Part shown: piece after piece, positions 1 through 34,640 of the stretch
Position numbering within the stretch: position 1 is the first letter of the stretch
Layout of the letters: each line of letters starts with the position of its first letter
Made by a program: the position numbers and the translations under genes
Notes under the pieces: model-generated
What the model was told of the DNA's origin: nothing
Database searches by the model: none
The model's input: the letters and a program-made list of their open reading frames with translations, nothing else
Source of the DNA: Candidatus Heimdallarchaeota archaeon
Lineage (GTDB): Archaea > Asgardarchaeota > Heimdallarchaeia > Heimdallarchaeales > Kariarchaeaceae
Assembly: GCA_015523565.1 (NCBI GenBank)
Contig: WAKA01000061.1
Coordinates: forward strand, 1 to 34,640
Length of the DNA stretch: 34,640 nucleotides
Direction of reading: 5' to 3'

Positions 1-20
1 GAGATGTGTATAAGAGACAG
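1..20 (+). other. Nextera/Tn5 mosaic-end adapter remnant (library artefact)
   Basis: GAGATGTGTATAAGAGACAG is G plus the exact 19-bp Tn5 mosaic end, at the very start of the window. Confidence 0.97.
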
Positions 21-51
21 ATATTATAAGCTACATTCAAATGGAAGATTA

Positions 52-1566
52 ATGGCAGTTGCATTGAAAAAAATTTTGGGTTTATTTTTAATCATAATTT
101 CCATATCATTTCTTTTGGTTTCAGGTCAAAAGGCACTGGATACACCTAAAGAGCTAGGGGATGAAAAACTTTTGGTGTCATTGCCTGAAGGAAGTTCTAG
201 ACTTGTTTTGAAAGGGAATGATACAAATTGGCAATTTACCTTCTTGGAAGGACCACAACAACAAAATGATCCCATAGGAACTTCATACGAGGCAGACCAG
301 ATACTGCATTATGGAACCTTCAACAATATCACAAAACAATTGATAATTGAAAATGTCACCTCTCAACTAGTTTACCCATATCAATATGATTTCGTTGTCG
401 ATAGTGCGGGACGAGTACATACTGCATTTATCACTGGGAAATATACATTGTTTTATGCGGTAAGAGAGACCAATGGGACATGGATTGAACAGCAAGTTAC
501 GGATTCAAGTTATTGGTGGGCATGGTCTCCTGATATTGAGTTGACAAGTGAAGGAAAACCAGTTTTGACATATGTAGTGAGCTATAAATCTAAAGCCAAT
601 GAAATTTTCCCAATGCCCAGCCCATTTGAGTACATTGGAGCACGTTCACTTCATTATGCAGTTTTCAATGGAAGTGCATGGGATACTTACGACGTAATGG
701 GGCAGATAGGAAGCAAGATAACACCAAGCAGGCTATTGGAGATACAGTATCCATCTATATTAATAGAGAATGACACAACCTACTTGGCATTTACAAATAG
801 AATACCCCAAGCAGGGGAGACACAAATATTGTTTGCGAAATTCCCCGCAAATCCAGTATCCGCCACAACCAACAAATCCTTGCAACAATTTGTTTATACC
901 AAGGCATATCGCCTTTTTTCAACGGCAGGGGTTTTTACTTTTCCAAAAATATTTTTGTATGAAAAGTCAGTATATCTTGCAGGAGGCACTTGGATACGGG
1001 GTGGTGCTTGGTATGCATACCTAGAAGATGTCTCCGTTTCTCCAAAAAATGCAACATGGATTAGCGGCATGTATTCAAACGAATATTTAAGCCAAGAAGT
1101 CAGTTCAATGAGCGGGTATTTAAAGGATGGAACAATATTTCTTAGTTGGTCCCCATACTTCCTCTTTGACACCACAAAGAACCGATTTCAGAACGACATC
1201 ATTTTAATAGGAGTAGACATTAAGAAAGGGGCATCTGCCATTGAGAACTTTACATTGACATTTTTGACCGATACCATCAATGTTCGTCATAGTTTTCCAA
1301 ATATATTGGAAACAGAAAATACCATAAATGTGGTGTCTATTTTGTACAATAATACAGATACAGAACCATACCTTTCACTTGCATCAATTGGTCAATTTGA
1401 AACCATTGTCGAGGGAGGAGGATTGGCATTGGGAATTACATTAATTGCAGTTATTGCATTAATTCCAGCATTTCTTTATGTGATTAAAAAAGTCCCAGTA
1501 AGAGAGAAAGATGAGGAAATTCTTCCCCACATGATAAATTTAAAAGATTCTATAACCAGAGATTAA
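52..1566 (+). CDS. Membrane-anchored extracellular protein (possible beta-propeller), function unknown
   Basis: The ORF-track start at 4 lies inside the adapter; ATG 52 gives MAVALKK plus a hydrophobic signal/TM segment. Beta-rich repeats (VVDSAGRVHTAF, IELTSEGKPVLTY), several N-x-S/T sequons and a C-terminal TM helix. Confidence 0.7.
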   Translation: MAVALKKILGLFLIIISISFLLVSGQKALDTPKELGDEKLLVSLPEGSSRLVLKGNDTNWQFTFLEGPQQQNDPIGTSYEADQILHYGTFNNITKQLIIENVTSQLVYPYQYDFVVDSAGRVHTAFITGKYTLFYAVRETNGTWIEQQVTDSSYWWAWSPDIELTSEGKPVLTYVVSYKSKANEIFPMPSPFEYIGARSLHYAVFNGSAWDTYDVMGQIGSKITPSRLLEIQYPSILIENDTTYLAFTNRIPQAGETQILFAKFPANPVSATTNKSLQQFVYTKAYRLFSTAGVFTFPKIFLYEKSVYLAGGTWIRGGAWYAYLEDVSVSPKNATWISGMYSNEYLSQEVSSMSGYLKDGTIFLSWSPYFLFDTTKNRFQNDIILIGVDIKKGASAIENFTLTFLTDTINVRHSFPNILETENTINVVSILYNNTDTEPYLSLASIGQFETIVEGGGLALGITLIAVIALIPAFLYVIKKVPVREKDEEILPHMINLKDSITRD

Positions 1567-1659
1567 GTTGCATATTACGAGTTTTTCTTCTGGTATCTTT
1601 TCTAGACTAAAGTACGAATAATTTTAAGTTAAAGAAATTACAACAGGTTGAGGATTTGA

Positions 1660-3180
1660 ATGGAAACCGTAACATCGAAATCAGTGGCAGAACGTCAAAA
1701 TACACCCATTGGAAGATACATAACTCATATTGCATTTGCAGGAATCATTTTATTGAATTTGATTCCCTTAATTCAGATATATTTAGACGAAACAAAAAAA
1801 AGCAAACTATACAAATTCAACTTGACAAATTTTGAATTTGCATTAATGTCATTCGTTTTGCTGACTTTACTTTATGCGGTAGCAATATATGCACAGCCAA
1901 AAATTTCGAAACATGCAAGACCATTTACTTTTCTTGTTTTGATTTTTCAACCATGGCTAATAATTGTTGCAAACAATAACCTTTTCCTCGCGTATTTTGC
2001 AGGAACCTTTGTGCCTATCCTATATTGGTATTGGATAAGGTTTGGAGAACTCATGAGCCTTTTTGGGAACAGTCTATTCATATTTACTGTAAGACGGCAT
2101 ATCGCAATAATACCAATGTTTATTGCAATTTCATGGTTTACATTCTTTTTACTTAATCAATTGGTTAATCCAGTAGACCTTTTATTAGGGGTTAGGCAAG
2201 TCAGGTTTGGTAAAGAAGAACTAAAGACGTCATTGATGATAAGGTATGGATTAGCAGATGAAAACGGACGACCATATACATTTTGGGAAAGATATATCCA
2301 ATTTCTTAATGGGTTTATTCATGGAGACCTAGGGTTATCGTATAAAGACGGAGTTCCAGTAACTGAAAACATTGGCAATTTGCTTTGGACAACATTAAAA
2401 ATGCAAGTTTCCGCCCTCATTCTTTCTTTTTTCCTAAGTGTCACAATCGGAATCCTAGCTGCATATTACCACCAGACAACTTTAGATTCAATTATTTCAT
2501 CAATTGCCCTTTTGGGTCTTTCAATGCCAATTTTTGTGTCTGGGATTTTGGCAATACTCATTTTCTCAGGAACTGGACTGGGGTGGTTTCCATTTGGAGG
2601 AAACAAATCCCCAGACCATATCATGGAGGAAAAATGTAGTGCATGCGGATTCAAGCCAGATGAAATTTGGAATCAGCTTTGGACCTATGAAAATCAGCAC
2701 TATGGATGGCAAGACATAAATCTTTGGAAGGATTTCTTTCAAGTAAGTTATTTTTATACATATGATAGTATATGGCATCTTGTCTTGCCTGTTTTGACAT
2801 TGACTTTTGCAACAATGGCCACTTTTTCCAGATTGACAAGGGGAACCATGTTGGAAGTATTGAGAGAGGATTATATCCTTGCAGCAAAGGCAAATGGTCT
2901 TTCTGAGAAGAAGATTGTTGTGGATCATGCCTTGCCAAATGTCATGTTGCCGATCACCACCTTTCTAGGACTTAATATTGGTGGGATTTTAGCAGGAGCA
3001 CCAATTACAGAAACAGTATTTACATGGCCAGGATTAGGAAAGGCATACATCGCGGCGATAGGCATATTTGACGGACCAATCATTGTCGGATTAACAATGA
3101 TAATCACATTAATGATCTTGATTGCAAATATGCTAACGGACATCGCATATACAAAACTAGATCCGAGAATTTCTCTTTAG
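1660..3180 (+). CDS. oppB: Peptide/nickel ABC transporter permease (OppB/DppB-like) with N-terminal TM extension
   Basis: GDLGLSY, SMPIFVSG, HLVLPVLTL, EAA-loop EDYILAAKANGL, ITETVFTWPGLG, C-terminal LDPRI. Confidence 0.9.
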   Translation: METVTSKSVAERQNTPIGRYITHIAFAGIILLNLIPLIQIYLDETKKSKLYKFNLTNFEFALMSFVLLTLLYAVAIYAQPKISKHARPFTFLVLIFQPWLIIVANNNLFLAYFAGTFVPILYWYWIRFGELMSLFGNSLFIFTVRRHIAIIPMFIAISWFTFFLLNQLVNPVDLLLGVRQVRFGKEELKTSLMIRYGLADENGRPYTFWERYIQFLNGFIHGDLGLSYKDGVPVTENIGNLLWTTLKMQVSALILSFFLSVTIGILAAYYHQTTLDSIISSIALLGLSMPIFVSGILAILIFSGTGLGWFPFGGNKSPDHIMEEKCSACGFKPDEIWNQLWTYENQHYGWQDINLWKDFFQVSYFYTYDSIWHLVLPVLTLTFATMATFSRLTRGTMLEVLREDYILAAKANGLSEKKIVVDHALPNVMLPITTFLGLNIGGILAGAPITETVFTWPGLGKAYIAAIGIFDGPIIVGLTMIITLMILIANMLTDIAYTKLDPRISL

Positions 3181-3189
3181 GTGAATGAA

Positions 3190-4137
3190 ATGAGTACAAG
3201 CACAGCCCAAGAAAAAAAACAACCGAGGTTAAAAGAGGTCTCTGCCTCTCAGAATCAATGGATTGCAATCATAAATAGATTAAGAAGAAACAAGGTAGCA
3301 ATGCTAGCTTTTTATTATATTACATTAAACGTACTTCTTGCGATTTTTTATCCGCTTCTCATTCAGTTTGGACCCGTTGCGAATGCACCTGGCAAGGATT
3401 CTAAATTTGGAGGGGGAGTAAATGCCCATCCAACCCTCAAATATCCAGGAGGTGTCGATCAACAAGGATTTGATATTTTTTCAAGACTGCTGGCAGGTTC
3501 AGAAGTTTCGATTCTAGTGGGTATTTTTGCCACATTGATTTCAATGGCATTGGGAATTGCAGTAGGATTGATTGCAGGATATTTCCAAGGTAAAGTTGAA
3601 GAGATTTTAATGAGAATTGTTGACTTATTCCTTGCTGTCCCTTCACTCCTTATTGCAATTGTGCTTGTAAGCATTATCACCCAAGGCAAGTCAGACATCC
3701 TTCAAGGAATGCCCACAGTGTGGGTAATCACGTTTGTCATTGGATTTTTTGGATGGGCAGGACTGGCAAGGTTGGTGACTGCAAATGTAAAGCAGGTGTC
3801 TTCATTGGAATATGTATCGGCAGTACGTATCATGGGAGCAAGTAATGTAAGAATATTATTGGTACACATATTTCCCAACGTTCTTGCCCCAATAATTGTT
3901 GTTGGAGCTTTGTTTGTTGCGGGAGCAATTCTATCGGAGGCAGGACTAAGCTTTTTGGGGATTGGTGATCCAAACACTGTTAGTTGGGGAGTGATGGTAT
4001 CACTTTCCAGGCAAACAATGACAACAAATCCAGAACAGGCACTTATTCCAGGATTTGCCATATTCTTTTTGGTATTGGCAATCAATCTGTTTGGAGATGC
4101 ACTGCGAGATGCATTAGACCCCAAATTAAAAGAATAG
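3190..4137 (+). CDS. oppC: Peptide ABC transporter permease (OppC/DppC-like)
   Basis: GVDQQGFDIFSR, EYVSAVRIMGAS, HIFPNV, EAGLSFLGIG, NLFGDALRDALDP; SD AGGTGA before ATG 3190. Confidence 0.92.
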   Translation: MSTSTAQEKKQPRLKEVSASQNQWIAIINRLRRNKVAMLAFYYITLNVLLAIFYPLLIQFGPVANAPGKDSKFGGGVNAHPTLKYPGGVDQQGFDIFSRLLAGSEVSILVGIFATLISMALGIAVGLIAGYFQGKVEEILMRIVDLFLAVPSLLIAIVLVSIITQGKSDILQGMPTVWVITFVIGFFGWAGLARLVTANVKQVSSLEYVSAVRIMGASNVRILLVHIFPNVLAPIIVVGALFVAGAILSEAGLSFLGIGDPNTVSWGVMVSLSRQTMTTNPEQALIPGFAIFFLVLAINLFGDALRDALDPKLKE

Positions 4138-4180
4138 TTCGCTTGAAAAATATTCATAATCTCTTAAAATAAATGAGCAT

Positions 4181-4552
4181 GTGGAAAATAGTCAACTCAT
4201 CATTTTTTTTAAAGAAGGTCTATTTGGCGCATTTTTTGGGATATTGGCAATCATATTGACAGGATCACTTACATTGATCAGTTATTTTTTAATTGGGTTG
4301 ACAACATTTTTGTTTCTTCTTCCAATCATATTAGCAATACAGATTCTTTATTACCTACTTTATTCTTTTTGGACACTATGGTTTGGATTTTCACCATCAT
4401 ATCAAGCCCTTAAACAGAGGATTTCTCGTAAAAGAGTTCAAAAGGAAGACCCAGCAACCCTCACAAGAAAAGGGTTTAGGTATATGGTTTCTGGAATTGT
4501 CATGATGATTCTGTTTCAACCAACTCTTTACATTGTATTCAATCTTTTATAG
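4181..4552 (+). CDS. Small membrane protein, unknown function
   Basis: 123-aa ORF with about 3 hydrophobic segments, co-oriented inside the ABC cluster. Confidence 0.65.
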   Translation: MENSQLIIFFKEGLFGAFFGILAIILTGSLTLISYFLIGLTTFLFLLPIILAIQILYYLLYSFWTLWFGFSPSYQALKQRISRKRVQKEDPATLTRKGFRYMVSGIVMMILFQPTLYIVFNLL

Positions 4553-4615
4553 AAAAATCAGAATAATTCATGTCGTAAGACAAATTACTTAAGAATGCCA
4601 TTTAGATGGTGACTT

Positions 4616-5701
4616 ATGGCTTCTGTAGAACTTTCCTCTTCAGAGCAAACTGAGGTGGAAATATTCCCCGGTTCTCCAAAAGATAGGACAGACGCTATTT
4701 TGGAAGTTAGGAACCTTCGAAAATATTTTCCAATTGAGAGCAAGTCAATCCTATTTTCAAAGGTGGTCGGTCAAATCAAGGCTGTTGATGGAATTGACCT
4801 TCAAATTTTCAAGGGAGAAATCCTCGGATTGGTTGGCGAATCTGGATGTGGCAAGTCGACCCTGTCAAAAACAATAATTGGTTTAGAAAAACCGACAACA
4901 GGACAGGTTCTTTATAGGGATAAAGATATCCATCACCCAAAAAGCAAAACTGAGTCAATGGAAGTAAAAAGAAATATACAAATGGTGTTTCAGGATCCAT
5001 ATAACTCTTTAAATCCCCGTAGGCTAGTCCGAGATACATTGAAAGAGCCATTGATTATCCATAAGCTTGCACCTGGTAGAGAAGAGGAAGTTGTCATTGA
5101 CATGCTTAAAAAAGTTGGATTGGAAGACTATCACGCATTACGCTATCCTCATGAATTTTCAGGGGGACAAAGGCAAAGAATTGGGCTTGCAAGGGCGCTT
5201 ATCATGAAACCAGAGATCATCATTGCAGATGAGCCAGTCTCTGCATTGGATGTGTCTGTTCAGGCGTCAATCTTGAATCTCATGCAGGATCTCCAACAGG
5301 AATTCAATGTCTCAATTATTTTCATCGCACATGACCTTTCGGTTGTCAAGCATGTTTCAAACCGGGTTGCGGTCATGTATCTGGGGCGAATTGTGGAAAT
5401 TGGTCCAACAGACATGGTATTTGATAGACCTGCACATCCTTACACTGTATCATTATTGTCAGCGATTCCATTCCCAGATCCAGACATTAAAAAGAAAAGA
5501 ATAATTTTGGAGGGGGACGTTCCATCCCCTGTCAACCTTCCTGAAGGATGCAGGTTTGCACCAAGATGTTATAAAGCCCAAGAGCTTTGTCACAAGGAAG
5601 AGCCAATGCTACAAGAAATCCGTCCAAACTTATGGGCGGCATGCCACTATCCTGAAGATGAGAAGGTAATATTTTTTGATGTAGTGGAGGAAGAAGCATG
5701 A
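4616..5701 (+). CDS. oppF: Oligopeptide ABC transporter ATPase (OppF-like)
   Basis: Walker A GESGCGKS, FSGGQRQR, ADEPVSALD, HPYT and Cys-rich GCRFAPRC...ACHY tail. Confidence 0.93.
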   Translation: MASVELSSSEQTEVEIFPGSPKDRTDAILEVRNLRKYFPIESKSILFSKVVGQIKAVDGIDLQIFKGEILGLVGESGCGKSTLSKTIIGLEKPTTGQVLYRDKDIHHPKSKTESMEVKRNIQMVFQDPYNSLNPRRLVRDTLKEPLIIHKLAPGREEEVVIDMLKKVGLEDYHALRYPHEFSGGQRQRIGLARALIMKPEIIIADEPVSALDVSVQASILNLMQDLQQEFNVSIIFIAHDLSVVKHVSNRVAVMYLGRIVEIGPTDMVFDRPAHPYTVSLLSAIPFPDPDIKKKRIILEGDVPSPVNLPEGCRFAPRCYKAQELCHKEEPMLQEIRPNLWAACHYPEDEKVIFFDVVEEEA

Positions 5702-6690
5702 AAATCAATATCATAAGAAGCATCATAAGGGGAATGTTTTCTAAAAGGACGGTTTACATAGAAAAGAATGGAAAGGAGGAAAAAGTTGAGAAAATAGTGA
5801 TTGTGGAAAAAATAATTGAAAAAACAAAAAGTATGCTTTCAAGTCCAACACTGGTGTGGTTTGCATCACTCTACTTTTTCTCCTTGCTAAGCATAATAAT
5901 ATTTAATTTAGTAAGGACAGGTTTCGATTTAGCCTCTGTTGCAACTGCTCCAGAATATTACACAGACTTGTTTCTGCATTATGGACTAAATGCTGAATCC
6001 ACTTACCAATCAAAATATTTACATGGATTTTCAAGTTGGCTGTATGCACCATTTGTTGTTGTTTTCATGGGGTTAGCGTTATTCTTCATTAAAGAAGCAG
6101 GATTGGCATTCAATAGCCCATCATTTTCAATAAGTGACATAAACAAAAAGTATGCCTATTTTAGCAAAAACGTGTTTGGGTATGATGTGGTTCTGTTTGG
6201 AAACCAAAAATGGAATGCATTCTATATAGGACAAGTCTGGCTTCCCATTATTGCAGCATGCATTGTTACAATTGCCTATTCAAGACATACAAAGAGAGAA
6301 ACTTGGATTGTCTCAAGATTTTTCATAAGCCTGTTGATTTCATTTTGGCTTGCCACTGACCTAGCAAAGATGACAGATCCAAATTATTATTATGATTGGA
6401 GTCTGTTTTTCCCAACCCTGTTTGAATTCAGATACAATAACAGATTTGTAGCCTACAATGGAGATTATAACCCAATGACTTTAACATTGGTGTTTACCTT
6501 CTTCCAGTTCATTCCAATGATCATGTTAGGAGTTGGCGAACTTGCATATTCAGCAACAAAAACCTACCTGCAGAAAAAACAGATTTTCAAATCAAAAGAG
6601 GAGAGAATTGTCCATATACCCACAAAGGAATTACCTTGGATAAAAGAAAGGAAGAAAACAAAAGCAGAGGAGGAATGGCTTGATGAGTAG
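5698..6690 (+). CDS. Multi-pass membrane protein, unknown function
   Basis: 330 aa, about 5 TM segments; ATGA overlap with oppF and overlap with oppD suggest translational coupling. Confidence 0.75.
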   Translation: MKINIIRSIIRGMFSKRTVYIEKNGKEEKVEKIVIVEKIIEKTKSMLSSPTLVWFASLYFFSLLSIIIFNLVRTGFDLASVATAPEYYTDLFLHYGLNAESTYQSKYLHGFSSWLYAPFVVVFMGLALFFIKEAGLAFNSPSFSISDINKKYAYFSKNVFGYDVVLFGNQKWNAFYIGQVWLPIIAACIVTIAYSRHTKRETWIVSRFFISLLISFWLATDLAKMTDPNYYYDWSLFFPTLFEFRYNNRFVAYNGDYNPMTLTLVFTFFQFIPMIMLGVGELAYSATKTYLQKKQIFKSKEERIVHIPTKELPWIKERKKTKAEEEWLDE

Positions 6691-7702
6691 TGAAACAACA
6701 CATCCAACCCATGAAGATGTCCTTTTGGATGTTAGGGACATCTATACATATTTCAGAACAGAAAGTGGAGTGGTCAAGGCTCTTGATGGTGTATCGTTTG
6801 ATATAAGAAACAATGAAGCGGTCGGAATTGTTGGGGAAAGCGGATGTGGAAAATCAGTTACCGCAAAGTCAATTTTACGGATTCTACCAAAGAACGGAGA
6901 AGTTGTGGCTGGAGAGGTCTATTATCGAGGAGTCAATCTTTTAAACCTAACAGAGCCGCAAATGAGAACAGTCCGGGGAAAAGAAATTGCATTGTTGTTC
7001 CAAGATCCACTGTCATCATTGAATCCTGTTTTAAGTATCAGAGAACAAATGGTTGATGTCATTAGCCTCCATAGGGGAGTGGATGAGGAAGAAGCCGCAG
7101 AAATTGCAGTTAAGATGATGAAAGCGGTCGGAATTCCAGAAGCAGAACAGAGGATAGATGATTATCCTCATCAATATTCAGGAGGTATGAGACAAAGAAT
7201 ACTTATTGCAAGAGCATTGGCATTGGAACCAAGATTGCTTATAGCAGACGAACCCACAACAGCATTGGATGTGACAATTCAGGCCCAAGTCCTTGACATT
7301 ATCCAAAGGATGAGAAAGGAATTGGGGCTTTCACTTATGCTCATTACCCATAACTTAGGAGTCGTCGCAGAAAATACAGATAGGATCCATGTTTTTTATG
7401 GTGGAAGAGTTGTTGAATCAGGACCAACAAGAGATATTTTCAAAGATCCACACCATCCCTATACAATCGCATTGCTTGAGTCAATTCCATCATTTGTCAA
7501 GGGAAAAGGCAGACTGGCAACAATACCAGGATCTGTCCCTCAACTCATTAATCCACCATCAGGCTGCAGATTCCACCCACGATGCAAATATATGACTGAA
7601 GAATGCAAAAAGCGTCCACCACTGGAAAAAATAGGAAAAGACAGATATGTGGCATGCTTCCATGTTGACAAGGTTCTTGCAGATCGAAAGAAGTCCAGTT
7701 GA
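6683..7702 (+). CDS. oppD: Oligopeptide ABC transporter ATPase (OppD-like)
   Basis: GESGCGKS, YSGGMRQR, ADEPTTALDVTIQAQ, HPYT, GCRFHPRC. Confidence 0.93.
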   Translation: MSSETTHPTHEDVLLDVRDIYTYFRTESGVVKALDGVSFDIRNNEAVGIVGESGCGKSVTAKSILRILPKNGEVVAGEVYYRGVNLLNLTEPQMRTVRGKEIALLFQDPLSSLNPVLSIREQMVDVISLHRGVDEEEAAEIAVKMMKAVGIPEAEQRIDDYPHQYSGGMRQRILIARALALEPRLLIADEPTTALDVTIQAQVLDIIQRMRKELGLSLMLITHNLGVVAENTDRIHVFYGGRVVESGPTRDIFKDPHHPYTIALLESIPSFVKGKGRLATIPGSVPQLINPPSGCRFHPRCKYMTEECKKRPPLEKIGKDRYVACFHVDKVLADRKKSS

Positions 7703-7752
7703 ATTAGTTTGTTGCCAAAATATAGATAAACCACCCATAGGATAATATTTTG

Positions 7753-8157
7753 ATGAGCCATAAGATAAGAGTCGTAGTTGCAAAACCAGGACTAGACGGG
7801 CACGACAGAGGGGCAAAAATTGTGGCAAGAGCACTACGCGATGCGGGAATGGAGGTCATTTATACTGGTTTGCATCAAACACCAGAACAGATTGTGGAAG
7901 TTGCACTTCAAGAGGATGCAAATGCCATTGGACTATCTATATTGTCTGGAGCACATAAAGTGCTTTTCAAAAAGGTGATGGATCTTCTGAAGGAGAAAAA
8001 TGCAACAGACATCGTTGTTTTTGGTGGAGGCGTCATTCCAGAGAAGGACATTCCATATCTTAAAGAATTGGGGGTTAAAGAGATATTTGGTCCAGGTTCT
8101 TCGTTACAGGAAATTGTTGATTTTGTCAAAAACAATGTCAAACCAGCAGGAGTATGA
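7753..8157 (+). CDS. Methylmalonyl-CoA mutase small (cobalamin-binding) subunit
   Basis: [12 protein letters not shown] (DxHxxG), [16 protein letters not shown]. Confidence 0.95.
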
Positions 8158-8161
8158 GAAA

Positions 8162-9727
8162 ATGGAAAAGAAAAAATTCTATTCAACATCGGGATTTGAA
8201 ATCCCACCATTTTTGCAAAAATATGAAACTGACCTTTCCCCACCAGGTGAATATCCATTTATCAGGGGACCTTACCCGACAATGTATCGTGGAAGAAGAT
8301 GGACCATGCGGCAATATTCAGGATTTTCCACTGCTAAAGAAACAAATAGGCGTTTTCATCTCCTATTGGAACGGGGACAAACTGGTCTATCTGTTGCTTT
8401 TGACCTGCCAACACAGATGGGATTGGATTCCTCAGACCCTATGGCAGAAGGAGAGGTAGGAAAGGTTGGGGTTGCAATTGACACTGTTGAAGATATGAAA
8501 ATACTTTTTGATGGCATTGATCTTTCGAAAATTTCCACATCAATGACCATCAATGCACCTGCCATTGTCTTACTGGCCATGTACATAGTAGTTGCTGAGG
8601 AAAGTGGGATTGATCCAACCTTAATTTCAGGGACAATACAAAACGACATCCTAAAAGAATATACAGCAAGAGGGACTTACATTTTTCCACCAGAACCATC
8701 CATGCGCCTGATTACCAATATTTTTGAGTACTGTTCCAATCACCATCCAAAGTTCAATACGATAAGTATCAGTGGATATCATATAAGGGAAGCTGGGGCC
8801 ACAGCAGTCCAAGAATTGGCATTTACATTGGCAAATGCAAAAGCCTACGTTAGGGCAGCGATAAAAGCAGGACTTGATGTAGATGTGTTTGCACCAAGAT
8901 TAAGTTTCTTTTTCAATGCACACAATGATTTTTTGGAGGAAATCGCTAAATTCAGAGCTGCAAGGAGAATGTGGGCCAATATCATGAAAAATGAGTTTGG
9001 GGCAAAAAACAAAAAGTCAATGATGCTCCGTTTCCATACACAAACCGCGGGAAGCACATTAACAGCACAACAACCAGAGAACAACATAGTTAGGGTAACA
9101 ATCCAAGCACTCGCAGCTGTTCTTGGTGGAACGCAATCGCTTCATACAAATAGCATGGATGAAGCATTGGCACTACCAACTGACAAATCAGCAACAATAG
9201 CATTGAGGACACAACAAATAATTGCAGAAGAAAGTGGCGTGGCAAATACCATAGACCCATTGGGCGGCTCATATTATATTGAATGGTTGACAGACAAACT
9301 GGAAGAGGAAGCATACAATCTTATTGCGGAAATAGAAAAAGTGGGGGTTATTGAGGCCATCTCCTCTGGAATGATACAAAGAGCAATTCAAGATGCGGCA
9401 TACCAATATCAATTGGAAATAGACACGAAAAAAAGGAAAATAGTGGGAGTCAATTCATATATTCAGGAAGAAAATCTGGAGTTTGATATTCTTGAGGTTG
9501 ACGAGAGTATTCGTGATGATCAAATCAAGATGATTGAAAAAGTCAAGGCAAGCCGTGACAATCAACGAGCAGAAAATGCACTCAAATCATTGAGATCAGC
9601 TTGTGAAGGGAAAGAAAATGTGTTTCCCCATGTATTGGAGGCTGTACGCGCAAGGTGCACTATTGGAGAAATCTGCGGGACAATGAAAGAAGTATTTGGT
9701 ACATACAAGCCAGTGGATACAATATAG
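8162..9727 (+). CDS. Methylmalonyl-CoA mutase large (substrate-binding) subunit
   Basis: [18 protein letters not shown] (Tyr determinant), [12 protein letters not shown] (Arg determinant), [24 protein letters not shown]; start set to ATG 8162, just after the small subunit. Confidence 0.95.
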
Positions 9728-9728
9728 G

Positions 9729-10295
9729 CTATAGATCTTTGGTAAGCTCAGTTCCCGCTTCTTTACCTGATTTTGCAAGCTTGACTTCATCTGTAACAAT
9801 GGAGAGAAGTCTGTCCTTGATGTTCCACTTCTTTAAGTAGTGAACAGTGGAGGGATAAAGGTAGTTATCTATGGGCTCATCATTGATGATACCTTCCCTT
9901 ATGGATGTAGCAGAGAAATGCATCCTATCATAAATACCAGTGCCTTGGGTTTTCAACCCCGCTTCTTTGAAAAGATTGACCGTAAATGGATTGTTGCTGA
10001 ACATGATATCAAAAGGAGGAAGGATACGTTTCAAATGGAACACCCATAAAGCATTGTCCAAGATATCTTGAACTGGGATTATCCAGATCCTATCCAAAGG
10101 AATATTTGCGTCTTTTAAGGCTTCACGCACCATAATTAGGCGTTCCCCAGCTGTCAAAGGGTTTTTTCGGGTATGGCTGATTTGAGCGGCGGCAACTGCA
10201 ATCAGCAATTCATCAACTTTTTCCATGATTTCCCTTATCACCCTCACATGTCCACGGTGGATTGGTTGGAATCTTGCAATGAAAAGACCTCGCAC
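9729..10295 (-). CDS. nadM: Nicotinamide-nucleotide adenylyltransferase (archaeal NadM)
   Basis: GTG 10295 gives MRGLFIARFQPIHRGH; also NPLTAGER and SATSIR. Confidence 0.9.
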   Translation of the reverse strand: MRGLFIARFQPIHRGHVRVIREIMEKVDELLIAVAAAQISHTRKNPLTAGERLIMVREALKDANIPLDRIWIIPVQDILDNALWVFHLKRILPPFDIMFSNNPFTVNLFKEAGLKTQGTGIYDRMHFSATSIREGIINDEPIDNYLYPSTVHYLKKWNIKDRLLSIVTDEVKLAKSGKEAGTELTKDL

Positions 10296-10369
10296 AACGA
10301 CATTTCTCAGAAACGCATTTATCATTTTCTGAAAGCATTGGATTTTTTCGTCGCGCATTGCTTCTAAAG

Positions 10370-10447
10370 TTTTAAATGAAACAAGATGTCAATGAGATTG
10401 AAGACTATGCCTATGCAGAGTGCATTAGGCCTCTAGCTTCAGGTGAT
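10370..10447 (+). promoter_or_regulatory. TATA-like box, 5'-leader hairpin (10399-10441) and SD of the rpl3 operon
   Basis: TTTTAAAT at 10370-77; stem TGAAG/CTTCA, CTA/TAG, GCCTA/TAGGC, TGCA/TGCA; AGGTGA at 10441-46. Confidence 0.6.
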
Positions 10448-10452
10448 GCGGA

Positions 10453-11457
10453 ATTACAGCACGTAATAAGAATGCACCCCATAGAAGTAGTTTAGGATAT
10501 AGAAGATCTCGAGCAAGCAGTCACAAACCAAAAGTTCGGGGTTGGCCAGATTATGAAGGAGATCCCAAAATTTTGGCATTTCCAGGATTTAAGGCAGGAA
10601 TGACCAGAATTATTTACAAGGAGGACTCTCCAAAATCTCATGTTGCCAACATCGATAGAATTGCGGCAGTGACTGTAATTGAAACACCTCCAGTCATCCT
10701 TATGGGAATGAGAACCTATAAACAAACACCATATGGGTTGAAGATTTTGGCAGAAGCAAAATTACAAAGCCCATCCAAGCACATTAGACGCATTAAGGTC
10801 AAATTCCCAGATGAGGAGAAGTATAAAGAACAACTGGAGAATGTTGAGAAAACAGCAGACCAAGCCGTGCAGTTGAGAGCGATTGTTCACACCCAACCAG
10901 ATTTGACTGGAATTGGAACAAAGAAGCCCAGCATCTTTGAAATAAGAGTTGGTGCCAAATCAGTTTCTGAAGGAATTAATTGGCTTAAGGAAAAGATGGG
11001 AAAAGAGCTTCAAATTGAGGACTTTACAAAACCAGGACAATATGTCGATGTGATAGGCATTACAAAAGGTAAAGGCTTCCAAGGACCAGTTAAAAGGCAT
11101 GGCATTACCCTGTTACAACACAAATCCAAGCACACAAAAAGAGGAGTTGGATCAATTGCACCATGGACACCAGCAAGAGTCCAATGGGTATTACCTAGAT
11201 ATGGGCAATTAGGGTATTTCAGGAGAACAGAATACAACAAGAGAGTCATGATGGTAGGAACCAATCCAGATGAGATCAATCCGAAAGGGGATTTTGTCAA
11301 ATATGGAAAGGTCAAGAACAGATACGTTGTGTTGAAAGGTTCTGTACCAGGACCGAAAAAACGCATGGTCATGTTAAGAGATGGTATGAGAAATCAAAAC
11401 AAACTTATCAAGGAGCCACGGATCACATACGTATCCCTTGAATCACAAATGAGGTAA
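10453..11457 (+). CDS. rpl3: 50S ribosomal protein uL3, probable ATT start
   Basis: GFKAGMT, TKGKGFQGPVKR, KGSVPGP. The conserved N-terminus (NAPHRSSLGYRRSRA...VRGWP) is in frame upstream of the ORF-track TTG; only ATT 10453 is a plausible start after in-frame stop 10444-46. Confidence 0.93.
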   Translation: MTARNKNAPHRSSLGYRRSRASSHKPKVRGWPDYEGDPKILAFPGFKAGMTRIIYKEDSPKSHVANIDRIAAVTVIETPPVILMGMRTYKQTPYGLKILAEAKLQSPSKHIRRIKVKFPDEEKYKEQLENVEKTADQAVQLRAIVHTQPDLTGIGTKKPSIFEIRVGAKSVSEGINWLKEKMGKELQIEDFTKPGQYVDVIGITKGKGFQGPVKRHGITLLQHKSKHTKRGVGSIAPWTPARVQWVLPRYGQLGYFRRTEYNKRVMMVGTNPDEINPKGDFVKYGKVKNRYVVLKGSVPGPKKRMVMLRDGMRNQNKLIKEPRITYVSLESQMR

Positions 11458-11471
11458 GTTGGAGGTGAAAA

Positions 11472-12248
11472 ATGATGATTAGCGTATTAAATGTAAAGGG
11501 AAACAAAACCAAAAGAAAAATAGAGTTGCCACCTGTGTTCAATACAGATTACCGCCCTGATGTGATCCGACGTGCAGTACTTAGTGAACAAAGTAAGCAA
11601 AAACAACCACAGGGACGTTATCCACTTGCCGGAAGAATTGTTGCGGCATCATCCTTGGGTCCAGGAAGAGGAGCATCCAAGATTCCACGAACACATGGAA
11701 GTGGAACACCTTCTGCTGGAAGAGGGGCATTTGTTCACAGTGCGGTTGGAGGAAAAATGCTCTTTCCACCCACTCCCGAAAAAAAGATTGTAGAAAAGAT
11801 CAATAAAAAAGAGCATAAGCTTGCTTTAAAATCTGCAATTGCGGCAACAAAAGAAAGGAACTTTGTTGAGCAGAGAGGTCATAGAGTCAGTGAAAAAGTC
11901 CAATTCCCCATCATCATAGAGGATAAATTTACAGATGTTCAAAAAACAGCAGAAGTAAAAACTGTCCTTGAAAACCTTGGATTGGGAATGGATCTTGAAA
12001 GATGCAATGTCCGTAAAATCAGGGCAGGAAAAGGAAAAAGAAGAGGGCGAAAATACCGGAAAAAGGTAGGGCCCCTTATTGTCGTTGTTGAAGACTGTCC
12101 ACTTTTGAAGGCAGCAAAGAATATCCCTGGTGTGGAAGTAGTTGAACTTCGACATATGAAGGTTGAAAACTTGGCACCAGGAGGAGATCCAGCAAGGCTG
12201 ACCGTTTGGACAGAAAAGGCCATTGCCCAATTGAAGGATATGGAGTGA
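11472..12248 (+). CDS. rpl4: 50S ribosomal protein uL4
   Basis: RPDVIRRAV, GPGRGASKIPR, RAGKGKRRGR, LAPGGDPARLTVWT; SD GGAGGTGA. Confidence 0.96.
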   Translation: MMISVLNVKGNKTKRKIELPPVFNTDYRPDVIRRAVLSEQSKQKQPQGRYPLAGRIVAASSLGPGRGASKIPRTHGSGTPSAGRGAFVHSAVGGKMLFPPTPEKKIVEKINKKEHKLALKSAIAATKERNFVEQRGHRVSEKVQFPIIIEDKFTDVQKTAEVKTVLENLGLGMDLERCNVRKIRAGKGKRRGRKYRKKVGPLIVVVEDCPLLKAAKNIPGVEVVELRHMKVENLAPGGDPARLTVWTEKAIAQLKDME

Positions 12249-12253
12249 TAGAA

Positions 12254-12514
12254 ATGGAAAACCATGAAATAATAATCAGACCCGTCTTCTCTGAATCAAT
12301 TTTCGACTTGATTTACAAGGAGAACAAGATACTCTTTGAAGTCAACAAGAATGCAAATAAATTCCAGATAAAACGGGCGGTACAAGAATTATACAATGTC
12401 AAGGTTGTAAAGGTGAACACAATGATTACACCACGGGGAACCAAAAAAGCCATAGTTAAATTGGCTAAGGAATACCCTGCTGATGACTTGGCATCTGAGC
12501 TAAATCTATTCTAA
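12254..12514 (+). CDS. rpl23: 50S ribosomal protein uL23
   Basis: IIRPVFSE, ANKFQIKRAV, KVNTMITPRGTKKAIVKL. Confidence 0.95.
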   Translation: MENHEIIIRPVFSESIFDLIYKENKILFEVNKNANKFQIKRAVQELYNVKVVKVNTMITPRGTKKAIVKLAKEYPADDLASELNLF

Positions 12515-12526
12515 TGAGGTGAAAAA

Positions 12527-13270
12527 ATGGGTAAAAAAATTCTTGTTCAAAGGCGTGGCCGTGGTGGACCTGTTTTCAGGGCAGCAGGGCACAAACGAAT
12601 TGAACCAATCAAGTACAGGAAATTCTCTAGGGAAGAATTGTCATCAAAATTCACAGCTAGAGTTGTTTCTCTTCACCATGAACCAGGAAGAGGTGCACCC
12701 CTTGCAAAAATCCTTTTTTATGATGGTCAGTATAAATATGTCCTTCCTGCTGAAGGGCTTGCAGTTGGGGACACCATTGAATATGGAGCAACAGCAGAAA
12801 TTGCCCCAGGAAATGTTCTTCCTTTGAAATTCATGCCAGTCAGAACCCCAATTTTCAACATAGAACTGCGTGCAGGCGATGGAGGAAAATTGGTGAGGTC
12901 TGCTGGAGCAACCGCCACAGTTGATTCAATTACAGATAAATGGGTTTATGTCAAACTCCCCTCAGGGCGCATTAAAAAGTTCCCACCAGAGGCAAGAGCC
13001 ACAGTAGGCGTAGTTGCAGGGGGCGGCATCACTAAGAAACCCTTGATGAAGGCAGGCAATAAATACCATAAACTGAGGGCAAAGGGTCATAAATACCCAA
13101 GAGTAAGAGGCACTGCAATGAACCCAGTGAAACACCCACATGGTGGTGGTGCACACCAGTCCCCACCAAGATCAACCACCGTTTCACGTAATGCCCCACC
13201 AGGCAGAAAAGTGGGTCTTATTGCGGCCAGACGTACAGGTATTAAACGTGGTCGTCAAGCAAAGATGTAA
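12527..13270 (+). CDS. rpl2: 50S ribosomal protein uL2
   Basis: MGKKILVQRRGRG, HEPGRGAP, PRVRGTAMNPVKHPHGGG, GLIAARRTG. Confidence 0.98.
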   Translation: MGKKILVQRRGRGGPVFRAAGHKRIEPIKYRKFSREELSSKFTARVVSLHHEPGRGAPLAKILFYDGQYKYVLPAEGLAVGDTIEYGATAEIAPGNVLPLKFMPVRTPIFNIELRAGDGGKLVRSAGATATVDSITDKWVYVKLPSGRIKKFPPEARATVGVVAGGGITKKPLMKAGNKYHKLRAKGHKYPRVRGTAMNPVKHPHGGGAHQSPPRSTTVSRNAPPGRKVGLIAARRTGIKRGRQAKM

Positions 13271-13272
13271 AA

Positions 13273-14157
13273 TCAATAAAAAACATTTGCAGATTTATCA
13301 AATTTAATTTTTTTTCGAAATTCAGGAAGAATAGGATTATCTTCTAAGTTTAGCCATTTTAAATTGGGAAATAGATCAGTCATGTTAGATGGAAGTTCCG
13401 TCAGTTCATTTCCTGACAAATCAAGCCTCTTTAAGCTAATCAGTTCTTTTCCAATGTTGATTGAGAATATGTTGTTCCCAGAAAGATTTAACTCAGTGAC
13501 AGTTAGAGGTAAATCATTGAAATCAAAGTGAGTAATCCTATTGTCACGAAGATTTAAGGTCTCAATCTCTACACCCTGAAAAAATCCATGAGGGATTTCC
13601 TGAATGCTATTGCTTGAAAGATCCAAAATTTTGAGGTCTAAAGTTGAAATAAGGTTGTGCCTTAATGAAACAAGGGAATTGCGATGGATGTCAAGCACCA
13701 ATAAATTTCGGAGGTGGTTAAAAGTGCCTTCCTCGATATCGTGAATTAGATTCTCATTGAGATAAAGACGTTCAAGATTCCTGTTGTTCCAAAACAGATT
13801 TTTTGGAATGTATTCAAGCCTATTTTTGGAAAGGTCTAATTCACGGAGGTTTGGCATTTTTGAAAAAAAGTTTTCTGGAATGGATTGCAGGTCATTTAAT
13901 GCCAAATGAAGTTTTTCAAGGTAGGGAAGTCTTAATTTGAGGGGTTGTGGAATTTCAACCATTCGCATTTCAGAAAGATAAAGCTCAACTATTCTTGTTT
14001 TACCTTGTATCTTTCTGGTCACTAATTGGTTCCTCGATATGCCTAATTTTTTATGCAATTCCTGGATTTGCGCGGTATCATCCATCATAGAATAAGTCGA
14101 GTACGTCACTAAAAAAGACGATGTTAAATCCAAAATTTCAATAAAATAACGCATCAA
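13273..14157 (-). CDS. Leucine-rich repeat protein
   Basis: About 9-10 LxxLxLxxNxL repeats (e.g. LRELDLSKNRL, LERLYLNENLI, LKWLNLEDNPI); start uncertain. Confidence 0.9.
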   Translation of the reverse strand: MMRYFIEILDLTSSFLVTYSTYSMMDDTAQIQELHKKLGISRNQLVTRKIQGKTRIVELYLSEMRMVEIPQPLKLRLPYLEKLHLALNDLQSIPENFFSKMPNLRELDLSKNRLEYIPKNLFWNNRNLERLYLNENLIHDIEEGTFNHLRNLLVLDIHRNSLVSLRHNLISTLDLKILDLSSNSIQEIPHGFFQGVEIETLNLRDNRITHFDFNDLPLTVTELNLSGNNIFSINIGKELISLKRLDLSGNELTELPSNMTDLFPNLKWLNLEDNPILPEFRKKIKFDKSANVFY

Positions 14158-14497
14158 GTAAATCTCTTATAGAATTTCTTATTGCCTTGTTTGGTTCATG
14201 AATGTAAATCTGTTTGAGCTCGGCAATTTGTAATTTATGCGTTGGATTTATCCATTCACTGAGTTTCTCAATTGCATCCAATTTTTGTCCAATGGATTTT
14301 GACGTGATCAAAACTTGGATTAGATCCTCAACTAGAAATATCTGTAATAGATCTGCAAGTTCCATTTCCTCTCTGATTGCCTTAGATTTTTGTGCGGAAT
14401 TGGGCTGGTTCATGAGTGCAAGATTGAATTCATGGTCATTCATGTATTGGAACCTTGCTTCCAGATCGACTACCATAAATAACAATTCAAGTTTCAC
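14138..14497 (-). CDS. Hypothetical helical protein, HEAT-like C-terminal half
   Basis: 119-aa ORF overlapping the LRR ORF; QKLDAIEKL...EPNKAIRNSIRDLL resembles a HEAT helix pair. Confidence 0.55.
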   Translation of the reverse strand: MKLELLFMVVDLEARFQYMNDHEFNLALMNQPNSAQKSKAIREEMELADLLQIFLVEDLIQVLITSKSIGQKLDAIEKLSEWINPTHKLQIAELKQIYIHEPNKAIRNSIRDLLDALFY

Positions 14498-14652
14498 TTA
14501 ATAAAGCACTGAAGAGTACATTAAATGTGAAGAATAAAAAAAAGATGCACAGCAGATTAATTTTCACTATAAATTATAAGAATTAATGTGAGATTTTAAT
14601 TTTTATGCAAACCTAAAGTTCAATTTATCATCAAGAAGTTCAAATATGAATT

Positions 14653-14952
14653 GTGGGGCATTTCAAGCTTCAAAAGTTGGAAGAGTTCTTGGACAGGAAT
14701 GAGACAATCCATGAAGTTGGAGAAATTGGCAATGAGGCATATCTATTTACAGAAAATAGGATATTTATTTATGACAAAGATGGGTGGATATATGAGTTTT
14801 ATCCAGAAGAAATCATAATGGAACCGTTGAGGATAAAAGGAAAAGAATATCTCCACATTGATTATTTGAAAAGTTATGATTATTTTTTCGAGGATTTGGG
14901 GAAAAAGGCAAAAGAACTATCAGAAAGATTCCAATATTATTTTGGAGGATAA
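14653..14952 (+). CDS. Small protein, possible prokaryotic PH-like domain
   Basis: FLDRNETI...AYLFTENRIFIY resembles the LxxxE...lxxTxxRli signature of bPH domains. Confidence 0.5.
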   Translation: MGHFKLQKLEEFLDRNETIHEVGEIGNEAYLFTENRIFIYDKDGWIYEFYPEEIIMEPLRIKGKEYLHIDYLKSYDYFFEDLGKKAKELSERFQYYFGG

Positions 14953-15029
14953 ATTATTTCATGGATTTTTAAATAAAATAACGTAAGTTCTCTCAATCCT
15001 TAAAAAGAGAGAGACCTGTTTGAATTTGG

Positions 15030-17930
15030 ATGGCCATTTCCGACCCGCATGCTTTAGCACTGCAAAATATTCTTACAGAATATGGGACAGACACTGAAAA
15101 AGGGCTTCTACTTAAAAAAGTTCGGGAATTGAGAGATAGATTCGGTAAGAACGAGGTGACAACTAAAACACCCAGCTTCTGGAAGATCTATTTAGCACCA
15201 CTGTTTGATATATTAATCACAATTTATCTGATCATGACAGGTATTTTGGTCATTTTGGCAATATGGTATCCACCCATTTTAGGACAAGTATTGTTTTGGC
15301 TATCCATAATAGCTTTTAACATGATTATCGCAGTGTTCCAGCAATACAGGGCTCAAAAAAAATTGGATGCATTAAAGGACTTGTCGCCACCAAAGGCAAC
15401 TGTAGTTCGTGAAGGAAATATTGCAGAAATAAGGGCAAGTCTGCTTGTACCAGGTGACCTAGTCAAACTTGATTTGGGAGACAGAATTCCCGCAGATATG
15501 AGAATCATTAAGTCATCATCACTGACAGTCAATGAGGCATCGTTGACAGGAGAAAGCAAGGCAGTCTCAAAAATGGAGGATGGATCAAAGCCTTTGCCAA
15601 AAGATACACCAATTGCAGAAAGGGCAAACATGCTTTATATGGGAACATTTGTTCAGACAGGAACAGCCACAGCAGTTGTCGTAAGTATAGGAAATGAAAC
15701 AGAACTTGGCAAGATCGCCAGTGAAATTTCAGAAATGCAGACTCTTGAAATCCCACTCAGAAGCAGGGTTAATGCAATTGCAAAGAAACTTGTTCTTGTC
15801 ATGCTCATTCTTTTTGTCGCATCTGTTTCTTTCAAAATCTATTTCAGAATCACCAATCAAATGGAGTTGACTCCAGAAGCAATAGCCCAAGATCTTGTTC
15901 AAAGTGTAATCACAGCCATGTCGGTAATGCCCATTAACATCCCCTTGCTGACAACCATTGTTCTTATCACGGGAGTTGTGAAAATGGCTTCAGAAAATGT
16001 GATAATAAAAGAACTCTCCGTGATTGAGACATTGGGAAGAACATCAGTCCTTTGTTCAGACAAGACGGGAACAATGACGACTTCAAAAATGACGGTTTCT
16101 AGGTTATGGGACACTGAAAATTACTACGCAGTAAAATTTGATGAAACAGGGGAAGTCTCCATTTTCATGATTGATGAAAGCATGAAAAGAGATGCCAGTG
16201 AACTTGAACAATTTGTTTTCAGCCAAATGAACCAAATCGGAAGGGACACGGCCATTGAACTTCTTTTAACTGCAACAACCCTAAATAACGATGCAACCTT
16301 AGTTATCGAGGACGTCTATGGGGAAAAAGGGTTAAGCCTTTGGGAAGCAGTAGGGAATGCCACTGACGCGGCCTTTTTGGTGCTTGCATATAGAACAACC
16401 CTTGATCAAAATTACATAAGACAAAGATATATCAAGATTAGGGAATATCCATTCAATTCCACTGTCAAAAGAATGACAAAGCTGTTCAAGGATACCGAAG
16501 AGGGAGACTACATGATTTTCTCAAAAGGCGCCGCAGAAGTCCTTTTACCACGTTGTACACATATTGGAAATGAGGGAGAGAATAAGGTCAGACCTTTTAA
16601 GGAAGGAGAAAAAGAGAAAATCCAGAAAGATATCGATAGCTTTGCAAATTTAGGGTATAGGGTTGTAGCAGTTGCATACCGTGCAATCACGTCATTTCCT
16701 GATTTTTCAGATGCAATTGAGGAAAGGGAGTGGATGGAAAACAATCTAACATTTATTGGATTTGCATGTCTTTTAGACCCTCCAAGACCAGGGGTGAAAG
16801 AAGCAGTAGCAAAGCTGGATCAGGCGGGCATATTTCCAATCATGATAACGGGGGATTCCCCAAAAACGGCATCAACAATTGCGGCACAGGTAGGAGTTTT
16901 GGATCCTGACGAAATTGTGATTGAAGGAAAAGACATCTTAAAACTATCAGATGAGGAATTTTTCAAAGTCTCTGTCTTTGCACGCGTTTCCCCCCAAGAC
17001 AAAAAACTTATTGTAGACAAATATCAAAAAAGGGGAGATGTTGTTGCCATGACAGGGGATGGAGTTAATGACTCCCTTGCCATAACAAGAGCGGATGCAG
17101 GAGTTGCAATGGGGATTACAGGAACAGAAGTGACCAAGGAAGCGGCAGATATTATCCTTGCAGATGATTCCTATGTCAGCCTTGTAAAAGGGGTAGAACA
17201 AGGAAGGGGATTGTTTGAAAAGATTCGAATGATAATTTTCTTTTTTATTGCCGTGAATATCGCAGAAGGTATCGTCTACTTTTCCACATCATTCATCCCA
17301 GGATTTGTCCTTCTTAACAATTTGCAACGTGCGTATATCTTTTCCATAATGCATGGCATTCCCCCTGTCGTGCTCATTTTTGATTCGATTGCAGAAGACA
17401 TTATGGAACTGAAGCCGAGACAGCATGACGCCATCATTAACAAACGCTTGTTTGGAGCAATGACTGTTTTTTTTGCCTCATTCTCTTTAGTTTTGCTTAC
17501 AGCATATTTTGGAAATTACTTCGGCATTATCCCTGTGACAGAGTATAATCTTTCAGGAATGGTGCCAAACCTAAACAGCTCTAAATTGAGCGCAATATCC
17601 TATGAACAGGCAAAGGCAAGAACCATGCTAATTACAGTGATATATCTTACAGAATCAATGTTTATCCTTTCAATCCGAAGAATTAACCAAAGCATAATCT
17701 ATAGCTTACGAAACAGTGACTTGTTTGTCATCTCTATGGTATTGTTTGGCCCATTGCTTCATGCAACCGTTATGTATACAAATTTTCAAAGGGCATTTCC
17801 AGCCATATCTGTAGAGATAATTCGTTTATCATTGACAGATTGGCTATTGGCACTGACACTTTCAGCAATACCCATCCTTATGCTTGAATTATATAAAACC
17901 ATAATGAGAAAAAGAAATAGACAATTCTGA
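15030..17930 (+). CDS. P-type ATPase, P2A-like scaffold with atypical transport site
   Basis: LTGES, DKTGTMT, KGAAE, DPPR, MITGD, GDGVND all present; about 10 TM segments. Confidence 0.95.
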   Translation: MAISDPHALALQNILTEYGTDTEKGLLLKKVRELRDRFGKNEVTTKTPSFWKIYLAPLFDILITIYLIMTGILVILAIWYPPILGQVLFWLSIIAFNMIIAVFQQYRAQKKLDALKDLSPPKATVVREGNIAEIRASLLVPGDLVKLDLGDRIPADMRIIKSSSLTVNEASLTGESKAVSKMEDGSKPLPKDTPIAERANMLYMGTFVQTGTATAVVVSIGNETELGKIASEISEMQTLEIPLRSRVNAIAKKLVLVMLILFVASVSFKIYFRITNQMELTPEAIAQDLVQSVITAMSVMPINIPLLTTIVLITGVVKMASENVIIKELSVIETLGRTSVLCSDKTGTMTTSKMTVSRLWDTENYYAVKFDETGEVSIFMIDESMKRDASELEQFVFSQMNQIGRDTAIELLLTATTLNNDATLVIEDVYGEKGLSLWEAVGNATDAAFLVLAYRTTLDQNYIRQRYIKIREYPFNSTVKRMTKLFKDTEEGDYMIFSKGAAEVLLPRCTHIGNEGENKVRPFKEGEKEKIQKDIDSFANLGYRVVAVAYRAITSFPDFSDAIEEREWMENNLTFIGFACLLDPPRPGVKEAVAKLDQAGIFPIMITGDSPKTASTIAAQVGVLDPDEIVIEGKDILKLSDEEFFKVSVFARVSPQDKKLIVDKYQKRGDVVAMTGDGVNDSLAITRADAGVAMGITGTEVTKEAADIILADDSYVSLVKGVEQGRGLFEKIRMIIFFFIAVNIAEGIVYFSTSFIPGFVLLNNLQRAYIFSIMHGIPPVVLIFDSIAEDIMELKPRQHDAIINKRLFGAMTVFFASFSLVLLTAYFGNYFGIIPVTEYNLSGMVPNLNSSKLSAISYEQAKARTMLITVIYLTESMFILSIRRINQSIIYSLRNSDLFVISMVLFGPLLHATVMYTNFQRAFPAISVEIIRLSLTDWLLALTLSAIPILMLELYKTIMRKRNRQF

Positions 17931-18011
17931 GATTTTAAATAAGCAAACAACAACAAGGATTTGTTGAAATCAGGATTGGAAAAATACCTTTTGAAAGAAC
18001 ATCCAAATTCA

Positions 18012-18476
18012 ATGAAGCCATTTAAAAAAGCAGTATTGGGAGGGACTTTTGATAGGCTACACAGTGCACATAAAAAACTTCTGGAAACAGCCGCATGCCT
18101 TGCACAGAATGTGTTCATTGGAATTGTTGGAGATGCACTTGGAAAAAAACTTTTTCCAAAAAAGAAACATAATGAGCTCATCCAACCCTTTAATGTTCGA
18201 AAAGAAAATGTGGAAAGTTTTATGAAAAAATTCAGGTGTAACGTTGAAATCGGTGAGCTTAAAGACCCATGGGGACCTGCACCTTATGATGAAAATGCAG
18301 ATCTGATTGTAGTGTCAGAGGAAACAAAACCTGCTGCAGAAAAGATCAACGAAATGAGAAAGGAAAATAATTTACCACCACTTCATATATATGTCATTGA
18401 ATGGATAATTGACAGGGATGGAAAGCCTATTTCGTCTACAAAGCTTCGGGAGAAAGAGGCTAAATCCTCCTCTTGA
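18012..18476 (+). CDS. coaD: Phosphopantetheine adenylyltransferase (archaeal/eukaryotic type)
   Basis: LGGTFDRLHSAH, DPWGP, IVVSEET, ISSTKLR. Confidence 0.9.
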   Translation: MKPFKKAVLGGTFDRLHSAHKKLLETAACLAQNVFIGIVGDALGKKLFPKKKHNELIQPFNVRKENVESFMKKFRCNVEIGELKDPWGPAPYDENADLIVVSEETKPAAEKINEMRKENNLPPLHIYVIEWIIDRDGKPISSTKLREKEAKSSS

Positions 18477-18939
18477 ATTTAGCCAGCCCGATTGCAATGG
18501 TGCCAATAGAACCAATGTCTCCCACAGGAAGCTGTACAGTTTCCCCCATATCCAAATCCTTTCTTGAAAGACCAGGGTCACTTCCACCAAAGACAATGGC
18601 AACCTTTTTACCCTTTAGACTTTCCACAAACTCTTCATCCAGTTGCTTATCCCCATATGGTGGAGGAGCCACTAGAACCAATGCTTCAGGTGAGAAAAGA
18701 TCAACAATGTCCTGTAGACCATTGAGGAAAAGAAAATTAACACCAGCCCTATACGCAAGTTTTTGTGCATTGGGAATCCCTTTCTGTGCAGCAGATCCCT
18801 GTGCCTGTGAAATGACAATCGTCCGATATCCCAAGCCAATGGCAATCCTGACAAATTCTGTACATCGGTTTGAGGAATTGACATTGTGCATTACAACAAT
18901 TGGCCACTTGTTGTCCATACCCAAAGTGAACTTCGCCAC
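18460..18939 (-). CDS. DUF2122-like SPOUT-fold protein (putative RNA methyltransferase)
   Basis: HNVNSSNR, GSAAQKGIP, knot-like VFGGSDPGLS, IGSIG. Confidence 0.75.
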   Translation of the reverse strand: MAKFTLGMDNKWPIVVMHNVNSSNRCTEFVRIAIGLGYRTIVISQAQGSAAQKGIPNAQKLAYRAGVNFLFLNGLQDIVDLFSPEALVLVAPPPYGDKQLDEEFVESLKGKKVAIVFGGSDPGLSRKDLDMGETVQLPVGDIGSIGTIAIGLAKFKRRI

Positions 18940-19088
18940 TATTTGAAAAATGCCATTGTTTCGCTATTCCTTAACAATCTCTCACTTAATTTTTATTGTT
19001 ACCTAATTTAATTCTTAAATACCACTCTGTTTTAACTAAGTATGTAACATCAACCACGGTTGATATGCGGAGGGTTCTCCTACCAGAA

Positions 19089-19211
19089 AGTTAAGCCCAG
19101 CATCGGACGACCCATGTACTGATTTCCGCGAGGGATCGGGAAAGGCGTCACGCTGTATTACGATTACGGTCATAGAGCCGGTGTGCACCCAGAAACATTC
19201 CGAACCTGGAT
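19089..19211 (+). rRNA. rrf: Circularly permuted 5S rRNA gene (3' half 19089-19157, linker 19158-19164, 5' half 19165-19211)
   Basis: The 3'-half motifs AGTTAAGCCC, TGTACTG, GCGA loop and GGGAAA precede the 5'-half motifs TACGGTCATAG, CACCCAG and 13-nt loop C ending CCGAAC; helices I-V can be paired. Confidence 0.88.
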
Positions 19212-19230
19212 AAGAAAGCAACTGTTGCAT

Positions 19231-19237
19231 CTTTTTT
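19231..19237 (+). terminator. Oligo-T terminator candidate of the 5S precursor
   Basis: CTTTTTT directly after the trailer that pairs with the leader. Confidence 0.45.
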
Positions 19238-19290
19238 CGGTTTATATGAAAATACTTCTAAAATACAAAAACATGTTTTTTTTGATGTCA

Positions 19291-20079
19291 ATGAATAAAT
19301 TTTGGGGGATTGTCTACAGCATGGTCGACAGGTCTGATGTCGTGTTGGAAGTTGTAGACGCAAGATTCCCCTCAATATGCAGAAGTACACGATTAGAAGA
19401 GTACGTCAATTCTATAGAGGATTGCAATCTAGTCATTGGTTTAAATAAAACAGACCTAATTCCAAAATCCCTACTCGATAGGTGGCTGGGTTGGTTTGAA
19501 GAACGAGGCTACGTTGCAACTGGGTTTTCCGCATCCAAACGTTTGGGCACGTCTCGAATTCGGAGGGTGCTACTTCGTGCATCCAAACGAAAGACAGCTG
19601 TTGTAGCTGTTGTAGGGTTCCCAAACACAGGAAAAAGCTCATTGATAAATACACTTAGAGGAAAAGCGGCCGCAGGTGTTGCACCGATTCCAGGCAAAAC
19701 AAGAGGAGAGCAAAAGATAAGGGTAAGCAATAGCCTTTTCATGTTTGACACGCCAGGAATTATCCCAGCCCAATTACCTGAGAAACACAGAATTTTATTG
19801 GGTCTCGACGCCATTACAAAAATCAAGGATCCAGAACATGCCGCCTTAATACTTTATGCACAAGCGGAAGAATTGAATCCAGGTGCAGTTGCAGAACATT
19901 ATGGAATTGAGAATGATGCACAAGATTTTTTGGCAAATCTCGCATATGCAAGAAACAAGATAGTGAAAGGGAATATGCCTGACGAAAGGGCCGCCGCAAT
20001 TATTTTTCTTTCAGATCATATCAGAGGACTTCTTCCAATTTACGAGAACCCTGCAAGACCACTACGCATGAGCCGTTAG
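19291..20079 (+). CDS. RbgA/YlqF-family circularly permuted ribosome-biogenesis GTPase
   Basis: EVVDAR, G4 NKTD, G5 SAS, G1 GFPNTGKS, G2 T, G3 DTPG; start moved to ATG 19291 because the GTG 19183 extension overlaps the 5S gene. Confidence 0.9.
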   Translation: MNKFWGIVYSMVDRSDVVLEVVDARFPSICRSTRLEEYVNSIEDCNLVIGLNKTDLIPKSLLDRWLGWFEERGYVATGFSASKRLGTSRIRRVLLRASKRKTAVVAVVGFPNTGKSSLINTLRGKAAAGVAPIPGKTRGEQKIRVSNSLFMFDTPGIIPAQLPEKHRILLGLDAITKIKDPEHAALILYAQAEELNPGAVAEHYGIENDAQDFLANLAYARNKIVKGNMPDERAAAIIFLSDHIRGLLPIYENPARPLRMSR

Positions 20080-20257
20080 TTCAACATGATGCGAAAATCG
20101 GAAATAGGAGGAAAGTCGTTGAAAATATAAAAAAATAAAGATACAATGAAAAAGAAGATTATGTTGAACATTTTTCCCCATTGTTTCTTTGATATTCGAT
20201 TACTTTAAATTAGTTAAAGTCCCATAATGATTAATAACCCAAAAAAAGGGGTACAGC

Positions 20258-21166
20258 ATGGTTTCGCACGGTCACAAAGTAAGCAACAAGGGACAGATTG
20301 TTGTTCCAGCAAAATACAGGAAACGCTTGGACATCAACCCAAAAGACAAGATGAATTTTAGAATTCGGGGTCATTTCCTGATTGTTGAAAAGGCACGGGA
20401 AACATCAAAAAACATCCAGTACCTAAAAGAGAAAAGAGGAAAATTCGGGGAAAAATACCTCACACAAGATGAATTGGAAGATATTATTAGAGACCTCCTT
20501 TATCAGCAGTTTTACAGAGGAAACAACTATGTGACTGATCGAGTAGGAAGTAGTGAATATAAGGTACTTGGAGCACAGGCAATCCTTGACGAGGTCGTAG
20601 AGGTATTTAAAGAGGGATCAGAGCCTTGGCTTCAGGGAGACTATGTTGAAACTCTTCGCAGATTTGCAGAAGACTTGGATCTCGATTTCCCAACGCTTCT
20701 TGAAGAATTTGTCAAGAAAATGAAAAACCTCGAGGTCATGGGACCAATCACTGACAAAGACGGGGCATCAATCGTTTATGCATTGGCAATTGGGGAAACC
20801 CTAAGTGAATTCAGGACAAGAGTGGGAGACATTGTCACGGAGAATTTAATTAAGGAGGCAGAGGTCGTCAGAACTGAATTGGAAAATAAAAACGACCCTG
20901 ATCTTTTAGAAATAAATTACTCCGCTGAAGAACTTGAAGACATCATAACGCAAAAACTTGCAGACAAATACTCCATTCTCATGAATCTTAGAGTCCTTAA
21001 GGAATTGGCAAAAGTATCCTTAAAATCAATTGGACAAAGGCACTACAAAAAAATCAGTCAGGAGCTGTTTGATTCCATTTTCAAGAAACAACCTCCAAAA
21101 GAAGAGAAGAAGAAACCAAGATTTGAAATTCCAAGCATCCCCTCTTTTGACGAGTTCGATAAATAA
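20258..21166 (+). CDS. AbrB/MazE/SpoVT DNA-binding domain protein with long C-terminal domain
   Basis: KVSNKGQIVVPAKYRKRLDINPKD...LIVEK. Confidence 0.8.
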   Translation: MVSHGHKVSNKGQIVVPAKYRKRLDINPKDKMNFRIRGHFLIVEKARETSKNIQYLKEKRGKFGEKYLTQDELEDIIRDLLYQQFYRGNNYVTDRVGSSEYKVLGAQAILDEVVEVFKEGSEPWLQGDYVETLRRFAEDLDLDFPTLLEEFVKKMKNLEVMGPITDKDGASIVYALAIGETLSEFRTRVGDIVTENLIKEAEVVRTELENKNDPDLLEINYSAEELEDIITQKLADKYSILMNLRVLKELAKVSLKSIGQRHYKKISQELFDSIFKKQPPKEEKKKPRFEIPSIPSFDEFDK

Positions 21167-21258
21167 ACGCAATTGAAAAAAACATGCCAAATCGTTCAAC
21201 CTTCTTCATAAAGTATTATATAGATAAAGAACAGTGGTAACATTTAAGGGGCAATGGC

Positions 21259-22134
21259 ATGGCACTAGTAGACGTAACACAATCCCAGCTATTCAGCTTG
21301 AAAGAAAAACTAGCATATGCACTTCAAAAAGCCAAAGATGCAATAACCAATCCATTATACATGCCCAATGACTTGGGACAATATCTGGAAACAAGGAATG
21401 CAGCGGGGCAAAAACAGATCAAAGCAGATGTCATTGCAGAAGAGGTGTTCTTCACCCAAATTTCAGGATTTGGACTCAACGGGGTACTTTATTCAGAAGA
21501 ATCAGGGAAGAAAACATTTGGCAATCCAGACGCTGATGACGCAATAATATTGCTTCTTGACCCACTGGATGGATCTAAGAATTTTCAAAATGGGAAACCA
21601 TTCGGATGTATTTCTTTGGCATTTGGATTCAAACCAGAATATGAAAGACCAACTATGGCAGACCTACAGGGGGGAATGGTTCTTAACCTTTACAGAAACG
21701 AGTGCTTTAGTGCCATTAAAGGGCACCAAGTACTGAAAAATGGAAAGCAATATAACCATCCCTCCAAAAAACCGTTGCCCCAAAACAGGATCAACATCTA
21801 CACATATGACAAAAATGTCAAGAAATTCCTGAAACAATTCAACGGTCAATACCAATTCAAATCGTTAGGAAGCGTTGCATGGGAACTGGTGCTCGCAATA
21901 ACGAAGAATATAGACATGTTCATAGATCTAAGGGAACGGGTAAAGGTTCATGATTTTGCGGCAAGCATGATAATTGCAAAAGAGGCAGGATGTCATTTTT
22001 TAGTATTGGACACCCAAGATGAAAGAGATATCCCCATAGACAATTTTACAAAGGGATATAGCATTGCGGCATCATGTGACCTGGAACTTCTTGAAAGTAT
22101 TATTGAAGACATAAAAAGTGTTGGAAATGCATGA
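21259..22134 (+). CDS. Inositol monophosphatase / FBPase (FIG superfamily)
   Basis: ADVIAE, SEE, LDPLDGSKNF, SLGSVAWEL, HDFAAS. Confidence 0.88.
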   Translation: MALVDVTQSQLFSLKEKLAYALQKAKDAITNPLYMPNDLGQYLETRNAAGQKQIKADVIAEEVFFTQISGFGLNGVLYSEESGKKTFGNPDADDAIILLLDPLDGSKNFQNGKPFGCISLAFGFKPEYERPTMADLQGGMVLNLYRNECFSAIKGHQVLKNGKQYNHPSKKPLPQNRINIYTYDKNVKKFLKQFNGQYQFKSLGSVAWELVLAITKNIDMFIDLRERVKVHDFAASMIIAKEAGCHFLVLDTQDERDIPIDNFTKGYSIAASCDLELLESIIEDIKSVGNA

Positions 22135-23044
22135 GAATCCTTTTCTTGAACCGTATCTTCAAAATCCTATGATAAAATCCCCAGTCACCATAATTGTTTC
22201 TAGAACTGATGACGCAGGCATGAACATGAAAAAACACTTGGTTGAACTTGACAGCTATGAAAAAATGGCATTGAATGTACCAGAAACTTGGCCCAAAGGT
22301 GATTATGAACTGCTCATGTCAAAAAGCAAGGCACTGCTGACAATTCCTGAAAGACAAATCCATGCAGACTACATGAAAGGATACATTGAAACAAATTTAT
22401 TGATATTTGCATCAAAACACAGTTCAAAAGCAGGAATGAAGGCAATACTTGTCCATTCAACAGGAAATTGGTCTGAAGCATGGAACAACAGCGGAAGGGG
22501 AAGATCACTCGGAATATCGCATGGACAGGCAATGTTCAGGGGATACCATTCACTGAAAAAACAAAAAGAATTGTTGGAGCTTGATGAATATTGGTTGGGA
22601 ATTGAATGCACCCACCATGGTCCAACTGAATTGGATGTACCCCTTCTGTTCATGGAATGCGGAGGTACAGAAACAGAATGGAATGATGTAAAAGCTACAA
22701 AAGCAGTCTCATATGCAATCAATGAAGTGGCAGATAGTTTTGTCGATCCAAAGGAAGACAAATTGCCAACTGCAATCGGAATTGGTGGAGGACATTATTG
22801 CCCAGCATTCGTCAAACGGATTGACGCAAAAATGTTTTATTTGGGCCATGTGGCACCCAAGCACCATCATGACGCACTTGATGAGGAAATGGTCATTAAA
22901 GCATGGGAAAGAACAAAGGCAAAAGAAAAATTTTTTCTGATTGACAAGAAGGGAACAAAAGGAGCAAAAAGACAAGAGCTGATCCAGATCTTTGAAAAAC
23001 ATGGATACCCTTGGAAGCTGACTACAGCCTATCCCACAAAATAG
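22127..23044 (+). CDS. dtdA: D-aminoacyl-tRNA deacylase (archaeal DTD2)
   Basis: FASKHSS, VHSTGNW, ECTHHGP, MECG, GIGGGHY, GHVAPK. Confidence 0.92.
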   Translation: MHENPFLEPYLQNPMIKSPVTIIVSRTDDAGMNMKKHLVELDSYEKMALNVPETWPKGDYELLMSKSKALLTIPERQIHADYMKGYIETNLLIFASKHSSKAGMKAILVHSTGNWSEAWNNSGRGRSLGISHGQAMFRGYHSLKKQKELLELDEYWLGIECTHHGPTELDVPLLFMECGGTETEWNDVKATKAVSYAINEVADSFVDPKEDKLPTAIGIGGGHYCPAFVKRIDAKMFYLGHVAPKHHHDALDEEMVIKAWERTKAKEKFFLIDKKGTKGAKRQELIQIFEKHGYPWKLTTAYPTK

Positions 23045-23093
23045 CCTGTAATTGAACGAATTGTTAAAAAACAATGAAACACCACTGCAATAT

Positions 23094-23351
23094 ATGGCAG
23101 ATGTAAATATCTATAAGGTTTCAGGATACTACAGGAAAAACAAAAGAAAAATCCCCTTGACCATGGAAGTCAGGGGAACAAAAATCTCTGAAGTCCTTGA
23201 AAAAGTCTATGCGGAAATAGGAAGCAGACACAGAGTCAAAAGAAATGAAATCTACATCCCAAAGGATGGGGGCATCAAGATCATTGAACCCAGTGAAGCA
23301 CGTAATCCAGAATTCAAGGATGTTGACGCAGAGGATTTCTATATCCCTTAG
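23094..23351 (+). CDS. rplX: 50S ribosomal protein eL20 (LX/L18Ae)
   Basis: EKVYAEIGSRHRVKRNEI; located immediately before prefoldin alpha. Confidence 0.9.
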   Translation: MADVNIYKVSGYYRKNKRKIPLTMEVRGTKISEVLEKVYAEIGSRHRVKRNEIYIPKDGGIKIIEPSEARNPEFKDVDAEDFYIP

Positions 23352-23360
23352 GTGAGAAAA

Positions 23361-23804
23361 TTGAGTACACCAGACCCACAACAAATCATGCAACTGCAAC
23401 AACTAGGACAGCAACTTGAAGCAGAAATCAAAGCTCTAGAAGAACAGAAATTGCAGGCAGAAAAACTCGAAAATGATCTCAACAAAACTGGTCAGACACT
23501 TAGAGGATTAAGAGACCCTGACAATGAACAGGACATACTCATCCCCATTGGCAGTGGTGTGTATGTCTACGGAAAAATCACAGACTGGCAAAAGATACTT
23601 GTTAATGTAGGATCCGGCACAGTCGTGCCGAAAACATTGGACGAGGCAATTAAAACAGTCGACAAACAAATTGAAAACTACAGAAACCTGATACAGCAAC
23701 TCTCACAGCACATCCAGCAAAAGATCATTGAAATCCAAAGCGTCCAAGACAGAATACAGCAACTGCAAAGTGGAAACTGGGGAATTGCACCCGGAAACAT
23801 TTAA
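23361..23804 (+). CDS. pfdA: Prefoldin alpha subunit
   Basis: Coiled coils flanking LIPIGSGVYV...ILVNVGSG; TTG 23361 follows SD AGGTGA. Confidence 0.92.
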   Translation: MSTPDPQQIMQLQQLGQQLEAEIKALEEQKLQAEKLENDLNKTGQTLRGLRDPDNEQDILIPIGSGVYVYGKITDWQKILVNVGSGTVVPKTLDEAIKTVDKQIENYRNLIQQLSQHIQQKIIEIQSVQDRIQQLQSGNWGIAPGNI

Positions 23805-23813
23805 GGATGACCT

Positions 23814-25070
23814 ATGCAGACTGCCTCTGTCATCACATATGGTTGCACCCACAATCAAAAGGACTCCCAGCTTATAGAAGCACAACTACTTAAGGGAGGG
23901 TACAAACTAGTTGACGAAAAAGAGGCAGATATCGTTGTTGTAAACACCTGTACTGTGAAAAGTCCCACAGAAAACAAGATCATGAGAAAATTGCAGGATC
24001 TGGAAAACAAAAAAAAAGTCATTGTCACAGGATGCCTAAGCCAAGCCGACCCTGATCTCATTAAAAGAAACTTCCCAAACTATACTGTAATGGGAGTAAA
24101 CGCCGCAAAATTCATCCTGAATGCATTACGAGCAGAAACAAGCCTACCTGTCATCAATGAGAAACCATTCGAGAAGCCACTGCAGGAAAGCACACAATGG
24201 AACCCCAACCTCAACATTATCCAAATCAATGAAGGATGCCTCAACGCTTGTACATTCTGCGCAACAAAGTTTGCAAGGGGAAGGCTTCATTCATTTTCCA
24301 GAGCAAGCATCATTCAAGCAATAAGGAAAAAACCAACACCAGAAGTATGGCTGACCAGCCAAGACACAGGATGCTGGGGATTTGACATTGGAGACAACTT
24401 GGCAAACCTGATTAATGACATCGATAGAATCAACCGAAAATTCTATCTGAGAATTGGAATGGGGAACCCAAACAATTTCATCAAGATACTCGACAATGTC
24501 ATTGAGGCATACCATTCAGAAAAGGTTTACAAGTTCCTCCACTTGCCAGTACAGGCAGGATCAAACCAAGTGCTCAAGCACATGAGAAGAGGATACACTG
24601 TCGAGGAATATGAAACAATTGTCCATTCATTCAAAAAAGAATTCCCAAACCTGACCCTCGCAACTGACGTCATCTGCGGATATCCGACAGAAACTGAAGA
24701 GGATTTCCTTTTAACACTCAAAACCATTGAAAAAACAAGACCAAGCATCACCAACATAAGCAGGTATTGGGAAAGAAAAGGAACATTCGCGGCAACTCTT
24801 CCCCAACTGCCACACCAAACAAGAAAGGAGAGGGCAAAGGCGGTACAGGAACTGACCACCGCAATCCAGAAACGGGACAATGAAAAATGGATTGGATGGA
24901 AAGGAGAAGCACTTGTCACAGAGAAAGGAACAAAAGGAGGAATGGTAGCCAGAAACATCTGGTACAAACCCATTGTTGTCGACATCCCTGAAACTACACT
25001 CGGAACATTCATACAGGTCAAAATCACAAAGGCAGAAACAACACACCTTATTGGTGAAAAAATAGAATAA
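23814..25070 (+). CDS. tRNA methylthiotransferase (MtaB/CDKAL1-type radical SAM)
   Basis: YGCTHN, NTCTVK, GCL, CLNACTFC, LHLPVQAG, C-terminal TRAM-like region. Confidence 0.9.
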   Translation: MQTASVITYGCTHNQKDSQLIEAQLLKGGYKLVDEKEADIVVVNTCTVKSPTENKIMRKLQDLENKKKVIVTGCLSQADPDLIKRNFPNYTVMGVNAAKFILNALRAETSLPVINEKPFEKPLQESTQWNPNLNIIQINEGCLNACTFCATKFARGRLHSFSRASIIQAIRKKPTPEVWLTSQDTGCWGFDIGDNLANLINDIDRINRKFYLRIGMGNPNNFIKILDNVIEAYHSEKVYKFLHLPVQAGSNQVLKHMRRGYTVEEYETIVHSFKKEFPNLTLATDVICGYPTETEEDFLLTLKTIEKTRPSITNISRYWERKGTFAATLPQLPHQTRKERAKAVQELTTAIQKRDNEKWIGWKGEALVTEKGTKGGMVARNIWYKPIVVDIPETTLGTFIQVKITKAETTHLIGEKIE

Positions 25071-25134
25071 ACTCAAGACAATCATAAGATTATAAGCAAA
25101 ACCTATAAGTGCAACATGTTGCATAAATGGCTTA

Positions 25135-25959
25135 TTGCAAACTCCATTAAATTTATTGCATACAATTCTACTCCCCCTTGCAATCATAGAGCTATTCATC
25201 TTTGTAAGAGGGATTCTGATCTATAGAAAAACAGGAATTAAAGAATATTTGGAGTTTGCCTTTCTCTGGCTCGCCGCAACAATCACCTCAATTGCTGAAA
25301 TGATGATTAACACCAATGCAATGATCCCAAAAATTAAGGAAATTTCTTTAGTTATCTTCATTTTTGCTGTTTATATTCACGCGACAAGAACAATGGCAAA
25401 AAAAACAACTTGGAAATTCAAAACTCTTGTCTTTTTTGGGACAGGCTATTTTACCATATTGGTTACCACAGCAATCTTGTGGGAGCCAAAGGTTAATGGA
25501 AGACATACACAAGCAGAACCAGCCAATCTCCCCCTGAAGATGGGATTCGTTGAACACCCAATAGCTTACCTACCCCTTCGAAACCTATTTGCAAGTGTGT
25601 CATTCATCCTTATCCTAATCGCATTCACATTTTTCAAGGTTCCATCCCATGATTTAAGATTGAAAACTGCAAAGGCACTATGGCAATTGACTGCAGTCAT
25701 GGCCAATCTTATGGTTACAATAGTCTCACTTCAAGCAACCTGTACAATCCCAACCATACTGATTGACATTTGTGCACTTTTTGCACTCATCCCAACCATT
25801 GTTATCGCAATTGCAATACCAGAAGGATACATAATGCAATTCGCGCAAATATACAGAGCTGCATTAACTTATGAGAAAATACAAATGAAAGAAAAAGAAC
25901 AGAACATCCTTGAGTACATCCAAAAAGTAATCAAGATATTACGAAAACAGCATGAATGA
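25135..25959 (+). CDS. 7-TM membrane protein (paralogue A)
   Basis: Seven hydrophobic segments; shares WxAAxITS, HDxRLxTAxxLWQ, PEGYI, QIYRA and ILEYIQ with the next ORF. Confidence 0.75.
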   Translation: MQTPLNLLHTILLPLAIIELFIFVRGILIYRKTGIKEYLEFAFLWLAATITSIAEMMINTNAMIPKIKEISLVIFIFAVYIHATRTMAKKTTWKFKTLVFFGTGYFTILVTTAILWEPKVNGRHTQAEPANLPLKMGFVEHPIAYLPLRNLFASVSFILILIAFTFFKVPSHDLRLKTAKALWQLTAVMANLMVTIVSLQATCTIPTILIDICALFALIPTIVIAIAIPEGYIMQFAQIYRAALTYEKIQMKEKEQNILEYIQKVIKILRKQHE

Positions 25960-26051
25960 CCAAACTGGAAATTAAAAAAAAAAGAAAAAACCAATAAGCT
26001 AACATTGGAAAATGTAAGTGTTTATATCAGAAACTAACAAAACATCATTAT

Positions 26052-26921
26052 TTGAAACTCCAGGAGATATCTTTAGTTATATTGGCATTGTTTGAACTTT
26101 TCACATTTGCCAGAGGCATCTCCCTCTACAAAAAAACAAAAGTCAAGGACTACCTTTACTTTTCAACACTTTGGATTGCCGCATCAATCACATCAACCAT
26201 GCAAAATGCAATCCTCATCATGGGGGAAAACGAATTCTTCATCAAGATCAGAGAGATGGGGTTTGTCGTGTTTTTCCTTGCAATTTACGCATTCTCCATA
26301 AGGACATTGCTTACAAACGAAAAATTGACTTACAAAATACTCATGGCACTCGGTTTCATCTATTCCTCGATATTGGTAACATTAACTGTGTTATGGAAAA
26401 ACACAGACCAAAGATTGAATGTCCCAAAGGAACAGAATATAACAATGAATATAGGCATCAAAATAGGGCCTGTACTGTATTCATCACAATACCCACTGGC
26501 AAGAAACATTTTTGGAATTGTGGCGTTTGCAGCAATTGCAATAGCCTATTTCTCATTCAAGCCACCAATTCATGACAAAAGACTTATTACTGCAAGACGG
26601 CTTTGGCAAACCGCGGCAGTTTTCGGAAACCTATACGCAATACTCCTGTCGTTTTGGTACATTATTGGAGTATCACAATCCTTTAGGCTGATATTCGCAT
26701 TACTCGCAATAATCCCAATCACAATAATCACTTTCAGATACCCCGAAGGATACATAATCTCATTCTCTCAAATATACAGAGCCGCAAAAACTTATGAGAA
26801 AACACCACAAATGAAAAAGAATGACTTTGAAGAAGATCAGATTCTAGAATATATACAACAAGCTGCAAGAATAATAAGAAATAAAACCAAAGAAAGTCAC
26901 TTACGGCACCATAAAAAATAA
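26052..26921 (+). CDS. 7-TM membrane protein (paralogue B)
   Basis: Same motifs as paralogue A; tandem duplicate. Confidence 0.78.
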   Translation: MKLQEISLVILALFELFTFARGISLYKKTKVKDYLYFSTLWIAASITSTMQNAILIMGENEFFIKIREMGFVVFFLAIYAFSIRTLLTNEKLTYKILMALGFIYSSILVTLTVLWKNTDQRLNVPKEQNITMNIGIKIGPVLYSSQYPLARNIFGIVAFAAIAIAYFSFKPPIHDKRLITARRLWQTAAVFGNLYAILLSFWYIIGVSQSFRLIFALLAIIPITIITFRYPEGYIISFSQIYRAAKTYEKTPQMKKNDFEEDQILEYIQQAARIIRNKTKESHLRHHKK

Positions 26922-27439
26922 AACAATAGCTCCAACAAAACAATAAGTTTCTGGAAAACAAATTGGTTAACTCCAGGAACAAAAAGACCAATAAACGAGC
27001 AAACACTGACAGAGACACTTAATACACGCAACAACAATTCATCTAGACAGCCTGCCAACAACAAATGTAATGGAACCAAAAAAAGAAAATAGAAGATTGC
27101 AAAAACGTTGTGGACATCACCAACCCAATCGTCAACAGCAGGAAAGAAACCAATAACAACAAGCATTAATCCAGTCAACAATCCAAAGGACATCACATAT
27201 GACTTACAAAAATCACCACTGTCAATCTGTGAACCATAAAACAAAACCAACGAGACACCAAACTGCACAACCGCAAGATTGAACAGAAAACCCCACCGAC
27301 CAACACCTAAAGCACTCAGAAACTGAGACCAAGGACGGTATCCATCATAAAGAATCCAAGACAAACCAACAAGAAAGACAAAAGAAAGCACAGAACCACA
27401 AACAATTTTTGAAAGCTTCATGACAAACCTCCTGAGCAA
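26897..27439 (-). CDS. DUF998-like membrane protein
   Basis: YRPWSQFLSALG, LFN, GFFP, VHNVFA, FQK pattern. Confidence 0.6.
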   Translation of the reverse strand: MLRRFVMKLSKIVCGSVLSFVFLVGLSWILYDGYRPWSQFLSALGVGRWGFLFNLAVVQFGVSLVLFYGSQIDSGDFCKSYVMSFGLLTGLMLVVIGFFPAVDDWVGDVHNVFAIFYFLFLVPLHLLLAGCLDELLLRVLSVSVSVCSFIGLFVPGVNQFVFQKLIVLLELLFYFLWCRK

Positions 27440-27457
27440 CTAAAGAAAAACAAAAGG

Positions 27458-28213
27458 TCAAAGATTGGAAATCAACCCCTCAGCACAGAGTTCCAAACGT
27501 TCTCGAACCAGAGAAGCAGAACGTTCAACCTGACCATCAGATAAAATCATGTCACTCCCAACCAAAACACCACAGACATCAAGACCATAATATTGACCAA
27601 CCGCATAAAAACTGGACAACTCCATCTCAATAGACCCCGCATTGAGCATCTCGTAATAACGCAATTCTGACGCCGTAACCCTGAAAGGGGCATCCGTGCT
27701 CACGTTTATACCCTCCTGAATGTCAAAACCCAATTCAGAAAGCAAAGCACGGGAACTCGAAAAAAGAGAACCCGATGGACGGTCAACAAAGGTCGACGAC
27801 TTCAGATAATGATAACTCACACCCTCATCCCTGACTGAACGAACAGGAAACAAAATGTCGCCAACACCAAAATCAGACCACCAAAATAAACCTGCAATCC
27901 CTATAAGCAAAAAACGATCAAATCCCGCTTGACGATAATACTCCATCAATGACGCCAACGACGAACCACCAACACCAAAACCAGAAACACAACAGATATG
28001 CGAACGCCTACGTAACTTTACAAAATCACCAAAACACCCTGAAAAACTACGACCCTTGAACTTCTTTGATACATGTGTGAAAAGCCCACGATCAAAAAAT
28101 ATAACCAAAAGATTGCAATCAGAAATAAAGGACAAAAACTTGTCGGGAAACAAGCCTGAATGAATGACATATGTCGGATCACCATACTTGTCAGAAACTT
28201 GAGGATAACCCAT
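27458..28213 (-). CDS. Nucleoside phosphorylase (PNP/UDP family), divergent
   Basis: GFGVGG, IGIAG, VRDEGVSYHY, STDAPFR, IEME, VGSD. Confidence 0.85.
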   Translation of the reverse strand: MGYPQVSDKYGDPTYVIHSGLFPDKFLSFISDCNLLVIFFDRGLFTHVSKKFKGRSFSGCFGDFVKLRRRSHICCVSGFGVGGSSLASLMEYYRQAGFDRFLLIGIAGLFWWSDFGVGDILFPVRSVRDEGVSYHYLKSSTFVDRPSGSLFSSSRALLSELGFDIQEGINVSTDAPFRVTASELRYYEMLNAGSIEMELSSFYAVGQYYGLDVCGVLVGSDMILSDGQVERSASLVRERLELCAEGLISNL

Positions 28214-28921
28214 ATCAAATAAATCCTAAAAATAATTGTTAACTCTTTCCAAAAACACTAAAAAAAATTATGAAACAAAAAAACAAACATAAACAGCCAA
28301 TCAGAAGAAATTAAGCAAATAAGAATACATTAACATGAATCCAATCTTAAATACCCCAACTCATAAGAAAATCCCTGCAAAAACTTGATTAAAAAAACAT
28401 TTTCAAAAAAATGGAAAAAACTAATGAATATCTTGATTTGGTCATGGATTGGATTGATAATCTGTTCCCATAAAAGCCCCAAGCGGGACTTGAACCCGCG
28501 ACCTGCTGATTACAAGTCAGCCGCTCTGCCAGACTGAGCTATTGAGGCAAATTCTGTGCAATATTGTTTGATGAATTAATTTATTTATATTTAGTGATAG
28601 TTTTCAGGTTATATTTAATTTTGGAGGTTACTAGTTTTAAGACATACTAAATTTATGTAATTGAAATGATCTGTTTTATTCCTTTTGTTGATGCGTTCTC
28701 CAATCGTATTCCATTGTTCCATGGTGTCTGTGTTCCTTATTTAGAGTCTATAAATTAAAATTATTTCAGATAACGGTCATGAATGTAGCGATTATCATAA
28801 TATTTCATTTTTATAATGAATGATTGGTTGTTTTTTGTAGTTACATTTTGGTGATTGTGATACCCATTGATTTTTTGCATTCTTTGGCAAAGTTCTTAAC
28901 TTTTAGGGCATTTTATGGGAT
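28214..28921. other. AT-rich intergenic region at a strand-composition switch (candidate replication origin)
   Basis: + strand is A/C-rich to the left and G/T-rich to the right; flanking genes diverge. Confidence 0.45.
28475..28548 (-). tRNA. tRNA-Thr (UGU)
   Basis: Reverse complement GCCTCAATAGCTCAG...CTGAC TTGTAA TCAG...GGTTCAAGTCC...TTGGGGCT; intronless, no encoded CCA. Confidence 0.96.
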
Positions 28922-29854
28922 ATGTTCGGTAAGAAGATGTTCAGCCGTTTGAAGAAGGGCATTGGCGGGATTTTGAAGAAAATACGTTTGAAGCAGTTGG
29001 ATGAGAAGTCGTTGAAGGAGCCAATCCAAGAGTTGATTGAGCTGATGATTGCGAATGAGGTGGCGGTTGAGGTTGCAACGGAGATTGGAGAACGTGTTAA
29101 GCGCGAGCTTATTGAAGCAGGTACGGAGCAGGAGCGTTTCAAGGATGTTCGGCCTTTGCTTCGGGAAGCCCTTCGCAAGGCGATCAAAGAGGTCATTACG
29201 CCACCTGGCGGAGGAATTGACCTGTTTGAGGAGATTCGGAAGAAGCGTGAGGAGGGGGATCCGTATGTTATTGTGATGGAAGGCATCAATGGGACAGGGA
29301 AGACAACGACAATGGCAAAGCTTGCTCATAAGTTTCAGAAAGCAGGTTTTTCGGTTGTTTTTGCGGCTTCGGACACATTTCGTGCTGGTGCCATAGACCA
29401 ATTGTCCAAGCATGGTGAGAAACTTGGGATCAAGACGATTAAACACCAGCAGGGTGGTGACCCTACAGCAGTTGCGATAGATGCCCTTGATCATGCGTAT
29501 GCGAAGGGGATTGATGTTGTGATGGTGGACACAGCAGGTCGGATGCAAAACAACGACAACCTTATTCGTGAGCTGAAAAAGGTTGTTGATAAGACAGAGG
29601 CGGACATGCGTATTTTTGTGGGTGATTCGTTGGCAGGCAACGATGTTATCAGGCAGGCAAGGGAGTTTGCAGATCGTGTAGGGGTGGATGCGGTCATTAT
29701 GACCAAGGCGGATTCTGATGTGAAAGGTGGTGCAGTTCTTTCGGTTGCCCATACGGTTGGGAAACCCATTCTGTATCTTGGTGTTGGTCAGGGCTATGAT
29801 GATCTTCAGGAGTTTGATGCTGATTTCCTTGTTGATCAGATACTACCGAAATGA
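28922..29854 (+). CDS. ftsY: Signal recognition particle receptor FtsY
   Basis: GINGTGKTTT, DTFRAGA, DTAGRM, TKAD, KGG, GVGQGYDDL. Confidence 0.96.
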   Translation: MFGKKMFSRLKKGIGGILKKIRLKQLDEKSLKEPIQELIELMIANEVAVEVATEIGERVKRELIEAGTEQERFKDVRPLLREALRKAIKEVITPPGGGIDLFEEIRKKREEGDPYVIVMEGINGTGKTTTMAKLAHKFQKAGFSVVFAASDTFRAGAIDQLSKHGEKLGIKTIKHQQGGDPTAVAIDALDHAYAKGIDVVMVDTAGRMQNNDNLIRELKKVVDKTEADMRIFVGDSLAGNDVIRQAREFADRVGVDAVIMTKADSDVKGGAVLSVAHTVGKPILYLGVGQGYDDLQEFDADFLVDQILPK

Positions 29855-29948
29855 CCGATGAGTCAGATTTTCATTTCTTTTCATCATACTGCTTTTTTTT
29901 GGGCATTCCCAGCAAAATGGATTTATCTTATCTTTTTCTATTGGATAT

Positions 29949-30734
29949 ATGGCATGGGATGCCAGTTTCAAGAACTTTCTCAAGAATTATCTCGATACTG
30001 AAGTTATAACGGAACTTGATGTACCCACCGCCAACCTCAGGCTTGATTTCTTGATGCGTAACAATGGGAATCTTCCGTCCCCATTCAAATATGCAAGATC
30101 AACCATTTTGGGGGAGTTCAAAAGTGAACGTGACAAGTTCTCCATGAGCCATTTCTTTCAAGGGGTTGCAAAGGGATACCTGCACCTTTCGACTGTCGGA
30201 CGAGGAGATACCCTGTCGCTTATGTTCATTTTGGGTGGAGGCATTCCAGTTCCCTCAGATCTAGTTAATGAGTGCAGGCAAGTTGAAAGAGGCGTCTACG
30301 TAATGTTTCGGGATTTTCAAGTGATCTTGGTTGAACTTGACAAGATAGAGTATGACCAATCCAACGAGTTTTTGGGGATTTTTGCGTCTTCAATCACCAG
30401 AAGAAAAGTGATAGCCAAAGCCCTTCGGAACAAGGAAAGGTTTATTATTTCATATTCATATTTCCTTTATAAGGATGAGGTGGTGGAAGTGGCAAAAGCA
30501 GAAAATATTGAGATAGACCCCCGAAGCCTAAGTATACGGGCGGCGGTGGAGAGTATCGGCATTGACAGGATAATCGAGGAAGTTGGGCTTCCACGAGTAA
30601 TTGAGGAAGTTGGGATTTCAAAAGTTGTCATGGAAATTGGTGTTGAGAAATTATTGGATGGATTGACTCCAGAACAGATGCAGAAATTGAAAAAATCCAT
30701 TGAAAACAGGAATCGAGAGGCAAAAGAAAGTTAG
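29949..30734 (+). CDS. Rpn-like PD-(D/E)XK protein with C-terminal 9-aa repeats
   Basis: WDASFK, LRLDFL, GEFKS catalytic-type pattern; tail IGIDRIIEE/VGLPRVIEE/VGISKVVME/IGVEKLLDG. Confidence 0.65.
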   Translation: MAWDASFKNFLKNYLDTEVITELDVPTANLRLDFLMRNNGNLPSPFKYARSTILGEFKSERDKFSMSHFFQGVAKGYLHLSTVGRGDTLSLMFILGGGIPVPSDLVNECRQVERGVYVMFRDFQVILVELDKIEYDQSNEFLGIFASSITRRKVIAKALRNKERFIISYSYFLYKDEVVEVAKAENIEIDPRSLSIRAAVESIGIDRIIEEVGLPRVIEEVGISKVVMEIGVEKLLDGLTPEQMQKLKKSIENRNREAKES

Positions 30735-30952
30735 AATGATTTAGATAAAGTTGTTGTCATAATGAGAAGAAACCCTCTGATTAATGCCACCGAGTTATTC
30801 CATGCAAAGAGTACAACATTTGACAGGTCTGTAATCTAACCATACAATATCTAATTTTCAACAAAGCATAAAAAACGTTAAATCATTTAATGTCTTGTCA
30901 AATCAATCCTCACAATTAATGACAGCTTGAAGATGAGTTAAGAAGTGGAAAA

Positions 30953-31038
30953 TGGCAAGGACGGGATTTGAACCCGCGCGTGCGGAAGCACACTGGTTTT
31001 CAAGACCAGCCCCTTGGACCAGGCTTGGGTACCTTGCC
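30953..31038 (-). tRNA. tRNA-Ser (UGA), type II
   Basis: Reverse complement GGCAAGG...CTGGT CT TGA AA ACCAG, variable arm GTGC-TTCC-GCAC, GGTTCAAATCC, CCTTGCC-A. Confidence 0.93.
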
Positions 31039-31113
31039 TCATGCATTCTTTCATTTTGTATTTTTTATGGTTTTGGGTAAATTCGTGAATGCAGACAATT
31101 GTGGTTGATATTT

Positions 31114-31875
31114 TCAACAGTTGCCCATTTTCAGGCAACATTTGGGGTTATTCCAGCAAGACCTCGTTTTTTCGACCCATAATGGATCATTGGTAAGGAT
31201 CGCGATATCCCCGTCAGGTTTTGGGGTGATGTTCAGCATTACCTCATTATCTGAAAGGATATAGCTGTTTCCCATCCAGACACTTTGTTTTACTTTGGCA
31301 TTTGGTAATTTCTGGATATTACGGATAAGTTTCATTGTGTTTGGTTCCATTGGGACAATAGCATTGATTTGTTTGACATTAAGTTGATCGGGAATTAGGT
31401 ATTTGAAATAAGGGGAGAATTGTTTTGAAAGGACATACATTATTTTTGATTTTGTTTTCTTTTGTATTCTAAGGATTTCCCTTGGTATTTCATTTTGATG
31501 GTATATGTAGGCGATTGTCCCCTGTTGTTCGTCATATGGGTTCCAATTTTTAGTGATGATTTTTTGGATTTTTTTTATGTGGCTCAGTTTTATTTTCATC
31601 TCTTGTTGTATTCTATTTTCGAACAATTTGATGAGAAGAAATGGATCATTTATGAAAAACATGTTTGGTCTTGTATGCTTGTTTCTTTGAATGAGTCCTT
31701 TTTTTTCAAGAGAAATAAGAGTTGGGTAAATTTTGGAGTTTGGTAGTTTGACCATGGATGCAATTTCTTTTGCGGCTAATGGATTTCCTTGGTCGATGAT
31801 TGCGGCGAGCACCCTTTCCTCCACACTGTTGTCAAGCACCTGCAATTTTTCCAAGAGTGCACGAATTTCTTCCAT
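31114..31875 (-). CDS. TrmB-family transcriptional regulator with Cys-rich C-terminus
   Basis: wHTH LAAKEIASMVKLPNSKIYPTLISLEKKGLI...RP; tail RSCWNNPKCCLKMGNC. Confidence 0.85.
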   Translation of the reverse strand: MEEIRALLEKLQVLDNSVEERVLAAIIDQGNPLAAKEIASMVKLPNSKIYPTLISLEKKGLIQRNKHTRPNMFFINDPFLLIKLFENRIQQEMKIKLSHIKKIQKIITKNWNPYDEQQGTIAYIYHQNEIPREILRIQKKTKSKIMYVLSKQFSPYFKYLIPDQLNVKQINAIVPMEPNTMKLIRNIQKLPNAKVKQSVWMGNSYILSDNEVMLNITPKPDGDIAILTNDPLWVEKTRSCWNNPKCCLKMGNC

Positions 31876-31902
31876 GCATTTATTTGGATGAACCCACAGT
31901 AA

Positions 31903-31992
31903 TACTTGTCGAAGGTAGAATGGATTTTTGATTCAAATGAAAATTAGGTTTTATTGATTGATAAATTCAATGAATTCTACCAATCGAAGGTA
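31903..31992. promoter_or_regulatory. Two TACy-N7-GGTA operator-like sites
   Basis: TACTTGTCGAAGGTA (31903-17) and TACCAATCGAAGGTA (31978-92) in the trmB/arsM divergent gap. Confidence 0.55.
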
Positions 31993-32037
31993 TTTTTGGT
32001 AGGGATTATTTATTTTGCATGGAGACGGAAAGGAACT

Positions 32038-32742
32038 ATGGAGAACATTGAAAAAATTGTAAAGTCATCCTATTCGTCCCGTGCAAGAGACTTAATGGAA
32101 AAGGAAGAATTCATTGACAACAAAGGGTGTTGTGATAAGGAGGGAGGACATGGCACTCAAGCGGTATCTTTTGGATGCAATTCAAGGTTAGTTGATGTTG
32201 CTGGATTGAAGCAAGGGGAAATTGTTCTGGATTTAGGGTCTGGTCCAGGGCACGATGCCCTAATTGCATCTCAAATGGTTGGGAGCAAAGGGAAAGTGAT
32301 AGGGGTTGATTTTTCAGAGGAAATGATAGCACTGTCAAAGCGGAATGCAAAGGGGTATGAAAATGTTGAGTTTGTCTTGGGGGATATTAAGGATTTGCCT
32401 ATAGAGAATGAAAGTGTCGATGTTGTCATCAGCAATTGCGTGATTAATTTGGTTAAAGACAAGCAAAGAGTGTTTTCAGAGGCATATCGTACTCTCCGTC
32501 CAAATGGAAGACTTGTGGTTGCTGACATGATAACATTGGATAAGATTTCTGAAGAGGATACTGATGCATTTTGTGCATGCATAGGGGGAGCAACCTCAAT
32601 TGAGGAATATTTGCACATGATGGAACATGCAGGATTTACGGATGTTTCGGCAGATGAGGTTTTTAGGGATACGATGCAAGTGGGTGATGAAAAGAAAAGA
32701 TATCAGTCTGTTGTTTTCAAGGGCAGAAAACCAAGTGTATGA
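32038..32742 (+). CDS. arsM: Arsenite S-adenosylmethionine methyltransferase
   Basis: GCC, SFGC, LDLGSGPG, ISNCVINL, CACIGGA; the conserved ArsM cysteines are present. Confidence 0.85.
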   Translation: MENIEKIVKSSYSSRARDLMEKEEFIDNKGCCDKEGGHGTQAVSFGCNSRLVDVAGLKQGEIVLDLGSGPGHDALIASQMVGSKGKVIGVDFSEEMIALSKRNAKGYENVEFVLGDIKDLPIENESVDVVISNCVINLVKDKQRVFSEAYRTLRPNGRLVVADMITLDKISEEDTDAFCACIGGATSIEEYLHMMEHAGFTDVSADEVFRDTMQVGDEKKRYQSVVFKGRKPSV

Positions 32743-34470
32743 TCAGTTACGAGCCAAATTAGCAATTGGTGTTGCTTCGCCAATGTATCCAAGTTCGATG
32801 AGTTTGTCAAGCACCTTTTTAGTGCTTTCCTCTACAGTTTCTTGATCAGTATGGCAAACGACCTCTGGGTTGGTTGGGGGTTCATAGGGGTCGTCAATTC
32901 CAGTGAAGTTTTTGATTTCCCCTGCCCTTGCCCGTTTATAGAGTCCTTTGACATCTCGTTGTTCGCACACTTCGATGGGGGCATTGACATAGACTTCTAC
33001 AAAGTTTCCGATTTTTTGCCTGACCTCGTCACGGATTTCCCTGTAAGGCGAAATTGCGGCAACAATAACAACGACGTTGTTTCTGGTCAGAAGCCCTGCG
33101 ACAAAACCGATACGGCGGATGTTTTCGTCTCTGTCCTCCTTTGAGAATCCAAGTCCTTTGGTAAGGTTTTGCCTGATAATATCTCCATCAAGGATTTCAT
33201 ACTTTATACCAAGTTTTTCAAGCTCTTTGCTTAAGTTTTTGGCAATGGTTGATTTTCCTGCACCGCTAAGACCAGTGAACCAGACGGTTACACCCTTTAA
33301 TGATTTCATTTCCTTGGGTTTCATGGAGTTCATGAGCACCTGAGCCACTTCTGGTCTCGTAAATTCCTTTGGAGGCAGTTGTCCTTCAAATAACATGGCC
33401 CTGACTTTTGTACCTGAAAGGAAGACATGGCTTTCCTTGGAGTGGGGACATGTTTTTGCAGTAGCCATTTGGTCACACACGGTGCAGAAGAACGCATGTT
33501 CAAACTTCAATGGTTGGATACCTAGTTCACTTGGCTCAAAAAGATCGAAAATTTTTTGGGCGTCATATGTGCCATAGTATTTTCCGACACCTGCATGATC
33601 TCTTCCGACAATGAAATGTGAACACCCATAATTTTGCCTGCTTATGGCATGAAGAACCGCTTCCCTTGGACCTGCATATCGCATTGCGGCAGGATAGACT
33701 CCAAGCACGACCCTTTCGAGGGGATAATATTTTTCAAGGATGGTTTTATAAGCTTCCATTCTAATGTCTGCGGGAATGTCATCACTTTTTGTCTCACCGA
33801 CAAGAGGGTTGAGGAAGAGCCCATCTACAGTTTCAAGAGCCACCTTTTGAATGTATTCATGAGCCCTGTGAATTGGGTTTCTGGTTTGGAAGGCTACAAT
33901 TGTTCGCCATCCTCTCTTTTTGAATTCAGATCTAGTTTGTTCAGGAGTCAGTCTTTCATTAAGAAAATTCTTGTGCGGAATATCTGCAATGAGCGTAATA
34001 TCCCCCCCAAGGTAGACATTGCCAGACTGCATGAGGGCATTAACTCCAGGATGTGCAGAATTGGTGGTTTTGTATACCATTTCCGCCTCCATTTTTTTGT
34101 CTGGAATGAATTTACTGGAGACGTCCATGATTGCAATAACTTGGTCATCCCAACAAAGAGAAATCTGAGATCCAGTATCAATTGTTTCTGCAATTTTCTC
34201 AGTGACTGGAAGAGTAATTGGAACTGTCCAGACCAGACCGTTTGCAAGCCTCATATTTCGAACTACGTTCAAATAGTCCTCCTGGTTCATGAATCCAGTT
34301 AAGGGAGAATATATTCCTGTTGCAATGCATTCCAAGTCAGCCAAGGATCTATTGGTCAGATTGATTTTTGGCAGGTCTTGTCCCATTTCGAGTAATTTTT
34401 GAGCTTCAGATCCTGTAACTCTTCTATTGATTAGTTTCCCGCCATGCGGGGGAACTAGTACATTTTCCAT
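32743..34470 (-). CDS. sat-cysC: Bifunctional sulfate adenylyltransferase / APS kinase
   Basis: [24 protein letters not shown], followed by [32 protein letters not shown]. Confidence 0.95.
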
Positions 34471-34640
34471 GTTATGAAAATCTATGTTTGTATTTAATTG
34501 CTTTTAGTTATTGCTTCGTGTTAGGGAAAGAGATATACAAGACAATTAAATTGAGAATGTGGCTTAGGAAGAAAGAGAAGGATTATTGAAAAAATCATTT
34601 TATAAGATTAAAAATAGTAATCAAATACCAATAAACAAAA

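Follow-up and report, generated by a model that had tools for sequence, protein, structure and literature searches.

The 34,640-nt window, by which we mean the whole stretch of DNA that was analyzed, contains an intact P-type ATPase gene whose product, P0001, has the fold and the phosphorylation and dephosphorylation motifs of the P2 type (Table 1). P0001 has a P2-type build with ten predicted transmembrane (TM) helices and the Pfam domains Cation_ATPase_N, E1-E2_ATPase, Cation_ATPase, Hydrolase and Cation_ATPase_C, and its AF2 model reached a mean pLDDT of 86.8 and a pTM of 0.82. The superfamily model TIGR01494 was matched at 257.3 bits, above its cut-off of 62.3. KGAAE (residues 499-503) and MITGD (residues 605-609) were found along with TGES, DKTGT and TGDGVND, confirming the claim of a first-pass annotation that all catalytic motifs are intact. 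Among 120 homologues (41-77% identity), D344, K345, T346, G347 and T348 were invariant, as were G676, D677, G678, N680 and D681. The TGES motif, which had been described as kept, was also conserved in these homologues (T in 117, G in 120, E in 120 and S in 119 sequences) and was present in all 30 of the best loci from other genomes.

Table 1. Positions of the P0001 gene and of its catalytic and transport-site features within the window
Feature	Position (nt)	Strand	Remarks
P-type ATPase gene (P0001)	15030..17930	+	Open ORF, 966 aa
TGES of the A domain, residues 173-176	15546..15557	+	Dephosphorylation motif, P2/P3 type
M4 AMSVMPINIP, residues 296-305	15915..15944	+	Alignment to LMCA1
DKTGT, residues 344-348; phosphorylated Asp344	16059..16073	+	
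TGDGVND, residues 675-681	17052..17072	+	P-domain hinge / Mg2+ site
M5 N743-I-A-E746	17256..17267	+	Equivalent to SERCA N768, E771; site I ligands kept
M6 LQRAYIFSIMHGIP, residues 765-778	17322..17363	+	R767=L792, F771=N796, M774=T799, H775=D800
M8 E875	17652..17654	+	Equivalent to SERCA1 E908 / SERCA2 E907; site I ligand kept

Pfam searches of 16 neighbors in the window returned ribosomal proteins, an LRR protein and others, and a cytidylyltransferase-like gene lies 31 nt downstream of the P0001 gene. When ORFs of the window and 20 other loci were clustered all against all, no neighbor family occurred in more than 4 of the 21 loci, and the loci that shared one were close kin. The 46 neighbors examined with Pfam at 13 loci were heterogeneous; they included several metallopeptidases (M20, M24, M28, M29) and a single ZIP transporter, located two genes from the family gene in 1 of the 13 loci scanned. 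No riboswitch or other RNA was found upstream of the gene, and the only Rfam matches in the window were two tRNAs.

Transport-site residues and their conservation

The Ca2+ ligands of SERCA are E309, N768, E771, N796, T799, D800 and E908. Equivalent residues of P0001 were assigned from HMMER alignments to SERCA1, SERCA2 and LMCA1. In M4, 'svmPINIPll' of P0001 stands opposite 'vaaiPEALss' of LMCA1, with I302 at the SERCA E309 position, N303 at G310 and both prolines of the P2-type PxxxP retained; PINIP itself occupies residues 301-305 (nt 15930-15944), exactly where the first-pass annotation had placed it. The M5-M6 segment aligned to SERCA1 residues 750-823 without gaps at an offset of +25, and the AF2 model has helix breaks at residues 300-302 in M4 and 775-779 in M6. 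The substitutions that had been assigned by hand (E309 to I, N796 to F, T799 to M and D800 to H) were reproduced by these tool alignments as I302, F771, M774 and H775, and the TM5 NxxE and TM8 Glu reported as retained are N743, E746 and E875, aligned to N768, E771 and E908. Of the seven ligands in SERCA, four are replaced in a conserved manner and three are kept. As judged from the alignments, the residues of SERCA site II are substituted, those of site I persist, and a conserved His takes the place of the bridging Asp800.

The conservation pattern of the site residues is far beyond chance. P301, I304, P305 and E746 were invariant in the 120 homologues, in which I302 (116), N303 (116), N743 (117), F771 (114), H775 (119) and E875 (97) were also counted. 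Across 31 representatives of the whole clade, E746 was found in 31, H775 in 30, E875 in 29, N303 in 28 and N743 in 27. M4 read PINIP in 19, PISIP in 9 and PITIP in 2 of the 30 best loci of other genomes, all of which have H775. The substitutions in M4 and M6 are conserved in homologues and not private to P0001, a point that the first-pass annotation had singled out for checking. Residue 303 is Asn, Ser or Thr across the family. At the E309 position the clade has I, V, L, F or W, all of them bulky and hydrophobic; the residue is mostly hydrophobic or aromatic at the N796 position and mostly apolar at the T799 position, where Thr, Ser or Gln occurs in some branches. In basal branches the E309 position is occupied by W or F (PWNFP, PFNFP), which looks like a plugging of site II.

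The Arg that TM6 was said to have gained is indeed present in 104 of the 120 close homologues, but in only 6 of the 31 clade representatives. A role for Arg767 as a family-wide built-in counter-ion was accordingly dropped, the residue being specific to a subclade, and for the same reason Arg767 lies outside the core mechanism of the family. In the E875 column, 97 of the 120 sequences have Glu, 19 lack it and 4 are gapped. His868, two turns away in M8, occurs in all 19 sequences without Glu875 and in 16 of the 97 with it. Read from the alignment, this is a carboxylate-to-imidazole swap that would preserve the ligand count; the pattern probably reflects one clade, and therefore one event.

Family assignment, phylogeny and distribution

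P0001 scored below the cut-offs of the PMR1-type (TIGR01522; 450.4 against 798.3), SERCA-type (TIGR01116; 410.1 against 703.4), P3A (TIGR01647; 300.4 against 615.5 bits), P5 (TIGR01657; 222.7 against 618.25) and P4 (TIGR01652; 100.8 against 431.25 bits) models, and below those of the P1B models. Its nearest solved relatives in a PDB sequence search were LMCA1 (E 1.2e-115), SPCA1, SERCA and Na,K-ATPase, and the M4 and M5-M6 segments alone returned 7 and 22 PDB matches, respectively, consisting only of P2 and P3B pumps. A comparison of predicted structure, suggested in the first-pass annotation, placed the AF2 model closest to P2 pumps, which made up all of the best 50 Foldseek matches (TMq up to 0.75). 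In the ESM Atlas, an archaeal cluster of its own was followed by bacterial CtpF-like P2 pumps. Assignment as a P1B heavy-metal ATPase was rejected, given that M4 contains no CPx or SPC, that there are ten helices and not 6-8, and that Cation_ATPase_N and Cation_ATPase_C are present. Assignment as a P5 pump was rejected as well, since M4 reads MPINIP and not PP(E/D/A/V)LP, the P5 motif given in the accessible part of PMC10654040.

Phylogenetic trees were constructed under LG+G4 (69 rows) and LG+C20 PMSF (35 rows), with model scores and PDB searches used in place of eukaryotic P2A-D, P4 and P5 sequences. The altered-site proteins were monophyletic in both trees (SH-aLRT 100), which fits the earlier suggestion of a possible new subclass. 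In both trees the clade grouped with prokaryotic PEGLP P2A pumps (SH-aLRT 99), with Asgard P3A pumps, E. coli MgtA and P1B pumps left outside this group, and it was placed as sister to the PEGLP P2A pumps or nested within them (support 80). Asgard P3A pumps formed a separate clade in both trees. In the phylogeny proposed at first pass, carried out here with prokaryotic sequences, the family is a clade of its own beside or inside prokaryotic P2A. The best explanation of these relationships is that P0001 descends from prokaryotic P2A (PMR1/SERCA-like) Ca2+ pumps.

The clade is found mostly in Asgard archaea, a lineage that is the archaeal sister group of eukaryotes. A family-level match was present in about 95 of 151 genomes of the Asgard phylum, often in 2-5 copies and also as tandem pairs, and the best 150 representatives contained approximately 30 clusters at 50% identity. 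When genome contigs were searched with the family alignment, 78 of 80 loci proved to be ordinary P2A pumps of mainly bacterial origin and two were family members (L022 and L026); the patterns in that search were generic P-type motifs and are uninformative on the distribution of the family. The genome that encodes P0001 also encodes a second PINIP paralogue (50.6% identity to P0001), four P1B-type metal pumps and a canonical P2A pump with PEGLP, SSNLAE and WINLVTDG (31% identity to P0001). Because this canonical pump is kept, the Ca2+ job is plausibly covered elsewhere.

Candidate substrates

From the residues that line the site, we infer that P0001 is likely to pump a small cation of some kind other than Ca2+. 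An active pump with a non-Ca2+ substrate had been proposed in the first-pass annotation, and this fits the intact motifs, the conserved replacement of four ligands and the canonical P2A pump in the genome. Tentatively, we favor a divalent transition metal (Mn2+, Fe2+, Co2+, Ni2+ or Zn2+) as the substrate, which the pump would remove from the cytoplasm; H+ or Na+ is a close rival. The pump would undergo an ordinary Post-Albers cycle: substrate binding to E1 on the cytoplasmic side, phosphorylation of Asp344, release to the outside by E2P, and dephosphorylation catalyzed by TGES. One binding pocket instead of two would be lined by Glu746, His775, Glu875, Asn743 and Asn303, with a net charge of about -2 and fewer ligands than Ca2+ sites. 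Mixed carboxylate, imidazole and amide ligand sets are typical of transition-metal sites in membranes, such as those of CDF and ZIP proteins. The appearance of His868 in sequences without Glu875 speaks for a metal, as does, very weakly, the ZIP gene near one of the 13 loci. P2 pumps that carry Mn2+ (SPCA) use ordinary oxygen ligands, which counts against a metal.

Other features of the protein and its genome also run against a metal substrate. No cytoplasmic metal-binding domain was found in P0001 (among the 120 homologues, His-rich windows occur in 1 and CxxC in 3), the genome already has its four P1B metal pumps, and the neighborhood is without a theme. A Glu-His(-Arg) set, with R767 present, would suit a proton relay too.

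An electrogenic H+ pump, or a pump for Na+ (or K+), is conceivable although somewhat doubtful. Glu746, with Glu875, would serve as the protonatable or ion-binding residue and His775 as a relay, and in the subclade that has it Arg767 would aid release, in the manner of the P3A Asp/Arg pair. P3 ATPases, too, have a hydrophobic residue in the E309 position, according to the accessible part of PMC4937031, and the Asgard P3A pumps read IPVALP or IPAALP. Only two carboxylates are left in the site, cytoplasmic metal-binding motifs are lacking, and the Arg767 of most close homologues recalls the role of Arg in P3A pumps described in the accessible part of PMC10654040. However, this Arg is scarce in the clade as a whole, the M6 Asp that is the proton carrier of P3A pumps is His in P0001, the P3A cut-off was missed, and strict conservation of five polar ligands would exceed the need of a proton site. 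True P3A pumps, scoring over the NCBIfam cut-off, were present in 11 of 61 Asgard-phylum genomes, and 10 of these 11 also carry the family; given this co-occurrence, they do not substitute for each other in a single role.

It is improbable that P0001 is still a Ca2+ (or Ca2+/Mn2+) pump with a single ion at site I, bound by N743, E746 and E875 with His in place of Asp800. Database annotation of family members as Ca2+-transporting ATPases would agree with such a pump, as would the Ca2+ pumps among which its best NCBIfam and PDB matches are found, the three SERCA ligands that are kept, and the grouping of Asgard pumps with the putative Ca2+ ATPase TC 3.A.3.2.21 in the accessible part of PMC7997004. 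Yet the equivalog cut-offs of the PMR1 and SERCA types were widely missed, conserved residues that offer no oxygen or do not act as ligands have taken the place of E309, N796, T799 and D800, and the same genome has its canonical P2A pump. The single-site Ca2+ pumps LMCA1, SPCA and PMCA use site II, which is erased in P0001, and this too argues against Ca2+.

The first-pass annotation had called M4 flippase-like and had seen in the protein a possible intermediate towards P4 pumps, a reading that the results did not support. P4 flippases have DGET in the A domain, PISL in M4 and a Lys in M5 (ATP8A2 K873), as given in the accessible part of PMC4937031; the only feature shared with them is the hydrophobic residue at the E309 position, common to P3 pumps too. 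P0001 has TGES and not DGET, keeps the P2-type second Pro and TT of M4, and has Asn (N743) at the position of the P4 Lys in M5. Two buried Glu and a His, typical of ion sites, are also kept. The P4 and P5 cut-offs were missed by far, Pfam found no PhoLip_ATPase domains in P0001, no P4 or P5 chain was among the PDB segment matches or the best 50 Foldseek matches, and the trees place the clade with P2A. None of the 151 Asgard-phylum genomes had a match over the TIGR01652 cut-off, with family members scoring no better than other P-type ATPases (best 84 bits). The CDC50 model PF03381 had no match in the 90%-complete genome, nor in any of 14 control genomes, so that this search was without a positive control. 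P0001 is probably not a lipid flippase.

More broadly, a new subfamily whose pocket would accept a lipid head group, an organic cation or a class of metal novel to P2 pumps, and which, being nearly confined to the archaeal sister group of eukaryotes, could have given rise to the eukaryotic P4 or P5 pumps, strikes us as very improbable. The evidence here, from trees of prokaryotic sequences, model scores and PDB searches, argues against a P4/P5 link. We give hardly any credence to a large or non-metal substrate as such, whether a lipid (in a proto-P4 flippase), a polyamine or another organic cation, with the hydrophobic M4 residue as a gate. It would draw on the Ile shared with PISL, the PISIP found in 9 of 30 loci, the many conserved aromatics of M1, M2, M5 and M6 (W90 is invariant, and Y54, Y66, Y750 and Y769 are conserved in at least 90% of the homologues) and the kinship of the host lineage to eukaryotes; the family has no conserved partner gene. 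P4 and P5 pumps are without known prokaryotic relatives, according to the accessible part of PMC10654040. It is just as hard to credit that P0001 is an ATPase without transport function, be it a sensor, a regulator or a decayed pump, with a membrane site that binds nothing. Four canonical ligands are lost and the neighbors give no functional context, but few positions in the protein are better conserved than the replaced ones, the catalytic motifs are invariant, nothing interrupts the reading frame, and most genomes of the phylum retain the family, often in several copies.

Significance and comparison with known pumps

P-type ATPase subfamilies are defined by what the M4/M5/M6 site binds, and a clade whose site is conserved and built in a different way may represent a new specificity class. 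The family is large and apparently undescribed. No description of it was found in the literature on Asgard P-type ATPases and flippases, as searched outside subscription journals, or in the accessible parts of PMC7016017, PMC7997004 and PMC10456885; 'PINIP' was not found in the literature as a protein motif, and the word 'Asgard' is absent from Palmgren's 2023 review. As the family is labeled 'Ca2+-transporting ATPase', inferences on Asgard ion homeostasis, such as Ca2+ signaling, may be overstated. If the substrate were identified, a superfamily that has been studied in great depth would gain a subfamily, and the result would inform the ion economy of eukaryotes' closest archaeal relatives; the family currently has no bearing on the origin of flippases.

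The closest known systems are compared here by their site residues. With the prokaryotic and eukaryotic P2A Ca2+-ATPases (LMCA1, SPCA1/PMR1, SERCA1/2), P0001 shares the domain order, ten TM helices, TGES, DKTGT and TGDGVND, the M4 PxxxP with its helix break, the M5 NxxE and the M8 Glu. The family differs from them at E309 (I, V, L, F or W), G310 (N, S or T), N796 (mostly hydrophobic or aromatic), T799 (mostly apolar) and D800 (His). P3A H+-ATPases (AHA2/Pma1 type; Asgard loci L126-L129) have in common with the family a hydrophobic residue at the E309 position and a TGES-type A domain, and possibly, in the subclade of P0001, a single-site mechanism with a built-in Arg. In contrast to the family, they lack the pattern of M5 NxxE and M8 Glu, and their M6 Asp is His in the family. 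P4 flippases (ATP8A2, Drs2) share the Ile at the E309 position, and the PIS- of some orthologues resembles PISL, whereas P0001 has TGES, the second M4 Pro, the M5 Asn and a site of acidic residues and His. The metal sites of CDF, ZIP and P1B-4 proteins offer an analogy in that they combine intramembrane carboxylates with His (and Asn), as the proposed pocket of the family would. CDF and ZIP proteins nevertheless have unrelated folds, P1B-4 is another P-type subfamily, and the family is without CPx/SPC or metal-binding domains.

The pump gene and its ion-site residues

The pump gene is an uninterrupted ORF at 15030-17930 (+) that encodes 966 aa. Pfam assigns Cation_ATPase_N, E1-E2_ATPase, Cation_ATPase, Hydrolase and Cation_ATPase_C to its product, the complete P2/P3-type layout, and no catalytic motif is missing. 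PINIP in M4 lies where the first-pass annotation had placed it, at nt 15930-15944 (residues 301-305). The SERCA equivalences drawn there by manual alignment were likewise all reproduced by tool alignment: HMMER against PDB sequences pairs M4 ‘svmPINIPll’ with LMCA1 ‘vaaiPEALss’, the M5-M6 segment, searched by itself, gives a gap-free alignment to SERCA1 750-823, and E875 falls on SERCA1 E908 when the C-terminal segment is aligned.

Features of the pump protein, its gene surroundings and related pumps of the same genome
Feature	Position	Strand	Details
Ribosomal protein run L3, L4, L2	10573-13270	+	
Leucine-rich-repeat protein	13273-14157	-	294 aa; follows ribosomal run on opposite strand
Small ORF upstream of pump gene	14138-14497	-	119 aa; no Pfam match
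Small ORF upstream of pump gene	14653-14952	+	99 aa; no Pfam match
Cytidylyltransferase-like gene	17961-18476	+	starts 31 nt past pump stop codon
Second PINIP-type paralogue	contig C25:7018-9945	-	999-aa open frame; M6 FQRTYIFTVAHAFPP
Canonical P2A pump	contig C126:17670-20417	+	
TGES	residues 173-176		
DKTGT	residues 344-348		
KGAAE	residues 499-503		
MITGD	residues 605-609		
TGDGVND	residues 675-681		
M5 equivalences to SERCA1			N743=N768, E746=E771
M6 equivalences to SERCA1			R767=L792, F771=N796, M774=T799, H775=D800

Conservation of the unusual M4 and M6 residues was borne out in the 120 best homologues, which share 41-77% identity with the window protein. P301, I304, P305 and E746 are invariant, TGES is nearly so, and residue 774 is apolar in every sequence; H775 is retained in 119, Q766 in 118, N743 in 117, I302 and N303 in 116 each, F771 in 114 and E875 in 97. 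One locus, the best, was taken per genome for 30 genomes of the phylum, among them that of the window: M4 read PINIP in 19, PISIP in 9 and PITIP in 2, and the M6 His and TGES were present in all 30. Across 31 family rows (29 other representatives, the window protein and its paralogue), E746 is found in 31, H775 in 30, E875 in 29, N303 in 28 and N743 in 27, and the E309 position is occupied by I, V, L, F or W. The family has hydrophobic residues in place of the site II ligands, which in basal branches are Trp or Phe, and has retained the ligands of site I, with a conserved His at the Asp800 position and a polar residue at that of G310. The Arg that the first-pass annotation had noted in TM6 stands for close homologues (R767 in 104/120) and not for the clade at large; it is a subclade feature outside the family core, since only 6/31 representatives of the whole clade keep it.

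Nineteen sequences of the 120-homologue alignment are without E875 (18 Ile, 1 Leu), and all have His868, which occurs in 16 of the 97 having Glu875; another four are gapped at that site. The sequences lacking Glu875 seem to belong to a single subclade in which the M8 ligand has shifted, and the pattern is probably the outcome of a single evolutionary event.

Extent and phylogeny of the family

Searched exhaustively with HMMER (E up to 0.001), 1.84 billion representatives yielded 80,602 P-type relatives. M4 was surveyed in the 125 full-length rows (840-1060 aa, DKTGT present) among the best 150 of these: 30 carry P-[IVLFW]-[NS, once M]-[ILF]-x, 93 carry PE[GAST][LM] and two carry PSGLP or PQGLP. 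The higher-scoring rows are among the 30 of family type, but the two sets overlap at ~417-446 bits. Phylogenetic trees were constructed from 69 rows (LG+G4) and 35 rows (LG+C20 PMSF) on ~900 columns, with family rows chosen by M4 motif, the P1B pumps of the window genome as root and eukaryotic sequences absent. The two trees agree that the family is monophyletic (SH-aLRT 100) and that it groups with PEGLP-type P2A pumps (support 99), a grouping that excludes the P3A pumps of Asgard archaea and MgtA of E. coli. It is either sister to prokaryotic P2A pumps or nested inside them (nesting support 80). The most basal member is 37-41% identical to bacterial PMR1-type pumps, about equal to its similarity with other family branches, a likeness in sequence that fits a possible origin of the family from PMR1-like P2A pumps.

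Organism names are attached to 31 of the 120 best homologues, 29 of them Asgard (Heimdall-, Kari-, Hod-, Thor-, Odin- and Promethearchaeota) and two ‘Methanobacteriota archaeon’; named members of the basal branches are Promethearchaeota or Helarchaeota. Matches at E<=1e-100 occur in 131/151 genomes of the phylum, often with 2-5 hits each, and by hand count from the table the best match lies in the family range (E<=5e-135, a score proxy) in 95/151. A MAG labelled Bathyarchaeota also holds a copy (L150, G151:C12:277766-280669, -; 704 bits, 42% identity), which is derived, with M4 PVSIP, M5 Asn replaced by Ser and M6 lacking the His. This MAG is the single genome among the 71 of its phylum with a family-level match, and gene transfer or a binning error is possible.

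Related pumps and gene surroundings

The window genome assembly (90% complete) encodes seven P-type ATPases, four of which are of P1B type, including one with CPC and one with CPH. The second PINIP paralogue is 50.6% identical to the window protein and the canonical P2A pump (PEGLP, SSNLAE, WINLVTDG) 31%.

The cytidylyltransferase-like gene may be co-transcribed with the pump. Both small upstream ORFs occupy the same place in the genus's other two genomes (L130, L131), and neither was found beside family members outside the genus. Tandem family genes occur in several Asgard lineages. At four loci (L022, L026, L148, L149) two family genes adjoin, and the same two subtypes recur in each: one has M4 PINIP and M6 QW..L..T.H.FP, the other M4 PINLP and M6 QHIY....VHS.P. 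This constancy suggests an old duplication retained together, for distinct specificities or joint work. A further locus, L134, has a pair of adjoining PINIP genes. The 46 neighbours of family genes at 13 loci include one ZIP zinc transporter (L132, 10904-11674), M20, M24, M28 and M29 metallopeptidases and an AstE/AspA-type enzyme (L140, L146, L147, L134); these counts are raw, without a background frequency for such peptide-fermenting archaea, and the context of the family gave no functional hint.

Substrate and relation to other P-type ATPases

The reading of the family as a new subclass with a non-Ca2+ substrate is well supported. We propose that E746, H775, E875, N743 and N303 would form a single cation pocket with fewer ligands than a Ca2+ site and a net charge near -2, and that the pump would work outward through an ordinary E1/E2 cycle. 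Mixtures of carboxylate, imidazole and amide ligands are typical of transition-metal sites, as in CDF and ZIP proteins. Because of this mixture, and of the coupling of His868 to the loss of E875, we tentatively favor a small divalent transition metal as substrate, against which count the lack of metal-binding domains, the P1B pumps already in the window genome and the uninformative gene context.

Nearly as good, if doubtful in itself, is an H+ or Na+ pump. The P3A-like M4 favors it: P3-ATPases have Ile or Val at the PEGL Glu position according to the excerpted text of PMC4937031, and Asgard P3A pumps, with IPVALP or IPAALP, confirm this state. Arg767 in the window protein's subclade is a further point for such a pump, although that residue is poorly conserved, and the family coexists with true P3A pumps in 10/11 genomes. 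Full-length genes of P3A type (the plasma-membrane H+-ATPase type) exceed the NCBIfam equivalog cut-off in 11/61 Asgard genomes searched (up to 1077 bits vs 615.5), among them L126-L129 in G041, G058, G034 and G054; in the portion of a P-type ATPase review consulted, the prokaryotic P3A pumps are chiefly those of methanogens. An ordinary Ca2+ pump is improbable, and a large-substrate pump or a non-transporter more improbable still.

The first-pass annotation had also raised an intermediate state towards P4 flippases, which is not supported. The Ile of PISL in P4 does occupy the PEGL Glu position (PMC4937031, excerpted text), but the other P4 marks fail: the A domain has TGES where P4 has DGET, Asn stands at the M5 position of the P4 Lys, Pfam found no PhoLip_ATPase domains in the window protein, and TIGR01652 (P4) gives it 100.8 bits against a cut-off of 431.25. 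None of the 151 phylum genomes passes that cut-off. The best match there reaches 84 bits, and the model does not rank family members above other P-type ATPases. M4 alone gave seven PDB matches (SPCA1, SERCA1, MgtA) and M5-M6 alone 22 (SERCA, PfATP4, H,K-ATPases), with no P4 or P5 chains in either set. CDC50 was not found in the window genome by a search run without a positive control. P5 identity was ruled out by model score (222.7 vs 618.25).

No description of the clade was found in the partly excerpted literature searched, subscription papers lying outside its scope. In the excerpts seen, the Asgard transportome paper (PMC7997004) takes Asgard P2 pumps to be orthologous to a putative Ca2+ ATPase, Aravind and colleagues give SERCA a bacterial origin (PMC7016017), and the Palmgren 2023 review (PMC10654040) restricts P4 and P5 to eukaryotes, treats all prokaryotic P2A pumps as one family and leaves Asgard unmentioned.

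An AlphaFold2 model of the window protein, built with the 120 homologues as input (mean pLDDT 86.8, pTM 0.82), has ten long membrane helices. The structural comparison likewise gave the flippase proposal no footing, its top 50 Foldseek matches being SERCA, SPCA, LMCA1 and Na,K- and H,K-ATPases. The fold is P2A-derived, with a catalytic core predicted to work, and the helices of the model break in M4 at 300-302 and in M6 at 775-779, the same places at which unwinding makes the ion sites of P2 pumps.

Follow-up and report, generated by a model that had tools for sequence, protein, structure and literature searches.

Thermofilum pendens has circularly permuted tRNA genes. Such genes are also recorded for Cyanidioschyzon merolae (Soma et al. 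2007, as cited in PMC4267664 and PMC10085705). The two halves are swapped and the RNA is joined via a circular intermediate, an arrangement that would be shared by the 5S rRNA genes of Asgard archaea described below. The permuted tRNAs reopen to the standard linear form, whereas in the Asgard 5S a short, stable loop seals what used to be the ends. [quoted passage not shown] 2015, PMC4731332). Like the Asgard 5S, this is a universal RNA whose gene was thought to be missing, and which proved to be permuted with a BHB formed by leader and trailer. The circle is restored by an endonuclease and RtcB, the same enzymes that we propose for the Asgard 5S. There are differences too. Permuted SRP RNA is found in a few species, whereas the Asgard gene encodes an rRNA and is found in a whole class and in many lineages of the phylum. 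Some Asgard lineages would require a predicted second splicing step.

Permuted 5S rRNA has been described in the mitochondria of brown algae (Valach et al. 2014, PMC4267664). Its product is linear, and the three-way junction is where the new ends lie. In both cases helix I is a closed hairpin and the gene is missed by the Rfam model RF00001. The algal RNA is organellar with no BHB described, whereas the break in the Asgard RNA lies in the helix III bulge, inside a BHB. With its ends in that position, the Asgard gene falls outside the brown-algal type.

The 16S and 23S rRNA of archaea are circularised via BHB motifs and circular 23S can remain in ribosomes; circular rRNA transcripts have been seen in Asgard archaea too (PMC12918454, PMC7758197). 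Those genes are normally ordered and closure of the circle takes place beyond the mature core, whereas the Asgard 5S gene is permuted and its core would need splicing. According to a 2026 paper, circularisation is part of the maturation of 16S and 23S but not of 5S (PMC12918454), and circular 5S in Halobacterium and Sulfolobus has variable ends and was read as decay products (PMC12558985). In the literature that we searched, outside subscription journals, no permuted 5S gene has been reported from a prokaryote, and the original prediction for this locus likewise knew of none.

The permuted gene and its detection

We analysed a window of 34,640 nucleotides from a Candidatus Heimdallarchaeota archaeon (contig WAKA01000061.1). 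By comparison with other 5S sequences, 19089-19211 is a circularly permuted 5S rRNA gene, with the back part encoded before the front part. The features of the locus are summarized in Table 1.

Table 1. Features of the 5S locus and of the genes on either side, in window coordinates
Feature	Position	Strand	Basis or remark
DUF2122 (RecB-family nuclease-like) gene, divergent neighbour, synteny marker	18460..18939	-	Pfam E 6.8e-25
TATA-like box, putative promoter of a stand-alone 5S precursor	19015..19021	+	function inferred
Small hairpin in the 5' leader	19049..19064	+	seen directly
BHB outer helix, 5' strand (of copy 1)	19077..19082	+	6/6 pairs with the copy 1 trailer in the recovered 33-nt spacer
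BHB central strand CCAG plus 3-nt bulge AAA	19083..19089	+	pairs with CTGG 19206-19209; predicted cut 19088/19089
Tandem repeat unit collapsed in the assembly	19083..19211	+	unit of 162 bp when the 33-nt spacer is included; 2 or more copies
Canonical 5S back part	19089..19157	+	canonical Asgard 5S model positions 49-113; covariation
Linker capping helix I, joining the usual 3' and 5' ends	19158..19164	+	seen in sequence
Canonical 5S front part	19165..19209	+	canonical Asgard 5S model positions 3-49
BHB central strand CTGG plus 3-nt bulge ATA	19206..19212	+	predicted cut 19211/19212
BHB outer helix, 3' strand (of copy 2)	19213..19219	+	7/7 pairs with the last letters of the 33-nt spacer
Oligo-T tract, putative archaeal terminator	19232..19237	+	seen directly
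YlqF/RbgA-like ribosome biogenesis GTPase gene, directly downstream	19285..20079	+	TIGR03596 E 1.2e-36, under the curated cut-off

The back part starts at 19088-19095 and comprises the end of helix III, loop B, the 3' strand of helix II, helix V, loop E, helix IV with its GCGA loop and the 3' strand of helix I. The front part comprises the 5' strand of helix I, loop A, the 5' strand of helix II, helix III and loop C. All the motifs listed in the original prediction are present at the positions it gave. As it proposed, helix I is a hairpin (19152-19157 paired with 19165-19170) closed by a linker of 7 nt, and loop C is 13 nt in length (19193-19205). The UACG tetraloop that it suggested for the linker is possible, but in three same-genus relatives helix I has 7 bp and its loop 5 nt. 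The two mismatches it reported in helix II are likewise present, but one of these, A19099.C19179, may stem from collapse of a tandem pair in the assembly (see below). The other copy carries a T at 19179, able to pair with A19099, and to judge from the sequences this mismatch is probably a chimera of the two copies.

The gene shares with canonical 5S (RF00001) helices I to V, loops A to E, a loop C ending CCGAAC, the bulged A in helix II and the bulged U in helix IV. It differs in that the halves are swapped, helix I is closed and the score is under the Rfam cut-off, and in the predicted 3-nt bulge of helix III in the family to which the window belongs.

A TTAAATA or TTATATA sequence lies approximately 55-70 nt 5' of the BHB in the window and in its three same-genus relatives, and the leader hairpin is retained in two related genomes (G001 and G002) with changes in the loop. 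A scan for sigma-70 promoters and terminators gave results at chance level; such models are ill-suited to archaea. An open reading frame called from 19183 overlaps the RNA gene and was rejected, 19285 being the more likely start of the GTPase. The GTPase gene is adjacent to or near the 5S gene in same-genus genomes, and the DUF2122 gene adjoins it in three families of the order. The gene, for a GTPase of large-subunit biogenesis, lies about 70 bp 3' of the 5S; a functional link is possible, and the arrangement was seen within this genus only. The 5S and 23S genes are on different contigs. Elsewhere in the window, the uL3, uL4 and uL2 genes are followed by a leucine-rich-repeat gene on the opposite strand (10573-14157), and the ribosomal protein cluster appears to end after uL2. 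Two intronless tRNA genes, tRNA-Thr(TGT) at 28475-28548 and tRNA-Ser(TGA) at 30953-31038 (minus strand), flank the ftsY gene.

It had been predicted that linear covariance models would miss a gene of this kind, and this is what we observe. Rfam finds no 5S in the window at either the gathering score or E<=10, and none in the entire genome assembly; the lack of a collinear RF00001 match above the gathering score is expected for a permuted gene. The single sRNA match from the E-value scan of the region was judged to be chance. As a stand-in for RF00001 on the re-ordered sequence, we built an HMM from 22 canonical Asgard 5S genes. The comparison of native and re-ordered sequence that had been proposed came out as expected. 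The native stretch matches as two swapped pieces, covering model positions 49-113 at 20.8 bits and 3-49 at 9.0 bits, whereas the re-ordered sequence matches as a single piece over positions 3-113 with 35.8 bits (E 5.5e-9) and so carries the conserved 5S motifs over about 120 nt. When the circle is rotated, the best match is obtained with the opening in the helix I loop. The junction pattern had 0 chance matches in 100 shuffles of the window. The two HMM pieces are the sole matches in the 3.57-Mb assembly, so that the permuted locus is the only 5S-like locus there, in answer to the question raised at the outset of whether the genome has a canonical 5S. Since the assembly is 90% complete, and a 16S gene is missing from it as well, the lack of a canonical 5S is weak evidence on its own.

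Single-sequence folding of the locus was not significant (z about 0) and was not used as support, and the structure therefore rests on comparison. A DNA search found the element in 15 of the 61 genomes searched, with the same order every time. A covariance model of the permuted form has matches in 79 of 83 genomes of the class, including all 14 of high quality. RF00001 exceeds its cut-off in only two of the 61 relatives, and neither is a plain canonical gene; one is a partial match on a permuted gene, and the other is a canonical-order gene with an insert, on a foreign-looking contig. In an alignment of 22 sequences in the permuted order 91.9% of cells pair, compared with 31-45% in slid controls. 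Changes on both sides are found at 26 of 35 pairs, with covariation in helices I to V, so that the five helices and three-armed fold of 5S rRNA are supported. The helix III hairpin pairs in 100% of cells with both-side changes at all four pairs. Helix V pairs at 72%, owing to a register shift in the alignment. Unaided, RNAalifold recovers helices I, II and IV plus the helix III hairpin. The conserved order and the covariation support the original proposal that this is a functional permuted 5S gene, including the check on relatives that it had called for.

The bulge-helix-bulge and the tandem pair

Judged from the sequence, the ends of the permuted gene lie within a BHB splice motif, a feature overlooked in the original prediction. 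Leader and trailer form a 4-bp central helix with a 3-nt bulge on either side at the point of permutation, and the inner helix comprises 3 bp (GTT/AAC), placing the break in the helix III bulge. The 3' part precedes the 5' part in one continuous unit. These are the features of a BHB-spliced permuted RNA, and the motif is broken only in the collapsed assembly. Such a flanking BHB would probably turn a permuted linear RNA into a spliced, circular one.

In the window as assembled, the outer stem pairs at just 3 of 6 positions. This failure arises because the assembly has collapsed a tandem pair. Contigs of the source runs X1 and X2 connect 19211 back to 19083 via 33 extra letters, the sequencing depth is elevated across the 5S gene, and four variant letters mark a second copy. 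The nearest relative has two tandem copies, and the leader in the window is like that of its copy 1 while the trailer is like that of copy 2. With the spacer restored, each copy has a perfect outer helix, of 6 bp in copy 1 and 7 bp in copy 2, and the minimum-energy fold of the precursor of each includes the central helix, the trailer bulge and the outer helix. The layout of the 3' strand of the outer helix is also found in G001. Misassembly and partial tandem duplication had both been named at the outset as results that would undo the prediction. The assembly is indeed wrong at this point, but the permuted order is no artefact; the locus is indeed a tandem pair, yet the order is permuted within each unit, and in most relatives a locus has a single permuted match. 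Two further tandem pairs of permuted 5S genes, each copy with a distinct outer stem, are found at L203 (G077:C510) and L002 (G001:C18), and genomes of family f4 have 4-5 matches.

The central helix covaries in relatives (CAAG/CTTG, CGGG/CCCG, CGAG/CTCG and CGTG/CACG), and does so together with helix III. The outer stem sequences vary among lineages, yet pairing is kept within each locus. Requiring at least 3 of 4 pairs in the central helix and at least 5 of 6 in the outer helix, 85 of 93 distinct loci pass, compared with 14% when trailers are swapped between loci and 8% when leaders are shuffled. As the loci are related to one another, these counts do not represent independent events.

Fifty-five loci have a direct BHB. 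Cutting after the second bulge base and joining would give the canonical 2-nt bulge in 48 of these, via two registers, and a 3-nt bulge in seven, all from the family of the window. In a further 30 loci, from Heimdallarchaeaceae and Atabeyarchaeia, a leader hairpin of about 30 nt separates the outer BHB from the gene. Once the first join is made, this hairpin would fall in a second BHB-like motif, with a central helix of 4/4 pairs in 30/30 and an inner stem of at least 4/6 in 20, and its predicted removal gives the canonical junction. Overall, cutting and joining as predicted would restore the usual junction of helix III in three different registers, and this convergence on the correct junction is the strongest sequence evidence that the BHB is used. 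The calculated energies of the BHB and helix III conformers came out identical, and were not used as support. When metagenome contigs were scanned for the joined form that we predict, there were two matches, neither of them 5S; the collection is not known to hold RNA, and the result is uninformative on joining.

Permuted and canonical 5S genes in Asgard archaea

The family of the window also takes in Kariarchaeota FT_008 and RS678, so that its organism is probably a Heimdallarchaeon of Kariarchaeaceae type. The complete chromosomes of Ca. Heimdallarchaeum aukensis and Ca. H. endolithica have two permuted 5S copies each. Scanning the genome collection with a pattern yielded 76 loci, almost all of them in genomes named as Asgard or unclassified archaea. 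Cyanobacterial and acidobacterial pattern matches (L147 and L150) have no model match and are attributed to chance. Loci in a bin labelled Bathyarchaeia (L129) and in one labelled Thorarchaeota (L100) have a Heimdall-type permuted 5S, and are probably from mislabelled bins or foreign contigs; we left both out of the wider spread given their sequences.

Beyond the class, permuted loci are found in families whose neighbouring proteins, at the loci inspected, are named Lokiarchaeota, Baldrarchaeia, Njordarchaeales or Asgardarchaeia. Atabeyarchaeia have them as well, as do closed genomes of 1.42 and 3.58 Mb, which we take to be Odinarchaeum and Freyarchaeum. Five single-contig Asgard genomes with permuted genes have no RF00001 match over the cut-off and no canonical 5S, and the weak RF00001 matches in them overlap the permuted loci. 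Canonical 5S is found in Thorarchaeia (26/26 with an RF00001 match), in Borrarchaeum and in four other families; the weak matches that the permuted model gives in families f15, f17 and f20 cover parts of canonical genes. In several Asgard classes a DUF1512 gene adjoins permuted and canonical 5S alike. Since both orders adjoin the same gene, the order switched in place; no direction of change is claimed.

A number of other arrangements were observed. A canonical-order 5S (L020:1501-1638, minus strand, G044:C117) has an 18-nt intron of BHB type at the same helix III bulge, and its predicted splicing restores the normal 5S junction. The contig is AT-rich, with rpoH, a split rpoB and two tRNAs with inserts, and looks foreign to its bin. 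Plagens et al. proposed that permuted genes descend from intron-bearing ones (PMC4731332), and the intron-bearing gene agrees with that route without demonstrating it. In genus g25 of a Lokiarchaeia-type family, f14, the 5S is seemingly permuted in loop C rather than in the helix III bulge (L216, G193:C87:2722-2880), and the permuted model R1 misses this genus. Inserts or expansions of about 30 nt are present in permuted genes in loop C, resembling a further BHB intron (L192, G099 and L211, G049), in helix IV (L217, G168) and in the helix I cap (L218, G197). A canonical-order gene of Thorarchaeia (L215, G194:C2:29256-29407) has an insert of similar length right after the loop B motif, possibly an intron or an expansion segment.

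Proposed maturation of the RNA and its implications

The genome encodes the enzymes expected for a BHB-spliced RNA. Two genes for splicing endonuclease exceed the PF01974 cut-off, one with the motifs of a catalytic subunit and the other a structural EndA subunit, and RtcB is encoded with E 2e-169. Two-subunit endonucleases tolerate relaxed BHBs (PMC5829648). The genome also has candidate intron-bearing tRNAs and encodes uL18.

We consider it highly likely that this is a functional 5S gene matured by BHB cutting and joining into a ring, and infer that its precursor is transcribed, cleaved and ligated. A gene of the tandem pair would be transcribed as a precursor of leader, back part, capped helix I, front part and trailer. 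Leader and trailer would fold into the BHB, tRNA splicing endonuclease would cleave at both bulges, and RtcB would ligate the ends in the manner of the circularisation of a tRNA intron. The product would be a ring of 123 nt, in which helix III refolds. Refolding would be necessary because the BHB and helix III both use the CTGG strand and so exclude each other. The ring would restore the order loop C, helix III, loop B, with a 3-nt bulge in the family of the window. Most 5S RNAs have a bulge of two A nucleotides in helix III, called universal, and the predicted departure from this counts against our explanation. Because helix I bears a stable cap the ring would most likely stay closed, and the sequences incline us to think that the closed ring is the form present in ribosomes, with rather less confidence than in the splicing itself.

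Alternatively, the ring might be only an intermediate, with a later cut in the helix I loop yielding a standard linear 5S. This differs only in the end product, and we regard it as a possibility to be taken seriously, if the less probable outcome. Permuted tRNAs circularise and are then cleaved to the standard form (PMC10085705), and circular archaeal pre-rRNAs are frequently relinearised (PMC12918454). Yet the helix I cap is 3-4 nt at 76 of 90 loci (a 4-nt loop at 61, of which 47 are UNCG), leaving almost no spacer to excise and suggesting a loop that is kept, and the SRP RNA precedent remains circular (PMC4731332).

It is unlikely that the RNA is cut at the BHB, or trimmed, and left unligated, so that the helix III bulge stays nicked. 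In brown algae the final product of the mitochondrial 5S gene is permuted (PMC4267664), and the 52-53 bulge is solvent-exposed and tolerant of insertions (PMC7812874). However, the differing BHB registers give exactly the canonical junction length only on ligation, the two-step loci require a first ligation before the second BHB can form, and in the nicked RNA the loop C hairpin would hang on two base pairs.

There is very little likelihood that the working gene is instead a canonical-order unit spanning the 33-nt spacer, made from the front of copy 1, the spacer as intron and the back of copy 2, with the outer halves as leftovers. The tandem pair would allow this, RF00001 reads over such a spacer in another pair with 31.2 bits, and L020 has a 5S of canonical order that is interrupted at this very site by an intron of BHB type. 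But both copies retain a perfect outer stem of their own, the ends of the spacer do not pair in the register that a BHB requires, and in most relatives, single-contig genomes among them, the permuted copies stand alone, so that there is no neighbouring copy to pair across to. Finally, although the assembly is wrong here and the genome incomplete, an artefact or a pseudogene with a canonical 5S elsewhere is extremely improbable, given that compensatory changes are retained, that a canonical copy is absent from the closed genomes tested, and that the same order in dozens of independent assemblies and in the complete chromosomes CP084166, CP084167, CP147779 and CP147780 refutes an artefactual gene order.

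The permuted 5S extends the class of BHB-spliced permuted genes to rRNA, across much of the Asgard phylum. According to Wu et al. (2022, PMC8813620), it was not possible to predict 5S genes for the closed Heimdallarchaeum genomes, a gap that is explained by the two permuted copies in each. On balance, we lean narrowly towards the view that the ribosomes of Heimdallarchaeia and most other Asgard lineages carry a covalently closed 5S made by obligatory splicing, in two steps in Heimdallarchaeaceae and Atabeyarchaeia. This would be the first chromosomal rRNA gene in the literature searched whose core must be spliced, and the ring may be the first functional circular 5S. If so, the tRNA splicing machinery would be essential for ribosome assembly.

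Heimdallarchaeia are the archaea closest to eukaryotes, and eukaryotes have canonical 5S. The order of the 5S gene provides a discrete character for placing eukaryotes among the Asgard archaea. If our reading is correct, this order would be a rare genomic character, and either eukaryotes, Thorarchaeia and the few other canonical lineages have reverted, or the permutation arose several times.

Follow-up and report, generated by a model that had tools for sequence, protein, structure and literature searches.

Organization of the 5S rRNA locus

The analysed window (the whole 34,640-nt stretch of contig WAKA01000061.1 of a Candidatus Heimdallarchaeota archaeon, class Heimdallarchaeia) carries at positions 19089-19211 of the plus strand a circularly permuted 5S rRNA gene, in which the 3' half comes first, followed by the capped helix I and then by the 5' half. 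The 3' half (19089..19157, +) comprises the 3' strands of helices III and II, helices V and IV, loop E and the 3' strand of helix I. It is followed by a linker loop (19158..19164, +), which connects the native 3' end to the native 5' end in helix I, and by the 5' half (19165..19211, +), composed of the 5' strand of helix I, loop A, helix II, the 5' strand of helix III (19187-92), loop C and CUGG-AU. The two halves were delimited by covariation and by an HMM derived from 36 normal-order (canonical) 5S genes: in genomic order the locus gave two swapped matches, to HMM positions 50-108 (3' half) and then 4-50 (5' half). When the sequence was de-permuted and joined at the predicted junction, a single continuous match was obtained (positions 4-108, 38.7 bits, E 2.6e-11), which was aligned end to end with only one inserted base, located at the junction. 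As expected of a permuted gene, RF00001 gave no match above the gathering score in genomic order, either in the window or in the whole host genome (3.57 Mb, 90% complete), and Rfam scans of the window at gathering and E-value cut-offs revealed no 5S match.

A covariation check against 13 relatives revealed that helices I-V are kept in 91.8% of cells (34-51% paired in slid controls) and that both sides have changed in 20 of 34 base pairs. This indicates that the locus is a conserved permuted 5S gene, broken in the bulge of helix III, with the native ends joined by the loop 19158-64. It is the sole 5S detected in the host genome, which also encodes uL5 and uL18.

Upstream of the gene there is a TATA-like box (19014..19021, +), a putative promoter of the tandem 5S transcript (see below); a similar T/A box lies at the same distance in genomes G000-G003, of which G000 is the host genome. 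A short 5' leader hairpin (19049..19064, +) is present also in G001 and G002. Downstream, a small hairpin with a T-run (19219..19237, +), not picked up by the feature scan, may act as a terminator. Directly 3' of the 5S gene, and likewise in G001, lies a gene for a YlqF/RbgA-like GTPase (MMR_HSR1 and RsgA matches; 19273/19285-20079, +), whose listed ORF start (19183) falls within the 5S gene and is not the true start. The divergent gene on the other side (18460-18939, minus strand) encodes a DUF2122 (RecB-family nuclease-like) protein, and is found near the 5S gene also in G001-G003 and at five loci of family f2.

The locus is a collapsed tandem pair

DNA contigs of two runs, X1 and X2, contain a joint at which 19211 is followed, after 33 letters, by 19083. 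The depth of this joint (6.7 in X1, with flanks at 6.45/4.51; 26.4 in X2, with flanks at 27.7/23.5) is that of the unique flanks, and we therefore conclude that the locus is a tandem pair with a period of 162 nt, collapsed by the assembler. The repeat unit (19083..19211, +) occurs twice on the real chromosome, separated by a 33-nt spacer that is absent from all other contigs of the host assembly. The runs carrying the sequence are hydrothermal-vent and hot-spring metagenomes, and those used for the contigs are DNA; no RNA run is among those listed, which carries no information on expression. The assembly may stem from the sample behind X1 or X2. In two further studies (runs X3 and X4), loose ends were found at 19211, continuing with spacer-like letters.

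The same two tandem units have been assembled in the sister species G001, each with its own leader and trailer. Comparison with this genome revealed that the window combines the unit 1 leader with the unit 2 trailer and switches from copy 1 to copy 2 somewhere between about 19100 and 19156. A mismatch in helix II of the window (A19099.C19179) is resolved after rebuilding into an A-U pair in copy 1 and a G-C pair in copy 2. The underlying variants are A19099G, phased by the contigs, and C19179T, whose phase was derived from pairing and from the linker order in G001. The loop at 19158..19164 is the copy 2 version of the helix I linker; in copy 1 its place is taken by an 8-bp helix closed by a triloop. 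A third variant contig in X1 may represent a strain or a further copy. The two units are probably carried on a single transcript. At locus L105 (genome G077), too, permuted 5S units form a tandem pair, and each unit has a leader/trailer helix of its own.

A strict BHB motif surrounds each copy

A strict bulge-helix-bulge (BHB) motif, i.e. a 4-bp central helix with two 3-nt bulges on its 3' sides and flanking helices, is present in both rebuilt copies and in family members, and absent from the collapsed window sequence. Both copies form a 3-4-3 structure with the central helix CCAG/CUGG, two 3-nt bulges and the inner helix GUU/AAC. The outer helix of copy 1 is CUCCUA/UAGGAG (6 contiguous pairs, bulge AUU), and that of copy 2 is UGCUUUCU/AGAAAGCA (8 contiguous pairs, bulge AUA). 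The leader strand of the outer helix of copy 1 (19073..19082, +) has its true partner at the start of the unassembled spacer, and the same pairing occurs in G001; the trailer strand of copy 2 (19213..19222, +), identical in copy 2 of G001, pairs with the spacer end. The central strand CCAG of the leader, a decoy of the 5' strand of helix III, is followed by the bulge AAA (19083..19089, +), with a predicted cut at 19088/19089. The opposite strand (19203..19212, +) contains AAC, CUGG and the 3-nt bulge, with a predicted cut at 19211/19212. The MFE structure of the rebuilt copy 1 precursor consists of the BHB and the 5S core, and that of the copy 2 circle has the canonical 5S shape.

In a preliminary description of the window, an excised 123-nt circular 5S rRNA had been proposed on the basis of a relaxed bulge-helix-loop motif requiring a broad-specificity enzyme. 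The strings on which it was built are all in place (CCAGAAA at 19083-89 and 19189-95, CUGG at 19206-09, AAC at 19203-05, AUA at 19210-12, UUCU at 19075-78, AGAA at 19213-16 and the T-run at 19232-37), and its central helix, AAA bulge and inner GUU/AAC helix are real and conserved. In contrast, its outer part (an internal loop, UUCU/AGAA and AUGCGG/UUGCAU) spans the two collapsed copies and is no true structure of a single gene. In the sequence as assembled, the proposed motif is not formed in the MFE fold (z +1.41; 0 contiguous outer pairs), nor is the canonical 5S shape. The relaxed character is thus an artefact, which arose because the assembly joins the copy 1 leader to the copy 2 trailer, whereas both true copies are strict BHBs. 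In practice, the collapse of tandem 5S units in assemblies produces spurious 'relaxed' motifs. The proposed cuts, product size and junction are unchanged after rebuilding and agree with the comparison described below.

Comparative evidence for cutting and joining

The motif proved to be conserved in relatives: a BHB-type structure is formed by a locus's own leader and trailer at 97 of 104 loci from 18 families. When leaders and trailers were swapped between families, the structure appeared in only 7.7% of 9302 combinations, and in 21% of swaps within the host family. The outer helices of the loci have little sequence in common. In the host family, the leader strand co-varies with the trailer strand (CCAG/CUGG, CAAG/CUUG, CGGG/CCCG, CGGA/UCCG and CGAG/CUCG) and so tracks the changes of helix III through five distinct central helices.

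Archaeal EndA cuts after the second base of the bulge. Applied to the 65 single-step loci from 17 other families, this rule yields the canonical NNGG-AA-GUUAAG, although the allowed registers were fixed with the data already in view and, for two of them, the canonical junction is in part a consequence of how they were defined; a freer register search mostly agreed on the same junctions. Three pairing registers were found among the loci, one of which, register C of other families, is relaxed on the leader side. In the host family the same cut leads to AUA at 9 of 9 loci, consistent with the earlier claim of a product one base longer than the canonical one. Of the bulge bases, those predicted to remain in the product do not vary there (AU + A, 9/9), whereas the discarded ones are variable.

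At loci of families f2 (L006-L013, L016, L029-L051, L064-L066) and f18 (L140, L142), the leader strand is duplicated around a covarying hairpin, roughly 30 nt 5' of the 5S core. In-silico ligation of the first BHB creates a second BHB at 30 of the 31 loci of these families, with 4/4 central pairs and the canonical junction; the flanking helix of this second BHB is imperfect in several loci. This predicts two successive splicing steps, giving a circle of about 153 nt and then one of about 121-123 nt. Moreover, four permuted genes (L107, L161, L162, L164) contain a 30-nt BHB intron in the conserved loop C. The intron site is identical in a Heimdallarchaeia family and a Loki family, and removal of the intron restores CCGAAC. 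Both the nested second BHBs and the loop C introns would be hard to explain without ligation. The permuted gene is the only type of 5S copy detected in the host genome, and its termini form a BHB, i.e. the arrangement that characterizes the SRP RNA gene of Thermoproteus tenax.

Distribution of permuted 5S genes in Asgard archaea

A covariance model of the permuted 5S detected the gene in 79 of 83 genomes of Heimdallarchaeia, representing all 7 families; nearly all matches were full length and a few were partial. RF00001 was above the cut-off in 4 genomes of this class: two of the matches look bacterial and lie on short contigs, another is an intron-containing gene on a probably foreign contig, and one overlaps a permuted locus. 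The closed genomes G015 and G020 have two permuted copies apiece and no canonical 5S gene. The second copies (L063 in G015, L062 in G020) are devoid of the first leader strand and have a different trailer; they either use the single-step register or are degenerate.

A search of 151 genomes of the phylum revealed strong permuted matches in 14 more Asgard families, among which are Odinarchaeia, Jordarchaeia and a Promethearchaeia (Loki) family; the compared genomes are kin, and such counts overstate independence. Normal 5S genes occur in other families, namely f11 (25/26 genomes), f17 (17/19), f20, which contains Borrarchaeum (3/5), f15, f27 and f28, and the two types are nearly mutually exclusive by family. 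These results indicate that the permuted layout is common to most of the Asgard families sampled. A family-specific pattern scan gave zero matches. In a loose pattern scan of all GTDB genomes, 5 of the 80 loci listed were permuted, all of them from Asgard archaea, and the non-Asgard archaeal matches among those listed were normal 5S genes. In G155 (family f14), the permuted 5S at L163 (minus strand) is apparently split elsewhere, at the start of loop C; a different split point may lie behind the finding that the model matched only 13 of 25 f14 genomes.

Proposed processing pathway and alternative explanations

The host genome encodes a catalytic EndA subunit closest to that of Aeropyrum pernix, an (alpha-beta)2 enzyme (E 1e-26), with the Tyr/His/Lys motifs and a CSL-like insert aligning to the crenarchaeal-specific loop (for CSL function in EndA, see PMC6379350), as well as a second EndA-family subunit and RtcB. 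The catalytic subunit gene is adjoined by an ORF (L018:1848-3110) with many GGPNLGGAP repeats.

In each unit the whole 5S sequence occupies the position of an intron, with leader and trailer pairing into a strict BHB. We propose that the (alpha-beta)2-type splicing endonuclease would cut after the second base of each bulge, and RtcB would join the ends into a 123-nt circle with the junction CUGG-AU|A-GUUAAG (in the host genus, GAACCUGGAU|AGUUAAGCCC). Once the leader is gone, CUGG could pair with the internal CCAG (19189-92), and GU with AC (19187-88), whereby helix III is formed. Capped at helix I by a short loop, the circle would then bind uL5/uL18 and serve as the ribosomal 5S rRNA. From the comparative evidence, we judge this pathway as a whole, i.e. 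excision of the permuted tandem 5S at the BHBs and ligation to a circle that functions in the ribosome, to be likely. Taken separately, ligation of the excised ends appears highly probable, and persistence of the ring is probable. A point against the proposal is that the host-family product would have the 3-nt bulge AUA where canonical 5S has AA.

A persistent ring is plausible because circular 23S rRNA is present in archaeal ribosomes (PMC12918454) and the SRP RNA of T. tenax and T. uzoniensis, the product of a permuted gene, is functional as a circle (Plagens et al. 2015, PMC4731332). In archaea, some circular rRNA intermediates become linear again, e.g. the 23S rRNA of Pyrococcus (PMC7758197). 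The same splicing may yield a circle that is only an intermediate, re-opened at the helix I linker to give an ordinary linear 5S, as in the case of permuted tRNA genes, which regain normal ends via a circle (cited in PMC4267664 and PMC10085705). Consistent with such re-opening, the two copies have different linkers, and the linker is variable in the host family, where the loops are 3-7 nt long and none is UNCG, so that re-opening stays conceivable there. However, the linker is only 3-7 nt long and has no BHB. Moreover, phylum-wide, 47 of the 68 distinct loci have a tetraloop as helix I cap, which is UNCG in 31 of 68; this resembles a retained cap rather than a spacer and favours its retention. 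We regard re-opening as rather unlikely.

The BHB might also merely release a linear permuted 5S, nicked in the helix III bulge. The mitochondrial 5S of brown algae is permuted in its final product (PMC4267664), and helix III could form without a covalent link. Against this stand the nested BHBs and loop C introns, which require ligation, the convergence of cuts predicted in different registers on the exact canonical junction, and the presence of RtcB, and we consider a nicked product improbable.

A single gene with the relaxed motif, as originally described, matches the assembled window, and a single-copy haplotype made by recombination is compatible with the contigs. This reading is very improbable, given that the junction contigs reach unique-flank depth in both runs, that loose ends with spacer-like letters recur at 19211 in two more studies, that both units are present in G001, and that the helix II mismatch of the window is missing from both rebuilt copies. 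Finally, the locus might be a pseudogene, or what is left of two normal 5S genes that fused, while the working gene escaped assembly (the completeness of the genome is 90%, and rRNA genes frequently go unrecovered). This is scarcely credible and largely refuted by the strong covariation, the class-wide presence with canonical genes almost absent even from closed genomes, and the complementary distribution of normal and permuted genes across the phylum.

Relation to known systems and implications

The closest precedent for a circular 5S produced as proposed above is the Thermoproteus SRP RNA. Both are structural RNAs with permuted genes, whose leader and trailer form a BHB, and both genes were missed by standard searches. 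For SRP RNA, cleavage by heterotetrameric EndA was shown and joining by RtcB was proposed, whereas the processing of Asgard 5S is deduced from comparison. The Asgard RNA differs also in being an rRNA, in occurring in many families of a phylum instead of some Thermoproteus species, and in having tandem units and nested BHBs. Archaeal pre-16S/23S rRNAs, including circular and permuted 23S, are excised at a BHB and ligated, as we propose for Asgard 5S (PMC7758197, PMC12918454). However, their genes have the normal order and ligation joins the native ends, while in the permuted 5S ligation would rebuild a conserved internal element; circularization was seen for 16S and 23S and not for 5S, which is not known to be processed in this way (PMC12918454).

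In Cyanidioschyzon merolae, the swapped halves of permuted tRNA genes are restored via a circle which is re-opened to give native ends (cited in PMC4267664 and PMC10085705); in Asgard 5S, a short loop, in many cases UNCG, seals these ends. The mitochondrial 5S of brown algae (Valach et al. 2014, PMC4267664) shares with Asgard 5S a hairpin replacing helix I, but it is broken at the three-way junction and yields a linear product with no BHB, whereas the Asgard break lies in the helix III bulge and has a splice signal. Heterogeneous circular 5S species exist in Halobacterium and Sulfolobus; unlike Asgard 5S, these derive from normal genes, vary at their ends and are interpreted as decay products (PMC12558985).

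No description of permuted 5S genes in archaea, including Asgard archaea, was found in the literature, in a search with most subscription journals outside its coverage. Wu et al. 2022 (PMC8813620) noted that 5S was not predictable in their Asgard genomes, two closed Heimdallarchaeum genomes among them, which is explained by the permutation of the genes. What is new here is that the locus has been resolved into two units, each with a strict BHB, that permuted genes have been counted across the class and the phylum, and that two-step splicing is predicted.

On balance, we lean towards the view that the ribosomes of most Asgard lineages, among them every sampled family of the class closest to eukaryotes, contain a covalently closed 5S derived from an excised and ligated 'intron' by the tRNA-splicing machinery, in some lineages in two steps. 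If so, EndA and RtcB would be essential for 5S biogenesis, the gene would be the first rRNA gene needing splicing to restore its order, and its product would be the first 5S that is circular by necessity. The eukaryotic ancestor may then have been obliged to retain a normal 5S gene or to regain one. The patchy pattern of normal and permuted 5S across Asgard families constitutes a new character bearing on eukaryote origins.

A normal-order 5S gene on contig C117 of G044 (L054:1501-1638, minus strand) contains a 23-nt strict BHB intron exactly at the permutation site. It possibly represents the ancestral state; the contig is probably derived from another archaeon.
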